Assembly: GCA_039924865.1 (NCBI GenBank)
Contig: JBDTAB010000163.1
Span: forward strand, 1,047-65,046
Length of the DNA stretch: 64,000 bases
Direction: 5' to 3'
From: Gemmatimonadaceae bacterium
GTDB lineage: Bacteria; Gemmatimonadota; Gemmatimonadetes; Gemmatimonadales; Gemmatimonadaceae
The position numbers and the translations under genes were made by a program. The notes under the pieces are model-generated. The model saw only the letters and a list, made by a program, of their open reading frames with translations, did no database searches and had not been told where the DNA came from. Below, piece by piece: positions 1 through 64,000 of this stretch. Numbering within the stretch: position 1 is the first letter of the stretch; each line of letters opens with the position of its first letter.

Positions 1-264
1 ATTGACGAACTTTGCCAGGATTGCCTCGAGACCAGGCGCAGCTACCGGCGACGCGTGAATCTGGAGCCGATCAGCGAGCATGAGCACGATGAGATCGGCG
101 ACGATCTTCCCCTTTGGCGTGAGCGCGGCAGCGTACTGACCATGGCCAGGTTTGAGCCCGGCAACGTCGCTTGTGACAAGCCCGTTGAGTGTTGCGACAG
201 CATGCGCACCGAAGATGTCGATGCGCGCGCGATCCGATCGATCAATCAGCAGCGTATGACGCAT
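1..264 (-). CDS. GcvT/YgfZ-family folate-binding protein, 5' part (gene runs off the window start)
   Basis: Absent from the ORF track because it is open at the window edge. Reverse translation from ATG at 264 gives MRHTLLIDRSDRARIDIFGAHAVATLNGLVTSDVAGLKPGHGQYAAALTPKGKIVADLIVLM..., a typical N-terminus of aminomethyltransferase/YgfZ folate-binding proteins. Overlaps the glcF 3' end by 23 nt. Confidence 0.7.
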   Translation of the reverse strand, partial: MRHTLLIDRSDRARIDIFGAHAVATLNGLVTSDVAGLKPGHGQYAAALTPKGKIVADLIVLMLADRLQIHASPVAAPGLEAILAKFVN

Positions 265-1528
265 CAAGTAAATCTATAGGATGTACAACGCGCGCTTGCA
301 TATCGGCGCGAAGCAGCCCCGCACCCATCTGCATCAGGCATCCAGGATTGCCCGTTGCAACGAGTGACGCGTGCGACGCGCCGATGCGGTCCAGCTTGCG
401 GCCCAACACTGCGTCGGATGTCTCCGGTTCGATGAGATTGTAGATGCCGGCGCTTCCGCAACACTGATCCGATTCGTCCAGCGGCACCAGCTGCACTCCA
501 GGAATCGCCTGCAGCACGGTTATCGGAGCATCAGTGATTCTCTGCGCATGCTGCAGGTGACACGGCGCGTCGTATGCCACGGTGAATGGTATTGCGCCAC
601 CAGACACGGGACCAACCGCCGCGAGCAATTCGGTTGCGTCGCGCACGCGCGACGCAACGTCTCGCGCTCGGCTATTCCACACAGGATCTGCCTGCAGGAG
701 GTGGTCGTACTCCTTCATCATTGCGCCGCAACCGGCGGAATTGGTGACGATGTATTGCGCCCCTGATCGCTCGAACGCCGCAATGTTGCGGCGCGCGAGC
801 GTGCGGGCTCCTTCCAGGTCTCCGGCATGAGCGTGCAGCGCACCGCAACAGCCCTGTCCCGACGCTGCTGTCATTGTGTATCCGTTGCGCGTGAGTACTC
901 GCTCCGTTGCACGATTCGTCTCCGTGAACAGACCTTCCATCACGCATCCGAGTAGTAACGCGGCAGTGCCATTCTCCCCGTTCCCGGTCGCACGGTATTT
1001 GGATCTCTCCAGCGGAACCTCGGTCGAGGCGAGCATTGCCATGGCGAATCCGATGCGGCCCGGGGCCTTCATCAAAAGAGTCGGTATCGGCGTTGCCGCA
1101 AGCAGCCGCGCCATCGCCATCGCCAACCGCATCAGCGGCCGGTGCGCGAAAACCCGAAGCAGCAATCTCGACGTGATCGTTGGACCCTGACCCCCACGAA
1201 GTGTCGCGCGGGTTGCTTCGAGTAGACGCCCGTACTGCACGCCAGACGGGCATGCGGTTTCGCACCCCCTGCATCCCAGGCATCTATCGATATGCTCCCG
1301 TAGATCGGGGTCGTCCGGAGCCAGCACGCCGTCAACAAGCGCGCGCATCAACACGATTCTGCCCCGAGGTGAATCGTTCTCATCCTCAAGCACGAGATAG
1401 GTTGGACACGCCTCCAGACAGAACCCGCAGTGGACGCACGCGTCGAGCAGGGACTGTTCCTGCTCGAGCGGAGTGTCGGCGCAGGCTGGCCGCGTTGGAA
1501 TCTGTGTCGGCGTATCCCCGCCGGTCAT
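242..1528 (-). CDS. glcF: Glycolate oxidase iron-sulfur subunit
   Basis: 428-aa ORF with two ferredoxin-type 4Fe-4S motifs (CVHCGFCLEACP, CLGCRGCETACP) and C-terminal Cys-rich CCG-type repeats (GCCGALH, DQCCGSAG). ATGA overlap with the upstream glcE stop. Confidence 0.9.
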   Translation of the reverse strand: MTGGDTPTQIPTRPACADTPLEQEQSLLDACVHCGFCLEACPTYLVLEDENDSPRGRIVLMRALVDGVLAPDDPDLREHIDRCLGCRGCETACPSGVQYGRLLEATRATLRGGQGPTITSRLLLRVFAHRPLMRLAMAMARLLAATPIPTLLMKAPGRIGFAMAMLASTEVPLERSKYRATGNGENGTAALLLGCVMEGLFTETNRATERVLTRNGYTMTAASGQGCCGALHAHAGDLEGARTLARRNIAAFERSGAQYIVTNSAGCGAMMKEYDHLLQADPVWNSRARDVASRVRDATELLAAVGPVSGGAIPFTVAYDAPCHLQHAQRITDAPITVLQAIPGVQLVPLDESDQCCGSAGIYNLIEPETSDAVLGRKLDRIGASHASLVATGNPGCLMQMGAGLLRADMQARVVHPIDLLDASYAAD

Positions 1529-2202
1529 TCCGCCTCCTGCCTTTGCTGCATGATGCCGGGATTCAATATGTTGAACGGATCAAATCGCGACTTGAGCGCG
1601 GCCGCAAGTTGCGGATTGGTTATCACCGGCACTCGAAACCCGTGCGACGCCGGCATGTCGCGTCGCATGTGCGCAATCGAATCCCTTCGCATCATCCGCG
1701 ACCTTACCCGCAGCGTAACCTCCGTTATCACACCAAGCGTACCCCACGCTCCAATCATGAGCCGAGTGAGGTCGAATCCTGCAACGTTCTTTACGACACG
1801 CCCACCCGGCCGCACGATGTCGCCGGTTCCGAGCACTACTGTCATCCCGAGCACCTGATCACGTGCTGTACCGAAGTACGTTGCCGCCGGCCCATATGAG
1901 CACGTCGCTACAGTCGCTCCAATGGTGACGTCCAGACCGCCGTCCGGATCGAGCGCGATCCATTGGTCGCGTCGCGCGAGCGTCGAGGCGAGTTCCCTGA
2001 GAGTCGTGCCCGCTCGCGCGGTCACCGTGAGATCATCGGGAGCATACGCAACGATACCAGTGTCGTCGGCGAGTGAGATCTCACGGTCGGCGGCTACCGC
2101 CGCGACCGCTTCGAGCCATGTTCCTCGCCCCATGATGCGCAGCGAGGTTTTCTGAGCCCCTGCAACTCGAATCACGGATGCGATCTCGGCGTCACCTTGC
2201 AC
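1525..2202 (-). CDS. glcE: Glycolate oxidase FAD-binding subunit (compact form)
   Basis: FAD-binding PCMH-type sequence (SLRIMGRGTWL, VKNVAGFDLTRLMIGAWGTLGVITEVTLR), located between glcD and glcF. The ORF-track start at 2445 lies inside glcD. I prefer GTG at 2202 (11-nt overlap with glcD, N-terminal spacing like E. coli GlcE). ATG at 2244 is an alternative. Confidence 0.75.
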   Translation of the reverse strand: MQGDAEIASVIRVAGAQKTSLRIMGRGTWLEAVAAVAADREISLADDTGIVAYAPDDLTVTARAGTTLRELASTLARRDQWIALDPDGGLDVTIGATVATCSYGPAATYFGTARDQVLGMTVVLGTGDIVRPGGRVVKNVAGFDLTRLMIGAWGTLGVITEVTLRVRSRMMRRDSIAHMRRDMPASHGFRVPVITNPQLAAALKSRFDPFNILNPGIMQQRQEAE

Positions 2203-3649
2203 CTGCGTCCTCCCGGTCGCTGCGGAGCATTCCTGGCACCGCATGCCACTCGCGACATGCATGAACCGGAACAACCTTACCCGGATTTGCGCGCCTGTCG
2301 GGATCGAAAGCGCTGCGAAGGTCGCACATGGCCGCCAGCGTGGGTTCGTCGAACAGTTTTGGCATGTACGGCAACTTGTCCAGTCCCACGCCATGTTCGC
2401 CCGTGATGCTCCCGCCAGCAGCGATACACGTCTGCATGATCGCACTCATGGCGTCGTGAACCCGCTGCGCCTGATCCGGATCCCCAGCGTCGTACGAGAT
2501 GTTCGGATGGAGATTGCCATCGCCAGCGTGGAACACATTGCAAACCGTCAACCCGAACGAATCACCGATCGCGTGGATTTGCTCGAGCACGCTGGTCAGC
2601 TTCGTTCGGGGAATCACGGCATCCTGGACAACAAGATTCGGTGCAAGGCGTCCCATGGCTCCGAATGCTTTCTTTCGCCCCTGCCACAACCTAATTCGTT
2701 CGGCTTCGCTGGCCGCAACTCTCACGGATCGCGCGCCGCACTCGCTGCACAAGGCGCGCACTGCCTCCATGTCCGCATCGGCGCTCTCGCTTGTGCCGTC
2801 GACTTCGATCAGGAGAATCGCCGCTGCGTCCACTGGATAGCCAGCGGCGAATATGGACTCCTCCACTACCCGGATCGTTCCCGTATCCATGAACTCGAGC
2901 GCCGCCGGTATGATGCCCGACGCTATGATCGCAGACGTGGCACGGGTTGCGTCCGCGACGTCCAGGAAATCGGCGAGAGCTGTGCGAACGGCGTCCGGCC
3001 GTCGTGTGAGCCGAACCGTGATCTCGAGCGCGATCCCGAAGCACCCTTCCGATCCAATGAATGCGCCGAGAAGGTCGTATCCCTCCATCTTGCCATCCCG
3101 GTCGCCGATCTCGACAACGTCACCGTTCGGAAGAACCACTGTCGCCGCAAGAATGTGGTTCATGGTGACGCCGTACTTCAGGCAGTGGGGCCCTCCAGCA
3201 TTCTCGGCTACGTTGCCGCCGATCGTGCACGCCGCTTCGCTGGACGGGTCCGGAGCGTAGAATACGCCGTGTCGCGCGAGTCGCTTGTTCAGCGCCGCGT
3301 TGACTACACCAGGCTCAACGGTCGCACGCATGCGAGCGACATCCATGTCGAGAATACCCTTGAGCCGGTGCAGCCCCAGCAGAACAACGCCGTCCGCCAA
3401 TGCACCACCCGACAAACCGGTGCCAGCGCCGCGCGGGACGAACGAGACTCCCATCTCTGCGAGCACGCGCACTACCTGGATAGTCTCGTCCCGACTTCCG
3501 GGGAAGACGGCCATCGATGGCCGCTTGTGATATCCTGGCAAACCGTCCGACTCATATGCCAGCAGCTGAGCGTCACGGACCAGCACAAAGCGAGGTCCGA
3601 CGATCCCACGCAACGCCTCCGCAACGGAAGAGTTGACGCTGCCCGTCAC
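2192..3649 (-). CDS. glcD: Glycolate oxidase subunit GlcD (FAD-linked oxidase)
   Basis: 485-aa ORF. FAD-binding domain (FVPRGAGTGLSGGA) and C-terminal FAD-oxidase domain (GSITGEHGVGLDK). First gene of the D-E-F order. Confidence 0.9.
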   Translation of the reverse strand: MTGSVNSSVAEALRGIVGPRFVLVRDAQLLAYESDGLPGYHKRPSMAVFPGSRDETIQVVRVLAEMGVSFVPRGAGTGLSGGALADGVVLLGLHRLKGILDMDVARMRATVEPGVVNAALNKRLARHGVFYAPDPSSEAACTIGGNVAENAGGPHCLKYGVTMNHILAATVVLPNGDVVEIGDRDGKMEGYDLLGAFIGSEGCFGIALEITVRLTRRPDAVRTALADFLDVADATRATSAIIASGIIPAALEFMDTGTIRVVEESIFAAGYPVDAAAILLIEVDGTSESADADMEAVRALCSECGARSVRVAASEAERIRLWQGRKKAFGAMGRLAPNLVVQDAVIPRTKLTSVLEQIHAIGDSFGLTVCNVFHAGDGNLHPNISYDAGDPDQAQRVHDAMSAIMQTCIAAGGSITGEHGVGLDKLPYMPKLFDEPTLAAMCDLRSAFDPDRRANPGKVVPVHACREWHAVPGMLRSDREDAGAR

Positions 3650-4527
3650 GTCGCGTCTCCGCGTGCGGCGTCGGGCACCACAATTCTGAGCGCGTCCTTT
3701 TCGAGTCGGTATTCCAGTGTGTCGTCACCGGCCACGATTTCGCCATCAATGGCAATGTGGTGCCGGCGTTTCATCCTGATAGTGCAGGAATCGACCATGA
3801 AGCTGTCCAGCTCCGGAGTCCTCGAGATGCTGTGCAGCCCCTGCATCGCCGCGTCGAGTGCGAGCACCAGGATTCGCGCCGCCCGCCGTTCGCGCACTAC
3901 CACGACATGGAGGCAGCGACGACCACCGCGGACTCTGTTGCCGAGCGTCGGAGAACGAGTTTCGCGCTCGCCGACTCCCACGAATACAAGAGGTGTGCTG
4001 TAGCGCTTCCGCTCACCTGCCACATCGAGCTCGACTTCCACCGGATGTAATGAGTAGAACAGTCGAAGAGCCGCGAGGAGACTTGCGATCCGATAACCGA
4101 AGTACTTCTTAAGCCGGTTTCGGAGTCGCACGTACACGACGTATGCGCCGACTGTGCTCGTATTGAGGAACAGTCGTTGACCCACGTACCCGACGTCGGC
4201 GGTCGATGCCTGTCCGTTCAGCGCGACGTTGGCGGCCAGTGCGAGATCCGTTGGTATATCGTGATCCCGCGCGAAATGATTGAGCGTGCCGCCAGGCAGG
4301 ACGGCAAGCTCGATCTCCTTGCCGGCGAGCATTCCGGCGGCAGTGGCGACGCTTCCGTCACCGCCAGCGACGACGATCCTCCGCGGTCCGGTCGCTATGC
4401 TGTCACGCATTGCGCTCTCAAGCTTGTCTGGCTCGGTTGCGTGGATCTCGAATCCGCCCGCCTCCTCAAGCGCACGCTTTGCTGCCGCAGCCGTACCAGC
4501 GGCATCGTTCACAAACGCGGGGATCAC
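3646..4527 (-). CDS. Diacylglycerol-kinase-family lipid kinase (YegS/BmrU-like), paralog 1
   Basis: Motifs VVAGGDGSV and LPGGTLNHFARD. GTG start at 4527. 4-nt overlap with the glcD start. Confidence 0.8.
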   Translation of the reverse strand: MIPAFVNDAAGTAAAAKRALEEAGGFEIHATEPDKLESAMRDSIATGPRRIVVAGGDGSVATAAGMLAGKEIELAVLPGGTLNHFARDHDIPTDLALAANVALNGQASTADVGYVGQRLFLNTSTVGAYVVYVRLRNRLKKYFGYRIASLLAALRLFYSLHPVEVELDVAGERKRYSTPLVFVGVGERETRSPTLGNRVRGGRRCLHVVVVRERRAARILVLALDAAMQGLHSISRTPELDSFMVDSCTIRMKRRHHIAIDGEIVAGDDTLEYRLEKDALRIVVPDAARGDAT

Positions 4528-4530
4528 AGG

Positions 4531-4566
4531 GGTAAAATAAAGCGAGGGCCCATTGGTTGGGCCCTC
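4531..4566 (-). terminator. Rho-independent terminator downstream of the sigma factor gene
   Basis: The minus strand reads GAGGGCCCA-ACCAA-TGGGCCCTC (9-bp GC stem, 5-nt loop) followed by GCTTTATTTTACC. It begins 25 nt after the sigma-factor TAG stop. Confidence 0.6.
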
Positions 4567-4590
4567 GTTGTGCTTTCCAGCCGCCTCGAG

Positions 4591-5484
4591 CTAGGCGGCG
4601 CCCCAGAATCCCGAAAGCGCTCCGCCATCCGGTGACTGTCTTAACTTCTCGAATGCGCGCTCTCTGATCTGGCGGATTCGCTCGCGCGTGACGCCAAGTA
4701 GTGACCCGATTCTCTCGAGCGTCATCGCTTCGGAGTCCTGGCCGAGCCCGTAGTAGAGATAGAGGATCTTCCTCTCGCGCGGCGTAAGGTATCGCTTGAA
4801 CGCCTTGTCGATCGACTCTCGCATCAGCTTGAAGTCGGTGACCTCCTCGATTTCCCCGCCATCCACACCGGCAAAACGTTCGCCGAGGGTGGAGGCTTCG
4901 CGGTCGCTGCGGTCGATCGGCGCGTCGAGTGAAATTTCAGTCGCCGACATCTGCCGGGAAGAGCGCACCGTCTCGGGCGTCTCGTCGAGCAATCTTCCGA
5001 GTTCGTTGTCGGTGGGATCTCGCTTGAGTACCTGAGCGAGAACCGTCTCTGCTCTGGAAAGCTTGATCAACTGCGAATTTTGATTGAGCGGAATTCGGAC
5101 CGAGCGGGTCTGTTCGGCCAGCGCTTTCAGCACTGCCTGTCGAACCCACCACACGGCGTAGGAGATGAACTTGACGCCCTGGTCCGGATCGAACTTTCGA
5201 ACTGCCTTGAGCAACCCTTCGTTTCCGATTGCTACGAGCTCACTGAGATCCAGCCCGTGGCCCTGGTACTTCTTCACATACGAAATGACGAATCGAAGGT
5301 TTGCTGTAACAAGCCTTTCTGCGGCGCATTCATCACCTGCCTGCGCGCGTCGGGCGAGCCTTCGCTCTTCCTCGACGTCCGTTATCAGGGGCAGCTTCTG
5401 TATGTCGTGCAGGTACTGGTCGAAGGCTGTGGAAGGCGTAGCACGCGCGAACCCTTTTGGCCTACTTTCGACCGCTGCCGGCAT
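4591..5484 (-). CDS. rpoD: RNA polymerase sigma-70 family factor, compact RpoD/SigA-like (no region 1.1)
   Basis: Regions 2-4 are recognisable (NLRFVISYVKKY, ISYAVWWVRQAV, TLERIGSLLGVTRERIRQI). Start moved from the ORF-track position 5547 to ATG 5484. The first 21 codons have AT-rich third positions, and GGAG lies 5 nt upstream of ATG 5484. Confidence 0.85.
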   Translation of the reverse strand: MPAAVESRPKGFARATPSTAFDQYLHDIQKLPLITDVEEERRLARRAQAGDECAAERLVTANLRFVISYVKKYQGHGLDLSELVAIGNEGLLKAVRKFDPDQGVKFISYAVWWVRQAVLKALAEQTRSVRIPLNQNSQLIKLSRAETVLAQVLKRDPTDNELGRLLDETPETVRSSRQMSATEISLDAPIDRSDREASTLGERFAGVDGGEIEEVTDFKLMRESIDKAFKRYLTPRERKILYLYYGLGQDSEAMTLERIGSLLGVTRERIRQIRERAFEKLRQSPDGGALSGFWGAA

Positions 5485-5515
5485 AGACGCTCCAATAAGA
5501 TGGGCTGAAGCAGTC

Positions 5516-5544
5516 AGACTAATGCGGGAAAACAGTTTGGTCAA
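5516..5544 (-). promoter_or_regulatory. Candidate sigma-70-type promoter for the sigma factor gene
   Basis: Minus strand: TTGACC - 17 nt - TAGTCT, about 30 nt upstream of the preferred start. Motif match only. Confidence 0.3.
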
Positions 5545-5647
5545 CACCCATATTTCGTGCCAAACGAATGTGATGTGTCACATCGGTGGCGCGAAGCTGT
5601 CGCGCCCTGGTCCGAGCTCTGTTCCTACAGCGTATGGAGCGCCTTGC

Positions 5648-5830
5648 TCAGTTACTCGGCGGATCCTTCTGACGCGTCTTGCTGCTCGCGGTCAGAATCC
5701 CAAGGCCCACGAGCACTATCACGCCCACAGCAATCCACACCGTTGGCACGTTGAGCAAGTAGGCTCCAACGGCCAGACCGACGATTACTACGAAGTAACC
5801 GATGAGATAGGTGGTAAAGGCTGACATCAA
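5648..5830 (-). CDS. Small two-helix membrane protein (hypothetical)
   Basis: 60-aa ORF with two hydrophobic segments (YLIGYFVVIVGLAVGAYLL, VWIAVGVIVLVGLGILTA). ATGA overlap with the upstream 3D-domain gene supports translation. Confidence 0.55.
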   Translation of the reverse strand: MMSAFTTYLIGYFVVIVGLAVGAYLLNVPTVWIAVGVIVLVGLGILTASSKTRQKDPPSN

Positions 5831-6336
5831 TTCTCCGTTATGGCGACCAATGTGGCGGTCCCGCGCTGGCGACCGAATCTCCTTGCATCAGAGCAAGACG
5901 GAGTCCAGATATCGAGAGTCCTGCCTTTGACCTTCCCGCCCGTGTCATCGACCAGGAAGCGCCCCAGGTATTGCTTGCCGAGGAAGATCTCAACGTGGCG
6001 GGCCAGAGGAAATATCCGCGGGTCGGCGGCGACGATTCCTTCCCTCACGAAGTGATCGCGGCGCGTCGTTCCCTGTAGGCAATACTGTGTGAGCGATACT
6101 GTGAGTGGCTTCCCAGCTGGAGCTCGGACAAAAATATTGTGGAGCTTTGGGAGAGCCGGCAGCATCCGCCTGGCGCGAACCACGACTGGCGGCAGGATCT
6201 CGTCTGCGTAAACCAGAACCGGTGGATGCGTGAACGGCACAGGTTTCGGGTTCGGAAGCCGCGCGATACCACTCCACACGAGGAGGGCCGCAGCCAGTAC
6301 CGCGCCAATCGCGCGGTACACCTCCCACAACTTCAA
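5827..6336 (-). CDS. 3D-domain (MltA-like) protein with N-terminal membrane anchor
   Basis: C-terminal GIVAADPRIFPL...VDDTGGKVKGRTLDIW matches the 3D domain signature. N-terminal hydrophobic helix. ATGA overlap with the aroB stop. Confidence 0.75.
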   Translation of the reverse strand: MKLWEVYRAIGAVLAAALLVWSGIARLPNPKPVPFTHPPVLVYADEILPPVVVRARRMLPALPKLHNIFVRAPAGKPLTVSLTQYCLQGTTRRDHFVREGIVAADPRIFPLARHVEIFLGKQYLGRFLVDDTGGKVKGRTLDIWTPSCSDARRFGRQRGTATLVAITEN

Positions 6337-7466
6337 CCGAGAACCTCGGTCAAAAGTGAGTCTGGGAGGAGTGTGGTGTAGCCCGAATCCTGCGCGGCCA
6401 TGGTTCCAATTCGAGCCGGTACAGAGAACTCCGTTACTCCGGCACGGTTTTTCTTGTCGGACCGCATCGCTTCGATGATGCTGGAAGCTGAGGGGCCCGA
6501 TGGCCGCCTGGTGGGGAGGCCAGCGCTCTTGAGCGCGTCGCTGATGCGTGCGGCGGTACCCGGCTCGGTGACCCCAGCGCGCTCGGAGGCTGTGGCCTCC
6601 AGGAGCATGCCGATCCCGACCGCCTCTCCGTGGCGGATCGTGTAGCCGCTAAGCGCTTCGATCGCGTGTCCTATCGTATGACCAAAATTCAAGGCTTTAC
6701 GCGCTCCCAGTTCCCGTTCGTCCATGGCTACAACTCCCACCTTGAGGCGAATGCTCTTCTCGATGACGTAGTACAGCGCCGCAACGTCACGAGCCTCCGG
6801 GCCGGCAGTAATTATGGCGCCGGCCGCCTTGCTTGTGAAGTCGAAGTACGCCGCATCTCCTATCGCTCCGTGCTTCAGAGCCTCTGCCATGCCCGACCGG
6901 AGCTCTTCGACTGGTAGCGTCGCGAGAACGTCCGGGTCCACGATGACGGCCGCTGGCTGGTGAAAGGCACCGACGAGGTTCTTCCCCTTTAATGTATCAA
7001 CGCCGGTTTTCCCTCCAATGGAAGCGTCTATCATCGCGAGCAGAGTGGTCGGGACGTGAACCACTGGAATCCCTCGCATATAGGTGGCGGCTACAAACCC
7101 CGCCACGTCCAAGACCACGCCGCCGCCCAGCGCGATGATGGTTGAATCCCGCCCGAACCTGGCCTCGAGAAGCTGATCGGTCAGATCAGCCCACGTTTGG
7201 CGCGTCTTGTGCTCCTCGCCAGCAGGAAACGTACTTACAAGGGCCGGTCGCCCGCCGGCATCGAGCCGTCCTGCGACGCGGCCGGCGTACAGCGGTGACA
7301 CGGTACTGTCTGATATGACGGCGTAGCGATGCGCGGGCGCCCTCTCCAGGACGATCTCAGCGACTCTGTCCAGAAGCCCCGGAGCGATGCAAATGTCGTA
7401 TATGCCTGCGGACACGTACGCGATATCGCGTACGCCAGTCGTCTCCGAGTAACGCGAGGCTACCAA
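6333..7466 (-). CDS. aroB: 3-dehydroquinate synthase
   Basis: IALGGGVVLDVAGFVAATYMRGIPVVHVPTTLLAMIDASIGGKTGVD and GHTIGHAIE motifs. 377 aa. Confidence 0.92.
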   Translation of the reverse strand: MVASRYSETTGVRDIAYVSAGIYDICIAPGLLDRVAEIVLERAPAHRYAVISDSTVSPLYAGRVAGRLDAGGRPALVSTFPAGEEHKTRQTWADLTDQLLEARFGRDSTIIALGGGVVLDVAGFVAATYMRGIPVVHVPTTLLAMIDASIGGKTGVDTLKGKNLVGAFHQPAAVIVDPDVLATLPVEELRSGMAEALKHGAIGDAAYFDFTSKAAGAIITAGPEARDVAALYYVIEKSIRLKVGVVAMDERELGARKALNFGHTIGHAIEALSGYTIRHGEAVGIGMLLEATASERAGVTEPGTAARISDALKSAGLPTRRPSGPSASSIIEAMRSDKKNRAGVTEFSVPARIGTMAAQDSGYTTLLPDSLLTEVLG

Positions 7467-8011
7467 GTAACTTCGCCTGCACCAGCGCGCCGGTTCGCGA
7501 CCCGGGCGAGAGAGAACAGCAGATCCGAAAGCCGGTTGAGGTACACGATCACCAGGCTTGGCAGTTCAACGGAATGCTGCAGGTGCACGACCTTCCGCTC
7601 CGCGCGTCGGCAAACGGTGCGCGCAACGTGCAGTTCCGCGGCCTTGGGCGTGCCCCCGGGGATTATGAACGCCTTGAGCGGCTCCAGTTCGTTGTCGCAT
7701 GCGTCGATCGCGCGTTCGAGCTCCGCAATTCTGACCTCGTCGATTCGCGCCTTCGCGAGATGATCGTTCATCTTCGCGATGTCTGGAGTCGCTAGCAGCG
7801 CGCCGATTGCGAACAGATCCCGCTGCACAGAAACGAGAACCTCGTCGACGCGAGGCATCGGTCCGCTTGCCCTTGCGGCGCCAATGACCGCATTCAGCTC
7901 GTCCACATCGCCATACGCGTCAACGCGAGCGTCATCCTTCGGTACTCGGCCGCCACCAAAAAGCCCCGTCGTGCCCGCGTCGCCCGTCTTCGTATAGATC
8001 TTCATAGTCAT
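7460..8011 (-). CDS. PduO-type ATP:cob(I)alamin adenosyltransferase
   Basis: N-terminus MKIYTKTGDAGTTGLFGG and IPGG...AELHVARTVCRRAER are characteristic of the family. 183 aa. Confidence 0.88.
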   Translation of the reverse strand: MTMKIYTKTGDAGTTGLFGGGRVPKDDARVDAYGDVDELNAVIGAARASGPMPRVDEVLVSVQRDLFAIGALLATPDIAKMNDHLAKARIDEVRIAELERAIDACDNELEPLKAFIIPGGTPKAAELHVARTVCRRAERKVVHLQHSVELPSLVIVYLNRLSDLLFSLARVANRRAGAGEVTW

Positions 8012-8031
8012 ATCCGGGTAAATTTCGCCGT

Positions 8032-9048
8032 ATGGAGCACGAGATCAAAGACGTAACGATATTAGGCGCTGGCCCAACCGGACTTTTTGGCTTGTTTTAC
8101 TGTGGGATGCGTGGTGCAAGCGCACAGGTCATCGACGCGCTTTCACAGACTGGAGGTCAACTGACGGCGCTGTATCCCGAGAAATACATATTCGACGTTG
8201 CTGGGCTCCCCAGGATCCTCGCCAAGGATCTCGTCAAGTCACTTGAAGCTCAGGCGGCGCAGTTTGGTGAGCCGATTCACCTTGATCAGCATGTAATCGG
8301 TCTCGAGGAGAAGGACGGTCATTTTGTTCTGGTGACGAACACTGATCGTTTTCCAACGCGATCCCTGGTACTTGCCGCTGGGATCGGGGCGTTTTCTCCC
8401 CGTCGGCTGCCGCAGCCTGTTGCGGCGGCCTGGTACGGGAAGGGGATTCAGGATCGCGTGCTGGATCCGGAGCAGTTTCGCGGAAAACGCGTCGTCATCA
8501 TTGGCGGCGGAGATTCCGCGTTCGACTGGGCGCAGCAACTCCGCGGCACGGCGGCTACTGTCATGCTGGTTCACCGCAGCGATCGCTTTCGCGCGCACGC
8601 CGCGACGGTCGCGGACGTGCTGGCGTCCGCCGACTCCAGCTGTACCAAGATCTTCGCATTTCACGAACTTCACGACATCCATTCGGCGGGCGACCACTTC
8701 GATTCTGTCACACTCCGGCATGTAAAATCGAAGGTGTTGGCGGAGGTCGCGTGCGACGCGATTCTTCCAATGCTCGGCTTTGTGAGTGATCTCGGCCCAC
8801 TGAACGATTGGGGACTCCATCTCGTCAACGACGAGATTCTCGTCAATAGCCAGATGGAAACGGGTCATCCCGGCATATACGCTGCTGGAGACATTTGCAG
8901 CTACCCGGGGAAACTCAAGCTGATCGCTACGGGGTTTGGGGAAGCGGCGACCGCCGTGAATCAGGCGGTACACTGGATATATCCGGACAAGAAGGTCGCC
9001 CCCGGACACAGTTCCAACATGGCGCTGTTCGGGCAGAAAGACGACTGA
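8032..9048 (+). CDS. Thioredoxin-reductase-like ferredoxin-NADP+ reductase (YumC type)
   Basis: GAGPTGLF FAD dinucleotide motif, GGGDSAFDWA NADPH motif and AAGDI motif, with no CxxC redox centre. 338 aa. Confidence 0.8.
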   Translation: MEHEIKDVTILGAGPTGLFGLFYCGMRGASAQVIDALSQTGGQLTALYPEKYIFDVAGLPRILAKDLVKSLEAQAAQFGEPIHLDQHVIGLEEKDGHFVLVTNTDRFPTRSLVLAAGIGAFSPRRLPQPVAAAWYGKGIQDRVLDPEQFRGKRVVIIGGGDSAFDWAQQLRGTAATVMLVHRSDRFRAHAATVADVLASADSSCTKIFAFHELHDIHSAGDHFDSVTLRHVKSKVLAEVACDAILPMLGFVSDLGPLNDWGLHLVNDEILVNSQMETGHPGIYAAGDICSYPGKLKLIATGFGEAATAVNQAVHWIYPDKKVAPGHSSNMALFGQKDD

Positions 9049-9078
9049 CGGCTTTTCTGTCGGCTGTTTTCGCCATTT

Positions 9079-9996
9079 TCAAAGACTTACACGTTTGTCC
9101 GCTTTCGCATACGCGAGGTCAGTCAACAGATTGACCAGAACGAAGATGACGCTCAGGAACAAGACACTTCCTTGAATTGCTGGAAGGTCACGTCGCGAAA
9201 TTGCATTGACGACGTAGCGGCCAAGCCCGGGCCAACTGAATATCGTCTCGGTGAGTATGCTCCCGGTCAGGTAGTATCCAAAGTCGAGACCTAGTACGGT
9301 GATCACTGGTATAAGTGCATTCCTCAAGCCGTGCTTGAGGACGACCGCGCGTTCAGTCAATCCCTTTGCTCTTGCAGTGCGAACGAAGTCGCTGTTCAGA
9401 ACGTCGAGCATCGCCGATCGCGTGACGCGAGCGAGAAATGCCACGGAGCGCGTACCGAGTGCGAGCGCCGGCAGAATCAGATGCCGAACCCCTCCGTAGC
9501 CAGACGGCGGAAGCCAGTGGAGTGTTACGGCGAATAGCAGAATGAGAAGCAGTCCCACCCAATACACCGGGAACGAGATGCCAAGATAGGCACCGGCGAG
9601 GGATATTCGGTCGAACCATCCGCCGGGATGTTGTGCACTCAGCACCCCGATGAGAATTCCGGTGATCGACGCAAACAACATCGCAGTGCCGGCGAGCAGC
9701 AAAGTTTTGGGAAACCGCTCGAGGACATCGTTCAGGATCGGCCTGCGCGTGATGTACGAAGTGCCGAGGTCGCCGCGCAGTATACCGCCCGCGTAATGCG
9801 TGAACTGCGTAAGCACTGGCTCATCGAGCCGCAGCTCCTTGCGCAGCCGAGCGATGGTCGCCGAGTCCGCTCGCTCTCCCACCATTTCCTGCACCGGATC
9901 GCCGGGTGCGACATACAGCAGCAGGAACGTGACCACGAGTACGCCGAAGAGCGTCGGTATGGCCAGGAGCAGCCGTCGAAGGATATACGACGTCAC
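9079..9996 (-). CDS. Peptide/nickel ABC transporter permease (DppB/OppB-like)
   Basis: YILRRLLLAIPTLFGV N-terminus and the EAA-loop region FVRTARAKGL. Preferred start is GTG 9996, which forms a GTGA overlap with the binding-protein stop. The ORF-track start is 10047. Confidence 0.85.
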   Translation of the reverse strand: MTSYILRRLLLAIPTLFGVLVVTFLLLYVAPGDPVQEMVGERADSATIARLRKELRLDEPVLTQFTHYAGGILRGDLGTSYITRRPILNDVLERFPKTLLLAGTAMLFASITGILIGVLSAQHPGGWFDRISLAGAYLGISFPVYWVGLLLILLFAVTLHWLPPSGYGGVRHLILPALALGTRSVAFLARVTRSAMLDVLNSDFVRTARAKGLTERAVVLKHGLRNALIPVITVLGLDFGYYLTGSILTETIFSWPGLGRYVVNAISRRDLPAIQGSVLFLSVIFVLVNLLTDLAYAKADKRVSL

Positions 9997-11657
9997 TGCG
10001 ACGCCCCCGCCGGTTTGGGTGCGCGCTCGATGTGCGCTTTGGTCCACCGTTCACCAGTGAAGATCGACGGCACCGTGAACCCTTTTAACCACGGCTGCAC
10101 GGCGTACAACTCCGTGTAGAAGAACATGAACAGCATCGGTGCCTGCTCATGCGCCAGGGAGTCGGCTTCGCGGTAGAGCGCGAAACGCTTTTGATCGTCA
10201 GGCTGTCGCCGAGCTGCCGATACGACGCTGTCGAATGTGGCGTTGCTGAAGAACGAAACGTTTCCCCCAACGCCGCGATTTGCGCTGTGGAGCAGCGGAT
10301 ACAGAAAATTTTCGGCGTCCGGATAATCCGCGAACCAATCTTTGAGGGCGATATCGGTTTTGCCATTGCGAGCCGCCTCGCGCATGGACGACGCGTCTCG
10401 CTGCACGATCTTCGCACGAATGCCGACACGTGCCAGATACGCCTGAATTGTTTGCGCCATTCGCGGAAATTGATCGCTCTGCGACGTCCAGAGTTCGATG
10501 TCGATCCCATTCGGGTATCCGGCCTGAGTGAGCAACGTGCGCGCTCGCGCTGAATCGTACGGATACGGCTGCATGGATGGGTTGTATCCATCGAGAGATG
10601 GCGGAATGACGCCCGCGGCCAGCGTGCCTCGGCCGCCCATCAGTCGCTTCAGGATCATTCCACGATCGACCGCGAGGTTGATCGCCTGCCTCACACGCAC
10701 ATCGCGCAGCGGACCCCGCGTCGTGTTGATTGCCGCGTAGATAAGCCGTAATGACGGCGCCGATTGCAGCAGTGCGCGTTGCTCGTCATTCGCCTCCCAC
10801 GAGGGGGATTCCTGCGCCGGAACCTCGAGAACGTCCACATTGCCACTTTCAAATTCCGCCTCGGCGGTGCTCTGTTCCGGAATGATCCGCGCTTCCAGAG
10901 AATCGGCCAGTGGCGCACCTTCGTGATACTTCTCGTTTCGCGCGAATAGCAGATAGTCATCGTGATGCCACGCGACGAACTTCCACGGGCCGGTGCCCAC
11001 GGGATGCTCACCGAAGTCCGGTGGTGTGCGCATCGGTACGATCGCCGTCGCGGGCATTGCCAACATCTTTGGGAAGATCGCGAATGGCTCCGTGAGAGTG
11101 ATCTGGATTGTGCTATCGTTGAGCACGGAGAGGCCGGTGATACTCTTCGCCGTTCCCGCGGCGTACTCCTGTGCGCCACGAATGGGATACAGTGGCCAGC
11201 CGCGGCCGCCGCGCGTCGCGGGATCCAGGACCCGCTCCCACGAGTGTTTCACGTCGGCTGCGGAGAAGCGGGTTCCGTCGTGGAACAGGACTCCAGTTTT
11301 CAAGTGGAACGTGTATGTCACTCCATCGCCAGCAAGGTCCCATCTCGTGGCCAGATCCGGGACCACCTTCGCGTCGGGGGTGAATCGGGCGAGTCCGTCG
11401 AATACGTACGACACGGCACGCCCAGTAGGCACATCGGTGGAGAGCGCCGGGTCCAGCGATCTGGGATCGTAGCTGTCGCGCGAGTCTATGAGCAGGTGGC
11501 GATCGGGCGCCGACGAGCCACCGCAGGCGCCAAGCGTCGTGAGGGCGACGAGAGCCAGTCGTGCCAGCCGGGTGGTTCCGGCTGATTGGATGGGTCTGGC
11601 GCGTCGGATTCGAATAGGTCCGCGAAACCCTCGTGAGAGGGTGGCTGTTGACATCAT
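9993..11657 (-). CDS. ABC transporter substrate-binding protein, family 5 (peptide/nickel), probable lipoprotein
   Basis: 554-aa ORF with family-5 SBP-like sequence throughout. Signal region ends in the lipobox-like LTTLGAC. The exact start within the long N-region is uncertain. Confidence 0.85.
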   Translation of the reverse strand: MMSTATLSRGFRGPIRIRRARPIQSAGTTRLARLALVALTTLGACGGSSAPDRHLLIDSRDSYDPRSLDPALSTDVPTGRAVSYVFDGLARFTPDAKVVPDLATRWDLAGDGVTYTFHLKTGVLFHDGTRFSAADVKHSWERVLDPATRGGRGWPLYPIRGAQEYAAGTAKSITGLSVLNDSTIQITLTEPFAIFPKMLAMPATAIVPMRTPPDFGEHPVGTGPWKFVAWHHDDYLLFARNEKYHEGAPLADSLEARIIPEQSTAEAEFESGNVDVLEVPAQESPSWEANDEQRALLQSAPSLRLIYAAINTTRGPLRDVRVRQAINLAVDRGMILKRLMGGRGTLAAGVIPPSLDGYNPSMQPYPYDSARARTLLTQAGYPNGIDIELWTSQSDQFPRMAQTIQAYLARVGIRAKIVQRDASSMREAARNGKTDIALKDWFADYPDAENFLYPLLHSANRGVGGNVSFFSNATFDSVVSAARRQPDDQKRFALYREADSLAHEQAPMLFMFFYTELYAVQPWLKGFTVPSIFTGERWTKAHIERAPKPAGASQ

Positions 11658-11703
11658 AGGGTGAAAAGCGAGAACTTACCGGGCTATCATTAGAGCGTCA
11701 ATC

Positions 11704-13971
11704 GTGACCGCGGACATCATTAAGAGGATAATCACCGCGGCCACCGTGCTGGCCGCCTGCTCGGCTCTGCCCGCTATCGCCAGCGGGCAGGACCTTCGTT
11801 GCGGCGGTGGTGGCATTGAAGTGCGAGGACTCGACTTCAATGGGAACCACGCATTCACGGACGCCGAACTCGCCAACGCCATAGTTACTACACCTTCGGC
11901 GTGGGCTCGGCGATATCTGGATCTCCCGTTTTCGGCGAGGCGTTGCCTGGACGAGCAGGAGTTCGCCAACGATCGCTTGCGACTCATTCTGTTCTATCGT
12001 CGGCGCGGCTTTCCCAGCGTTACAGTCGATACCAGCCGGATTGACGCCGGTCACAATGGTGTGAGGGTTGAATTCAATATTGGCGAGGGGCCGGCGACCG
12101 TGTTGCGCTCGCTCACGATCGCGGGGCTCGATTCCCTATCGAACGCCACCGATGTGATGTCCGGCCTGCCGGTGACTGTCGGTGAGCGGTTCGACAGGAC
12201 CAGGATCGACGCTGCGATCGATCTCATGACGCGCCGCCTCCGCAATTCCGGCTATCCAGCCGTGAGCGCGCACAACAGCTTCGCGACGACGGACAGCGGC
12301 CTTGTCGCGTTGGATACTCTGACGATTACGCCTGGCACGCTTACGCGGTTCGGCCGGATCGACATATCCGTAACTCCGTCGCCGCGCAAAAAGCAGCACA
12401 TCTCTGATGAAACCGTGAGGCGGATCGTCGGTATCGATTCGGGGACGATATTTCGTGAACAGGCACTGATCGATGCCCAGCGCGCGCTGTATCAGACAGA
12501 TGCATACACGCATGTTGCGATAGCGCTGGATAGTGCCGGTGGTTCGCGCATCGGGCGTGACTCCATTGCGCCGCTGAACATCGCGCTCGCGGAGAACACG
12601 ATGCACGCGGCCCGCCTGGGAGCCGGTTACGGTACGCTCGATTGCTTTCGAGCTACGGGCGAGCTCGACGACTACAATTTCCTCAACGGCGCCCGACATC
12701 TTACGCTTCAGGGTCGCGTCTCCAAAATCGGGATCGGACGTCCGCTCGACGGTGCGCCGGCATTGTGTCCGCAGGCCAAGGCAGATCCTTACAGTGGGCA
12801 GCTCAACTATTACCTCGGCGCGACGCTGCGCCAGCCAGTTTTTTTCGGGCTGCGGACCGTTCCAACTCTCACCGCGTATACATCGCGTGTGAGCGAGTAT
12901 AGAGTCTATGTGCGCACGACGTCGATCGGTGGCGTTGCATCGCTGCAGTACCAGCGCTGGGCTCGTACTCCGGTCACATTCGGGTACAGCATGGACTTCG
13001 GACGCACCGAATCACAGCCCGCGCTGTTCTGCGCCGTGTTCAACCTGTGTACCGCGGAGGAACGCGACCGGGTGCAGAAGAATCAGCGCCTCGCGGTAGT
13101 GAACGCCGTCGTTTTGCATGACGCGACCGACGACGCATTAGCTCCGACGTCGGGCGGCATCGTGCGATTCGAAATTCGTCATGCGTCGCCGCTCGTGTTT
13201 TCGGACTCGGGGCTGCAATTCAACACCTTGCTCGGCGAGGCCTCTCGATACGTCTCTGTAGGTGGTGGGAACGTGCTTGCGATGCGCATTCGCGGCGGCA
13301 TGGTATTCAGCGGAAGTTTTCGGAGCAACTCAGGATTCATTCCACCTCAGGAGCGTCTCTACGCCGGCGGCCCCAGTTCAGTGCGCGGGTTCGCGCAGAA
13401 CGAGCTTGGTGCAGCTACGTACATAGCGCCTTCGTACTCGACGGTCACTGTAGTCGACTCCGCTGGCCACACTGACACGTACTTCCGGTATCTCGGCACC
13501 GCAAAACCGCGCAGAGTCGTTCCGGTGGGCGGGAATAGTCTCGTCGTCGGCAACGTCGAGTTGCGGCTGCGAAGCCCCTTCCTTCCCAACGTGCTTCAAT
13601 TCGGCTTGTTTGTGGACGCCGGAGACGACTGGAACCGGGGCGGAGCGAGTACATTCGGCGGATTCCACATCAAGGTTACGCCTGGCGTTCAAGTTGCAGC
13701 GCTGACTCCGGTAGGCCCCGTACGCGTGGTTGTCGGATACAATCCGTACCAGCAACCTGCTGGACCTCTGTACTACGAGAGCGCGGCGAACGCGGGTGCG
13801 CTCCCGTGTGTGGCGCCGGGCAACCAACTCCGGGTGACAGTGGACAACAGCGATCCCGCAAATCCAAAATTCGTCCAGGAGCCAGGAACCTGCTCAGGCT
13901 ACAAGCCGCCGCCAACGAAGTCATTCGGAAGCCGCCTGACTTTCGGGCTTGCCATCGGCCAGGCGTTCTAG
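11704..13971 (+). CDS. tamA: BamA/TamA-family outer membrane protein (POTRA repeats plus Omp85 barrel)
   Basis: 755 aa, GTG start, signal peptide, POTRA-like repeats, C-terminal barrel (VGGNSLVVGNVELR, terminal ...GLAIGQAF). Sits directly upstream of tamB and overlaps it. Confidence 0.85.
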   Translation: MTADIIKRIITAATVLAACSALPAIASGQDLRCGGGGIEVRGLDFNGNHAFTDAELANAIVTTPSAWARRYLDLPFSARRCLDEQEFANDRLRLILFYRRRGFPSVTVDTSRIDAGHNGVRVEFNIGEGPATVLRSLTIAGLDSLSNATDVMSGLPVTVGERFDRTRIDAAIDLMTRRLRNSGYPAVSAHNSFATTDSGLVALDTLTITPGTLTRFGRIDISVTPSPRKKQHISDETVRRIVGIDSGTIFREQALIDAQRALYQTDAYTHVAIALDSAGGSRIGRDSIAPLNIALAENTMHAARLGAGYGTLDCFRATGELDDYNFLNGARHLTLQGRVSKIGIGRPLDGAPALCPQAKADPYSGQLNYYLGATLRQPVFFGLRTVPTLTAYTSRVSEYRVYVRTTSIGGVASLQYQRWARTPVTFGYSMDFGRTESQPALFCAVFNLCTAEERDRVQKNQRLAVVNAVVLHDATDDALAPTSGGIVRFEIRHASPLVFSDSGLQFNTLLGEASRYVSVGGGNVLAMRIRGGMVFSGSFRSNSGFIPPQERLYAGGPSSVRGFAQNELGAATYIAPSYSTVTVVDSAGHTDTYFRYLGTAKPRRVVPVGGNSLVVGNVELRLRSPFLPNVLQFGLFVDAGDDWNRGGASTFGGFHIKVTPGVQVAALTPVGPVRVVVGYNPYQQPAGPLYYESAANAGALPCVAPGNQLRVTVDNSDPANPKFVQEPGTCSGYKPPPTKSFGSRLTFGLAIGQAF

Positions 13972-16900
13972 GCAGGTGACACTCCGCGGCAGAATCGTAA
14001 TCGGCACCGCAGCCGGTCTCCTCGCGCTATTCTCGCTCGTGGTGGTTGCGGTGCTCGCCATTACGCGAACGGACGCGGGGCGCCAACGGGTTCGTGGACT
14101 CATCGTCTCGGCGCTCAAGCAACAGGTACACGGGTCGCTGTACGTGGGGCGTATCACGGAAGGTTTCTTTTCGGGCGTCACCATCGATTCCCTTGAGATT
14201 CGCGACACAGATGACTCCCTCTTCATCAGCACCGGGCCCGTCTCGGTGGAGTACGACCTCAGAGATCTGCTCGACCGACGCATTCTTCTGCAGAATGTTC
14301 ACGCAGAACATCCCGTTGTGCACATACGACAGCACGAGAATGGCGATTGGAACTTCCGCGAGGTGTTTCGGTCCGCGGAGAAGTCGCGATTTGAGCCCAA
14401 CCAGCCTCGCGCTTTCATTGTCATCGACTCGGCGACAATCCACAATGCCACATTCGTCCTTACGTTGCCGTGGCACCCATCTCCATGGCTGAAACGCGCG
14501 GCGCTCGATAGCGCCATTCGGTACGAACTCGCGCGCAAGGATCACGATATACGTCGCACGCGCGAAGGATTTTCACGTACCTGGCGCTGGACCGAAGCCG
14601 ATGTGCAAATTCCGCTGGCGCGCATCAGCAATCCGGACACGGCGGGAATGCTATTTCATTTTGCCGGGTTGAAGGTCGCCGAAGCCGACCCGCCATTCCT
14701 GTTCTCGAATACGAGTGGCATTGTCCGTCAGTTGGGCGACTCCATATGGCTCGACATTCCTCATCTTGACCTTCCGGCGTCGACTGGTCGGGCAAAGGGA
14801 AAGATTGTATGGGGAAGCGACCTGCCAATTCGGTACGACGTCCATGCTCACGCTGATTCCATCTCTCTGAATGATGTCTCGTGGATATATCCGACGCTTC
14901 CGCGCACCGGTGCCGGAAGCACGGATCTTGACATCCGCACCGAGACCAAACATCCGCAGCTGGTGGATTTCGCACTGTCCAATATGGATGTGCGTTCCAC
15001 TCGTTCTCATCTGCTGGGCAACATGACGTTCACTACCGGTGAGGACACGCTGATCGTTTCAGATGTTCGGCTCACGGCATCGCCCGTGAACTTCGATCTG
15101 CTGCGCACGCTCAACGGCAAATCGTTCCCATACAACTGGCAGGGCGATATTACCGGGACCGTACGTGCAAGCGGAGGCAACCTCGCGCGGTTCAAAGTGG
15201 AAGATTCGCAACTTCGTTTTGCGGACGCGAACGTTCCAGGCGCGTACTCGGTGTTGAGCGGCAAGGGGATGCTCAACATCTTCTCGCCAGCATTTACCGC
15301 CTTCAATGAATTTGCTGTAGATGTCAGCAGCCTTGATCTCCGGACGCTGCAGTACCTGAACACCAATTTTCCGCGTCTGAATGGTACGGTGTCGGGCAGC
15401 GCGATTCTTGACTCGGTGTGGCTTGACGTGCGTTTTCACGATGCACAACTCGCGCATCGCGACGGAGACGGTCCCGAGTCCAGCGTATCGGGCAATGGCC
15501 GGGTCACGTGGGGCGAGAAGTACCTCACCTACGATCTTGACCTTGACGCCCACCCTCTCGCATTCGAGACACTGCGCAAATCGTATGTGGGTGTTCCGTT
15601 GCACGACTCTCTGAGCGGACCCATCAGGGTTTTAGGCCAAAGTCCGGATCTGCAAGTGACGACATCGCTCTCCGGCCGCGGTGGAACCCTGGCGTTCGAG
15701 GGGCGGGTGGATGCCGACCCGCCGGTATATGGTGTACACGGCGTCGGTACTATCACCAATGCGGATCTGCCCAATCTGCTTGGCAATCCATCGCTGCCAT
15801 ACACGTCGCTTACTGGCACCTACGCCGTCGATATTGCCGGGGATTCGCTGCCAGACTTTACTGGATCCGCGTCGGCATCGTTGCTCGAGTCTCGAGCTGC
15901 GAATACGACTCTTAGCCCATCAAAGGCATACGTGCACATCGGCAACGGGATCGTCACCGTCGATTCCATGCGCCTTGCGGCGGGCGGTGCAACCGCGACC
16001 GCAAGTGGCTCCATCGCGATGGTCGCAGGACAGCATGGATCGCTTACCTATCAGCTCGGTGTCGGATCGCTCCGTGACCTCGTACACCTCCTCGGTGGCG
16101 CGACTTCCGATTCATCGCGGACGCTGGAGTCGGGGCCAGTGACGGCCAAGGGAACTCTGAGCGGAACTCCCGGCGCGCTCCAGACACAGGGCACTGCGTC
16201 GGCGCGCGACGTTACCGCTGGTCCGGCGCATATCCGGAGTCTACATGCCAGCTATGCGATGCACGACCTGAGCGCAAAACCGAGTGGCGTCGTAGCGCTC
16301 ACTGCCGATACACTTTCGGCGGGGCCAATTCCCGTAATCCAGGCTATCGTCGGACTCCGAATAAGCAACGGCAACGACGTTGCGTTCCGTGCGGACTTCG
16401 TCGGCCGCGGTGAAGCGCGCGCGTCGACGTCAGGTGAAGTGATACGGAAGGACAGCGGCAAGGACAGCGGCGTCGTCGCCGTTCGCTTCGATTCGGCAAG
16501 AGTAGACGTTGATTCATTGAATGCGTACGCGCTCGGCGCTCCAGTTCACATGACGTCGGTCGCGAATGGCATCACCATTGATTCGGTACTTCTTTCCCGG
16601 TCCAGTGGTGGATCGGTGGCCCTTCGTAACATCGCGTTTGTTGGCGACTCCATACGCGGCTCATTGCGCACGGCCGACTTCGACCTTGCCTTGCTCGAGC
16701 TGTTCGGAAGCGCGCTGACGGATATCCACGGGGCGCTCACCGCGAATATTGACGTTGCTGGCACGACATCCAAACCACGACTCAACGGCAAGATTACCAT
16801 CGACAGTGGTGCTGCGACCATCGTACCACTGGGAGTACGCCTCGCGCGCCTGGATGCGAACATCGGGTTGAGCGGCGACACCGTTTTCGTGCGCAAGTTC

Positions 16901-18175
16901 ACGGCAACGACAGCGCGTGAACGGCGTGGCACGCTCGACGTAACTGGAAATATTGCGCTGTCGGAGTATCATGATCCTGTATTCGCGCTCAGTGCAACGG
17001 CCAACAACTTCCGCGCAGTGGATCGCCGCGGGCTGGCCTCGCTCGATGTCAGCACCACAACTCCGCTATCGCTCACCGGAGCATATTCGGGCGCCCGTGT
17101 CACTGGTGCGGTACGCGTGGATCGGGGAACTGTTTACATACCCGAGCTGATCACCAAGCGGCTTGTCGATCTCAATGATCCGGAGCTTGTGGATGTCGTG
17201 GATACGACCGTCGCGAGCAATCGTGCCATCCTTCCCACTGCTCCCAGCGAATTCGTAAAGAACCTCCGGCTCGACAACGTTTCGATCAACGTAGGCGATG
17301 ACGTATGGCTGCGATCTGCCGAAGCGAACATCAAGCTGGGTGGCTCGCTCAACGTTACACTCGGCCGCAGCCCCGTCACGGGAGAACCATCGCAACTCGC
17401 GCTCGACGGCCAGCTCAATGCCATTCGCGGAACCTATCGGCTGGATGTCGTTCCATTCGTGCAACCCACCTTCGATGTGGAGCAGGGTACACTACGGTTT
17501 TTCGGATCGCCTGACCTCGATCCGGCGCTCAATATCACTGCGATCAACACGGTCCGCCGCCCCCGCGAGAGCCTGAACGGGCAGGATATTCGCATTCGTG
17601 CAACAATTGGCGGCACACTGTCCGCGCCATCGCTCGCACTTGCCAGTGCGGATAATCTGCCGCTCTCCCAGTCCGATCTACTCAGCTATCTCATAACGGG
17701 CGAGCCTGCCTTCGCGCTCGATTACACCGCAGGGCAGTATGTGAATCAGCTTGCGAATGTCGCCGTGCGGTCAGCCGGTAACCTTATCAGTAGCGCGATA
17801 CCGCGATCCGTATTCGATGTTGTCGAGCTGCAAACTCCGGCGCTGCTCGCCCCACAGGCGCCAGGCACCACGGACAACTCGACTTTCTACACCAATCTGC
17901 TGAATACTCGTGCACTGGTCGGTAAGCAGCTGAACAACAATCTCTTCCTCGATGTGAGCACTGGGTTCTGCGCCGAAAACTTCCGGAGCGCCACCAACTT
18001 TCAGCACAATCTTGGATTGCGACTCGAGTATCGCTTCAGCCAGAGCTACACCGCGCAGTTGGGCGTCGAGCCCGGAACGACAGACTTGCTCTGTTCCAGG
18101 CCCGGATCGCTTCAGACGCTACAGCAAACTCCGTCGCAGCTCGGCATCGACTTTCTTCGCTCCTGGCGATTCTGA
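13949..18175 (+). CDS. tamB: Translocation and assembly module protein TamB (DUF490 C-terminus)
   Basis: 1408 aa. N-terminal membrane anchor (IVIGTAAGLLALFSLVVVAVLAI), a long beta-rich body, and a DUF490-like C-terminus (...LGLRLEYRFSQSYTAQLGVE...IDFLRSWRF). Confidence 0.88.
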   Translation: MPSARRSRQVTLRGRIVIGTAAGLLALFSLVVVAVLAITRTDAGRQRVRGLIVSALKQQVHGSLYVGRITEGFFSGVTIDSLEIRDTDDSLFISTGPVSVEYDLRDLLDRRILLQNVHAEHPVVHIRQHENGDWNFREVFRSAEKSRFEPNQPRAFIVIDSATIHNATFVLTLPWHPSPWLKRAALDSAIRYELARKDHDIRRTREGFSRTWRWTEADVQIPLARISNPDTAGMLFHFAGLKVAEADPPFLFSNTSGIVRQLGDSIWLDIPHLDLPASTGRAKGKIVWGSDLPIRYDVHAHADSISLNDVSWIYPTLPRTGAGSTDLDIRTETKHPQLVDFALSNMDVRSTRSHLLGNMTFTTGEDTLIVSDVRLTASPVNFDLLRTLNGKSFPYNWQGDITGTVRASGGNLARFKVEDSQLRFADANVPGAYSVLSGKGMLNIFSPAFTAFNEFAVDVSSLDLRTLQYLNTNFPRLNGTVSGSAILDSVWLDVRFHDAQLAHRDGDGPESSVSGNGRVTWGEKYLTYDLDLDAHPLAFETLRKSYVGVPLHDSLSGPIRVLGQSPDLQVTTSLSGRGGTLAFEGRVDADPPVYGVHGVGTITNADLPNLLGNPSLPYTSLTGTYAVDIAGDSLPDFTGSASASLLESRAANTTLSPSKAYVHIGNGIVTVDSMRLAAGGATATASGSIAMVAGQHGSLTYQLGVGSLRDLVHLLGGATSDSSRTLESGPVTAKGTLSGTPGALQTQGTASARDVTAGPAHIRSLHASYAMHDLSAKPSGVVALTADTLSAGPIPVIQAIVGLRISNGNDVAFRADFVGRGEARASTSGEVIRKDSGKDSGVVAVRFDSARVDVDSLNAYALGAPVHMTSVANGITIDSVLLSRSSGGSVALRNIAFVGDSIRGSLRTADFDLALLELFGSALTDIHGALTANIDVAGTTSKPRLNGKITIDSGAATIVPLGVRLARLDANIGLSGDTVFVRKFTATTARERRGTLDVTGNIALSEYHDPVFALSATANNFRAVDRRGLASLDVSTTTPLSLTGAYSGARVTGAVRVDRGTVYIPELITKRLVDLNDPELVDVVDTTVASNRAILPTAPSEFVKNLRLDNVSINVGDDVWLRSAEANIKLGGSLNVTLGRSPVTGEPSQLALDGQLNAIRGTYRLDVVPFVQPTFDVEQGTLRFFGSPDLDPALNITAINTVRRPRESLNGQDIRIRATIGGTLSAPSLALASADNLPLSQSDLLSYLITGEPAFALDYTAGQYVNQLANVAVRSAGNLISSAIPRSVFDVVELQTPALLAPQAPGTTDNSTFYTNLLNTRALVGKQLNNNLFLDVSTGFCAENFRSATNFQHNLGLRLEYRFSQSYTAQLGVEPGTTDLLCSRPGSLQTLQQTPSQLGIDFLRSWRF

Positions 18176-19107
18176 TGCGGGCGCGCTCTGGCGCACCTCG
18201 TCGGGAGGTGCAGGTGCAGCGCGCGCTGTTGATCGTCAATCCGTTTGCCCGGTTGGCGCGGAAGTCGGTCAGGGCCGCGACTCGCGCTTTCGCCGCGTCG
18301 GGCGTTCAGTGCGAGACCGTGATAACCGAGCGCCGCGGTCATGCACGCGATGTGGCGCTCGCGCGCTCGAAGGATGTCGACGCTGTATTCACACTTGGCG
18401 GCGACGGAACCGCAGTCGAAGTACTGGGCGCTCTGGCACATACCGGGCGCCCGGTTGGGATTCTCCCGGGGGGCACGGGTAACCTTCTCGCGCGGGCGAT
18501 CGGATTGCCAATGAACGTCCCACGCGCCGTACGGGCCCTCGTGCGTGGAGATCAGGCGTTGGTGGATCTGGGGCGCCTGGCCGACGGATCGTACTTCGCG
18601 ATTGGTGCCGGGGTCGGAATCGACGCCGCCATGATTGCTGGGACGTCCCAGGCGTGGAAACGGCGCGCTGGCGTCCTGTCGTACGTGGTTGCAGGGGCGT
18701 CGCACGTACTTCGCAGACGCCGCTTTACTGCGCGCGTCACTGTCGATGGTGTAACCGTTACCAGGGAGGCGTCGGTGGTACTGATCGCCAACTTCGGCGT
18801 GCTTCTGAATGGGCTGGTGACACTCGGCGAGCGTATTCGGCGCGACGATGGCAGGCTGGACGTCTGCATCTTCGATCCCGTGACCCTGCCAGACGTGTTC
18901 CGCGTTAGCCGTAAACTAATGTTTCGCGATTTTAGCCCGGATTCTGCAATGTATTATCTGCAGGGAAGCCATATTATCCTGGAGACAGACCCGGCGCTCG
19001 TCGCGCAAGCGGATGGCGAGTTGATTGGCAACTGTCCACTGGAAGCCTCAGTCGAACCCCTTGCCGCGTGTCTCCTGGTGCCACAGTGTCAAATAAATCG
19101 TCAGTAG
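18175..19107 (+). CDS. Diacylglycerol-kinase-family lipid kinase (YegS/BmrU-like), paralog 2
   Basis: LIVNPFA, TLGGDGTAVEV and LPGGTGNLLARAIG motifs. The ATG shares 1 nt with the tamB TGA (TGATG). Confidence 0.85.
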   Translation: MRARSGAPRREVQVQRALLIVNPFARLARKSVRAATRAFAASGVQCETVITERRGHARDVALARSKDVDAVFTLGGDGTAVEVLGALAHTGRPVGILPGGTGNLLARAIGLPMNVPRAVRALVRGDQALVDLGRLADGSYFAIGAGVGIDAAMIAGTSQAWKRRAGVLSYVVAGASHVLRRRRFTARVTVDGVTVTREASVVLIANFGVLLNGLVTLGERIRRDDGRLDVCIFDPVTLPDVFRVSRKLMFRDFSPDSAMYYLQGSHIILETDPALVAQADGELIGNCPLEASVEPLAACLLVPQCQINRQ

Positions 19108-19148
19108 CACAGTAATTCGTCGATTTCCACCGATACCAGCATCCCATC

Positions 19149-20123
19149 GTGACTCACCGCGTTTCGCTCCGATTGCAACCTGATATGCCAGCGATTTTAC
19201 CGCTGGCTGGGTCGTCGCGCGACATGCGGGAACTGGTCCGGCAGATCGAGCTGTTGACCAAGGGAGATCGCTCGCCGGCACTCCTCATCGGCGAGCCTGG
19301 GACCGGGAAGGGTTGGCTGGCGGAATACATTCATGCCGCAAGTGCTCGTGCAGCCTTTCCGTTCGGCATGTTAAACTGTGCAACGATGAACCGCACGCAC
19401 ATCAGAGCTGAGCTTTTCGGCACACCGGACGACAGTGAGGCGAGTCCGGGGATGGTCGAAGCCGCACTCGGCGGAAGCATTTGCGTGGAGGAGATCTCGC
19501 AACTTCCATCCGAACTGCAATCGATGCTGTTTGATTTACTGCAGTCTTCTGCTTCTCATTCGGATCAATCCGCAGGCCTTTTTCCGGCGCGCGTAATTGC
19601 GGCGGAAAGCAAGGATCTTGTGAACGAAGTCAATGCCGGACGGTTCCGCGAAGATCTGTACTATCAGCTGAGCGTGACTCCTGTTCACATACCCCCGTTA
19701 CGAGCAAGATCGCGCGAGGATCTTCTGGAGTTGATCACGGCTGTTGTGGATTCGATAGCATCTGAGGTCTGCGGCGTTCCGCGTGCGCTTGGCGACGGCG
19801 TAGTCGATCGGCTCGTTCAATATCCGTGGCCCGGCAATCTTCGCGAGCTTCGGAACCTGCTTGAGCGGTCGATGCTCGCGGCCCGCGGCGAAGCTGCCGT
19901 TCAGCGCGTGCATCTTCCGGCGGAGTTGAGCGAGATTGGCGAAGTGGAGGAGCATATCCCGCGCACCATGGCGGATGTAGAGCGCGCCCATATTCACCGC
20001 ACTCTGCATGCGCACAAGCTGAACCGAACTCACGCAGCACGCGAGCTCGGAATATCCCGTGCCACGCTCATCAAGAAGATCAAGGAGTACGGACTGGCAG
20101 TCAACGGTGCGGGCAGCCCGTGA
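19149..20123 (+). CDS. AAA+ enhancer-binding-protein-like transcriptional activator lacking a sensor domain and the GAFTGA loop
   Basis: Walker A GEPGTGKG, Walker B-like GGSICVEEI, RFREDLYYQLSV, WPGNLRELRNLLER, and a C-terminal Fis-type HTH (AARELGISRATLIKKIKEYGL). GTG start. Confidence 0.8.
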   Translation: MTHRVSLRLQPDMPAILPLAGSSRDMRELVRQIELLTKGDRSPALLIGEPGTGKGWLAEYIHAASARAAFPFGMLNCATMNRTHIRAELFGTPDDSEASPGMVEAALGGSICVEEISQLPSELQSMLFDLLQSSASHSDQSAGLFPARVIAAESKDLVNEVNAGRFREDLYYQLSVTPVHIPPLRARSREDLLELITAVVDSIASEVCGVPRALGDGVVDRLVQYPWPGNLRELRNLLERSMLAARGEAAVQRVHLPAELSEIGEVEEHIPRTMADVERAHIHRTLHAHKLNRTHAARELGISRATLIKKIKEYGLAVNGAGSP

Positions 20124-20374
20124 CGGAACTGCGTGAGCGTGACGCAATGATATGCCGGAGCTGCGGCCACGAAGAGCGCGCCTCCGAAGGCTATCCGTGC
20201 AAGGATTGCGGTACGTTCATCTGCATCATGTGCGTATTCAAGGGTGTCGTCCGATGCGAGCGGTGCGCTGCCAGCGCATCGGCCGGCGGAGATGCTCCGC
20301 TCGTAAGCAACGGCATTGGCAGCTCCAGCCTGCAGCCCACTCGGAGCCCCGAACTCGACTGGCCAGAGCATTGA
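20120..20374 (+). CDS. Small Cys-rich zinc-binding protein (four CxxC pairs, B-box-like spacing)
   Basis: 84-aa ORF with GC-rich third codon positions. GTGA overlap with the activator stop (alternative ATG at 20147). Its TGA overlaps a TTG start of the next gene. Contains CRSC-x11-CKDC-x4-CIMC-x7-CERC. Confidence 0.55.
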   Translation: MTELRERDAMICRSCGHEERASEGYPCKDCGTFICIMCVFKGVVRCERCAASASAGGDAPLVSNGIGSSSLQPTRSPELDWPEH

Positions 20375-21186
20375 TCGATTCGCTGCCGCGGGGAGGCGCC
20401 ACGAGCCGCGCACGCTCGGGGCGGGCAACAGTTCGCGTGTCAATCGCGCCCCTGCAGGCTGATCCCAGCATCTCGGCATCGCAACTCTCGCAGCTGCTCC
20501 GCGGCCACCAGGCCGATGTGATCGACAGCGATGCTGCATGGCTCCGGCTTCGCGGCGCAGATGGTTATGAGGGATGGTGTCATCAAGGTTACCTCGACAT
20601 CGAGCCTTCGGCCGCTACGACGCCCCTCCAGTCGGCGTGGGGCGCCGAGCGACGCATTTCGGTTGGGTGTACGGTACAATCGGCAGCCGCCGGCATTGTG
20701 GAATTGCCGCTCGGCGCACTGCTGGACGCCGACGAGGAGGTGACGCGCGGGATCGCAATGAACCACCGTGCTCGCAGTCGCTACTTTGAGCCGGACGCGC
20801 AGTCGCTTGTGCAACGTGCGTTGGAGCTGTTCCGTGGAGCGCCCTACCAGTGGGGGGGTGTCACTCCATGGGGCGCGGACTGCTCCGGTTTCGTGCAGAC
20901 AATGTTCGCCCTGCACGGCACACAGCTTCCCCGGGATGCGTGGATGCAGGGGGAGCGCGGACGCGAAGTGTCCAATGAGATCATCGATTTCGCGCCTGCC
21001 GACCTGCTGCTCTTTTCCGATCGGGACGACGGCCGTCCCACTCACGTCGCTGTATCCACGGGCAGCACGCGCTGCATTCACTGCTCGATTGCGAATGGCG
21101 GTTTTGGGATCAACTCCCTTGACGGCAACGACCCGATCGCGCAAACACTCCGGGCCACGTTCCGCTTCGCGCGGAGAATACTCTAG
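20371..21186 (+). CDS. SH3b plus NlpC/P60 (C40) cell-wall peptidase-family protein, no signal peptide seen
   Basis: SH3-like N-domain (AWLRLRGADGYEGWCHQGYL). C40 core (YQWGGVTPWGADCSGFVQTMF, ...PTHVAVSTG). The ORF-track start at 20152 overlaps the zinc-protein gene. TTG 20371 is proposed and the start remains uncertain. Confidence 0.8.
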   Translation: MIDSLPRGGATSRARSGRATVRVSIAPLQADPSISASQLSQLLRGHQADVIDSDAAWLRLRGADGYEGWCHQGYLDIEPSAATTPLQSAWGAERRISVGCTVQSAAAGIVELPLGALLDADEEVTRGIAMNHRARSRYFEPDAQSLVQRALELFRGAPYQWGGVTPWGADCSGFVQTMFALHGTQLPRDAWMQGERGREVSNEIIDFAPADLLLFSDRDDGRPTHVAVSTGSTRCIHCSIANGGFGINSLDGNDPIAQTLRATFRFARRIL

Positions 21187-21220
21187 ACTCGGGGTGTTGT
21201 CTCGCGAGACGTGCGATGTC

Positions 21221-23761
21221 TCACGCTCTGAATCCGACGGCCGTGCGACTGTTGAGCCCACTCACTCGACCGGCAAGCGTAGCACCCTGTGAGCCACCAG
21301 ATAGCACCAAGCGGCGTTTGGCTCCGGGCGCGATGTGAAAATAATTGTCGCTCAACGTCCAGCCCGGCGCTTCGATCGCCACTGCAATCGCGAGCTCGTC
21401 GGTGCTCACGGTCAGCTCGTATGAATTCTCGCTCAGCAACGTGACCGACGTGCGCAGCTGCGCCATCGTCCGGATGGAGCCAATTCCCAGCGGGAAGTGA
21501 AACGATTCATCGAGCAACGCATCACCATTGCTTTCGCTGAGCGTCGCAACGACGGCGTCGTGATTGGGCCGCCCGAAGTGATACGCGTAACTGATGTCGG
21601 TGAACGAGCCCAGCAGTCGATCAGCTTCAAGGTTGACTGATGAACGGGCCCCGATGGTTACTGGAACCACAACGGTCGCGACTGAGACTGAGCCGTTGAA
21701 CAGCGCCAGCTTGAGCTTGGCGGAGAGTTGTGACGGGTGATCGTTGACCACGTTCAGTCTCAGGCCATTCAGTCCTTCGTCTGTCATCACGACCGCAACT
21801 GATCGGCAGGCACGCGCAAGATAGTGGTATGCCGCTTTGGGGGAGCCCTCGAAGTCGAGCACTCCCCATCCTGCTCCTGGATACACGTCGCGGTAAATCC
21901 AGACCAGAGCGCCATTACAAGTCGAACCATCGCGGCGCCACTCGGCGATCGTCTTCGCTATCAACTCTCCGCCCGCAACTCGCCCAAGCGCGAGGTAGCG
22001 CTCCGGGTCCGCATAACGCACTGCGAGTGGGTCGATACCAAACATCTCCTTCACGTAGTGATCACGGACGTCTTCGAAATCCCAGGCCGCGCCTGCGTCG
22101 CGTGTCACCCCACGTTTCCAGTCGGGGTGATGCCCGGCCCCCGCTGCTCCGCAAGACATGCGATCCACGAAATCGGGCTCAGGTACGTTCGACAGTGCCA
22201 GGCATTCGGAGGCGAACCGGACGCCGCTCATGCGAACATCGGACGCAGCCCGCAAATAAGGGCCGTATCCAAAGTAGTGACCGTCGCCTGCATTCACATG
22301 GAACGGCAGTGTGCCACCACTCGGAGAAGACGTCCAGTAAGGAACTCCGGGTGCGCACTGCGCCGAGAGCCTCGCGAATGTTTCGGAGAAGAGCGAACTC
22401 CGCCATTCCGACTCCGCAAGCCCCAGCATCGCCGCCTGCTGCTCGACCTCGCTGTTGCCGCAAACGAGCACGAGCGATGCGCATCCGCCGACTCGTTCAA
22501 GCAGTTGGGTTACTTCGCGCGCTGCGCTCGCAACAAATGCTTCGTTCGTGGCCGGATAGTCCATATTCGCGAACATCAGGTCCTGCCACACCGCGATGCC
22601 GAGTTCGTCGCACAAATCATAGAAGTCGTCATGCTCGTACACCATGGTGCCGCCAACGCGCAACATGTTCAAGCCGGCATCGCGCGCCAATTCAAGAGTA
22701 CGACGATACTCCGCCCTGGATCCGTGCAAGGTCAGAACGTCCGTAGGGCTCCAGCATGCACCGCGCCAGAAAATCTTCTGCTCATTGACCCGCAGGTCGA
22801 AGTCGCCGTTGTCCGACAGGAGGGTTACGCTGCGAAAGGCAACACGACCGAGTGCCATGACGACTTGAGATTCGCCCGCCGTGAACGTCAGCGTTGCATC
22901 GTACAGTGGCTGCTCACCATGCGTGTGCGGCCACCAGATCTGCGGTCTCGGGATGCGGATCGATGCGCTGATGACCAACTCACCGTTCGATCGACGAACC
23001 GCCGCCGCCCGTTCGACAGTTCCAATTCTCACCGCCGCGGCGGTAACATCCGTTCCGGCAGGTAGGCTTACACGTGCGCTAACCGAGACAATGCCGTCGC
23101 CCGAATCAATTCGTGCGTGCAGTCTCGATGTCGATAATCGGGGCAGTCCACTGGGCATGAACGAAACGGACCGCCATGGCCCAACAGGCTGCGCGTTCCA
23201 TGACCAGCTGGGCATGCGTCCGAGCAGTGTCGTACGAATCCAGCGAAGATTCTGATGCGACGCAAGGCGTGTACGCCATTTTGGACGCGGACGCTTTGTC
23301 TTCAACTCGGCGTTCAGCGAGCGGAACCGGATTGCCACCTCGTTGTCATGCAATAGCCAATTGCCGACGTCAACGACATGTGAGACGAACATGTTGTCGC
23401 TCGACAGCACGTGCGTTCCATTGATCCATACTTCAGCCAGCGACGCAAGTCCGGCGAACTCGAGCGAGCCACCGGAGTTGGGGGAATCGCACCTGAAATG
23501 GCAGCGATACCACCAGTCGAAATCGTCCAGATTGGTCGTGTCGCGCTGATCCCATTTGCCCGCGGCGCGAAGTGCGGCCGCGACCGTGCCAGGTGCGGAC
23601 GCAGTGAGCCATTGATCGTCTGCTACGCTGAGTTTGGACGGATCAATCGTTGATCCCGGGGCTACCTGCGCAAGACGCCAGACGGTAAGTGGAGAACCGC
23701 TTGCACCCGCACCAATTATGGATTCATTGGCTGCTTTTGAAGCCCGCTGATCACGTCCCAT
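21221..23761 (-). CDS. Glycoside hydrolase family 2 protein, beta-mannosidase-like, cytoplasmic
   Basis: 846 aa with GH2-like architecture. Candidate acid/base motif in CGNSE and nucleophile motif in RFASEC. No signal peptide. The ATG overlaps the upstream gene by 11 nt. Confidence 0.8.
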   Translation of the reverse strand: MGRDQRASKAANESIIGAGASGSPLTVWRLAQVAPGSTIDPSKLSVADDQWLTASAPGTVAAALRAAGKWDQRDTTNLDDFDWWYRCHFRCDSPNSGGSLEFAGLASLAEVWINGTHVLSSDNMFVSHVVDVGNWLLHDNEVAIRFRSLNAELKTKRPRPKWRTRLASHQNLRWIRTTLLGRMPSWSWNAQPVGPWRSVSFMPSGLPRLSTSRLHARIDSGDGIVSVSARVSLPAGTDVTAAAVRIGTVERAAAVRRSNGELVISASIRIPRPQIWWPHTHGEQPLYDATLTFTAGESQVVMALGRVAFRSVTLLSDNGDFDLRVNEQKIFWRGACWSPTDVLTLHGSRAEYRRTLELARDAGLNMLRVGGTMVYEHDDFYDLCDELGIAVWQDLMFANMDYPATNEAFVASAAREVTQLLERVGGCASLVLVCGNSEVEQQAAMLGLAESEWRSSLFSETFARLSAQCAPGVPYWTSSPSGGTLPFHVNAGDGHYFGYGPYLRAASDVRMSGVRFASECLALSNVPEPDFVDRMSCGAAGAGHHPDWKRGVTRDAGAAWDFEDVRDHYVKEMFGIDPLAVRYADPERYLALGRVAGGELIAKTIAEWRRDGSTCNGALVWIYRDVYPGAGWGVLDFEGSPKAAYHYLARACRSVAVVMTDEGLNGLRLNVVNDHPSQLSAKLKLALFNGSVSVATVVVPVTIGARSSVNLEADRLLGSFTDISYAYHFGRPNHDAVVATLSESNGDALLDESFHFPLGIGSIRTMAQLRTSVTLLSENSYELTVSTDELAIAVAIEAPGWTLSDNYFHIAPGAKRRLVLSGGSQGATLAGRVSGLNSRTAVGFRA

Positions 23762-24716
23762 ATGCGGCGGTCAGCTCCGCCATGGCGTTCGTCCAGCATG
23801 ATTCCATCCGGTCGAGCATGGGCGCGACATCGGCCGGCTTCCTTGTCGCCATCATGCGGGCGAGCTTGAACTGCATCGCCTTCGCAGCCGTGGCTATTTC
23901 GTAAAAATTGGTCGAGGCGTTGGAACGCGGAGCACCGTTATCCGATAACCAGTCGAGAAAACTCGATGCTACCTCGGCGCACGCGCCACACTGTCTGAGT
24001 GTGGCGAAGGCATACTTGTAAAACACCGGCATGTCTTCGCCAGCTAGCCATTCGAGATCCGACATGTATCGCGCGCGATAGGTCGCTACCGGATTGGAAC
24101 TTGGAATACGACCTAGATAGCCATTCAGCTGTTGGACTGCGACTGCCCTCAACTCGGTCGTCGAGCGACTCACCAGGCGGTCTAGTTTCGCTATTTCGGT
24201 GTATGGCGCCATCGCGGTTTCACCGACTGTGAAAATGGCGTCGAAATCGGCGCCCGCGAGTTCGAAGTAGCCGGCGCCATGAAAGTATCCGAGCCTGCGT
24301 GCCCCAAGATCGATTGCTTGCGCGCCAACCGTTGTCTTGGTGTGCTCGATCTGATACGACACGCCTGCGGTATCAGGCAGGTAGAACGAGTCCACCTCGA
24401 CTAGCGGGACACGCTGTCTCGCAATCTGCTCAGCAATCTGAATTCTGAGCGGTCGCCAGATTGCAAGTTCCTGCACTTCAATACCGTAAAGACTGCGGAT
24501 GTCGTCCAGCGACGGTTTGAAGAACGTCCACTGGTCGACTTCGAAGTCCATGGCAACGGTGAACGCCATGACTGCCGTGGGATCGAGTCGGAGCGCGTGC
24601 AGGAGTTCGATCCATAGATCAACATAGCAATTTGTCTCGGGCCAGACGCGCTCCAGACGGTGAAGGTCATGCGGCGTGTACGACGAGGCGTCCACGCCAA
24701 AGGCCTCCGCTTTCAC
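23751..24716 (-). CDS. DUF1839-like protein of unknown function
   Basis: 321 aa. GTGA overlap with the ligase stop. N-terminal ...RVWPETNCYVDLWIELLHAL. Family assignment is from memory of proteins that accompany aa:CP ligases and was not searched. Confidence 0.65.
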   Translation of the reverse strand: MKAEAFGVDASSYTPHDLHRLERVWPETNCYVDLWIELLHALRLDPTAVMAFTVAMDFEVDQWTFFKPSLDDIRSLYGIEVQELAIWRPLRIQIAEQIARQRVPLVEVDSFYLPDTAGVSYQIEHTKTTVGAQAIDLGARRLGYFHGAGYFELAGADFDAIFTVGETAMAPYTEIAKLDRLVSRSTTELRAVAVQQLNGYLGRIPSSNPVATYRARYMSDLEWLAGEDMPVFYKYAFATLRQCGACAEVASSFLDWLSDNGAPRSNASTNFYEIATAAKAMQFKLARMMATRKPADVAPMLDRMESCWTNAMAELTAAYGT

Positions 24717-25651
24717 AGTCCTAGCGTGGTCCTGACAGCTGATGGCCAGCGCGTGACGTCAAAGCCATGAGCTCTGAAGAGTGCGAGTGTGATCCGCTCA
24801 AGCCCGAATCCAACACACGCAGTGTGCGCCGGCATACCGTCGGAAGTCGTGATTCCGAAGGCGCTGCCGAAGTGGTCCTGATGATAATTGCAGGACACCG
24901 CTGCCGTGAGCGCCTCGCCGGTTGCGACCGGAACGACGAGCTCAAACTTGAGCGCCTGCTCCATCTGGCTCGCGGCGAGCATCGCGCCGCCGCGACCGAA
25001 GAACGGATCATTGGCAACAATAGGCTGCGCGTCGAGTCCAACGGCCTGAAGCATGGCCTGACCACGGTCCAGCCACAGATCGCGGAACTGTCGTACGCTT
25101 TCGGGATTTCCGATCCGTACGTATTCGCGCTGCCGAAATACCTGCATTCTCGCAGGATCGTCCGACGGCTCATAGCGGAAGCAATACGACTGGACGTCGA
25201 AAAGCCTGCCGTGGCGCGGGAGTACTCCAGCCGCCATCGGGTACAACGGATAGCACGCCGCCGGCGTCAAGACGAGATCCGTGTGCTGGAAAAGCGCAGT
25301 CCAGTCGGAGCCCGACTCCACCATCTGAAGCATGTCGCCGTGATCGCGCTCGTTTCCGCGAAACCCGTGTACGGTCCCGATAAGATGAGGAAACGATTGG
25401 AGGTAGCCACTTCTCTCGAAATCAGCTCGACCAATGACGGGAGGAAACCTGAAAACCTCGGCTCCCTGGTCGACGCCTGATTCGGTTACATAGCGATCAA
25501 ATCCGGCAAGCACGCGCTCGAACAGTCCGGACTTGCCGTAAACGCCCTGAACACCCGTGGCCGTGATGATGCCATTCGAGAGCAACTCTTCGAGATACGC
25601 CCGTCGCGCTTCTTCGACTTGGGTATCACGACCCAGCACGGCGTCAATCAT
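24713..25651 (-). CDS. Amino acid--[acyl-carrier-protein] ligase (class II aaRS catalytic-core homolog without a tRNA-binding domain)
   Basis: 312 aa. Class II motif 2-like CFRYEPS and motif 3 GFGLERITLALF. Zn-ligand-like LTPAACYP and VSCNYHQDHFG as in methanogen-type SerRS. Start ATG 25651 (8-nt overlap with the ACAD stop). The ORF-track start is 25687. Confidence 0.85.
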   Translation of the reverse strand: MIDAVLGRDTQVEEARRAYLEELLSNGIITATGVQGVYGKSGLFERVLAGFDRYVTESGVDQGAEVFRFPPVIGRADFERSGYLQSFPHLIGTVHGFRGNERDHGDMLQMVESGSDWTALFQHTDLVLTPAACYPLYPMAAGVLPRHGRLFDVQSYCFRYEPSDDPARMQVFRQREYVRIGNPESVRQFRDLWLDRGQAMLQAVGLDAQPIVANDPFFGRGGAMLAASQMEQALKFELVVPVATGEALTAAVSCNYHQDHFGSAFGITTSDGMPAHTACVGFGLERITLALFRAHGFDVTRWPSAVRTTLGL

Positions 25652-26813
25652 CCTTGGATACCAGCAACATCGCCGCATTAGCGCCATAAATGCGGTCGTT
25701 GTTGATCATCAGTGCCGCGCCATACGCGTCGCGTAGCAACCGGCCCAGTGAGGACTTCGAGTCTTCACGATACCCGGACATGCCACAGATCAGCATCGCC
25801 TGCCCAACGATGTCGACAACGGCGGTGGAGCAGTTGAGCTTGAGATTGTTCATGCGTATCGCGAAGTTCATCGCTGACAATGCGTCCGCGTCGTGCATGA
25901 TCGATTCAAAGTCACGCACCGAATCGTTTACCACGGAGCGCATTGCCTGAAGCTTGCTCACCACCTCGGCCAATCTGACGCTTGCCGCAGGAGTCTTGCC
26001 CGGGCTCTTGCGCGCCTCGCCACGAATGTACGCACGAGCTCGGCCGACGGCCGCAGTCGCAATGCCGACCCATAGCGATGCCCACACTATATGTGACACC
26101 GGGAGCATGGTTTGGCTGGAGACTTCGGCATATGCTGCCGGAACAATGTGATCCACGGGCGCGATCGCACTTAGTGTGAATCCTGGGCTGCAGGTTCCGC
26201 GAAAGCCCAGTGTGTCCCATCCACTCGTCCGGGTCAGAGTGAACTCGTCGCGTTTGAGGAGGACGATCACCTGATCGCTTGCCGGGGCGTCGGGTGACCG
26301 GCGCGCGGTGGCAAGGATGGCGTCTGCATGCTCGCCATAGGATATAACCGGCGCCTGCTTCCGGATCGCGAACGATCCATTGTCGCGCTCGATTGCGCAA
26401 ACTGACGAGCGCACGTCACCGCCGACGCCGATCTCGGACGTTGCGGACGCGATGAGTGCCTGTGTGTCCGCGAGCTCCGCCAGATAAGCAGCGAAGAACT
26501 GCGAGTTGCGCGCGTGGCGCACGATGCACGCTATCTGAATCTGGTGCATCGCGTATATCATCGCCGTGGCAGAGCAGTACTGGCCGAGTGTGGTGCATAT
26601 GGCGGAGATGTCCGCGATCGAGCACCCGCCACCACCGAATTCTGTCGGGATGAAAATCCCGAGCATCCGCTCTGCGCGAAGTGCGGCAAATGCTTCGGAC
26701 GGGAAGCGGGCATCTCTGTCTACCGCGTCAGCGAACGGTGCAGCAATATCGAGCCCAATCTGCTGCGCCTTTTCGAGTGCAGTGAAGGACCGACTTAACA
26801 CTGTGATTGACAT
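25644..26813 (-). CDS. Acyl-CoA-dehydrogenase-family flavoprotein
   Basis: 389 aa with ACAD fold-like sequence (TSEIGVGGDVRSS, C-terminal ...RLLRDAYGAALMINNDRI). Starts 7 nt after the carrier-protein stop. Confidence 0.8.
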   Translation of the reverse strand: MSITVLSRSFTALEKAQQIGLDIAAPFADAVDRDARFPSEAFAALRAERMLGIFIPTEFGGGGCSIADISAICTTLGQYCSATAMIYAMHQIQIACIVRHARNSQFFAAYLAELADTQALIASATSEIGVGGDVRSSVCAIERDNGSFAIRKQAPVISYGEHADAILATARRSPDAPASDQVIVLLKRDEFTLTRTSGWDTLGFRGTCSPGFTLSAIAPVDHIVPAAYAEVSSQTMLPVSHIVWASLWVGIATAAVGRARAYIRGEARKSPGKTPAASVRLAEVVSKLQAMRSVVNDSVRDFESIMHDADALSAMNFAIRMNNLKLNCSTAVVDIVGQAMLICGMSGYREDSKSSLGRLLRDAYGAALMINNDRIYGANAAMLLVSKDD

Positions 26814-26820
26814 TCCGATT

Positions 26821-27078
26821 CTAGTTCGCTGTGGTAGTCTGTCCCGTCGTCAACTCCTCGATGGACTCGCGTATGTAACGGATCGTCTCGAAGGTTCGAC
26901 GGCGTAGCATCCGCTCTGGAAACTCGACCTGGAACGTGTCCTCAAGGCCAAGCATGAGATTGACGGTCGCATGAGACGTCAGGCCGCAAGCGTAGAGATC
27001 CGCATCTTCGGAAATGCTGGAAACGTCCTGGTTCAGGCGGGCGTACTGTCGGAGTGTTTCGCGGATCTTCTCGACCAT
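26821..27078 (-). CDS. Acyl/aminoacyl carrier protein
   Basis: 85 aa from ATG 27078 (MVEKIRETLRQYARL...). Phosphopantetheine-site-like DLYACGLTSHATVNLM. The ORF-track N-terminal extension to 27198 is Arg-rich and is rejected. Confidence 0.8.
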   Translation of the reverse strand: MVEKIRETLRQYARLNQDVSSISEDADLYACGLTSHATVNLMLGLEDTFQVEFPERMLRRRTFETIRYIRESIEELTTGQTTTAN

Positions 27079-27357
27079 GGCAAGTATGCGGTTAGAACGC
27101 TTGTAGGCAGGCTTGCGGGCGCCGCATGGCGCTGCCGCAAACGGACACAGAGCTCGTCGTCCCGTTGGCCGGTTTACGCCCCGGTCGCAACGCCTCACTT
27201 GGCGATGAGCGGGTGGCCGTCCGAAGTCGCGACTAGGATGCTCCTGTGTCCCAGTATCGGTACGTTGGCCATCATAATTCAGGCAAAATCAGCCTGAGGA
27301 TAGCGACTATTTGACTGCTATTTTAGTCTTGCCCTTGTTCTGTGCGTCGCCCAGCTG

Positions 27358-27789
27358 TCAGGAGACCATCAGCGGCGAGGCGCCGTAGGCCAGAGGAGCG
27401 GAAGGGCCATTGACGAACACGCTGGTCCGCGCGACCGGCTCGCCATCCAGCTCGACGCGCATTGTGTACTGGCCGGACGAATCCAGCGGCAAGTCCACAA
27501 CGGCAATTATCGGCAGATCCATCTCGAGCGCGGCAGTGGGTCCGGCAGCAACATCGAGCTCGCCGCTGGACGTCCACAACTCGGAGTCGTTCGGGTTCAG
27601 CCAGTGGAAGGTCAGATGGTGAGTTCCGGAATCGGCCGGTCCTCCTTTCACGCGCACTACAAAGTGCGCGCGCGGGTGCATGGAGGGAAATCCGCCGACA
27701 TGCAGCGCGTCGAAGATTCCGAGGACGTTGAGCTTTCCTTCCTGCGAGAGATTGGCTGCGTCGGCGAATACTGCGAATGAGATGTGCAC
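27358..27789 (-). CDS. Hypothetical protein (143 aa, predicted all-beta)
   Basis: ORF with coding-like composition (MHISFAVFADAANLSQEGKLNVLGIFDALHVGGFP...). No motif I can name with certainty. Confidence 0.5.
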   Translation of the reverse strand: MHISFAVFADAANLSQEGKLNVLGIFDALHVGGFPSMHPRAHFVVRVKGGPADSGTHHLTFHWLNPNDSELWTSSGELDVAAGPTAALEMDLPIIAVVDLPLDSSGQYTMRVELDGEPVARTSVFVNGPSAPLAYGASPLMVS

Positions 27790-27813
27790 ATCCGAAAGAT
27801 ACTAGATTTGGTG

Positions 27814-28698
27814 ATGCCAGACCGAAGCGGCTCATTCGGCGTCACAGATATGTTGCTGCTCCTCATGGCGGTCATATGGGGAGTCAACTACGCCGTTGTG
27901 AAGTACGCGGGCCAGGCGTTCGGCGCTTTGACATTCACGTGGATGCGCGTGCTGATCGCGATGATCATGCTTCTCTGCGCGGTGGCTCTGCAGCGAAAAA
28001 AATTGCCGAGCCGGAAGGACATGTTGAAGTTGCTCGGCCTCGGGGTGCTTGGGAACGGTTTGTACCAGCTCCTGTTCGTGTTCGGTGTTGCCAGGTCGCT
28101 GGTTGGAAGCGCTGCACTCATACTCGCTTCTGCGCCGGCCTTCATTGCGATCCTCGGGCTCATTCGAGGGGTTGAGAGAGTCTCGTCGCGCGGCTGGGTA
28201 GGCGTCGCACTCTCCATTGCGGGCGTGGGTGTCGTGATGCTCGGCAGCACGTCAGCAAGCCCGAACAGCGGTGGTTCGATTACCGGGACCATCCTTGTTT
28301 TCTGCGGTGTGTTATGCTGGAGTGTCTACACCGTTGGCCTGCAGCCCCTCACACATCGTGTGGACGCGGTGCAGCTCAGTGCGCTCACCATGGCCGGTGG
28401 CATGATCCCGCTGGCATTTGCAACGCCCATTGCGATTTCCAGTCTTGCATCGGCTCACGTCACCCAGCTTGCATGGTGGTGCGTGTTCTATAGCAGCGTA
28501 ATTTCAATCGGAGTTGCTTATCTTTTCTGGTATCGCGGCATCCGTATTCTGGGGCCGACGCGCACTTCGGTCTATGGCAACCTTCAACCGATCGTAGCGA
28601 TTCTGACCGGATGGATCGCACTTGGCGAGGTACCAACGCCATGGCAGCTAGTCGGCACGGTTGGCATAATTGGCGGCCTGGTTTTGACCCGCACATGA
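27814..28698 (+). CDS. DMT-superfamily (EamA) transporter
   Basis: About ten hydrophobic helices in two EamA-like halves. Start uncertain (27784, 27814 or 27850). Confidence 0.8.
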   Translation: MPDRSGSFGVTDMLLLLMAVIWGVNYAVVKYAGQAFGALTFTWMRVLIAMIMLLCAVALQRKKLPSRKDMLKLLGLGVLGNGLYQLLFVFGVARSLVGSAALILASAPAFIAILGLIRGVERVSSRGWVGVALSIAGVGVVMLGSTSASPNSGGSITGTILVFCGVLCWSVYTVGLQPLTHRVDAVQLSALTMAGGMIPLAFATPIAISSLASAHVTQLAWWCVFYSSVISIGVAYLFWYRGIRILGPTRTSVYGNLQPIVAILTGWIALGEVPTPWQLVGTVGIIGGLVLTRT

Positions 28699-28717
28699 TC
28701 CGTACTATCCCAATTAA

Positions 28718-29413
28718 TTGATGCAACACCTCGTTCTATTTGATATCGACGGCACGATTCTGCATTCTGGCGGCGCAGGTCGTGACGCGATGGAGTACGC
28801 GCTCACAACCATTTTCGGCACACCGGGTGATCCCGAGATGCGTTACGATGGCAAGACGGATCGGCAGATCATTCGCGAGGGGATGCGCGCATCCGGTTTC
28901 ACCGACGCAAAAATCGACGCGCAGATGGATGCTGTGATCGCTCTTTACGTCGAATCGCTGCCACAACAGCTTGCCGATCCAGCGCGTGGCGTCGGGATGT
29001 ACCCGGGTGTTGCGGATCTGATAGCCGCTGTTCACAATCGCGGGGAGTTTGCGCTGGGATTGCTCACCGGAAATGTCGAGCCCGGAGCGCGGCTGAAGCT
29101 CGCCGCTGTAGGGTTGGATTTTGATCAGTTCAGGGTCAACGCATTTGGGTCCGATAGCGAAGTCCGCGCTGAACTTCCAGCAATTGCGCACCGAAGGATG
29201 ATCGAGGTTTTTGGCATCGAGCTCCGCGGGCGGGACGTTGTCGTGATCGGAGATACACCGGCGGATATTTCGTGCGGGAGATCACTCGGTGCTCGCGCGA
29301 TTGCGGTCGCTACCGGGTGGTATTCCGTGGATGACTTGAAGTCGCACCAACCGTACGCCGTGTTTGCTGATCTGAGCGACACGAACGCGGTTCTAGACGC
29401 GATCACGGGATGA
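28718..29413 (+). CDS. HAD-family hydrolase (phosphoglycolate-phosphatase-like)
   Basis: Motif I LFDIDGTIL, motif II LLTGN, motif IV VVIGDTPADI. TTG 28718 or ATG 28721 start. Confidence 0.8.
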   Translation: MMQHLVLFDIDGTILHSGGAGRDAMEYALTTIFGTPGDPEMRYDGKTDRQIIREGMRASGFTDAKIDAQMDAVIALYVESLPQQLADPARGVGMYPGVADLIAAVHNRGEFALGLLTGNVEPGARLKLAAVGLDFDQFRVNAFGSDSEVRAELPAIAHRRMIEVFGIELRGRDVVVIGDTPADISCGRSLGARAIAVATGWYSVDDLKSHQPYAVFADLSDTNAVLDAITG

Positions 29414-30012
29414 GTACGCCGACGCGCGAGGTCGAAGTGAAAGCACGCGTCGATGATATCGGCGCTGCGCGTGCGCGTATGGAAACAGCGGGCGCCCTAC
29501 TTCGATTTGAAGGTGATCTTTCGGATCGGATCTACGACACGACCGACAGCGGTTTGGGCGCACAGGACCAGGTGTTGCGAGTGCGGACCTACGTTGGAAC
29601 TACGGGAACCATGTCGCACATCGACTGGAAGGGTCGGACCTCGCGCGATGGTGGCTTCAAGGTTCGCGAGGAACTGACATCGGGCATCACCGACGCTGCC
29701 GCAATCGCGAGTATTCTCGAGCGACTCGGCTACCACGTCACGAGCTCTATCGACAGGTGGATCGCTCAATACGAGCTGGGCGACGAGTCCGGGCGTGGGG
29801 GCGTGGTAATTGTTCGATTCGAGCGTTACCCAAAGATGGACACGCTCGTGGAAGTCGAAGGGTCACCTGACGGAATCGAACGCGCGATAACACTGCTCGG
29901 CATTCCTCGCGACCGTTTCTCCGCCGACCGCCTGGCCGACTTTGTCGCCGCGTACGAAGCACGCACCGGGATTCGCGCGGCAGTGTGCCTGGAAGGACCC
30001 GCCGCGCGCTGA
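29410..30012 (+). CDS. CYTH-domain protein (class IV adenylate cyclase / triphosphate tunnel metalloenzyme family)
   Basis: N-terminal ExExK signature (REVEVKARV), about 200 aa. ATGA overlap with the HAD gene stop. Confidence 0.75.
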   Translation: MSTPTREVEVKARVDDIGAARARMETAGALLRFEGDLSDRIYDTTDSGLGAQDQVLRVRTYVGTTGTMSHIDWKGRTSRDGGFKVREELTSGITDAAAIASILERLGYHVTSSIDRWIAQYELGDESGRGGVVIVRFERYPKMDTLVEVEGSPDGIERAITLLGIPRDRFSADRLADFVAAYEARTGIRAAVCLEGPAAR

Positions 30013-30059
30013 ATCACTGCCTGCATGTCGCTGCCAACCGGCGAACCGGTGGCAGCAGG

Positions 30060-30923
30060 TCAGGTGTTATAAGCTGCTTGCGGCCGTGCGTGGATTCCGG
30101 GCGTCTTTGCGGTAATGTTACGGCGCATTTGCATGATTATCAGTCCCGCCACAACAAACAGCATCGCGAAGACCTGCGCGGTGGTGAACGGACCAAAGAA
30201 CCGGTCATCCTTCGCACGGAAGATCTCCATCACGAACCGCTCAACGCCGGCCAGCACGCAGTAGAGGCCAAACAGCCATCCGGCGGCATGCTTGTGGTCG
30301 CGCAGACGCCACAGGATGAGGAACATGATGAACGCGAGCACCACTTCGTACAGTTGCGTTGGGTGAACCGACACAACTGTTGAAGGGGCCAGGCCAGCCG
30401 GCAGCTGCATGTGGAACATGCTCGTCATGTTTTGCACAGTGCTCGGCGGCGCACCGTCTGGGAACTTCACAGCCCATGGGCCATTCCACGGCCTTCCGTA
30501 ATCGTCACCTACGGCCCAACATCCGGTGCGTCCAACAGCATACGCCGCGGCGACGCAGATTCCGCCGACGTCGGCGATCTGGAACAAGCTGAGTTTCTTT
30601 CGCCATGCCACGAACAGCACGGCGACGATGCCTCCCATCAACCCGCCCCAGAACACGAGACCTGCGCGGCTGAACAACGCACTGACTTCGCCCATGAGGA
30701 TGGCATAGTAGATCTTGCCACCGAGCAGACCGCCGATAACGGCAGCGAAGATCAGGTCCGAAATTGGTGCCGGATCGTGGCCGCGGCGCCATAGTTCCCG
30801 TTGCGCGATGATCTGCGCAATGACAAACGCGGCAAGCACCGCGATTCCGAAGCCGGTGAACTGGAATCCGAAAATGTCGTAACTGAAGGCGTTCTGGGTA
30901 ATCGACGCGTAGATGTGAGTCAT
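30060..30923 (-). CDS. lgt: Prolipoprotein diacylglyceryl transferase
   Basis: Polytopic membrane protein with Lgt-like GRTGCWAVGDDYGRP and HPTQLYE motifs. 287 aa. Confidence 0.9.
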   Translation of the reverse strand: MTHIYASITQNAFSYDIFGFQFTGFGIAVLAAFVIAQIIAQRELWRRGHDPAPISDLIFAAVIGGLLGGKIYYAILMGEVSALFSRAGLVFWGGLMGGIVAVLFVAWRKKLSLFQIADVGGICVAAAYAVGRTGCWAVGDDYGRPWNGPWAVKFPDGAPPSTVQNMTSMFHMQLPAGLAPSTVVSVHPTQLYEVVLAFIMFLILWRLRDHKHAAGWLFGLYCVLAGVERFVMEIFRAKDDRFFGPFTTAQVFAMLFVVAGLIIMQMRRNITAKTPGIHARPQAAYNT

Positions 30924-31954
30924 GCGTGGGCAGGAAGTGGCGCCGTCGCACGGGCGGCGTGTTCGAGCGATGCGCGCTCTCCCTGATAATAGCGGAACAG
31001 CCCCGCCCGGGCGATCATTGCGGCGTTATCCGTGGCAAGGCGAGGGCCGGGGGCGAATACCTGAACATCGCTGCTCATGCGCTCGCGAATGGCCTCGGTG
31101 AGTGCGCGATTGCACGCCACGCCGCCACCAAGCACGACACGGTTTCGCTTGCACAGCGATGCTGCCCTTGCCGTCTTCTCGACCAGGGTGTCGACGAGCG
31201 CTTCCTGGAAGCCGCGCGCGATGTCCGCCCGATCTCGCTCGATGTCATCGGAGGCCCGGACTGCATTGAGTACCGCCGTCTTCAGGCCGCTGAACGACAT
31301 GTCAAAGTAGGCCGGATCTCCGACCTGGGTATCTCGGCGGAGCATGGGTCGACTGAACCGGAATCGCTTGGGATCGCCGCTTCGAGCAAGTGCCTCGACG
31401 TGACGGCCGCCCGGGTACGGCAGGCCGAGCATCTTCGCGACCTTGTCGTAGGCCTCGCCGGCGGCGTCGTCTCGCGTGGAGCCCAGCAGCCGGTAGTCGC
31501 CCCATTCCGGCACATCGAGCAGCAGGGTGTGACCCCCGGAAACGAGGAGCGCGGTAAATGGTGGGTTGGCGAGCGGCTCCTCGATCGAGGTAGCGAAGAG
31601 GTGCCCTTCCATGTGATGGACGGGCACGAGCGGGATGTCCAGCGCCAGCGACATCCCTTTGGCGTAGTTGAGTCCGACCATGAGTGCGCCTACCAGGCCG
31701 GGCTCCGTGGTCACGGCAATTGCATCAAGTTGATCGAAGCTGGTGTCGGCCTGAGCCATCGCTTCACGAACAACCGGCACGATCGCGGTGACGTGTGCGC
31801 GCGATGCAATTTCCGGAACTACGCCACCGAACACGCGATGCACATCCTGCGACAGGATAACAAGCGAGCGGAGCAGGGGCTCGCCCGTGATGTCATCCAT
31901 GACTGCGGCCGATGTCTCATCGCACGACGTTTCGATGCCAATGATTCTTGTCAT
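30920..31954 (-). CDS. tsaD: tRNA N6-adenosine threonylcarbamoyltransferase
   Basis: ILGIETSCDETS-type N-terminus (IIGIETSCDETSAAV), HHMEGHL and LLVSGGHT motifs. 344 aa. Confidence 0.93.
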   Translation of the reverse strand: MTRIIGIETSCDETSAAVMDDITGEPLLRSLVILSQDVHRVFGGVVPEIASRAHVTAIVPVVREAMAQADTSFDQLDAIAVTTEPGLVGALMVGLNYAKGMSLALDIPLVPVHHMEGHLFATSIEEPLANPPFTALLVSGGHTLLLDVPEWGDYRLLGSTRDDAAGEAYDKVAKMLGLPYPGGRHVEALARSGDPKRFRFSRPMLRRDTQVGDPAYFDMSFSGLKTAVLNAVRASDDIERDRADIARGFQEALVDTLVEKTARAASLCKRNRVVLGGGVACNRALTEAIRERMSSDVQVFAPGPRLATDNAAMIARAGLFRYYQGERASLEHAARATAPLPAHA

Positions 31955-31982
31955 TGCTCAAGCGCACCGCAGGTGCGATCTG

Positions 31983-32525
31983 TCACTCGTCCAGCAATCG
32001 TTCGATGAGACGTCGATTTCCTTCCGAGTCCCAATCGATTGCGCCCGCGACTTTCTTCCGAATGATGCCGTCCTTTCCAATGACGACGGTTTCGGGATAG
32101 CCTGTGACCTGATATGCGCGCTCAATCTGGCCGGACGGATCATGCAGCACCTGGAACGTCATGCCCATGTCGTGCACAAACGCGCGGATCGCGTCATTGG
32201 AACCAGAATCGTCTACACTGATTGCGACGACATTCAGTCCCTTGGAGCCGTATGCCTTGTACAGTCGTTCAATGCTTGGTATCTCGACTCTGCAGGGCTG
32301 GCACCATGTTGCCCAGACATTGACCAGCACGACCTTGCCCTTGTAATCAGAGAGCGATTTTGTAACTGGCGGCGTGTCGAGTGTCGGCGCGTGGAATGCC
32401 GGTGCGCGCGTGCCGGTTCCCAACGGATGGAGTTCAGTGCCGAGTGCCCGCGTAATGGCGAAGCCGATTCCGGCCACCGCGATGAGTACAATCGCGACCG
32501 CTCCGAGTTGCTGGCGGCCGGTCAT
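31983..32525 (-). CDS. TlpA-family thiol:disulfide oxidoreductase (membrane-anchored thioredoxin fold)
   Basis: WATWCQPCRVEIP CxxC motif and an N-terminal anchor. Start ATG 32525 forms an ATGA overlap with the rpe stop. The ORF-track start is 32633. Confidence 0.85.
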   Translation of the reverse strand: MTGRQQLGAVAIVLIAVAGIGFAITRALGTELHPLGTGTRAPAFHAPTLDTPPVTKSLSDYKGKVVLVNVWATWCQPCRVEIPSIERLYKAYGSKGLNVVAISVDDSGSNDAIRAFVHDMGMTFQVLHDPSGQIERAYQVTGYPETVVIGKDGIIRKKVAGAIDWDSEGNRRLIERLLDE

Positions 32526-33196
32526 GCTACTTCCAGTCCCATTGTCTTGAGTACTCCGATCTCGGCTTCGGGACTTGCCGCAGAGAATATCGCGTTTCCG
32601 ACGACAAACAGATCCGCGCCTGCGCGCCTGCACGGCAGAATCGTATCGCGTGAAATTCCGCCGTCCACCTGTAGGTCGGCAAAAGAACGTGCGTCGTCGA
32701 GCAGCGTTCTCGCGCGACGGATCTTGTCGATGGAGGCTGGAATGAATTTCTGGCCCCCAAAGCCGGGGTTGACTGTCATCACTAGGAGCAGGTCGATGTC
32801 AGCCGTTACTTCCTGAACGGCGGTGAGGGGCGTTCCCGGATTGATTGCGACACCTGCGCGGCAGCCGAGTGTTCGAATGTACGAAAGCTGTCGCTGAAGG
32901 TGGAACGTCGCTTCGGCGTGAATGGTGAGGCCGGTAGCGCCCGCATTCGCGAACCCATCCAGATACGACTCCGGATGCATCACCATGAGGTGTACATCGA
33001 TGGGAAGATCCGTACAGCTCCGAACTGCCTCGATGACCTTGCTTCCAAAAGTGAGGTTGGGAACGAACTGACCATCCATCACGTCCACGTGAATGCAGTC
33101 AGCACCTCCGCGCGCGCACATCTCGACCTCCGCGCCGAGACGGGAGAAGTCAGCGGTAAGGATCGAAGGTGCAATGCGAATCGGATTCACGGTCAT
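32522..33196 (-). CDS. rpe: Ribulose-phosphate 3-epimerase
   Basis: APSILTADF, HVDVMDGQFVPN and VDGGI motifs. 224 aa. Confidence 0.93.
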   Translation of the reverse strand: MTVNPIRIAPSILTADFSRLGAEVEMCARGGADCIHVDVMDGQFVPNLTFGSKVIEAVRSCTDLPIDVHLMVMHPESYLDGFANAGATGLTIHAEATFHLQRQLSYIRTLGCRAGVAINPGTPLTAVQEVTADIDLLLVMTVNPGFGGQKFIPASIDKIRRARTLLDDARSFADLQVDGGISRDTILPCRRAGADLFVVGNAIFSAASPEAEIGVLKTMGLEVA

Positions 33197-33200
33197 TTAG

Positions 33201-33782
33201 CTACGGATGGTCGAGCGTATCGGAGATGGCGATCGAGTCTTTCGGTGCCGGGTTGCCGATCGGCGGCCCGGCGATTGGAAGTGGGACGCTATCGCGTACT
33301 CGCATTGTATCCGTCGTGCCAGCGCGGGGAAAGTACGAGGCCGTCAACAACACGGTATTCCCGACAACGATGAGCGAATCCGGAAGCGGCGATTGCCTGA
33401 TGACGGTGTTGGGCGGCTGAAACGAACTGGTGTCGCGCGAGACAGCTGCCCGAAGCCGGAGACCGTTCAGAACGCCGCGTGCGTCCGGCAGCGACATCCC
33501 GACTAGATTCGGGACGAGTATGGGAATCGTGTCAGCAGCGGGTGCTTCCGCTATTTCTGCAGTAACGTGTTGAGGCTCAACCGGAGCTGTAATGACCGGC
33601 GCCAACCCAGTGTCGATGGGCGTGACCGTCGTCATGGTGGATGGGATGGTTGGCTGCGGCGCTGATGGTACCATCTTCGCCGGAAGGACAAAGATAAATA
33701 TCACGACGTAAGCTAGCGCGAATCCCCCAACGCCGATCACAATGTAAGGAAACGCACGCCGCAGGAGCGCGCGGAAGTTCAC
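33201..33782 (-). CDS. Single-pass membrane protein with one PASTA domain
   Basis: GTG 33782 lies 1 nt after the rsmB TAA. TM helix FPYIVIGVGGFALAYVVIFIFVL. PASTA-like VPNLVGMSLPDARGVLNGLRLRAAV...NTVIRQSP...G. The ORF-track start at 34025 lies inside rsmB. Confidence 0.7.
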   Translation of the reverse strand: MNFRALLRRAFPYIVIGVGGFALAYVVIFIFVLPAKMVPSAPQPTIPSTMTTVTPIDTGLAPVITAPVEPQHVTAEIAEAPAADTIPILVPNLVGMSLPDARGVLNGLRLRAAVSRDTSSFQPPNTVIRQSPLPDSLIVVGNTVLLTASYFPRAGTTDTMRVRDSVPLPIAGPPIGNPAPKDSIAISDTLDHP

Positions 33783-33783
33783 T

Positions 33784-35139
33784 TTATTCCGATCTCCGAA
33801 GTCTTGCGGCGAAAGCGCCGTCGGTACCGTGCTTGTGTGGTAGTACTCGTAATCTACCAGCGTCGAGTGTAGACGCGGGCACTGCGCCTTCTGGTGGCGG
33901 CTCCAGAGTGAACTCTGGATGCTCGTCCAGGAAGTTCTCAATCTGGACGTCGTTTTCTTCTGGCTCCAGGGAGCAGGTGCTGTATATGAGCAACCCGCCG
34001 GGCCGCACTGTCTCAGCCGCCGCACGAATAATCGAGCGCTGAATTGCAGGCATCACGGCCAGGTCCGATGCCTTGAGTCTCCAGCGCGCGTCGGGGTGAC
34101 GGCGAAATGTCCCGGTTCCCGTGCATGGAACGTCGAGCAGTACTGCATCAAGATCGCGTAACGCCGGATGACGTGCGTCGTTCACGATCGGTATGACGTT
34201 GGTAGTCCGAAGCCGCTGCGCGGTGGAGGTGATCCGCTGCAGCCGAGCTCCTGATCGATCGGCTGCGTAGACGACGCCGGCGTCGCGTGACAATTCGAAA
34301 GACTTGCCACCGGGTGCGGCGCACATGTCGCCGACGCGGGATCCAGCGGGGATTCCAGCGTACCTGACGACCAGCGTTGCCGCGGGGTCCTGCACAAAGA
34401 ACAGTCCTTCCGAGAACGCATCGAGCTCGGTAAGGGACACTCCATGTCCAAGCTCGATGGAGTCGCTTACCAGAGGGGCGCCGTGCGTCGGTATTCCGGC
34501 TTCGGCGAGGGCATCGGCCAGCACGGCGCGTGACACGCCGTACGGACGCAGGACGACGGGGGCTTCGGTGTTATTGGCCGCGAGAAGTGCGGCCGTAGCG
34601 TCGGCCCCCCAGCGCGCCACCCAGCGCGCTACGAGCCAGCGTGGGTGCGAGTTGGAAAGCGCGAGTGCGTCGATCGGGTCCGCAGGCGTCGCTATGGCGA
34701 GATCGGCTCGTTCGCGGTCTGTCCGACGCAGCACCGCATTGGCAAGCTTGCTTGCACCGATACCGTGGCGCGTCTTGGTGAGTTCCACAGTCTGGGCGAT
34801 CGCGGCGTATGCTGGAACTGAGCCCATGCACAGCAACTGATACGCGCCCAGCCGGAGCAAGTCGATGAGATCTGGATCGAGACGAACGAGGCCGCCTCGC
34901 ACGCGGTCGGACAGCACAACATCGAGGAACGCCCGCTTGCGCATCATCCCGTAAAGCAGCTCCTGAGTCCACCTGCGGTCGCGGGAGTCGATCTGGGTAG
35001 TGTGGCGTTCGAACGACGGATCCAGAAGTTGACCGGCGCGAACGTCGGCACAGACCTCGGCGGCTATTATGCGCGTGGCCGTAATGGCGGAGCTACGCAC
35101 CGAGGTGGGCGACGAGAATTCGTCTCTCGTGGAGTTCAC
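33784..35139 (-). CDS. rsmB: 16S rRNA (cytosine967-C5)-methyltransferase
   Basis: NusB-like N-domain plus the methyltransferase motifs DMCAAPGGKS and DVPCTGTGTFRRHPD. GTG start at 35139. Confidence 0.9.
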   Translation of the reverse strand: MNSTRDEFSSPTSVRSSAITATRIIAAEVCADVRAGQLLDPSFERHTTQIDSRDRRWTQELLYGMMRKRAFLDVVLSDRVRGGLVRLDPDLIDLLRLGAYQLLCMGSVPAYAAIAQTVELTKTRHGIGASKLANAVLRRTDRERADLAIATPADPIDALALSNSHPRWLVARWVARWGADATAALLAANNTEAPVVLRPYGVSRAVLADALAEAGIPTHGAPLVSDSIELGHGVSLTELDAFSEGLFFVQDPAATLVVRYAGIPAGSRVGDMCAAPGGKSFELSRDAGVVYAADRSGARLQRITSTAQRLRTTNVIPIVNDARHPALRDLDAVLLDVPCTGTGTFRRHPDARWRLKASDLAVMPAIQRSIIRAAAETVRPGGLLIYSTCSLEPEENDVQIENFLDEHPEFTLEPPPEGAVPASTLDAGRLRVLPHKHGTDGAFAARLRRSE

Positions 35140-35640
35140 GCTGCGAACCCCGTCGCCGACTGGAGACGAACTCCGTCGAGCTGGCGCGTTTCCGCGCGTG
35201 GGATACGCGCCGCGGAGCCCGCCCGTGCGTCACACCGGCAGTGGAAGAGAGGTGCTTCGTCGCATAATAGGACTCCGGGACAACCGCTGGAGAGACGGCT
35301 CGCTCCGCTCGGGTGCGCGCCGTTCATCCCAGCCGCGCCACGGAGGCCCGCTGGTTCGCAAGTCACTAGGTACATGGGGTTACAGATTTCACTACACCAC
35401 AACTACGCCGAAAAGTCCGATTTCTGTTCACAAGGTCCATCTGCGCATCGCACCCTGAATTGTGAGAATTGAAGCGAGTGTCGTGCCGCGCCGAATATAA
35501 CTGGAACAATCGTTTGCGCGAATAAATGTCCACATCTGTCCGGCTCAGACTGGCGGCCGGAAAGATACCCCAAATCGAGCGTTCTGCACGGGCGTTGAGA
35601 GTGGGATCGATGTCCCGCTGGATCCCTCCTCCAAGCCGCA

Positions 35641-35673
35641 CCGGCGCCAAGGGGCGCCGGATGGCCTCTTTTT
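35641..35673 (+). terminator. Intrinsic-terminator-like hairpin oriented on the plus strand, inside the fmt-rsmB gap
   Basis: CCGGCGCC-AAGG-GGCGCCGG (8-bp GC stem) followed by ATGGCCTC and then TTTTT. On the minus strand there is no U-tract after the stem. Confidence 0.4.
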
Positions 35674-35831
35674 CGTGTCCATTTTTATAAACTTCTGACC
35701 GATTTTACAACTTCCAGAGATACGCGTCCCTCGGTCCTATTGCTGCTTCTGTCCAACAATCGTAGAGCGCGTGCGACACATCGCGACCGCCCGTGCCGCT
35801 GTCCGTCGTCAAGAGGTGGCGCGACGGGGGC

Positions 35832-36758
35832 TCAATTCAACGTCTCTCCGATCACGATTCCACGCCCCCTGTGCCATTCGATTGCCTGCATTCGCCGTTT
35901 GCCGAAGGGTTGCACGTCACACACCCGAACGGCTCCCGACCCACACGCGATTACCAGGCCGTCCGAGTCTGCCTCCAGTACCTCTCCGGGCGATCCCTTT
36001 GCCTCGAAGATGTGCCGGGCTCCGAACAGTTTTAAATCGGCGCCGCGGTGAGTCGACCAGCTCCCAGGTTGCGGATCGTATGCGCGGATCGCGTTTGCCA
36101 CCTCTCGCGAGTCCAGCGCCCAGTCGATTCGCGTTGTCTCTCGGTCTACCTTGCCAGCGTATGTCGCGAGCGCGTCTTCCTGGGGGTGCTCGGGTGCGCG
36201 GCCGAGCTCGATCAGCGCCAGCGCTTCGATCAGTGAAAGCGCGCCCATTTCCGAGAGCCGTCCGCGCAGTTCCCCATACGTCTCATCATTGGCGATTGGG
36301 GTATGTGCCTGAACGATGATGGGGCCTGCATCGAGCTGCCGAACCATGCGCATTATGGTCACGCCGGTTTCTGTGAGGCCTTCACGAATGGCGCCCTGAA
36401 TTGGGGCCGCGCCGCGAAGAGCCGGGAGCAGCGAAGCGTGGATGTTCAGAGTGCCAAGTCGCGGGAGGTCAATGATCGACTGCGGCAGAATGTGACCGTA
36501 TGCGACGACGACCGAGATATCAGGGGCGACGGCCTCGAGCAGCTCCTTGAAATCCGGTTCCCGAGGGGAGACCGGCTGGAATAGCGGCAGCGATTCTTCG
36601 GTCGCTATCAGCTTGACAGGCGGAGCGGTCAGCGTGCGATTGCGCCCAACTGGCTTGTCCGGCCGCGTTACAACCGCACATACCGTGAAGCCCTCACCAA
36701 CGAGAGCACGGAGCGCAGGCGCGGCGAATTCAGGGGTTCCCCAAAAAAGGACGCGCAT
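35832..36758 (-). CDS. fmt: Methionyl-tRNA formyltransferase
   Basis: RVLFWGTPEFAAP N-terminus and the HASLLPALRGAAPIQ motif. 308 aa. Confidence 0.93.
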   Translation of the reverse strand: MRVLFWGTPEFAAPALRALVGEGFTVCAVVTRPDKPVGRNRTLTAPPVKLIATEESLPLFQPVSPREPDFKELLEAVAPDISVVVAYGHILPQSIIDLPRLGTLNIHASLLPALRGAAPIQGAIREGLTETGVTIMRMVRQLDAGPIIVQAHTPIANDETYGELRGRLSEMGALSLIEALALIELGRAPEHPQEDALATYAGKVDRETTRIDWALDSREVANAIRAYDPQPGSWSTHRGADLKLFGARHIFEAKGSPGEVLEADSDGLVIACGSGAVRVCDVQPFGKRRMQAIEWHRGRGIVIGETLN

Positions 36759-36764
36759 TGTCTG

Positions 36765-37361
36765 CTAGAGTTCGGGCTCAAACGTGGAAGCCGTCTCGTG
36801 GTCCCCGGTCTTGCGCGATCGTGACCGGCGCGGGCGAGAACCGACCGGCTCCAACTTGCGAATGAACCCCGGATAATTGTGCGCTTCCTTTTCCCATTTT
36901 CGTGCCGTGAACTTGCGCTTGATGAGGCTCATGTAGTCGATGAACAGTTTGCCATCGAGGTGGTCCAGTTCGTGTTGCACGCAGCGCGCCGCCAGCCCCG
37001 TGAACTCCACTTCGAATGGTTCGCCATCGGCATTCAGTGCGCGAGCGACGACGCGGGTGGCTCGATCGACATCTCCAAAAATTTCCGGGATGGACAGGCA
37101 GCCTTCTTCGGCGCGCTCAGTTCCCTCGCGCTCGATGATCTCGGGGTTGACCATCACAAGCGGATTCTCATCAACGTCCATCACGAACACGCGTTCGGTG
37201 CGCCCAACCTGGGGCGCGGCCAGTCCGATGCCTTCTGCGGCGTACATCGTTTCCAACATGTCCGCAACGAGTGCCCGCAGCTCGTCAGTCACATCAGAAA
37301 GTGGCTGCGTTCTCTCCCGTAGTATGGGATCGCCAAGCACGCGCAGGTCGAGCACCGACAC
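36765..37361 (-). CDS. def: Peptide deformylase
   Basis: GIGLAAPQVG, EGCLSIP and QHELDHL motifs. Extended basic C-terminal tail. 198 aa. Confidence 0.93.
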   Translation of the reverse strand: MSVLDLRVLGDPILRERTQPLSDVTDELRALVADMLETMYAAEGIGLAAPQVGRTERVFVMDVDENPLVMVNPEIIEREGTERAEEGCLSIPEIFGDVDRATRVVARALNADGEPFEVEFTGLAARCVQHELDHLDGKLFIDYMSLIKRKFTARKWEKEAHNYPGFIRKLEPVGSRPRRSRSRKTGDHETASTFEPEL

Positions 37362-37367
37362 TTTTCG

Positions 37368-39863
<2,496 letters not shown>

Positions 39864-39913
39864 GTGGGTGTTGTCAGGATAATAATCCTGGCGTAGCCGC
39901 TCTCGGCTGGGCG

Positions 39914-40972
39914 CTAGAGAAGGCTTGTTTGGTGGCTCTGCGGCGCCGGTGGATTGTAGCCGAAATGCCGGTACGCTTGTGGAGTTGCGACGCGACCGCG
40001 CGGTGTCCGTTGCAGAAATCCGTTTTGCACGAGGAAAGGCTCATATACCTCCTCGATCGTTCCGGCGTCCTCACCCACGGCGGCGGCGATTGTCGTGATA
40101 CCTACAGGACCACCATCGAACTTCTCGATGATCGCCCGGAGGATTCGCGAGTCCATGTCGTCCAGGCCGAACTGGTCAACGTCGAGCATACGTAGAGCTT
40201 CGTCCGCGACCGAAAGATTGATCGCGCCCTCAGCCTTGACCTGTGCGTAGTCGCGCACTCTGCGCAACAGCCTGTTGGCGACGCGCGGCGTTCCGCGCGA
40301 GCGTCGCGCAATCTCGTGCGTGCCGCCGTCGTCGATCTCTGTCTTCAGTACTTCGGCGGTGCGACGCACGATCAGCTCGAGGGCATCCACGGGGTAGTAG
40401 TTAAGGCGTTGCTCGATCCCAAAACGCGCGCGCAGCGGAGCGGTGAGCATACCGAGCCTGGTCGTTGCACCGACCAGGGTGAAGCGTTCGATTGGCATCG
40501 TGATCGTCTGCGCCTTTGGGCCTTCGGACAGTCGAATGTCGATCTTGTAATCCTCCATCGCCGGATACAGGAATTCCTCGATCACGGGCCGGAGGCGATG
40601 GATCTCATCGATGAAGAGAATGTCGCCTTCGCGCATGTTGGTGAGCGTGCCGACGAGGTCGCCCGGCTTTTCGAGCGCGGGACCCGAGGTCGCGTGGATG
40701 TTCACACCCAATTCCCGGGCGATGAGTTCTGCCAGCGTCGTCTTCCCCAATCCCGGAGGGCCGAAAAATAGGGTGTGATCCAGCGGTTCTCTCCTCGCCA
40801 GCGCCGCATCGATATAGATGCGAAGCGACTCCTTGACCTTGGGCTGGCCGATGAATTCGGCGAGCTTCTGCGGTCGGAGCGAAAGCTCCACCACCGATTC
40901 GTCGGCGATGACTTCAGGAGTTGTGATCTCGGCGCGGGACATTGTTGGCGTGTCCAAAGCTACTTCCGGCAT
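39914..40972 (-). CDS. ruvB: Holliday junction branch migration helicase RuvB
   Basis: Walker [10 protein letters not shown], Walker [10 protein letters not shown], and the sensor region LVGATTR. 352 aa. Confidence 0.95.
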
Positions 40973-41052
40973 CCGTCAAAAATATCCCGAAGACATACCG
41001 AAAACAATATTGACTCCATCAAGTGGGTGACCGGCGTCGCCCGGCCGGCGAG

Positions 41053-42210
41053 TCAGCGACTGAGCTTGGCCAGTCGTTCGGCCGCGCGGCCGAGCGTTTC
41101 GAATGTCTTGCAGAAGGCAAAGCGCACGGAAGTTTTACCGCCGTTCGGATTTCCGTAGAAGCTCGAGCCAGGCACGGTCGCTACTCCGATGGTTTCGGCG
41201 AGCCAGAGGGCGAATTTCCGGTCGTCGCGCTTCTTGTCGATGGCGCTGTAATCCGCCAGAACGTAATACGCGCCGTCGGGGGCTGTGCATGAAAAGCCGC
41301 TCTCGACGAGCGCTGTCATGATCACGTCGCGGCGCTGCTTGTATGCGCGCTGCATGTTGTTGTAGTAGTCGGCATCGAATGCCATTCCAACCGCTGCTGC
41401 GGCTTGAAGCGGCGCCGGCGCGCCGACCGTCAGAAAATCGTGGACCTTGCGAATCGGGCCGCTCAGTTCCGGTGCGGCGATCGCGTAGCCAAGACGCCAT
41501 CCGGTACATGAAAACGTTTTTGAAAGTCCCGAGATGGTGACCGTACGGTTTCGCATTCCGGGCCAAACAGCGATTGGGTGATGATGACCCGCGTAGATCA
41601 GATGTTCGTAAATCTCGTCTGTAAAAACCAGGAAATCGTGTCGTTGCGCGAGTTCTGCAATCGCGGCGATTTCCGCGCGGCTGAACACCTTGCCGGTTGG
41701 ATTGTGCGGGGTGTTCAGTACCAGAGCGCGCGTGCGCGACGTGATCGACGACGAAAGTCGTTCCAGGTCTAGATCCCAATCGGGAGCCATCAACGGAACA
41801 AATACCGGCTTGGCGCCCGCGAGCATGGCGTCGGGGCCGTAGTTCTCGTAGAACGGTTCGAGAATGATGACCTCGTCGCCCGGATTGATAAACGCCAGGA
41901 ACGCGGCAGCCATCGCTTCGGTTGCGCCGCACGTCACCGTGATCTCCGTTTCCGGATCGACGTTCATCCGATACCATCGGCGGTACTTCTCTGCGATTGC
42001 AATTCTGAGCGCGGGTGATCCCCATGTGATCGCGTACTGATTGACGTCGCCGAGTATGGCAGCGCAGGCTGCAGCCTTCATGGGAGCAGGCATCGGGAAA
42101 TCGGGGAATCCCTGCGCGAGATTTACCGCCCCAGTCCGATGTGCGACGCGTGTCATCTCGCGAATTACCGATTCGCCGAACGTGCTGGCGCGCTGAGCTG
42201 GCTTGGTCAT
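41053..42210 (-). CDS. Class I/II PLP-dependent aminotransferase (YbdL / kynurenine-aminotransferase-like)
   Basis: NLAQGFPDF, NTPHNPTGKV and the PLP-lysine region SGLSKTFSCTGWRLGY. 385 aa. Confidence 0.85.
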   Translation of the reverse strand: MTKPAQRASTFGESVIREMTRVAHRTGAVNLAQGFPDFPMPAPMKAAACAAILGDVNQYAITWGSPALRIAIAEKYRRWYRMNVDPETEITVTCGATEAMAAAFLAFINPGDEVIILEPFYENYGPDAMLAGAKPVFVPLMAPDWDLDLERLSSSITSRTRALVLNTPHNPTGKVFSRAEIAAIAELAQRHDFLVFTDEIYEHLIYAGHHHPIAVWPGMRNRTVTISGLSKTFSCTGWRLGYAIAAPELSGPIRKVHDFLTVGAPAPLQAAAAVGMAFDADYYNNMQRAYKQRRDVIMTALVESGFSCTAPDGAYYVLADYSAIDKKRDDRKFALWLAETIGVATVPGSSFYGNPNGGKTSVRFAFCKTFETLGRAAERLAKLSR

Positions 42211-42267
42211 TATCGAAGGGGGAGGGAAGGTGATTTCTGGTGGAAGTCGCGGTTTTGACCGCTGGAG

Positions 42268-42879
42268 CTACCGGGCAGCGATGCGGGCAAGCGCGTTGCG
42301 AATAAGTTCTGTTGCGGCGAGCGGGGAGTTGCTTGCGTCGAGTGTTGCGCGCACCGCTCTCTCTGATTCAGCGAGGTTGTATCCGAGCGAAACGAGCGCG
42401 CGGATCGCGTCCTCCGCGGCCGCGCCCGCTGGCGGCGTGCCGGCAGCTTCCATTCCGCCAGCGGCTAGCTCGACTTCGCGCATTTTGGTCGCAAGATCGA
42501 GGATCAGCTGTTCCGCTTTCTTGCGTCCGACGCGTGGAACTGACTGCAGAGTGGTCGCGTCCTTTTCCACGATTGCGCGCACCAGGCGCGCCACAGTGAG
42601 TGACGACAGGAGGCTCAGTGCAAGTGCCGGCCCGACGCCGTTCGCGGTACGGACGAGGTCGAAGACGCGCCGCTCGAGTTGCGACGAAAAACCAAATAGC
42701 TGCCATCCATCCTCCTTCACAACGAGGGATGTGAACAGCGATACTTGTTCTCCCAACGCGGGGAGTGTTTCGTACACCGACAGCGGTATCTGCAGCAGGT
42801 AGCCGACGCCACCCGGTGTCAAAATCTCGACGCGATCGAGATTTTTCTCCTCCAGCTTGCCAGCGATGCGCGAGATCAT
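42268..42879 (-). CDS. ruvA: Holliday junction DNA-binding protein RuvA
   Basis: MISRIAGKL... N-terminus and helix-hairpin-helix region (LVRTANGVGPALALSLL, VPRVGRKKAEQL). 203 aa. Confidence 0.92.
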   Translation of the reverse strand: MISRIAGKLEEKNLDRVEILTPGGVGYLLQIPLSVYETLPALGEQVSLFTSLVVKEDGWQLFGFSSQLERRVFDLVRTANGVGPALALSLLSSLTVARLVRAIVEKDATTLQSVPRVGRKKAEQLILDLATKMREVELAAGGMEAAGTPPAGAAAEDAIRALVSLGYNLAESERAVRATLDASNSPLAATELIRNALARIAAR

Positions 42880-42924
42880 CGAATCGAATGAGTTTCTGGA
42901 GGCACGCCGTGCATTTTATTGGCG

Positions 42925-43440
42925 TTATGCATGTATCGGCCGAGATGTCCGGACGGTGATCACCGAATGAGGGCTCGACATGATGCAGGTGAGCGCGGCA
43001 GCGACGCCGTCGGCGGCGTCAGATGGTGTCGGAACTGATTTTAGCCTCAGCAACCGAGTGAGCATGAACTGGACCTGCAACTTTGTGGCGGCTCCGTTCC
43101 CAACGACTGCCTTCTTGATTTCTGCCGGTGGGTATTCAACGATGTCTATGCCGGCCTGCTGTCCTGCCAGAAGGATGACGCCGCGCGCATGGCCAAGCAC
43201 AATGGTGGTGCGGACGTTATGTGCGTAGAAGACATCTTCGACGGCGAGTGTGTCTGGTTTGTGCGCGTGAATTAGCTCGGTGACGCCGTCGTAGATCTCC
43301 TGCAGACGAACGGGCAGAGGTTCTCTCGCTTTGGTGCGTATTACGCCGCACTCGACCAGCGTCGAGGCTCCGAGCCGTTCGCCGCGCACCACCCCGTAGC
43401 CGGTGACCGCAGTACCGGGGTCGATGCCGAGCACGAGCAC
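42925..43440 (-). CDS. ruvC: Crossover junction endodeoxyribonuclease RuvC
   Basis: VLGIDPGTAVTGYGV N-terminus and catalytic acidic residues in LAVEDVF and PSDAADGVAAAL. 171 aa. Confidence 0.92.
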   Translation of the reverse strand: MLVLGIDPGTAVTGYGVVRGERLGASTLVECGVIRTKAREPLPVRLQEIYDGVTELIHAHKPDTLAVEDVFYAHNVRTTIVLGHARGVILLAGQQAGIDIVEYPPAEIKKAVVGNGAATKLQVQFMLTRLLRLKSVPTPSDAADGVAAALTCIMSSPHSVITVRTSRPIHA

Positions 43441-44183
43441 TACGCCGTGGCCATTTCGTCGGCGTCCATCTCGAAGTTTGCGACCACGCGCTGAACATCA
43501 TCGAGGTCCTCGAGGGCTTCGAGCAGCTTGAGCAGCGATGTCGCCGCATCCCCCGTTACGTGCACCGTAGTCTTGGGAATGTATGACACCTCTGCTTCCG
43601 TAATGACGATACCGCCGGCCTCCAGTGCAGTCTGAACCTCGTGCAGCGCAGTTGGTGCGGTTGTCACGAGGTACTGTTCGTCCTCGAGAACGAAGTCATC
43701 CGCACCCGCTTCAAGCAGCTTCTCCATCAATGCGTCCTCGTCGTACTTGGTCGCGTCGATGTAGATCTGGCCCTGGCGGTCGAACATGAACGAAACCGAA
43801 TTGGCAGCGCCAAGGTTCCCGCCGCCGTGCGAAAGCTTGTAGCGCACGTCAGCAACTGTCCGCGTCGGGTTGTCGGTAACGGTGAAGATCATCATGGCGA
43901 CGCCACCGGGTCCGTAGCCCTCGTATATAACGTCCTGATATTCCACGCCTTCGAGATCACCCGTTCCCTTCAGGACGGCCCGCTCGATGTTCTCCTTTGG
44001 CATCGACGCTGCTTTCGCAATATCGATCGCGGTTCGAAGACGCGGGTTGCCAGCTGGATCACCGCCGCCCAGCTTGGCGGCCATCGTGATCTCACGGATC
44101 AGTTTGGTAAAATGTGCGCCACGCTTTGCGTCAGTCGCGGCTTTGTAGTGCTTGATTTGCTTCCACTTGCTGTGACCGGCCAT
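43440..44183 (-). CDS. yebC: YebC/PmpR-family transcriptional regulator
   Basis: MAGHSKWKQIKH N-terminus, diagnostic of the family. 247 aa. Confidence 0.93.
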   Translation of the reverse strand: MAGHSKWKQIKHYKAATDAKRGAHFTKLIREITMAAKLGGGDPAGNPRLRTAIDIAKAASMPKENIERAVLKGTGDLEGVEYQDVIYEGYGPGGVAMMIFTVTDNPTRTVADVRYKLSHGGGNLGAANSVSFMFDRQGQIYIDATKYDEDALMEKLLEAGADDFVLEDEQYLVTTAPTALHEVQTALEAGGIVITEAEVSYIPKTTVHVTGDAATSLLKLLEALEDLDDVQRVVANFEMDADEMATA

Positions 44184-44198
44184 GGATCCTGCGTCCTT

Positions 44199-44654
44199 CT
44201 AGGGGGTTTGTTCGTAATATAGATGGAGCCGCTCGGCCAGCGCCCCCAATTCGAGCAATGCCGCCGGAGATAGGTGTCCTGTAAGCACTTGCATCAATTC
44301 TCTCACGCATGCAGCTGCTTCCAATGAGCCGCCGACACTCGCGTCCACCGTGCGTAGCAACGCCATTCTTGCGGGTTGAGGCATGGTGAGCGCGGATAAC
44401 CAGCTTCGGCTCCGCTCTGCGCGACTTGCGCGATCCGTTTCGGGCAGGTTCACTGGCGGCAACGCGGCGACGATGAGCCGCGCGATCATGAGCGTGGCTA
44501 GAGCCATCTCTCGATCTCCACCCAGCGGGGCCGCCTGAGCGCACTCCGCCATGGCTGGCAGGGCGACGATCACCGGCTCGAGTGCGTAGGGAGGAGCGGG
44601 CGGGAGCGGCGCGCGCGTTGCGATTGGAGTGGCGGCTGCTGGAAAGGCGGTCAC
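44199..44654 (-). CDS. Hypothetical Ala/Leu-rich protein (151 aa)
   Basis: ORF heading the long minus-strand array, 15 nt upstream of yebC. Helical-looking sequence with no recognisable motif. The competing 206-aa ORF in another frame is Arg-rich and overlaps two real genes. Confidence 0.45.
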   Translation of the reverse strand: MTAFPAAATPIATRAPLPPAPPYALEPVIVALPAMAECAQAAPLGGDREMALATLMIARLIVAALPPVNLPETDRASRAERSRSWLSALTMPQPARMALLRTVDASVGGSLEAAACVRELMQVLTGHLSPAALLELGALAERLHLYYEQTP

Positions 44655-44735
44655 GCGCGGAATCTAGGCACTCGGTGGGGGAGGGGCTACATTGAACAGT
44701 TGTCCGAGTCGCCGGATGGATACCTTTAGGGTGCC

Positions 44736-46298
44736 ATGGCCTTAAGAGCAAAATCTATCCTCTGGGTAGACGATGAAAGCGACCTATTGGAGTCGCACCG
44801 CATTTTTCTGCGTTCGAAGGGATACGACGTGGAGTGCGCGACGAATGCGGATGACGCGGTGGAACTCCTCCGGCGCCAGACGTTCGACCTGCTGCTGCTC
44901 GACGAACAGATGCCCGGGACGCGCGGTCTGGAGGCGTATCGCGAGGTTCGGGAGATCGCGCCCAATCTGCCCGTGGTCATGGTGACCAAGAGCGAGGAAG
45001 ATTCCACACTGCGCGAGGCGATCGGCGCAAACATCCGCGACTATCTGGTAAAGCCAGTCAATCCACGACAGGTGTTATCCGTGATCACGCGCATTCTGGA
45101 CGGGCCCCGGATTCGCTCCCAGGCTATCGCGAGGGCGTTCGTGGAGCGGTTCCGCGCGCTGGAACTGGAACGCGCCCGCGATCTGAACTGGCGCGGCTGG
45201 ATTGAGCGGTACGATGAGTTGATGCGTTGGGACGTGGATCTCGCCGAGGCTGATGAGCGGGGGCTGTACGATTCGTTGCAGGGCTTGTATGGCGACATGC
45301 ATCGAGAATTCGCGGATTACATGCAGACGGCCTATCCCGCGTGGCTCGCCAATTTGAGCGGGGAGCGGCCACCGCTGTCAATCGACATCGTGGCCGAATT
45401 TCTCAATCCGATTCTGGAACGGGAGCGTGCGGCGGTTTTCATCGTCGTCGATTGTCTGCGGCTGGATCAGTGGCGCATTCTGGAGCCGCTACTGGCACCG
45501 TACTTTGAAGTTGAGACGACGCATTATTATGCGGTGCTCCCGACGGCGACTCCCTATTCGCGCAACTCGCTTTTCAGCGGCCTGTTTCCGGCCGAAATTG
45601 CGACGCGTTTTCCGCAGTGGTGGGGCGCACAGGACGACGAATCGCTCAATTCGCACGAACGGGAGCTGTTGGAAGCTCACCTTCGGGAGTTGCGCGGCGA
45701 GACCCATGTGAGATACCAGAAGATTTCGACCGCTGCCGGTTCTGATGATCTGGAGCGTCACATGGGCACTGCGATCGCGCCCGAGGGAGTGAGCGCGTTC
45801 GTCTTCAATTTTGTGGATCTGCTCACGCACGGGCGCAGTGAATCGCAAATCCTCTACGAAGTGGCACGTGACGAGATCGCGCTCCGCAGGCTGACGAGGC
45901 AGTGGTTCGAGCGATCTGCGCTACTCGGTCTGCTTCGAGAGGCGTCCGCTCGAAAGGTGTCAGTGCTGCTGACAACCGACCACGGCTCGATCCACTGCAA
46001 CACTCCGGCGACGGTCTTCGCCAAGCGTGACGCGACGGCAAATCTGAGATACAAGTTCGGAGAAGACCTGCGCGCCGAGTTGCCGGAGCAAGCCATGACG
46101 TTTCCCGATCCGGATGCACTAAAGCTTCCACGGCGCGGGCACAACGTAAACACACTCCTTGCTCGCAGCGATTGCTTCTTTGTCTACCCAACCAAGCTTC
46201 GCGAATATCAGAGCCGGTACCGCGGCTCGTTTCTGCACGGGGGTGTCTCTCCCGAAGAAGTGATCCTTCCGCTGGCCCTCCTCACTCCGAAACGTTAG
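44736..46298 (+). CDS. PorX-like response regulator (CheY receiver plus PglZ/alkaline-phosphatase-superfamily domain)
   Basis: Receiver domain: ILWVDDESDLL, DLLLLDEQMPG, VVMVTKSEE, DYLVKPVNP. PglZ-like domain: FIVVDCLRLDQW, TATPYSRNSLFSG, LLTTDHGS. 520 aa. Confidence 0.85.
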   Translation: MALRAKSILWVDDESDLLESHRIFLRSKGYDVECATNADDAVELLRRQTFDLLLLDEQMPGTRGLEAYREVREIAPNLPVVMVTKSEEDSTLREAIGANIRDYLVKPVNPRQVLSVITRILDGPRIRSQAIARAFVERFRALELERARDLNWRGWIERYDELMRWDVDLAEADERGLYDSLQGLYGDMHREFADYMQTAYPAWLANLSGERPPLSIDIVAEFLNPILERERAAVFIVVDCLRLDQWRILEPLLAPYFEVETTHYYAVLPTATPYSRNSLFSGLFPAEIATRFPQWWGAQDDESLNSHERELLEAHLRELRGETHVRYQKISTAAGSDDLERHMGTAIAPEGVSAFVFNFVDLLTHGRSESQILYEVARDEIALRRLTRQWFERSALLGLLREASARKVSVLLTTDHGSIHCNTPATVFAKRDATANLRYKFGEDLRAELPEQAMTFPDPDALKLPRRGHNVNTLLARSDCFFVYPTKLREYQSRYRGSFLHGGVSPEEVILPLALLTPKR

Positions 46299-48238
46299 TG
46301 GCGACTTCGACAGCACCGACACAAGCACCAGTAACTCCGCCAAACCCGGTTCCGGATCTCGGCGCAGGTTTATCCGTTTATCGCCGACTGATTCCATTTC
46401 TAAAGCCACACACATGGCGCCTTGTCACCGCCATGGTCACGAACATCGGCGCGGCGTTGCTCGACGCATTCTCGGTTGCGCTGCTCATTCCGTTCCTCAA
46501 CACTCTGTTCAACCAGCCGCCGCTGCAGCTGAAGGCCGGCTGGGTATCGGGACTGCTGCACGCGACCATCGGACACCTGATGATCGACGGCGACAAGATG
46601 ACCTCGCTCAGAAATGTCATCCTGATCGTCTTGCTGGTCGTATTCCTGAAAAATGTTCTCGTCTGGGTCAGCGGACAGTTTGGCGCGGAGTTGCAGGAAT
46701 TCGTGACCAGGGATCTGCGCAATACAGTCTACAGGCATCTTGCGCGGCTGCCGCTTTCATACTTCACCAAGACGAAGTCCGGCCAGATAATCTCGCGTGT
46801 CCTCAACGACACGTTCGAGACGCGGCTTGTTCTTACACAGATAGTCACGCAGTCGCTGCAGGCAATCGCACTCGTTGGTGCGACCATCGCGTTCCTGTTC
46901 GATCTTTCATGGCAGTTGACGTTGATCTCGCTCGGGATCGTTCCGATTCTGAGCCTTGTCCTCCAGCCGCTGCTCAGAAAGCTGCGTCGCGGCAATCGCC
47001 GGCGCGGTAACCAGCACGGCGAGATGGCCAGCGTCCTGCAGGAGACAGTTTCCGGGATCCGGCTGGTGAAGTCGTTCGGCGCCGAGGGTTTTGAGGAGGG
47101 CCGATTTACCAACGCGAGCAACACCTACGCGAGCACGACGGTGCGACTGAGCAAGCTGTCGTATCTGGCGCCGCCGGTGACAGAGGTGATCGGGACCATG
47201 ATCGCGGTCACGGTTCTCTGGGTCGGTGCGCGACAGGTACTGATCAGCGGCTCGATGACGGGTGCGGATCTCATCACGTTCCTTGTATTCGTATTGCGCC
47301 TTCTCCAGCCGCTAAAGCAGCTCATGGCGGTGCGCGCGACGGCTCAGTCTTCGCTTGCTTCGGCCGAGCGCCTCTTCGACATTCTGGACTCCCGATCCGA
47401 AGAGGAAAGTGATCGCGGTGCGGTTACCGCCTCGGCGTTCACCAACGGCATTCGCTTCGATGGAGTCGGATTTTCGTACGAGGGCGCACAGAACCCTCAT
47501 GAAACGAAGGTTCTGCAGGATATCTCGTTCGATGCTTCGCGTGGCGAAGTCATCGCGCTCGTTGGCGCCAGTGGCGCCGGGAAGACGACTCTGGTGGACC
47601 TCATCCCGCGGTTTTACGAACCGACTGCCGGATCGATTCTGCTTGACGGAGTTGACACTCGTACGATTCGACTCGCTTCTCTACGGTCGCTCATCGGGAT
47701 CGTGAGCCAGGACACAGTGCTCTTTCACGACACTGTACGAAACAACCTCGCATACGGATCGGCGGACAAGTACAGCGACGCTGAAATCGAAAATGCGGCG
47801 CGTGCGGCGAACGCTCACGCTTTCATCAGCGCGATGCCTGAGGGCTACGCGACACTGCTCGGCGAGCGCGGAACCCGCCTCTCCGGCGGCCAACGCCAGC
47901 GTATAGCGATCGCGCGCGCTCTCCTTCTGGACCCACCGATCCTGATCCTTGACGAAGCGACGTCGGCACTCGACACGGAATCAGAGCGACTGGTGCAGGC
48001 AGCGATCGATCGGTTGCTCGAAGGGCGAACAGTGTTCGTCATCGCGCACAGGCTGTCGACCGTGCAGAACGCGAGTCAGATCCTGGTGCTCGATCGCGGG
48101 CGCATCGTTGAGCGCGGAACACACGACGAGCTGCGGGCGCGCGGTGGGGCTTACTCTCGGTTGTACGAGATGCAGTTCCGCAATAATGACGACGTGCCGC
48201 CGCTCCGCGAGGTGAGTCCCGTCCCGTCGTTCGGCTGA
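46298..48238 (+). CDS. msbA: Lipid A export ABC transporter (fused permease/ATPase), MsbA-like
   Basis: Six-helix TMD plus NBD with GASGAGKTT, LSGGQRQR and ILILDEATS. GTG 46298 shares 1 nt with the upstream TAG. The ORF-track start is 46172. Confidence 0.85.
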   Translation: MATSTAPTQAPVTPPNPVPDLGAGLSVYRRLIPFLKPHTWRLVTAMVTNIGAALLDAFSVALLIPFLNTLFNQPPLQLKAGWVSGLLHATIGHLMIDGDKMTSLRNVILIVLLVVFLKNVLVWVSGQFGAELQEFVTRDLRNTVYRHLARLPLSYFTKTKSGQIISRVLNDTFETRLVLTQIVTQSLQAIALVGATIAFLFDLSWQLTLISLGIVPILSLVLQPLLRKLRRGNRRRGNQHGEMASVLQETVSGIRLVKSFGAEGFEEGRFTNASNTYASTTVRLSKLSYLAPPVTEVIGTMIAVTVLWVGARQVLISGSMTGADLITFLVFVLRLLQPLKQLMAVRATAQSSLASAERLFDILDSRSEEESDRGAVTASAFTNGIRFDGVGFSYEGAQNPHETKVLQDISFDASRGEVIALVGASGAGKTTLVDLIPRFYEPTAGSILLDGVDTRTIRLASLRSLIGIVSQDTVLFHDTVRNNLAYGSADKYSDAEIENAARAANAHAFISAMPEGYATLLGERGTRLSGGQRQRIAIARALLLDPPILILDEATSALDTESERLVQAAIDRLLEGRTVFVIAHRLSTVQNASQILVLDRGRIVERGTHDELRARGGAYSRLYEMQFRNNDDVPPLREVSPVPSFG

Positions 48239-48239
48239 C

Positions 48240-49328
48240 GTGCGATATCTGTTCTTTCACTCCGGCACCGAGTGGTCCGGATCGGCGCGGGCGTTCGTCT
48301 CAGTGGCGCACGGTCTGCTCCGCCGCGGCCATGCAGTCACATTTGCGGTCGAGCCAGACAGCACGGTAGAAGGCACGGTATCGGAGACCGCAACGTTACC
48401 GGATAGGCCACCGCTGGAGATCGAAGCGATTTCGGTCCGCGGAACGTGGCTCGGCGCGGCGCGGCGGCTTGCGCGTGTTTCACGTAGGCACCTTGCCGAT
48501 GTCGTACTAGTGCAGACGGACCGCGACCATCTCATCGCGGCGATCGCTTTACGGTTGGGGTCGCATGCACGCGTGATCCGTCGAGTCCGCGCGGGTCGCA
48601 GCGACGAGATTCGCAGAACGGGGCGCCTCGCCGCGCGGCTGGCCCCGACCTGCTACATATTTGCAACAGAGCGCGAGGCAAGTGCTGGTACGACGCCGCG
48701 CGGCGCCGTTGGTATCGCCGTCGCCCCGATTGGCGTATCTGAAGTTCCTCCGCAAAACGCGGCCGATCTCGATGGCGAATTCGTTGATATAGTGTGCGTC
48801 CATGATGCGTCCTCTCGAAGCCGAGCTGCGGCCGCGATCCGTGCGGTCGCCATGCTTGGCCCGCGTCATCCGGGCCTGCGACTCGTCATCATCGGTGAGG
48901 GGATCTACGACGACGACCTGAAGATGCAGGCAGCTGCCCTCGGAGCCCTTGCGCGCGTTACATCGCTCGGTGACCGTGTTGATCACATCGAGGTCATGCG
49001 CGGGGCAAAGCTGGGCTGGGTTGTCGCTAGTTCTGACACAGCAGCTTACGGCGTACTGGACTTCATGTCGCTTGGCATTCCGGTTCTTGCTCCAGATCAT
49101 ACCGTCGCGAGGGATTACCTGCTTCACGATATCACCGGTGTTCTCGTCCCTGGCGACGATGCTTTCATGACGGCGGCAGCTGCAGCAGAGCTACTAACAA
49201 ACGACGGCATGCGAGAGGCTATGGGCGCGGCTGGTCGTGGTCGGGTGTTGAGAGAAGGAACCGAAGCTGCGATGATCGACGGGTTCGAGCGCGCGGCGGA
49301 TCTTGCGATCCATGGCCGCCGACACTAG
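48240..49328 (+). CDS. GT-B glycosyltransferase (family 4/1-like)
   Basis: GTG start 2 nt after the msbA stop. N-terminal YLFFHSGTEWSGSARAF and C-terminal GT1-type region (GIPVLAPDH...). 362 aa. Confidence 0.7.
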   Translation: MRYLFFHSGTEWSGSARAFVSVAHGLLRRGHAVTFAVEPDSTVEGTVSETATLPDRPPLEIEAISVRGTWLGAARRLARVSRRHLADVVLVQTDRDHLIAAIALRLGSHARVIRRVRAGRSDEIRRTGRLAARLAPTCYIFATEREASAGTTPRGAVGIAVAPIGVSEVPPQNAADLDGEFVDIVCVHDASSRSRAAAAIRAVAMLGPRHPGLRLVIIGEGIYDDDLKMQAAALGALARVTSLGDRVDHIEVMRGAKLGWVVASSDTAAYGVLDFMSLGIPVLAPDHTVARDYLLHDITGVLVPGDDAFMTAAAAAELLTNDGMREAMGAAGRGRVLREGTEAAMIDGFERAADLAIHGRRH

Positions 49329-50094
49329 CATCGCCGAGCCGGTAAGCCAGGTACCGGTGACAGTCGTCATCGCGACTCGAAATGAAGAGGCCAATATCGC
49401 AGCGTGCATCGACTCCGTGCGGTGGGCCGATGAGATAATCGTTGCGGACCAGGGATCTTCCGATGAAACGCAAGCGCACGCGGAGAACGCTGGCGCAATG
49501 GTCCTTTCGGTGGTAGAGGCACCTACGATCGGCGCGGGCCGGAACCTTGCGATTGGTCGCGCGAGAAACCACTGGATACTCGTCGTCGATGCGGACGAAC
49601 GGGGCACCACTGACCTCGAACGCGCAGTTCGCAGTACGATTGCAAACCCGGCTGCGGTCGCGTATCGTGTGCCGCGCACCAATCACTTCATGGGTGGCGA
49701 AGTCAGGCATGGAGGTTGGGAATCCGACAGACCCGTCCGGCTCTTTGATTCGGCACTTCGCTACAATGACAGCAGGGTCCACGAGCACGTGATAACGAAC
49801 ACGGAGCCGGCAACTCTCACCTCTCCGCTTCTGCACTATCCGTACGCGTCAATGGAGATCTACTTCGAAAAGTTTGTGCGCTACAGCCGGTGGTGGGCGG
49901 AAGATCAGTCGCGACGTGGGCGCCGCGCGTCGGTGGCAGCGGTCATATTCAAACCGCCGGCGCGGTTTATATCGATGTACATTTTTCGGCTCGGATTCCT
50001 GGACGGCCCGCGCGGCGCTGCGCTGGCGGCACTCGCTGCTGCCAGCGTCTGTGCGAAATACGTTCGGCTCTGGGCGCTCGAATGCGAGTCCTGA
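49303..50094 (+). CDS. Glycosyltransferase family 2
   Basis: VTVVIATRNEEANIAACIDSV and the DxD-like VVDADE motif. TTG start. 263 aa. Confidence 0.8.
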   Translation: MRSMAADTSIAEPVSQVPVTVVIATRNEEANIAACIDSVRWADEIIVADQGSSDETQAHAENAGAMVLSVVEAPTIGAGRNLAIGRARNHWILVVDADERGTTDLERAVRSTIANPAAVAYRVPRTNHFMGGEVRHGGWESDRPVRLFDSALRYNDSRVHEHVITNTEPATLTSPLLHYPYASMEIYFEKFVRYSRWWAEDQSRRGRRASVAAVIFKPPARFISMYIFRLGFLDGPRGAALAALAAASVCAKYVRLWALECES

Positions 50095-51050
50095 TCGTCG
50101 GAAGCTCCAATCCATGGCGCATGGAGGCGGCAACCGAACGCGCGCTTCGGCGCGCGGGCCACGATACACTTACGCTCGACGATCGACGAATGAAGCGCGC
50201 CATCGGGCGCCGACTCACCCAGAAATTGGTCCTGGTTCGCGCGCGGCGGTTCCGGGCCGACTTTGTATTTCTATCGAAGTGCCTCGCGCTCGATCTGGAA
50301 ACCGTCCGTCGCCTGATCAGCGCCACACCGAACGCTATGTGGTATCACGACCCACAATGGTATCGCGACACTGCGCGCGCCGACATCGGTCATATAGCTG
50401 CCGTCGGACGCCTTGCCGAAACGTTGTTCGTCACTGGATTCGATGCCGAATGGCGAGCACTCGGCATGAACGCCAAGTTCCTGCCCGCGGCAGGTGACTC
50501 CGGAATTAAACCCGTGACGGCGGTCGACCGCTATGTGAGTGATGCCGCTTTCATCGGAACCGGGTACGATGCATCGCGCGCTGCACTTCTGCTACAGCTC
50601 GCGAAAAAATACGATGTTCGCGTGTATGGCCCTGCGTGGGACGAGTGGCGCGCCGCACTCAAATGGAACGGACGGAGTGTGGAGGGAACGGAATTCGCAC
50701 AGGTCTGCTCCAGCGCGGCGGTGACGCTCGGCATCAACCCGTCGCGCGCCGCTGGTGGAGTCACGTATACATCCGACAGAACGTGGATGGTCATCCTGGC
50801 CGGTGCCTTTTATCTCGGCCAGGGCACACCGGGCGTAACCGGCTTGCTGCGCGACGGCGAGCATTGTGCCTGGTATACCGATGCCGACGACTGCATGGCC
50901 AAGCTGGATCTGTACCTCGGTGACCCGGGAGCGCGCGAACGAATACGCGCTCAGGGAGAGAGCTTCGTGCGCGCGAATCATACGTACGACCAACGCATCC
51001 ATAATCTGTTGTCCGGACAGGCATGGACAGCAGATTCGGTGATCGGGTAG
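50082..51050 (+). CDS. CgeB-like glycosyltransferase-family protein (DUF3880-type)
   Basis: Start ATG 50082 (MRVLIVGSS...) overlaps the GT2 stop. C-terminal ...SDRTWMVILAGAFYL...HTYDQRIHNLL resembles CgeB-family proteins. The ORF-track start is 49890. Confidence 0.65.
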   Translation: MRVLIVGSSNPWRMEAATERALRRAGHDTLTLDDRRMKRAIGRRLTQKLVLVRARRFRADFVFLSKCLALDLETVRRLISATPNAMWYHDPQWYRDTARADIGHIAAVGRLAETLFVTGFDAEWRALGMNAKFLPAAGDSGIKPVTAVDRYVSDAAFIGTGYDASRAALLLQLAKKYDVRVYGPAWDEWRAALKWNGRSVEGTEFAQVCSSAAVTLGINPSRAAGGVTYTSDRTWMVILAGAFYLGQGTPGVTGLLRDGEHCAWYTDADDCMAKLDLYLGDPGARERIRAQGESFVRANHTYDQRIHNLLSGQAWTADSVIG

Positions 51051-51053
51051 ATA

Positions 51054-52220
51054 GTGCAGCATCTACTCGTAACGAGAGATTTCCTTCCGGAGATGCGCGG
51101 CGCAGCGCGCCGTTATACAGCACTGGTGCGGCGATATCCAGAACCGATGCTCGTGTCCACCGTCGCGGTACGCGAATCACCCAGGCATGATCTTGCGGAA
51201 GATTATTCGATCGAACGTCAGCGATTCTCGCGTGACGCGGCCAGCTCGGCTGGCAGCCGCATGCTGTGGCGACGTTGGGTCTTGCGGCGATGCCGCGGAA
51301 GGATTCACGTGCTTCACGCAGGAGATATCTGCGTGACTGGGAGAATAGTGCACCGCGTCCACAAGCGGTTACGGACGCCATACGTCGTTTACGTAAGCCC
51401 GGGTTCGCTTGCCACCGCTCAGACAATGCTCGCGCGTGGTTCGCTCGGCCGCCGCGCCGTGCGGCTTGTACTCGGCGACGCTGCCGGTGTGATCGCTACG
51501 ACAGACGAGGTCGCATCAAGAGCACGCGATATGATGAAAGACCTTGGCATCTCGCAGCCAGCGCCGGTTGCTGCGATCGGACTGGGAACCGACCCGGTTC
51601 TGTTCGGGCCCGGGCGTGACACCGGTGCACTACGCGCACGGTGGGGGATACGTCGAGCCCCGATCATGCTGACCGTGGCACGGCTGGTTGCTGAAAAGGG
51701 CCAGGACTCGGGCATTGAGGCTCTCTCGCTGTTGCGGCACGAGTTTCCGAATCTGCGCTATATCCTGGTTGGAGAAGGGCCCGACGAAGCGCGCCTGCGA
51801 AACCTCGCCGCCGACATGAACGTGATGGATCGGGTGGGGTTTGCCGGATCCATGCGCGACGACGAACTACCGGAAGCGTACGCGACCGCGACGATTTATC
51901 TTGACGCTTCACGACTGGCTCCCGATGCTGGCGAAGGACTCGGTATGTCTCTTATTGAAGCTGCTGCTGCCGGGCTGCCGGTAGTCGCGTTTGGTGGAAG
52001 CGGTGTGACCCCGCCGTTACCTGTCCTGGAAGGTCGTGTGAGTGTCGCGTCTGGTGACACCCGTGCCGTAGCCGACGCAATTGGGTCGTTGCTTCGCGAT
52101 TCCGAACGGAGAAACGAGATGGGAATGTTGGGACGTGAAAGCGCGGAGACGTATCTTGACTGGAATCGGGTCGCGCAGGATACTGCGCGATTCGTCAGGG
52201 AGTGTGTAGCGCATGGCTGA
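51054..52220 (+). CDS. GT-B glycosyltransferase (family 4/1)
   Basis: LTVARLVAEKG, YILVGEGPDEARL and EGLGMSLIEAAAAGLPVVA motifs. GTG start. 388 aa. Confidence 0.82.
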   Translation: MQHLLVTRDFLPEMRGAARRYTALVRRYPEPMLVSTVAVRESPRHDLAEDYSIERQRFSRDAASSAGSRMLWRRWVLRRCRGRIHVLHAGDICVTGRIVHRVHKRLRTPYVVYVSPGSLATAQTMLARGSLGRRAVRLVLGDAAGVIATTDEVASRARDMMKDLGISQPAPVAAIGLGTDPVLFGPGRDTGALRARWGIRRAPIMLTVARLVAEKGQDSGIEALSLLRHEFPNLRYILVGEGPDEARLRNLAADMNVMDRVGFAGSMRDDELPEAYATATIYLDASRLAPDAGEGLGMSLIEAAAAGLPVVAFGGSGVTPPLPVLEGRVSVASGDTRAVADAIGSLLRDSERRNEMGMLGRESAETYLDWNRVAQDTARFVRECVAHG

Positions 52221-53160
52221 AGGTTCGGATTATGGCGTACGGATCACAGCATCGCACCGCGTCGAGTACTACAGTTTGCGGGCGGTGGTGGCCACGCTGC
52301 ATGCGCTTCCGTGGAGCTTCGCACGCGCGTTCGGATCTCGGCTCGGCGCGATAGGCTACTGGCCTCTCGGGATCCGGAGGCGTGTAGTGGAACGACAGAT
52401 CGCGGCCGCTTTTCCGGAACTGCCCGCAACTGAAGTGGCATCGCTGGCGCGTCGTGCATATGCGCATCTGGGGCGGTCGTCGATAGAGACCGCGCTACTG
52501 CCAGGAAGAGGTCACCGCGGGGTGCTCGACATGGTCGAGTCCGTGGAAGGTTTTGAGTTGATCGAAGACGCCATGGCTCGCGGAAGCGGCGCCATTCTTG
52601 TCACCGGTCACCTCGGTAACTGGGAACTCGCGGGAGCCTATGTAGCCGCGCGTGGAGTACCGATGGACGTGATAGTGCGCACGCAGGCGAATCCACTATT
52701 TGATGCGTATATCAACGAGACCCGCGGCGCCCTGGGCATGACTGTTGTCCGCGACCATGAAGCCGCGCGCAGAACACCTCGGTCGTTGCGCGCGGGGCGG
52801 GCAGTTGCATTCGTATCCGATCAGGGCGTGATGGGGCTCGCATCCACATTCGTTACGTTCTTCGGGCGACCGGCCAAGACGCCGCGCGGCGCGGCCGTAT
52901 TTGCCCTCAAATACGACACTCCAACGTTGTTTGTCACGGCGCTGCGCCAGAAGAGTGGACAATATCGCGTGATTGTGGAGCGCATCCCGATTGTTCGCAC
53001 GGGCGACCGCGACGTAGATATCGATGCTATCGTCGCGAGCTATACCGCAACACTGGAGCGGTGGGTTCGCACCGCGCCAGAACAGTATTTCTGGCACCAT
53101 CGTCGCTGGCGTCGCCAGCCTGAGGGGACACCTCCGGAGCTGCGAGACCCGAGCCTGTGA
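52213..53160 (+). CDS. Lipid A biosynthesis (Kdo)2-lipid IVA acyltransferase-family protein (LpxL/HtrB-like)
   Basis: LPLAT-family sequence with the TGHLGNWE motif. 315 aa. 8-nt overlap with the preceding GT gene. Confidence 0.8.
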   Translation: MAEGSDYGVRITASHRVEYYSLRAVVATLHALPWSFARAFGSRLGAIGYWPLGIRRRVVERQIAAAFPELPATEVASLARRAYAHLGRSSIETALLPGRGHRGVLDMVESVEGFELIEDAMARGSGAILVTGHLGNWELAGAYVAARGVPMDVIVRTQANPLFDAYINETRGALGMTVVRDHEAARRTPRSLRAGRAVAFVSDQGVMGLASTFVTFFGRPAKTPRGAAVFALKYDTPTLFVTALRQKSGQYRVIVERIPIVRTGDRDVDIDAIVASYTATLERWVRTAPEQYFWHHRRWRRQPEGTPPELRDPSL

Positions 53161-53178
53161 GCACTCTGTGAGCACTCT

Positions 53179-54033
53179 TTGAGCATGATGAGCAGGCTCG
53201 CCGCGGACACGCGCACCCGTATCGGCGCCGCGGTGGTGATCGTGATGGTGATCATGGCCGTCTTCGCCCCTCTGGTCGCGCGACACGATCCCAATGCCAT
53301 AGACCTCATCAATCTTCTCACTCCGCCGTCGAGCGCGCACTGGCTGGGAACCGACGTCCAGGGCAGGGACGTGTGGGCACGCATGGTCTATGGCTCGCGC
53401 GTTTCGCTCGGCGTCGGCATTGTGTCGCAGACAATCGCGGTCAGCCTCGGTATTACACTCGGACTTCTGGCTGGATATTATCGTGGCTGGGTCGACGAAG
53501 TCGTGATGCGACTTGCCGATGTGACACTCGCATTCCCCACGCTTCTGTTGCTGATCGCAATGTCGGCTGCGCTTCAGCCGTCGATGGGAGTTGTCTTCGT
53601 CACCATCGGTGTTGTGGGGTGGGCGGGAATGGCGCGCCTCGTACGCGGCCAGGTTCTTGTGGTGCGTGATCTTGAGTACGTTCAGGCATCACGTGCCCTT
53701 GGTGCGCGCGCACCACGAATCATGCTGCGCCACATACTTCCAAACGTCGTTGGCCCAGTCGTGATCGCCGCCACGCTCGGAATCGCCGGCGCTATCATGG
53801 CGGAAGCGGCTCTGTCATTCCTCGGGCTCGGTGTGCAGCCGCCCACCGCAAGTTGGGGGAGCATGATCGCCGACGGCAGAGACCTCGATCAGTTGCGAAA
53901 TGCACCATGGACATCGCTCGCTCCGGGTCTCGCCATCGGTGCAGCGGTGCTTGGTTTCAATTTGCTCGGCGATGCACTCAGGGACGCGCTTGACCCACGC
54001 GAGCTCGATGGAGGAGCGTCGGATGAAAGCTGA
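53179..54033 (+). CDS. Peptide/nickel ABC transporter permease (DppC/OppC-like), isolated
   Basis: N-terminal anchor followed by WLGTDVQGRDVWARMVYG, typical of OppC/DppC. EAA-loop region YVQASRALGA. 284 aa. Confidence 0.85.
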   Translation: MSMMSRLAADTRTRIGAAVVIVMVIMAVFAPLVARHDPNAIDLINLLTPPSSAHWLGTDVQGRDVWARMVYGSRVSLGVGIVSQTIAVSLGITLGLLAGYYRGWVDEVVMRLADVTLAFPTLLLLIAMSAALQPSMGVVFVTIGVVGWAGMARLVRGQVLVVRDLEYVQASRALGARAPRIMLRHILPNVVGPVVIAATLGIAGAIMAEAALSFLGLGVQPPTASWGSMIADGRDLDQLRNAPWTSLAPGLAIGAAVLGFNLLGDALRDALDPRELDGGASDES

Positions 54034-54433
54034 AACGCGCAATGAACAGGAGCCGACACGGCTCGACAAGTGGTTATGGGCTGCGCGTTTCTTCAAGACG
54101 CGTGCGCTCGCCGCGGAAGCGATTGACGGCGGCAAGGTTCATCTGAACGGTGAACGGGTGAAGCGTTCGAAGGCCCTCAAGATTGGCGACCAGGTGACAG
54201 TACGCCTGGGGCCTTTTGAACATTGCGTCGTAGTCAAATTGGCTTCGGATCGCCGCGGACCGGCTAGTATTGCCGCGACGCTTTTTGACGAGACCGACGA
54301 GAGCACAGCCGCCCGCGAAGCCCTCCTCGAACAGCATCGGATCGCGCGCGCCAACGGCGCGGAAGACCCCGGGAGACCGAGCAAGCGCGACCGGCGGCAG
54401 ATCGACCATCTGAAGAAGCGTCAGCGTGACTAG
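54023..54433 (+). CDS. hslR: Ribosome-associated heat shock protein Hsp15 (S4 RNA-binding domain)
   Basis: RLDKWLWAARFFKTRALAAEAIDGGKVHLNG. Start ATG 54023 (or 54008) overlaps the permease stop. The ORF-track start is 53900. Confidence 0.85.
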   Translation: MKAETRNEQEPTRLDKWLWAARFFKTRALAAEAIDGGKVHLNGERVKRSKALKIGDQVTVRLGPFEHCVVVKLASDRRGPASIAATLFDETDESTAAREALLEQHRIARANGAEDPGRPSKRDRRQIDHLKKRQRD

Positions 54434-54596
54434 TTCCAGGCGATGACGCCTGGCTCCTTACACCCCCGCCGCTGACTGCAGGGATTCTCGTTGACGGATG
54501 CTGGAATCGGCTCTCTGCAGAACCACTGGGCAGTTTCTGGCGTATAAGTACTACAGAGAAGAAGATTTCCCTCATGAATTACCGAGACTGCCTCCC

Positions 54597-55262
54597 ATGA
54601 CATCTTTGCGGCTTGTTCCATTCGTAGTCGTGCTCGGCGCCGGTGCCGTGTTGGCGCTGTCACGTCCTGAGCCCGTTGCGCCGACGCCGAGCGAGGCGCC
54701 GCCCTACGCCGGGCCCGTTGATACCGCGACGTTCGCTGGCGGTTGCTTCTGGAGCATGGAGCGGCCGTTCGACGGCACCAAGGGCGTGGTCTCGACGATC
54801 GTCGGCTATACGGGCGGGACCAAGGCCAACCCAACATATGATGACGTCGGAACGCGGACGACTGGCCACGCAGAATCGGTCGAGGTGCATTACGACCCCA
54901 CCAAGGTCACGTACGAAAAACTCCTGTACATCTACTGGCACAACATCGACCCGGTAACGGCCGAAGCGCAGTTCTGCGATCACGGCAATGACTACCGGAC
55001 CGCGATCTTCTACCACAACGAAGCCCAGCACAAGGCGGCGGAAGCTTCCAGGCAGGAACTGGACAAATCGGGCCTCTTCAAGTCGCCGATCGTCACGCAG
55101 ATTGCGCCAGCGAGCACGTTCTGGAAGGCAGAGGAATATCACCAGCACTACGCCGACAAGAACCCCATGGCCTACAGGCTCTATCGTGTCGGCTGCGGAA
55201 GAGATGCTCGTCTCACGCAACTTTGGGGCTCCAGTGCGGAACCAAACGTGCCGCCGCTGTGA
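54597..55262 (+). CDS. msrA: Peptide-methionine (S)-S-oxide reductase with predicted signal peptide
   Basis: GGCFWS active-site motif. N-terminus MTSLRLVPFVVVLGAGAVLALS from ATG 54597. The ORF-track start is 54498. Confidence 0.88.
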   Translation: MTSLRLVPFVVVLGAGAVLALSRPEPVAPTPSEAPPYAGPVDTATFAGGCFWSMERPFDGTKGVVSTIVGYTGGTKANPTYDDVGTRTTGHAESVEVHYDPTKVTYEKLLYIYWHNIDPVTAEAQFCDHGNDYRTAIFYHNEAQHKAAEASRQELDKSGLFKSPIVTQIAPASTFWKAEEYHQHYADKNPMAYRLYRVGCGRDARLTQLWGSSAEPNVPPL

Positions 55263-55281
55263 CGGGGCTGTGTCGGAAGGT

Positions 55282-55488
55282 CCGTCATTCCCGCATCGCC
55301 CTCCGTCATTCCCGCGCCGCGCCGCGCCGTCATTCCCGCGAAAGCGGGAACCCATGTTGTCGATCTTGAGACAGGGTTAGATCATCGGAGCGAGTCGGCG
55401 ACAAAGGCCGTCATCCCCGCACTGATCCGTCCTCCCCGTACTGACCCGTCATTCCCGCGAAAGCGGGAATGACGGATCAGTGCGGGGA
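55282..55488. repeat. Cluster of REP-like palindromic repeats built on CCGTCATTCCCGC(GAAAGCGGGAA...)
   Basis: The 13-mer CCGTCATTCCCGC occurs at 55282, 55303, 55327 and 55446, with a degenerate copy at 55408. Hairpins: TTCCCGC-GAAA-GCGGGAA (55333-55350) and the perfect 13-bp stem CCGTCATTCCCGC-GAAA-GCGGGAATGACGG (55446-55475), extendable to about 25 bp by its flanks. Lies between convergent msrA and tyrS. Confidence 0.85.
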
Positions 55489-55490
55489 CG

Positions 55491-56753
55491 CTAGCTCACG
55501 ACCTGTACCATTGCGTAATCGCGCGCGCCCTTGCGGAGCAGTACGTACGATCCCGCTAGCGGTGTGATGTCTCCGAATGCGAGCGTCGCGGCAACGCGGG
55601 CACCATTAACGTACGCACCCCCCTGTTCGGCAACACGCCTCGCCTCTCCCTTTGATTTTACGAGACCGGCGCGCACAAAAAGATCGGCGACCGTTACAGC
55701 CTCGGCTCTGTTCGCAGTGGCACCTGGCACCTCACGCGCCAGGGCGGCGAGCGCGGGCTCCGAAAGCAGCGTGATGTCGCCGCCGCCGAAGAGCGCTTGT
55801 GATACTTCGCGCGCAACCGATGCGGCTTTATCGCCGTGTACGCGGGACGTGATCTCGAACGCCAGCGCGGATTGCGACTCGCGACGCTCGGGGTGATCCA
55901 GAATCTCCTGCTCCAACCCGGAAATCGTCGAGCGGTCCATCAGCGTCATCATGCGCATGTACTTTCCGGCGTCACGATCATCCGTGCTCATCCAGAACTG
56001 ATAGAACCGATACGGTGATGTCAGTTCTGGGTCGAGCCATACCGCCCCTGCCTCTGTCTTCCCAAACTTCGCGCCCGAGGATGTGGTGAGAAGCGGAAAC
56101 GTCACTGCGTGTGCTTCCGCACCATCCATGCGACGAATCAGCTCGACACCAGCGGTCATGTTGCCCCACTGATCGCTACCGCCAACCTGAAGCGTGACTC
56201 CGTCACGCCGACGAAGTTCCACAAAATCGTACGCCTGCAGCAGCATGTACGAAAATTCGGTGTACGAGATGCCCGCTTCCATTCGTGACTTTACCGAATC
56301 CTTGGCCATCATGTAGTTCACGGTCAGGTGCTTGCCCACATCGCGCATGAACTCGATTGCGCTCAGTTTGAGAAGCCACTCCGCATTGTTGCGCAACATC
56401 CCGCGGGCCGAGCTCGAGAAATCCAGAAAGCGGGAGAGTTGCGCGCCGATCGATTCGGTGTTTGCCATCACCTGGTCCACGCTCTGGAGCGTCCGTTCAG
56501 TCGTCTTGCCACTGGGATCGCCAATCATGCCGGTGCCTCCACCAACCAGTGCGCAGGCACGATGACCTGTGCGCTGCAGGTGGACCAGTCCCATGATCGG
56601 TACCAGGCTGCCAACGTGCAGGGACGCAGCGGTAGGATCAAACCCGGCGTAGCCGGCGATACTGGCGGAAGCGAGCGCTTTGGAGGCGCCTTCGGTCTGC
56701 TGTACGAGCATCCCGCGCCATTCAAGCTCGGACAGGAAATCGGATTCTGACAT
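55491..56753 (-). CDS. tyrS: Tyrosyl-tRNA synthetase
   Basis: HVGSL (HIGH-type) and KFGKT (KMSKS-type) motifs, plus a C-terminal S4-like domain. 420 aa. Confidence 0.93.
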   Translation of the reverse strand: MSESDFLSELEWRGMLVQQTEGASKALASASIAGYAGFDPTAASLHVGSLVPIMGLVHLQRTGHRACALVGGGTGMIGDPSGKTTERTLQSVDQVMANTESIGAQLSRFLDFSSSARGMLRNNAEWLLKLSAIEFMRDVGKHLTVNYMMAKDSVKSRMEAGISYTEFSYMLLQAYDFVELRRRDGVTLQVGGSDQWGNMTAGVELIRRMDGAEAHAVTFPLLTTSSGAKFGKTEAGAVWLDPELTSPYRFYQFWMSTDDRDAGKYMRMMTLMDRSTISGLEQEILDHPERRESQSALAFEITSRVHGDKAASVAREVSQALFGGGDITLLSEPALAALAREVPGATANRAEAVTVADLFVRAGLVKSKGEARRVAEQGGAYVNGARVAATLAFGDITPLAGSYVLLRKGARDYAMVQVVS

Positions 56754-56813
56754 CGCGGGTAATATAGACTCTCAACGGCCGGCAGACTCGCCGCCCCGCC
56801 TTAAATTCATCGC

Positions 56814-59111
56814 ATGGCTGGTACAAAAAAGAAAGCCGGGACGCCTTCGATCTGGAGGCGCCACCCGACAGCGTTTCGCATGCTCCTGGTCCTCACCATT
56901 CTCGTGGTGACGTTCAGCGTCGGACTATTGTACAGCGCCTGGGTACTGGTCTGTGAAGGTGACCGTTGCCCTTCTGTCCAGACTCTCGATGAGTACACGC
57001 CAAAGCAGACTTCAAAGCTCTTCGCCGTAGACGGCCGTTTCATCGCCGAGCTCGGCACGGAGCGCCGCACACTCGTTAGCCTCAGCGAGATCCCCAAAGT
57101 CGTGCAGGACGCGTTCGTCGTTACCGAAGACAAGCGCTTCTACCAGCACTCCGGCATCGACTGGTACAGGGCGGTGGGTGCGCTCGTACACAACATCCGG
57201 AGCCTGCATTATTCTCAGGGCTTCTCGACCATCACGATGCAGCTCGCGCGCAATATCTTCCCGGAACGCATCTCGCGCGACAAGAACATCATCCGAAAGA
57301 TCAAGGAAGCCAAGGTTGCGCGCGAGATCGAATCGAAATACAGCAAGGCGAAGATTCTCGAGCTGTATCTCAACCAGATCAATCTCGGAAACGGCGCGTA
57401 CGGCGTTGAGACGGCGTCCCAACGATACTTCGGGAAGTCAGTGCGCGATCTCAACATTGCCGAGGCCGCGACACTCGCTGCGCTTCCCAAGGCGCCGGAA
57501 CGTTACAATCCTCGGCGCTACCCCGATCGCGCAATTCAGCGTCGCAACACCATCATCGAGCTCATGCGGGAGAACGGCGCAATTTCAGATGCCGACGCCA
57601 GCCTCGCCAAGGCATACCCGCTCCGACTTGCAACGAAGGTCGAATCGGGTGAAACAGCTCCCTACTTTGTGGAGTGGATTCGCCAGCAACTTGACGCTCA
57701 GTTCGGTCGCCAGTTGTACACGCAAGGGCTCAACGTCTACACGACGCTCGATCTCGACATGCAAACTGCAGCGGAGCGCGGAATGGAACGCCAGCTCCGC
57801 GCAATCGAAGGCGGAAAATTCGGGAAGTACAATCATGAGAGCTACGAGGAGTACGTTGCGAAGCTGTCGACTGGCGAATCGGGTACTGGGACATCCCCGT
57901 ATCTGCAGGGCGCATTCGTGGCGCTAGATCCGCGTACCGGCGGTGTTCGCGCCATGATCGGTGGTCGCGACTTCTTCGATTCAAAATTCAATCGCGCGAC
58001 GCAGGCGCTCAGGCAGCCCGGCTCCACGTTCAAGCCAATCGTCTACGCTGCCGCGGTGCAGGCCGGCAAGCCCGCGTCATACATCATTGACGACTCGCCT
58101 GTAGAAGTTCCGCAGGTAGACGGAACGGTGTGGCGTCCGCAGAACTACGATATGAAGTTCCTGGGGCCCATGACGATGCGGCGCGGGCTGTACCAGTCGC
58201 GCAACATCATCGCTGTCAAGACCGGCATGGAGCTGGGGCCGCAAGCAGTGATCAACGAAGCGCGCAACTTCGGTATCTCCACCCCGATTCCGCCATATCC
58301 GTCGATTTACATCGGGTCTGCCGACGTCATTCCACTCCAGCTCATTGCCGGCTACTCTGCTTTCGCCACACTCGGCATCCGCGCCCAGCCCACCGGCATC
58401 CTTCGCGTCGAGAACTCGCATCATCAGGTTATCTGGCAGCCGCCTGCGCCACGGACTCAGGTCATGACACCGGAGGAGGCGTGGATCATGGTGAGCATGA
58501 TGAAGGATGTGATCCAGCGCGGGACCGCTTACGGAAGCGTCTGGAGCGCCGGGTTTCACATTCCGGCCGGCGGCAAAACCGGCACCACCAACGACGGGAC
58601 CAACGTCTGGTTCATCGGTTATACCGCTGACCTCGTCGCAGGCGTCTGGATGGGATTCGATCACCCGCAGACGATCAAGTCAAACGCCCAGGGCGGTCTC
58701 CTCGCGGCGCCCGCGTGGACATCCTTCATGACCGAGGTCTACAGCCGCAAGCCGGCGCCGCCCGACTGGCCCAGACCGTACGACATAACCACCCGGGAAA
58801 TTGACCCGAACACCGGTCTGCTCTGGACTCCCTCGTGCGGCGATCCTGCTGTGACCGAGTATTACGTACCGGGCACCGAACCGGTCAATGAATGCTCGCC
58901 GTACGCCATGCCGCCCGGTTCTCTCCCGTATAGTTCGCCAAACAGCACACCCGGCGCCGTTCCGCCCGGTGTCCCGGCTGTAATACCTCCGCGAACACCC
59001 GTTCGAGAACCGATTCGACCCTTTACCGAGACGCCACGGAACCCGCAGCCGCGTTATCCGCTCAGGTCGCCACCGACCAGAGACACGAGCCATAGGAGAC
59101 CGTTGCGCTGA
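56814..59111 (+). CDS. mrcA: Penicillin-binding protein 1A (bifunctional transglycosylase/transpeptidase)
   Basis: GT51 motifs EDKRFYQHSGID and RKIKEAKVA. Transpeptidase motifs STFKP, SRN and KTGTT. Pro-rich C-terminal tail. 765 aa. Confidence 0.92.
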   Translation: MAGTKKKAGTPSIWRRHPTAFRMLLVLTILVVTFSVGLLYSAWVLVCEGDRCPSVQTLDEYTPKQTSKLFAVDGRFIAELGTERRTLVSLSEIPKVVQDAFVVTEDKRFYQHSGIDWYRAVGALVHNIRSLHYSQGFSTITMQLARNIFPERISRDKNIIRKIKEAKVAREIESKYSKAKILELYLNQINLGNGAYGVETASQRYFGKSVRDLNIAEAATLAALPKAPERYNPRRYPDRAIQRRNTIIELMRENGAISDADASLAKAYPLRLATKVESGETAPYFVEWIRQQLDAQFGRQLYTQGLNVYTTLDLDMQTAAERGMERQLRAIEGGKFGKYNHESYEEYVAKLSTGESGTGTSPYLQGAFVALDPRTGGVRAMIGGRDFFDSKFNRATQALRQPGSTFKPIVYAAAVQAGKPASYIIDDSPVEVPQVDGTVWRPQNYDMKFLGPMTMRRGLYQSRNIIAVKTGMELGPQAVINEARNFGISTPIPPYPSIYIGSADVIPLQLIAGYSAFATLGIRAQPTGILRVENSHHQVIWQPPAPRTQVMTPEEAWIMVSMMKDVIQRGTAYGSVWSAGFHIPAGGKTGTTNDGTNVWFIGYTADLVAGVWMGFDHPQTIKSNAQGGLLAAPAWTSFMTEVYSRKPAPPDWPRPYDITTREIDPNTGLLWTPSCGDPAVTEYYVPGTEPVNECSPYAMPPGSLPYSSPNSTPGAVPPGVPAVIPPRTPVREPIRPFTETPRNPQPRYPLRSPPTRDTSHRRPLR

Positions 59112-59161
59112 GAATTCCACAGACTTTCGAAGCATGACGCGAAGCTGCAGTATGCGACTCT

Positions 59162-59197
59162 GGAGCGTACCCCGGAGCGTTCCCCGGAGCGTTCCCC
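59162..59197. repeat. Three tandem 12-bp repeats in the mrcA-ilvE intergenic region
   Basis: GGAGCGTACCCC GGAGCGTTCCCC GGAGCGTTCCCC, followed by the hairpin-capable CCGCGGTGGGACCCTCGCGG, about 50 nt upstream of the ilvE ATG. Confidence 0.8.
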
Positions 59198-59244
59198 GCG
59201 GTGGGACCCTCGCGGCAGGCCGTTGCAATCCCTTAGTTTAGGAC

Positions 59245-60174
59245 ATGAATTCGCACAAAATCTGGCGCGACGGAGTGCTCGTCGGTTGGCAGGACGCGAC
59301 GATCCACGTCATGAGCCATGCGGTCCACTATGGGTCTTCGGTGTTCGAAGGGATACGATGCTACAGCACCCCCGACGGACCCGCGATATTCCGGGCGGTA
59401 GACCACATGCGTCGGTTTCACGATTCCTGCCGTATATACCGGATGCCGATGCGTCACTCCATTGACGCGCTTGTCACCGCGTGCGGAGAGGTAGTCGCCG
59501 AGAACGAGTTGAAGGCCTGTTATCTGAGACCGGTTGCGATACGCACCGGAGAGGAAATGGGTGTGCTGGCGCAGAATGCGCCCGTCGAAACTTTCGTCAT
59601 TCCGTGGGTATGGGGGCGATATCTCGGCAACGAAGCGCTCGAGCAGGGAGTCGATGTCTGTGTATCGAGTTGGCGAAGGCCGAGCCCGGATACCATGCCG
59701 ATGCTCGCCAAGGCTGGCGGCAACTATCTCAACTCGCAACTCTCCAAGATGGAAGCGCGCGCGAGTGGATTCGTCGAAGGGATCATGCTCGATTCGTTCG
59801 GGTACGTTGCAGAAGGGAGCGGTGAAAATCTGTTCGCTGTCCGCGACGGTATTGTCTACACGCCCACGATGGCGTCGTCAATTCTGAACGGAATCACGCG
59901 CGACTCGGTTATCCGTATTGCGCAGGATCTGGGATACAAGGTGTCGGAGCAGGCCATTCCGAGAGAAATGCTGTATATCGCGGACGAAGCATTTTTCACC
60001 GGCACAGCAGCTGAATTGACGCCAATCAGATCGGTCGACAAGATAGAGGTCGGCACTGGAAAACCGGGACCGATAACGCTCGCGATTCAGGAAGTTTACA
60101 TGGGCATCGCCACGGGGAAGATGCCCGACAGGTACGGCTGGCTCACTCGCGTGGAGAGTCGAGTCACGGCCTGA
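59245..60174 (+). CDS. ilvE: Branched-chain amino acid aminotransferase
   Basis: Fold-type IV PLP enzyme sequence (SSVFEGIRCY, AKAGGNYLNSQL, EGSGENLF, FFTGTAAELTPI). 309 aa. Confidence 0.92.
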   Translation: MNSHKIWRDGVLVGWQDATIHVMSHAVHYGSSVFEGIRCYSTPDGPAIFRAVDHMRRFHDSCRIYRMPMRHSIDALVTACGEVVAENELKACYLRPVAIRTGEEMGVLAQNAPVETFVIPWVWGRYLGNEALEQGVDVCVSSWRRPSPDTMPMLAKAGGNYLNSQLSKMEARASGFVEGIMLDSFGYVAEGSGENLFAVRDGIVYTPTMASSILNGITRDSVIRIAQDLGYKVSEQAIPREMLYIADEAFFTGTAAELTPIRSVDKIEVGTGKPGPITLAIQEVYMGIATGKMPDRYGWLTRVESRVTA

Positions 60175-60253
60175 GATAAGTACGTGCGGGGCGGGGACGG
60201 CGGTCTTCGCCCCGCACCGCTTAACGCGTGTCGCCTTGCGCGACAGGGAGATT

Positions 60254-60832
60254 ATGAGCACCGGTTGCCTTGCTCTGAACGCCTCGTTCGAACCTCTGAC
60301 GATGGTTCCGGTACGTCGTGCGCTCCGGCTGCTGCTCGACGGCAAGGCGGAGATAATCGAAACTGATGCGAACAAGCTGATTCGTTCCGAGCGTCTCTCG
60401 ATGCCCCATCCGGCGGTCATTCGGCTCACGCGCTTCATTCACGTCCCGCGCAAGTTCCGTCGGCAGGTCACCAACACGTTTCTCTTTGCGCGCGACCGCT
60501 ACACGTGCCAGTTCTGCGGCCGCAAGCAGTCGGCCCTCAAGGGACGTGAATCGCTGACGCGTGATCATCTCATCCCACTTTCGCGCGGCGGCCTGAACAT
60601 ATGGACCAACGTCGTCACGGCGTGCAGTCCCTGCAACACGCGCAAGGCGAACCGTCTCCCGACGGAGATCGGCATGCACCCGTTGGTAATGCCGTATGAG
60701 CCCCACTTCGTGCAACTCGCCTGGGCAGTGCGGCGCCTGACGCCGACGCAGGCCAAGTACATCGAGATTTTCTACGGACGAGCAACACTCGACGATCTCA
60801 AGTCAATCGACGCCACGCTGATCGCGAGTTAG
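60254..60832 (+). CDS. HNH endonuclease-family protein
   Basis: CQFCG...TRDHLIPLSRGG...NVVTACSPCNTRKANR (HNH with a CxxC...CxxC zinc site). ATG 60254 is preceded by GGGAG. The ORF-track TTG start is at 60236. Confidence 0.8.
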   Translation: MSTGCLALNASFEPLTMVPVRRALRLLLDGKAEIIETDANKLIRSERLSMPHPAVIRLTRFIHVPRKFRRQVTNTFLFARDRYTCQFCGRKQSALKGRESLTRDHLIPLSRGGLNIWTNVVTACSPCNTRKANRLPTEIGMHPLVMPYEPHFVQLAWAVRRLTPTQAKYIEIFYGRATLDDLKSIDATLIAS

Positions 60833-61006
60833 CCACCGGCGGGCTCAACCCCACGGCTAGCAGTCATTCTGACCGTGCTGGGACAGCCGGCGTAACCCGG
60901 AGCCGGGGTGGCCCCATCTCTGGCGTCCCGCTGACCGGCCACTCACAGCTCCGAAAAACCATTGGTCCCGCCTGCGGTATTTGGAACGTCCGGGCTATCT
61001 TTCAGC

Positions 61007-62305
61007 ATGACCCAATTCGCTGATCGAATCGCATCGCTCGGCACCGAAAACGCATTCAGTGTCGGCGCCGACATAGCCAAGGTCTCCGCCCGCGGCGTAG
61101 ACGTAGTAAAACTCAATATCGGTGAGCCGGACTTCGATAGTGCGCCTCACATCAATGAGGCCGCGATCTCGGAGATCCGGCGCGGTAATACACACTACTG
61201 CGACCCGCAGGGAGTGATCGGGCTGCGCGAGGCGATCTGTGATCACCTCCAGCGCAGCCGCGGACTCCACGTCACGCCGGATCGCGTGGTCGTCACGACC
61301 GGGGGCAAGCCGGGAATAGGGTTCACGATCCAGACGTACGTGAATCCCGGCGACGAAGTGATATATCCCAGCCCGGGATTTCCCATCTACGAGTCGTGGA
61401 TCACCTACGCCGGCGCCAAACCCGTGCCACTGCACCTGCGTGAAGAAACGGGGTTCACTTTCACGCCAGACGACCTGGCGCGGCTCATTACTCCGCGCAC
61501 CCGTGCCATCTTCCTCTGCTCGCCGTCCAATCCAACTGGCGGTGTACTGTCCAAGGATGAGCTCGCAGGCATCGCCCGTGTCATCGTCGAGAAGGCTCCG
61601 TCGGATGTACGCGTGTATTCCGATGAGATTTACGAACAGATCCTTTTTGACGGTGCGGAACACCACAGCATCGCGGTCGAGCCCGGCATGGAAGAGCGCA
61701 CGATAATCTCTTCTGGTCACTCCAAAGGGTATGCGATGACCGGCTGGCGACTCGGCTTCACCGTGCTGCCAACAGCCGCTGAAGCCGCGATCTTCAAGCA
61801 GCTCACGATCAACACTGTTTCGTGCGTGCCGCCGTTCATCCAGGAAGCTGGACGAGTCGCGCTCAGCAGCCCCGAGTCGATACCTGAAATCGCGCGCATG
61901 GTTGCCGCGTTCCAGGAACGTCGCGACTGGATCGTGCCAACGCTCAACAGCATGTCCGGAATCCGGTGCCAGAACCCGAAAGGCGCATTTTACGTTTTCC
62001 CCAACGTATCCGGATTGGTCAAGCAGTTGGGTATCGTCGATGCGTACAATGCTCTGCCGGCTGACCGTCGCGCGCGCACGTCACCTTCGTCGATGCTGCA
62101 GATGTTCCTGCTGTATAGCTACGGAGTCGCAACGATGGACCGCAACTCCTTCGGAAAGATCGGCACCGAAGGACAGCACTTCTTGAGGCTCTCCATAGCA
62201 ACGAGCCTGGACCGGCTCAAGGAAGGCATCTCAAGAATCAAGACCGCCTCCACGGACAACGCCGGCTTCCTGCGATTCATGGAAGAGGAAAAGCTCTACA
62301 GTTGA
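61007..62305 (+). CDS. Class I PLP-dependent aminotransferase (aspartate-aminotransferase-like)
   Basis: LNIGEPDFDSAP, SPSNPTGGVL and the PLP-lysine region SSGHSKGYAMTGWRLGF. Start ATG 61007. The ORF-track start is 60962. Confidence 0.85.
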   Translation: MTQFADRIASLGTENAFSVGADIAKVSARGVDVVKLNIGEPDFDSAPHINEAAISEIRRGNTHYCDPQGVIGLREAICDHLQRSRGLHVTPDRVVVTTGGKPGIGFTIQTYVNPGDEVIYPSPGFPIYESWITYAGAKPVPLHLREETGFTFTPDDLARLITPRTRAIFLCSPSNPTGGVLSKDELAGIARVIVEKAPSDVRVYSDEIYEQILFDGAEHHSIAVEPGMEERTIISSGHSKGYAMTGWRLGFTVLPTAAEAAIFKQLTINTVSCVPPFIQEAGRVALSSPESIPEIARMVAAFQERRDWIVPTLNSMSGIRCQNPKGAFYVFPNVSGLVKQLGIVDAYNALPADRRARTSPSSMLQMFLLYSYGVATMDRNSFGKIGTEGQHFLRLSIATSLDRLKEGISRIKTASTDNAGFLRFMEEEKLYS

Positions 62306-62333
62306 TCGTCTCAACACCCAAACAAATGGTGGT

Positions 62334-63389
62334 ATGAACAAGAAACACGTATTCATCACGCGGCGGATTCCTGACGTCGCTACTCCGATACTGCGCGATG
62401 CGGGTGCAACGATCACTGTTGGTCAGACCGACGAGGAGAAAGGGCTCACCCCACAGCAGATCATCGACGGCGTCAAGTCGGCCGATGTGCTGCTGTCGTT
62501 GTTGACTGAACCAGTTACACGCGAAGTTCTCAGCGCGAATCCGCACTTGCTCGGAGTTGCGAACTACGCTGTGGGATTCAACAACGTGGATGTCAAAGCC
62601 GCAACCGAGCTCGGCATTCCGGTTACAAATACGCCGGGAATCCTGACGGACACAACCGCAGATCTCTCCTGGGCACTCATACTCGGCGCGGCTCGTCGCC
62701 TCGTCGAAGCCCATGAATACATGGTCGCCAATCGATACAAGCTCTGGGGGCCGAATCTGTTCCTCGGCGGTGATGTGAGCCCCGGTGGAAGCGGCAAGCG
62801 CAAGGTGCTCGGTATTGTGGGCTATGGACGGATTGGAGCCGCGGTAGCAAAGCGCGCGATGGGCTTTGACATGGACGTCCTGGCATATGATCCGCACAAC
62901 CCCGACGCGATTGCCAAGGACGCGGCCGATCCGGCGCGCAACTTACGCGCGGTATCGCTCGGTGAGCTGCTACGTGAGAGCGACTTCGTGTCGCTTCATC
63001 CGCTGCTGACACCCGAGACACGACACATGATCGGCGAGCGCGAGCTGGCGATGATGAAGCCGACCGCGTATCTGATCAACGTCGCCCGTGGTCCCGTTGT
63101 CGACGAGGCCGCGCTCGTTCGCGCGCTTCAGAGCAACGTGATCGCCGGCGCCGCACTCGACGTTTTCGAGGAGGAGCCGCTCATGGCAGCCGGACTCGCG
63201 GAATGTCGCAATGCGCTTCTCGTTCCGCACATCGCGAGCGGCAGCCAGGACACGCGCGACAGGATGGCAGTGATGGCCGCGACCAACGTCGTCGCGCATA
63301 TCAACGGGACGCGTGCGCCAAATGTCGTCAACCCCGAGGTATACGACACTGCTGCCTATACCGCGCGGAGAAGCGCCGCTAGCGCTTGA
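62334..63389 (+). CDS. D-isomer-specific 2-hydroxyacid dehydrogenase (glyoxylate/hydroxypyruvate reductase-like)
   Basis: NAD motif GIVGYGRIGAAVAKRA and the catalytic regions NVARGPVVDE and VPHIASGS. 351 aa. Confidence 0.88.
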   Translation: MNKKHVFITRRIPDVATPILRDAGATITVGQTDEEKGLTPQQIIDGVKSADVLLSLLTEPVTREVLSANPHLLGVANYAVGFNNVDVKAATELGIPVTNTPGILTDTTADLSWALILGAARRLVEAHEYMVANRYKLWGPNLFLGGDVSPGGSGKRKVLGIVGYGRIGAAVAKRAMGFDMDVLAYDPHNPDAIAKDAADPARNLRAVSLGELLRESDFVSLHPLLTPETRHMIGERELAMMKPTAYLINVARGPVVDEAALVRALQSNVIAGAALDVFEEEPLMAAGLAECRNALLVPHIASGSQDTRDRMAVMAATNVVAHINGTRAPNVVNPEVYDTAAYTARRSAASA

Positions 63390-63396
63390 CGCCCAC

Positions 63397-64000
63397 TTGA
63401 GCGAGAACATCCGCAGAGACGCGGTAACGTGCGCACTCGCCGGGATCGCAGCCTCTGATCCCGGCGACCTCGTACGCAGCGCCATGGAGCAGCACAAGGC
63501 GCAATTCGAGTTCCAGGGTGGCTTGCGACTTGTCGCGGTCGGAAAGGCGGCCGGCTCCATGGCAACTGCAATGCTCGAATTGCTCGGAGATCGGATTGCG
63601 GAAGGTGTCCTGATCTCTTCGCAGCCTGTCACCATTGCCGGCTCGATCCGTTCTTTCGTAGGCGGTCATCCACTCCCCAACGAACAGGGAGTTGCTGGAG
63701 CACGTGCCATCGCGTCGATGGTTCGCGGTCTCGGCGCCACCGACACGGTGCTCTGTCTGATCTCCGGCGGTGCGTCGTCGCTGATGACGCTTCCTCCAGA
63801 CGGGATCACGGTAGACGACATCGTCGCGACCACCAAACTGCTGCTCCGCGCAGGCGCGACAATCGACGAGTTCAATTGTGTGCGCAAGCATCTCGACATG
63901 CTCAAGGGTGGCCGACTTGCAGCGCTCGCCTACCCGGCACGAGTTGTTGCACTGGTACTGTCAGACGTGGTTGGAAACTCGCTCAGCACGATCGCTTCTG
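63397..64000 (+). CDS. Glycerate 2-kinase (MOFRL/DUF4147 family), 5' part running off the window end
   Basis: Absent from the ORF track (open at the window edge). Translation: LSENIRRDAVTCALAGIAASDPGDLV...LVAVGKAAGSMA...FVGGHPLPNEQG...CLISGGASSLM...INCVRKHLS-type DEFNCVRKHLDMLKGGRLA. TTG 63397 is a tentative start. Confidence 0.75.
   Translation, partial: MSENIRRDAVTCALAGIAASDPGDLVRSAMEQHKAQFEFQGGLRLVAVGKAAGSMATAMLELLGDRIAEGVLISSQPVTIAGSIRSFVGGHPLPNEQGVAGARAIASMVRGLGATDTVLCLISGGASSLMTLPPDGITVDDIVATTKLLLRAGATIDEFNCVRKHLDMLKGGRLAALAYPARVVALVLSDVVGNSLSTIAS

Follow-up and report, generated by a model that had tools for sequence, protein, structure and literature searches.

The 64,000-nt window, drawn from a Gemmatimonadaceae contig, carries on its minus strand five tightly packed genes that encode, in order, a carrier protein (CP; 26821-27078, 85 aa), an ACAD-fold flavoprotein (25644-26813, 389 aa, with ACAD N-terminal and C-terminal domains), a SerRS-derived ligase of the amino acid:[carrier protein] type (abbreviated aa:CP; 24713-25651, 312 aa), a DUF1839 protein (23751-24716) and a GH2 glycosidase (21221-23761, 846 aa). 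The CP gene is followed by a 7-nt gap (AATCGGA), and the remaining junctions are overlaps of 8 nt at the flavoprotein/ligase start (ATGATTGA), 4 nt between ligase and DUF1839 (GTGA) and 11 nt between DUF1839 and GH2 (ATGGGACGTGA). The operon-like packing claimed in the original prediction is confirmed by the ORFs and junction sequences, and the five gene identities given there are upheld by domain and profile searches. In a related Gemmatimonadota MAG, the public gene call yields ligase, DUF1839 and GH2 products of equal size (312, 321 and 846 aa) with identical overlaps. A non-coding leader of 279 nt (27079-27357, minus strand) lies upstream of the CP gene and is the likely place of the promoter. 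Within the window, no sugar-activating or glycosyltransferase gene adjoins the cassette.

The CP belongs to the PP-binding family (PF00550) and matches NCBIfam PRK07081 (96.9 bits; cut-off 72). The ATG start that yields 85 aa agrees with the profile match, in which residues 1-80 cover positions 1-80 of 83, and with orthologue alignments that start at residue 1. The phosphopantetheine-site serine, Ser35, lies in the motif GLTSH and is present in 77/77 orthologues.

The adjacent ligase matches NF005479 (457 bits, cut-off 357) and scores 297 bits against the Bll0957 structures 4h2w and 3mey, which bears out its earlier placement in the Bll0957/Atu2573 family of aa:CP ligases rather than among tRNA-charging enzymes. 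Its similarity to archaeal-type SerRS covers the catalytic core only (profile positions 310-504 of 518), and profile and structure-sequence comparison revealed no tRNA-binding domain in the 312-aa protein. Alignment to Bll0957 and type-2 SerRS places the zinc-type Cys/Glu/Cys residues at C133, E176 and C279, each conserved in 81/81 sequences. Of the zinc ligands first proposed, C133 (in TPAACYP) therefore stands; the Glu of FRYE is E161, the motif 2 Glu, and Phe takes the place of the SCNYH Cys, C254, in Bll0957 as well as in 58/81 orthologues. Also invariant are R159 and E161 of motif 2 and the motif 3 sequence GFGLER. Position 281, which affects the preference for Gly versus larger substrates, is Ala in the glycine-preferring Bll0957 and Gly in the window ligase, in 80/81 orthologues overall and also in those of Agrobacterium. 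The same ligase family, zinc positions and class II motifs characterise Bradyrhizobium Bll0957/Bll6282 and Agrobacterium Atu2573, the latter with the CP Atu2571 (Mocibob et al. 2010, 2013); there, too, a dedicated small CP adjoins the ligase, and those family members that have been characterised load Gly or Ala. The window cassette differs in residing in another phylum, Gemmatimonadota.

The flavoprotein, modelled with AF2 at a pLDDT of 89.2, resembles true ACADs, the oxygenase TdsC and the amino-sugar N-oxygenase KijD3 alike in Foldseek comparisons (TM about 0.8). Sequence scores are 62 bits for true ACADs, 51 for KijD3 (3m9v) and 47 for DnmZ. FAD-type motifs are kept (T125, E127, W199, G203, R205, G206, T207) and His241 is invariant (78/78 orthologues), while the position of the MCAD catalytic Glu is occupied by Ile or Val in all 78, with no acidic residue. 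Such a protein could modify the CP-bound aminoacyl group, either as a dehydrogenase or as an oxygenase.

The DUF1839 protein (PF08893, 370 bits) is predicted to be bipartite, consisting of a papain-like domain and a helical domain (AF2 pLDDT 91.6, pTM 0.90). Against the PDB, Foldseek returns AziU2/U3, CtaG and CcbD as the only significant folds (E 1e-6 to 1e-4, TM ~0.6, probability 1.00). The top match, AziU2/U3, is one that we take to be an aziridine-forming enzyme and not a transacylase. The model aligns with CtaG at an E of about 4e-6 and a TM of 0.6 (identity 10-12%) and with CcbD at an E of 2e-5 and a TM of about 0.6 (identity about 13%, with no sequence-level signal). A profile HMM found nothing among PDB sequences, and searches of Pfam and NCBIfam gave no BtrH_N or DUF6005 match; the modelled link to CtaG and CcbD is one of fold level only. 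Residues N29, C30, K127, H146, D157 and E174 are present in 77/77 orthologues and D136 in 76/77; at position 128, 66 have Thr and 11 have Ser. An independent classification puts the family among papain-like proteins and describes a non-canonical arrangement of its conserved Cys-(Thr/Ser)-His site, and its reported remote homologue DUF6005 takes the place of AsbE in asb-like clusters (PMC10318531). As reported, this site differs from the Cys-His-Glu triad of CcbD; the canonical triad, seen in CtaG, is Cys-His-Asp. From fold, invariant residues and context, we infer that DUF1839 is a CP-dependent transacylase (amide ligase) with Cys30 as its nucleophile, and the earlier suggestion of a possible acyl-transfer protein is now better supported by the CcbD and CtaG matches.

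The GH2 enzyme (Glyco_hydro_2_N2 and Ig_mannosidase domains) has beta-mannosidases as its best solved relatives, aligning over its full length with the Dictyoglomus enzyme (5n6u, 213 bits), followed by those of Xanthomonas (6byc) and BtMan2A (2vjx). It shares their five-domain architecture and, as originally noted, keeps both putative catalytic glutamates, acid/base and nucleophile (E438 and E519, 67/67 orthologues). In contrast to these enzymes, the Asn preceding the acid/base Glu is replaced, so that the NE motif reads SE in 65/67 orthologues, and no orthologue has the Asp of WDW (Cys in 44, Ser in 13, Thr in 5, Ala in 4 and Gln in 1; n=67). With two hallmark sugar-binding residues missing, it is no canonical beta-mannosidase, and beta-mannoside specificity should not be assumed. 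The N-terminus is non-hydrophobic, and a median of 21 aa separates the DUF1839 stop from the conserved GH2 core in orthologues. Judged by its sequence, the protein is a cytoplasmic glycosidase of beta-mannosidase-like architecture with a non-canonical -1 subsite, embedded, unlike its relatives, in a carrier-protein operon. The altered subsite suggests that the sugar bears a non-standard substituent.

All five genes occur in one order and on one strand in 62 of the 66 assessable related loci, an arrangement far beyond chance. These loci come from seven phyla and include Gemmatimonadota, Alpha-, Beta- and Gammaproteobacteria, Planctomycetota, Myxococcota and Acidobacteriota; the cassette is found in at least 583 species genomes. 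Three Agrobacterium loci (L025, L060, L072) have a gene order identical to that of the window. In Chloroflexota all five genes are present, with the CP gene on the opposite strand. GH2 is missing from two loci (L017 and L041), and on a Rhizobium plasmid an IS element adjoining DUF1839 interrupts it. A tandem alpha/beta-hydrolase, which the window lacks, forms a sixth gene in about 37 of 80 loci. The trio of CP, flavoprotein and ligase also keeps other company, occurring with an alpha/beta-hydrolase alone in Dongia (L037) and with an ATP-grasp enzyme, alanine permease and racemase in Priestia (L082), while a 34%-identical ligase homologue resides inside a PKS/NRPS cluster on a Streptomyces plasmid (L083). 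The description of the loading module as hard-wired to its partners was accordingly overstated. In Dictyobacter the next gene after the cassette encodes a type II thioesterase, and in Priestia acpS precedes the trio; both are typical of carrier-protein pathways and provide context for one here.

Nor is the system undescribed, as had been supposed. A note added in proof by Aravind, de Souza and Iyer in 2010 reported a neighbourhood of ACP, redox enzyme, the conserved but uncharacterised protein Atu2574 and glycosidase, and proposed from context alone that an amino acid is ligated to a sugar amino group (PMC2922099). Ozhelvaci and Steczkiewicz gave the exact five-gene context of DUF1839 in the supplement to their 2023 paper (PMC10318531), and a 2022 review stated the biological role to be unknown. 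The window holds an intact, ordinary Gemmatimonadaceae copy of this widespread, already noted cassette. New here are the DUF1839 fold matches, the GH2 subsite changes, the flavoprotein without an MCAD-type Glu, the other partners of the trio and the frequent sixth gene.

Most likely, the cassette transfers a small amino acid, modified by a flavin enzyme, from the CP onto an amine, which is probably part of a sugar. Sugar aminoacylation, already put forward in the original prediction, is still the most plausible reading. The whole scheme, a widespread CP-dependent acyl-transfer pathway of four steps, we regard as moderately probable. First, the zinc-dependent ligase would adenylate a small amino acid and attach it as a thioester to the CP's phosphopantetheine arm at Ser35, a step supported here by homology and conserved residues and shown for the family by others. 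The flavoprotein would then act on the tethered aminoacyl thioester, either oxidising it to an imino- or 2-oxo-acyl group or oxygenating its amino group. Cys30 of DUF1839 could next accept the acyl group and hand it to the free amine of the acceptor, in ping-pong chemistry such as that of CcbD/LmbD (prolyl-CP to amino sugar), CtaG, BtrH and AsbE. Finally, the acceptor or product would be a beta-glycoside handled in the cytoplasm, where GH2, predicted to be catalytically competent, may either release the acceptor or trim the conjugate. A point against the proposed pathway is the presence of a glycoside hydrolase, which is unusual in a biosynthetic operon.

By analogy, the closest overall logic appears to be that of the butirosin pathway, in which a flavin monooxygenase tailors an ACP-bound amino acyl group that BtrH then passes to the amine of an aminoglycoside. 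In aminomalonyl-ACP and hydroxymalonyl-ACP pathways (zwittermicin ZmaG/H/I/J type), an amino acid on a stand-alone CP is oxidised by an ACAD-family enzyme. The Streptomyces ligase homologue sits in such an extender-unit-like context, with a PP-binding protein, ACAD, 3-hydroxyacyl-CoA dehydrogenase, acyltransferase, KS and NRPS; the window cassette, in contrast, lacks this dehydrogenase, the acyltransferase and any PKS/NRPS, and the two ACADs share only 27% identity over 156 aligned residues. Lincosamide synthetase (CcbD/LmbD, with CPs CcbZ/LmbN and loaders CcbC/LmbC) passes a CP-loaded amino acid through a Cys acyl-enzyme with a protease-like fold to an amino-sugar amine, the CP-tethered residue being proline (PMC12945683). 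Its loader, however, is an ANL-type adenylation enzyme rather than an aaRS homologue, and it includes neither a flavoprotein step on the CP nor a glycosidase, enzymes that the window cassette both encodes. CtaG (closthioamide), AsbE (petrobactin) and BtrH (butirosin) likewise take a CP-bound acyl donor and transfer it to an amine by a ping-pong mechanism; CtaG (Cys11-His128-Asp144) acts between carrier proteins and has AsbE and BtrH as structural homologues (PMC12865890). Loading in these pathways relies on ATP-grasp or ANL enzymes, as opposed to the SerRS-derived ligase, and they are lineage-restricted antibiotic or siderophore clusters, whereas the present cassette is compact and spans many phyla.

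The same chemistry could instead serve surface decoration, with the precursor of a cell-envelope glycan (an amino-bearing sugar of LPS, EPS or capsule) as target, much as the Dlt system and AlmEFG transfer carrier-protein-bound D-Ala or Gly to glycolipids of the envelope. Such a target was predicted from neighbourhoods that include lipopolysaccharide genes (PMC2922099), and some alphaproteobacterial loci lie near genes for GT4 glycosyltransferases (11 loci), Wzz/GNVR (7), Bac_transf and flippase-like proteins. This association is loose and lineage-restricted, however, and no envelope-polysaccharide genes flank the cassette in the window or in Gemmatimonadota relatives. Moreover, all five proteins are free of signal peptides and membrane segments, GH2 is cytoplasmic, and no DltB- or AlmG-like membrane transferase is encoded, so that we consider an envelope target unlikely.

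Less likely again is that the flavoprotein targets the sugar's or acceptor's amino group, in the manner of the nitrososynthases KijD3 and DnmZ with TDP-amino sugars, or that it works only after transfer. Its scores against these two enzymes fall not far below those of ACADs, its structural match to KijD3 (TM 0.80) equals that to ACADs, and its MCAD Glu position lacks an acidic residue. Yet the trio persists in Dongia and Priestia, where DUF1839 and GH2 are absent, which argues for the CP-bound amino acid as the substrate, and the cassette does not encode a partner flavin reductase. Least probable, and doubtful at best, is that DUF1839 is a papain-type hydrolase (thioesterase or amidase), so that the cassette releases a modified amino acid or, with GH2 as a fellow hydrolase, degrades a glyco-amino-acid conjugate: the papain-like fold, invariant Cys and non-canonical site, which is compatible with more than one reaction type, would allow this, but ATP-dependent CP loading follows an anabolic logic, the fold relatives CtaG and CcbD form amides, no protease is found among the significant solved relatives, and AsbE and BtrH, the structural homologues named in the CtaG study, are transferases (PMC12865890).

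Around the cassette, Gemmatimonadota loci carry genes for EamA, DUF6941, NlpC/P60, lgt and tsaD. The 279-nt leader matches nothing in Rfam at E <= 1 and contains no convincing sigma-70-type promoter or terminator. One patch within it, AACGTnCCGATACTGG, is common to the leader of locus L001, in a comparison of these two sequences only.

The locus is a further intact copy of a known, widely distributed cassette, found here in a member of the Gemmatimonadaceae. All five genes lie on the minus strand. The carrier protein (CP) gene (26821-27078) is followed by a 7-nt spacer and the gene for the ACAD-like flavoprotein (25644-26813), which overlaps the next start by 8 nt (ATGATTGA); the amino acid:CP ligase gene (24713-25651) shares 4 nt, GTGA, with the DUF1839 gene (23751-24716), and this in turn overlaps by 11 nt the last cassette gene, which encodes the GH2 protein (21221-23761). 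The ORF and junction sequences agree exactly with those of the original prediction, and an independent gene call for the identically syntenic locus of a related Gemmatimonadota MAG (L084) returned equal protein lengths and overlaps. Long plus-strand ORFs within the region (e.g. 21824-23065 and 24767-25480) were rejected as antisense shadows, given the strong support for the underlying genes and the 60% GC content of the genome.

[quoted passage not shown] The supplement to Ozhelvaci and Steczkiewicz, 2023 (PMC10318531) likewise lists, as consistent neighbors of proteobacterial DUF1839 genes, GH2 (-1), amino acid-[ACP] ligase (+1), acyl-CoA/ACP dehydrogenase (+2) and ACP (+3). Because these two sources describe both the cassette and the hypothesis, the proposal of an undescribed system falls away; the accompanying functional conjecture of aminoacyl transfer is reasonable, and its DUF1839 step is now better supported. 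In the literature searched we found no functional characterization of the cassette beyond the 2010 note, the 2023 classification and reviews, one of which, from 2022, calls the biological role of CP aminoacylation unknown. The Agrobacterium ligase Atu2573 was found only as an entry in a list of co-expression hubs.

When the ligase alignment was scanned against one genome per GTDB species, a relative was present in at least 583 genomes, from which the best 80 loci were taken for comparison. The genes that the original prediction had joined in one operon occur in the order CP-ACAD-ligase-DUF1839-GH2, on one strand, at 62 of the 66 of these loci with enough flanking sequence, spanning Gemmatimonadota, Alpha-, Beta- and Gammaproteobacteria, Planctomycetota, Myxococcota and Acidobacteriota. 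In the Chloroflexota locus (Dictyobacter) all five are present, although the CP gene is inverted, and the cassette is followed by a type II thioesterase gene. GH2 is missing from two loci (L017 and L041). The protein collection holds thousands of 90%-identity clusters each for DUF1839 and the ligase, and RefSeq names cassette genes on plasmids of rhizobia, Azospirillum, the Burkholderia group and Priestia. One such copy, on the Rhizobium leguminosarum plasmid pCC283b_4 (L081; 4527-9504), sits between IS110 and IS5 elements. Its GH2 gene is cut by an IS element: about 200 aa of the N-terminal part are left, and an IS5 transposase gene lies about 70 nt past them. The copy illustrates how the module can move and decay. 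A MAG labelled Klebsiella pneumoniae (L042; CAMAWH010000017.1) also has the complete cassette, near which a Bac_transf sugar transferase gene lies; the label looks doubtful, since the degree of sequence similarity is that usual for environmental Gammaproteobacteria. In Rhizobiaceae (L043, L065, L074 and other loci), epmA (15 loci), epmB (13) and efp (9) lie upstream of the CP gene, placing a second aaRS-paralogue system (EpmA is a PoxA-like class II LysRS paralogue, and EpmB a lysine 2,3-aminomutase) beside the cassette. This proximity probably reflects lineage synteny rather than function.

The CP matches PF00550 (28.8 bits) and, above its cut-off, PRK07081 (96.9 bits), and has the PP-binding fold with its attachment serine, Ser35, which is present together with Gly32 in all 77 orthologues. 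The 312-aa ligase scores 457 bits against NCBIfam NF005479 (cut-off 357) and 297 bits (E 1e-87) against the sequences of the structures 4h2w and 3mey of the Bradyrhizobium ligase Bll0957. Motif 2 (R159, E161) and motif 3 (G281, F282, G283, E285, R286) are kept in at least 97% of 81 sequences. SerRS models align to it only at their catalytic positions (310-504 of 518 in the archaeal-type model), and the protein is, as originally described, a class II core devoid of a tRNA-binding domain, its SerRS similarity being confined to the catalytic core. The alternative that it belongs to a tRNA-charging family is contradicted by the NF005479 and Bll0957 matches; judged by its sequence, the ligase is not a tRNA-charging enzyme. 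The adjoining 85-aa CP with its invariant Ser35 is the contextual basis for predicting that it carries out ATP-dependent aminoacylation of the CP phosphopantetheine arm.

Residues C133, E176 and C279, at the positions reported as zinc ligands in structural work on the family, are present in 81/81 ligases and align with the Cys/Glu/Cys of Bll0957 and of the type-2 SerRS 3w3s. The zinc site originally proposed is right in its first ligand and wrong in its second and third, since Bll0957 and most orthologues have Phe in place of C254. At position 281, Gly is found in 80 of the 81 cassette ligases, those of Agrobacterium included, and Ala in Bll0957; the single Ala281 belongs to Dongia, at a locus lacking DUF1839 and GH2. 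This residue is reported to influence amino-acid preference, which is reported to be for Gly in Bll0957 and for Ala in Atu2573.

The flavoprotein contains the N- and C-terminal ACAD domains of Pfam, resembles many ACADs in structure searches (TM ~0.8) and conserves the flavin motif residues T125, E127, W199, G203, R205, G206 and T207. Where the YEG glutamate, the base of MCAD and SCAD, would align, 55 of 78 sequences have Ile, the other 23 have Val, and none has Glu. His241 is invariant and, by eye against the IVD sequence, may lie near the alternative IVD-type base position. Sequence search of the PDB and Foldseek search with the AF2 model place true ACADs, the TdsC/DszC oxygenases and the amino-sugar N-oxygenase KijD3 at about equal distance, and so bear equally on dehydrogenation and oxygenation as its chemistry. 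That the trio of CP, flavoprotein and ligase is kept with differing partners speaks for the amino acid on the CP as the flavoprotein's substrate.

The DUF1839 protein matches PF08893 over its full length (370 bits; residues 11-315 on profile positions 3-311 of 313). Its AF2 model (pLDDT 91.6, pTM 0.90) divides into an alpha/beta domain at the N-terminus and a helical one at the C-terminus, with strands at 102-177 and helices at 186-319, and its only significant fold matches in the PDB are AziU2/U3, CtaG and CcbD (E 1e-6 to 1e-4); for CtaG and CcbD, Foldseek gives a probability of 1.00 and a TM of ~0.6. The predicted fold is thus that of the papain-like, CP-dependent amide ligases. CtaG, from the closthioamide pathway, is a papain-like PCP-dependent amide ligase that uses Cys11-His128-Asp144 in a ping-pong mechanism and counts AsbE and BtrH among its structural homologues (PMC12865890), and CcbD/LmbD transfer a CP-tethered proline, through a Cys thioester, to the lincosamide amino sugar at its amine (PMC12945683). 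In DUF1839, a putative nucleophilic cysteine is found at the expected N-terminal position, where the first core helix (30-41) begins at Cys30; this residue and the preceding Asn29 are present in 77/77 sequences. By alignment counts K127, H146, D157 and E174 are equally invariant, D136 is kept in 76/77, and residue 128 is always Thr or Ser. Fold and N-terminal Cys are common to CtaG, CcbD and DUF1839. In the 2023 classification (PMC10318531), which places DUF1839 among the papain-like proteins, its active site is modelled as a shifted Cys-Thr/Ser-His in place of the canonical Cys-His-Asp/Glu triad.

A profile of 52 DUF1839 sequences retrieved no CtaG, CcbD or AziU chain from the PDB sequences, and in Pfam and NCBIfam the protein left BtrH_N and DUF6005 unmatched even at E <= 10. 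Its link to CtaG, CcbD, BtrH and DUF6005 therefore appears, on the predicted structure, to be one of fold without sequence-level signal. From context, namely the CP encoded in the same operon at those 62 of 66 loci, DUF1839 is predicted to transfer the acyl group from the CP to an amine. A conserved basic helix (K279, K284, R287) may serve as the CP docking surface, on the pattern of the Arg-rich helix in CcbD.

The GH2 protein contains the Glyco_hydro_2_N2 and Ig_mannosidase domains of Pfam, aligns to 5n6u over residues 46-816 and has beta-mannosidases as its nearest solved relatives. Both catalytic glutamates, E438 and E519, are kept in 67/67 sequences, in line with the original prediction. 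In clan GH-A, sugar hydroxyls are contacted by the 'NE' Asn and by the 'WDW' Asp. The former is replaced by Ser437 in 65 of the 67 sequences, and Cys, Ser, Thr, Ala or Gln, but in no case Asp, occupies the position of the latter; these canonical -1 subsite residues of beta-mannosidases are thus missing. Replacement of both residues points to a specificity that is probably other than plain beta-mannoside, and the protein should accordingly not be classed with the beta-mannosidases on grounds of specificity. The protein has no signal peptide, and in the orthologues a median of 21 residues separates the DUF1839 stop from the conserved GH2 core, ahead of which no alternative in-frame start was found; the short lead and the missing signal peptide place the enzyme in the cytoplasm.

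The CP-flavoprotein-ligase trio is invariant, but its partners vary. At about 37 of the 80 loci, across phyla (e.g. L002, L070, L031, L034, L039, L005 and L027), a sixth gene just after GH2 encodes a tandem alpha/beta-hydrolase (Hydrolase_4 plus Abhydrolase_6/Peptidase_S15; about 600 aa); it is absent throughout the 64-kb window and the related locus L001, and near the cassette in the gene list of L084. At the Dongia locus (L037), this hydrolase (10897-12717) is the only partner of the trio, replacing DUF1839 and GH2. The trio also lacks DUF1839 and GH2 on a Priestia megaterium plasmid (L082; NZ_CP085444.1, 5115-13662), where the ligase is 42% identical and the operon comprises acpS, the trio, a DMT transporter, an ATP-grasp enzyme, an alpha/beta-hydrolase, the alanine permease AlaP and an alanine racemase, while ddl lies upstream. 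For this variant, such a gene content hints at alanine, possibly D-Ala, as the substrate. On a Streptomyces plasmid (L083; NZ_CP108735.1, 722-14780), a 399-aa ligase homologue (34% identical and annotated 'hypothetical') lies between ACAD and acyltransferase genes, with a PP-binding protein, 3-hydroxyacyl-CoA dehydrogenase, a KS-like protein and NRPS genes nearby, a layout that resembles the aminomalonyl-ACP extender-unit pathway with an aaRS-like loader. This variety argues that DUF1839 and GH2 are one among several downstream modules of the trio.

The role of SerRS-derived amino acid:CP ligases has been a standing question since 2010, and the interest of the cassette lies in its product rather than in the Gemmatimonadaceae locus itself. 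The comparison sharpens a testable model, which combines an invariant trio, a DUF1839 protein with a predicted fold matching the recently solved CP-dependent amide ligases CcbD and CtaG, and a GH2 enzyme in which the catalytic residues are kept but those by which canonical members read the sugar are gone. Conceivably, though we would lean against it at present, the cassette makes a widespread small conjugate, in which Gly or Ala would be flavin-oxidized or N-oxygenated on the CP and then amide-linked, by a papain-like ligase with a variant triad, to an amino sugar or glycoside, with a GH2 of re-tooled -1 subsite dedicated to the conjugate. If true, such a conjugate would establish a new metabolite class of primary-like character, such as a cofactor, a redox buffer or a signal, and the purpose of the amino acid:CP ligases would be answered. 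Identification of the product would tie an offshoot of the aaRSs to the chemistry of glycoconjugates or small metabolites, and would do so for hundreds of bacteria that live in soil, in water or in association with plants.

In the window, the cassette is preceded by the housekeeping genes tsaD, lgt, CYTH, HAD, EamA and DUF6941 and followed by genes for NlpC/P60, a sigma-54 activator-like protein, DAG kinase and TamB, with no polysaccharide or nucleotide-sugar genes adjoining it; the order EamA-DUF6941-cassette-NlpC/P60 is the same in L001 and L084. DUF6941 was considered as a sixth member and set aside as a neighbor, being kept in the closest Gemmatimonadota relatives only, and a functional link between the EamA transporter and the in-operon DMT transporter of Priestia was dropped, specific similarity being absent. 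The DUF6941 gene (27358-27789, minus strand) and the EamA/DMT transporter gene (27784-28698, plus strand) are head to head with called start codons that overlap by 6 nt, and the true start of one of them probably lies downstream of the call. Rfam, scanned for a riboswitch or another RNA that might point to the amino acid, gave no match in 20800-28000 at E <= 1 and none in the whole window at gathering scores; promoter and terminator counts did not exceed those of shuffled sequences, and no clear promoter emerged. About 100 nt into the leader (27079-27357, minus strand), a two-sequence comparison of the window with L001 picks out a common patch, AACGTnCCGATACTGG, which is a possible candidate for a regulatory site.
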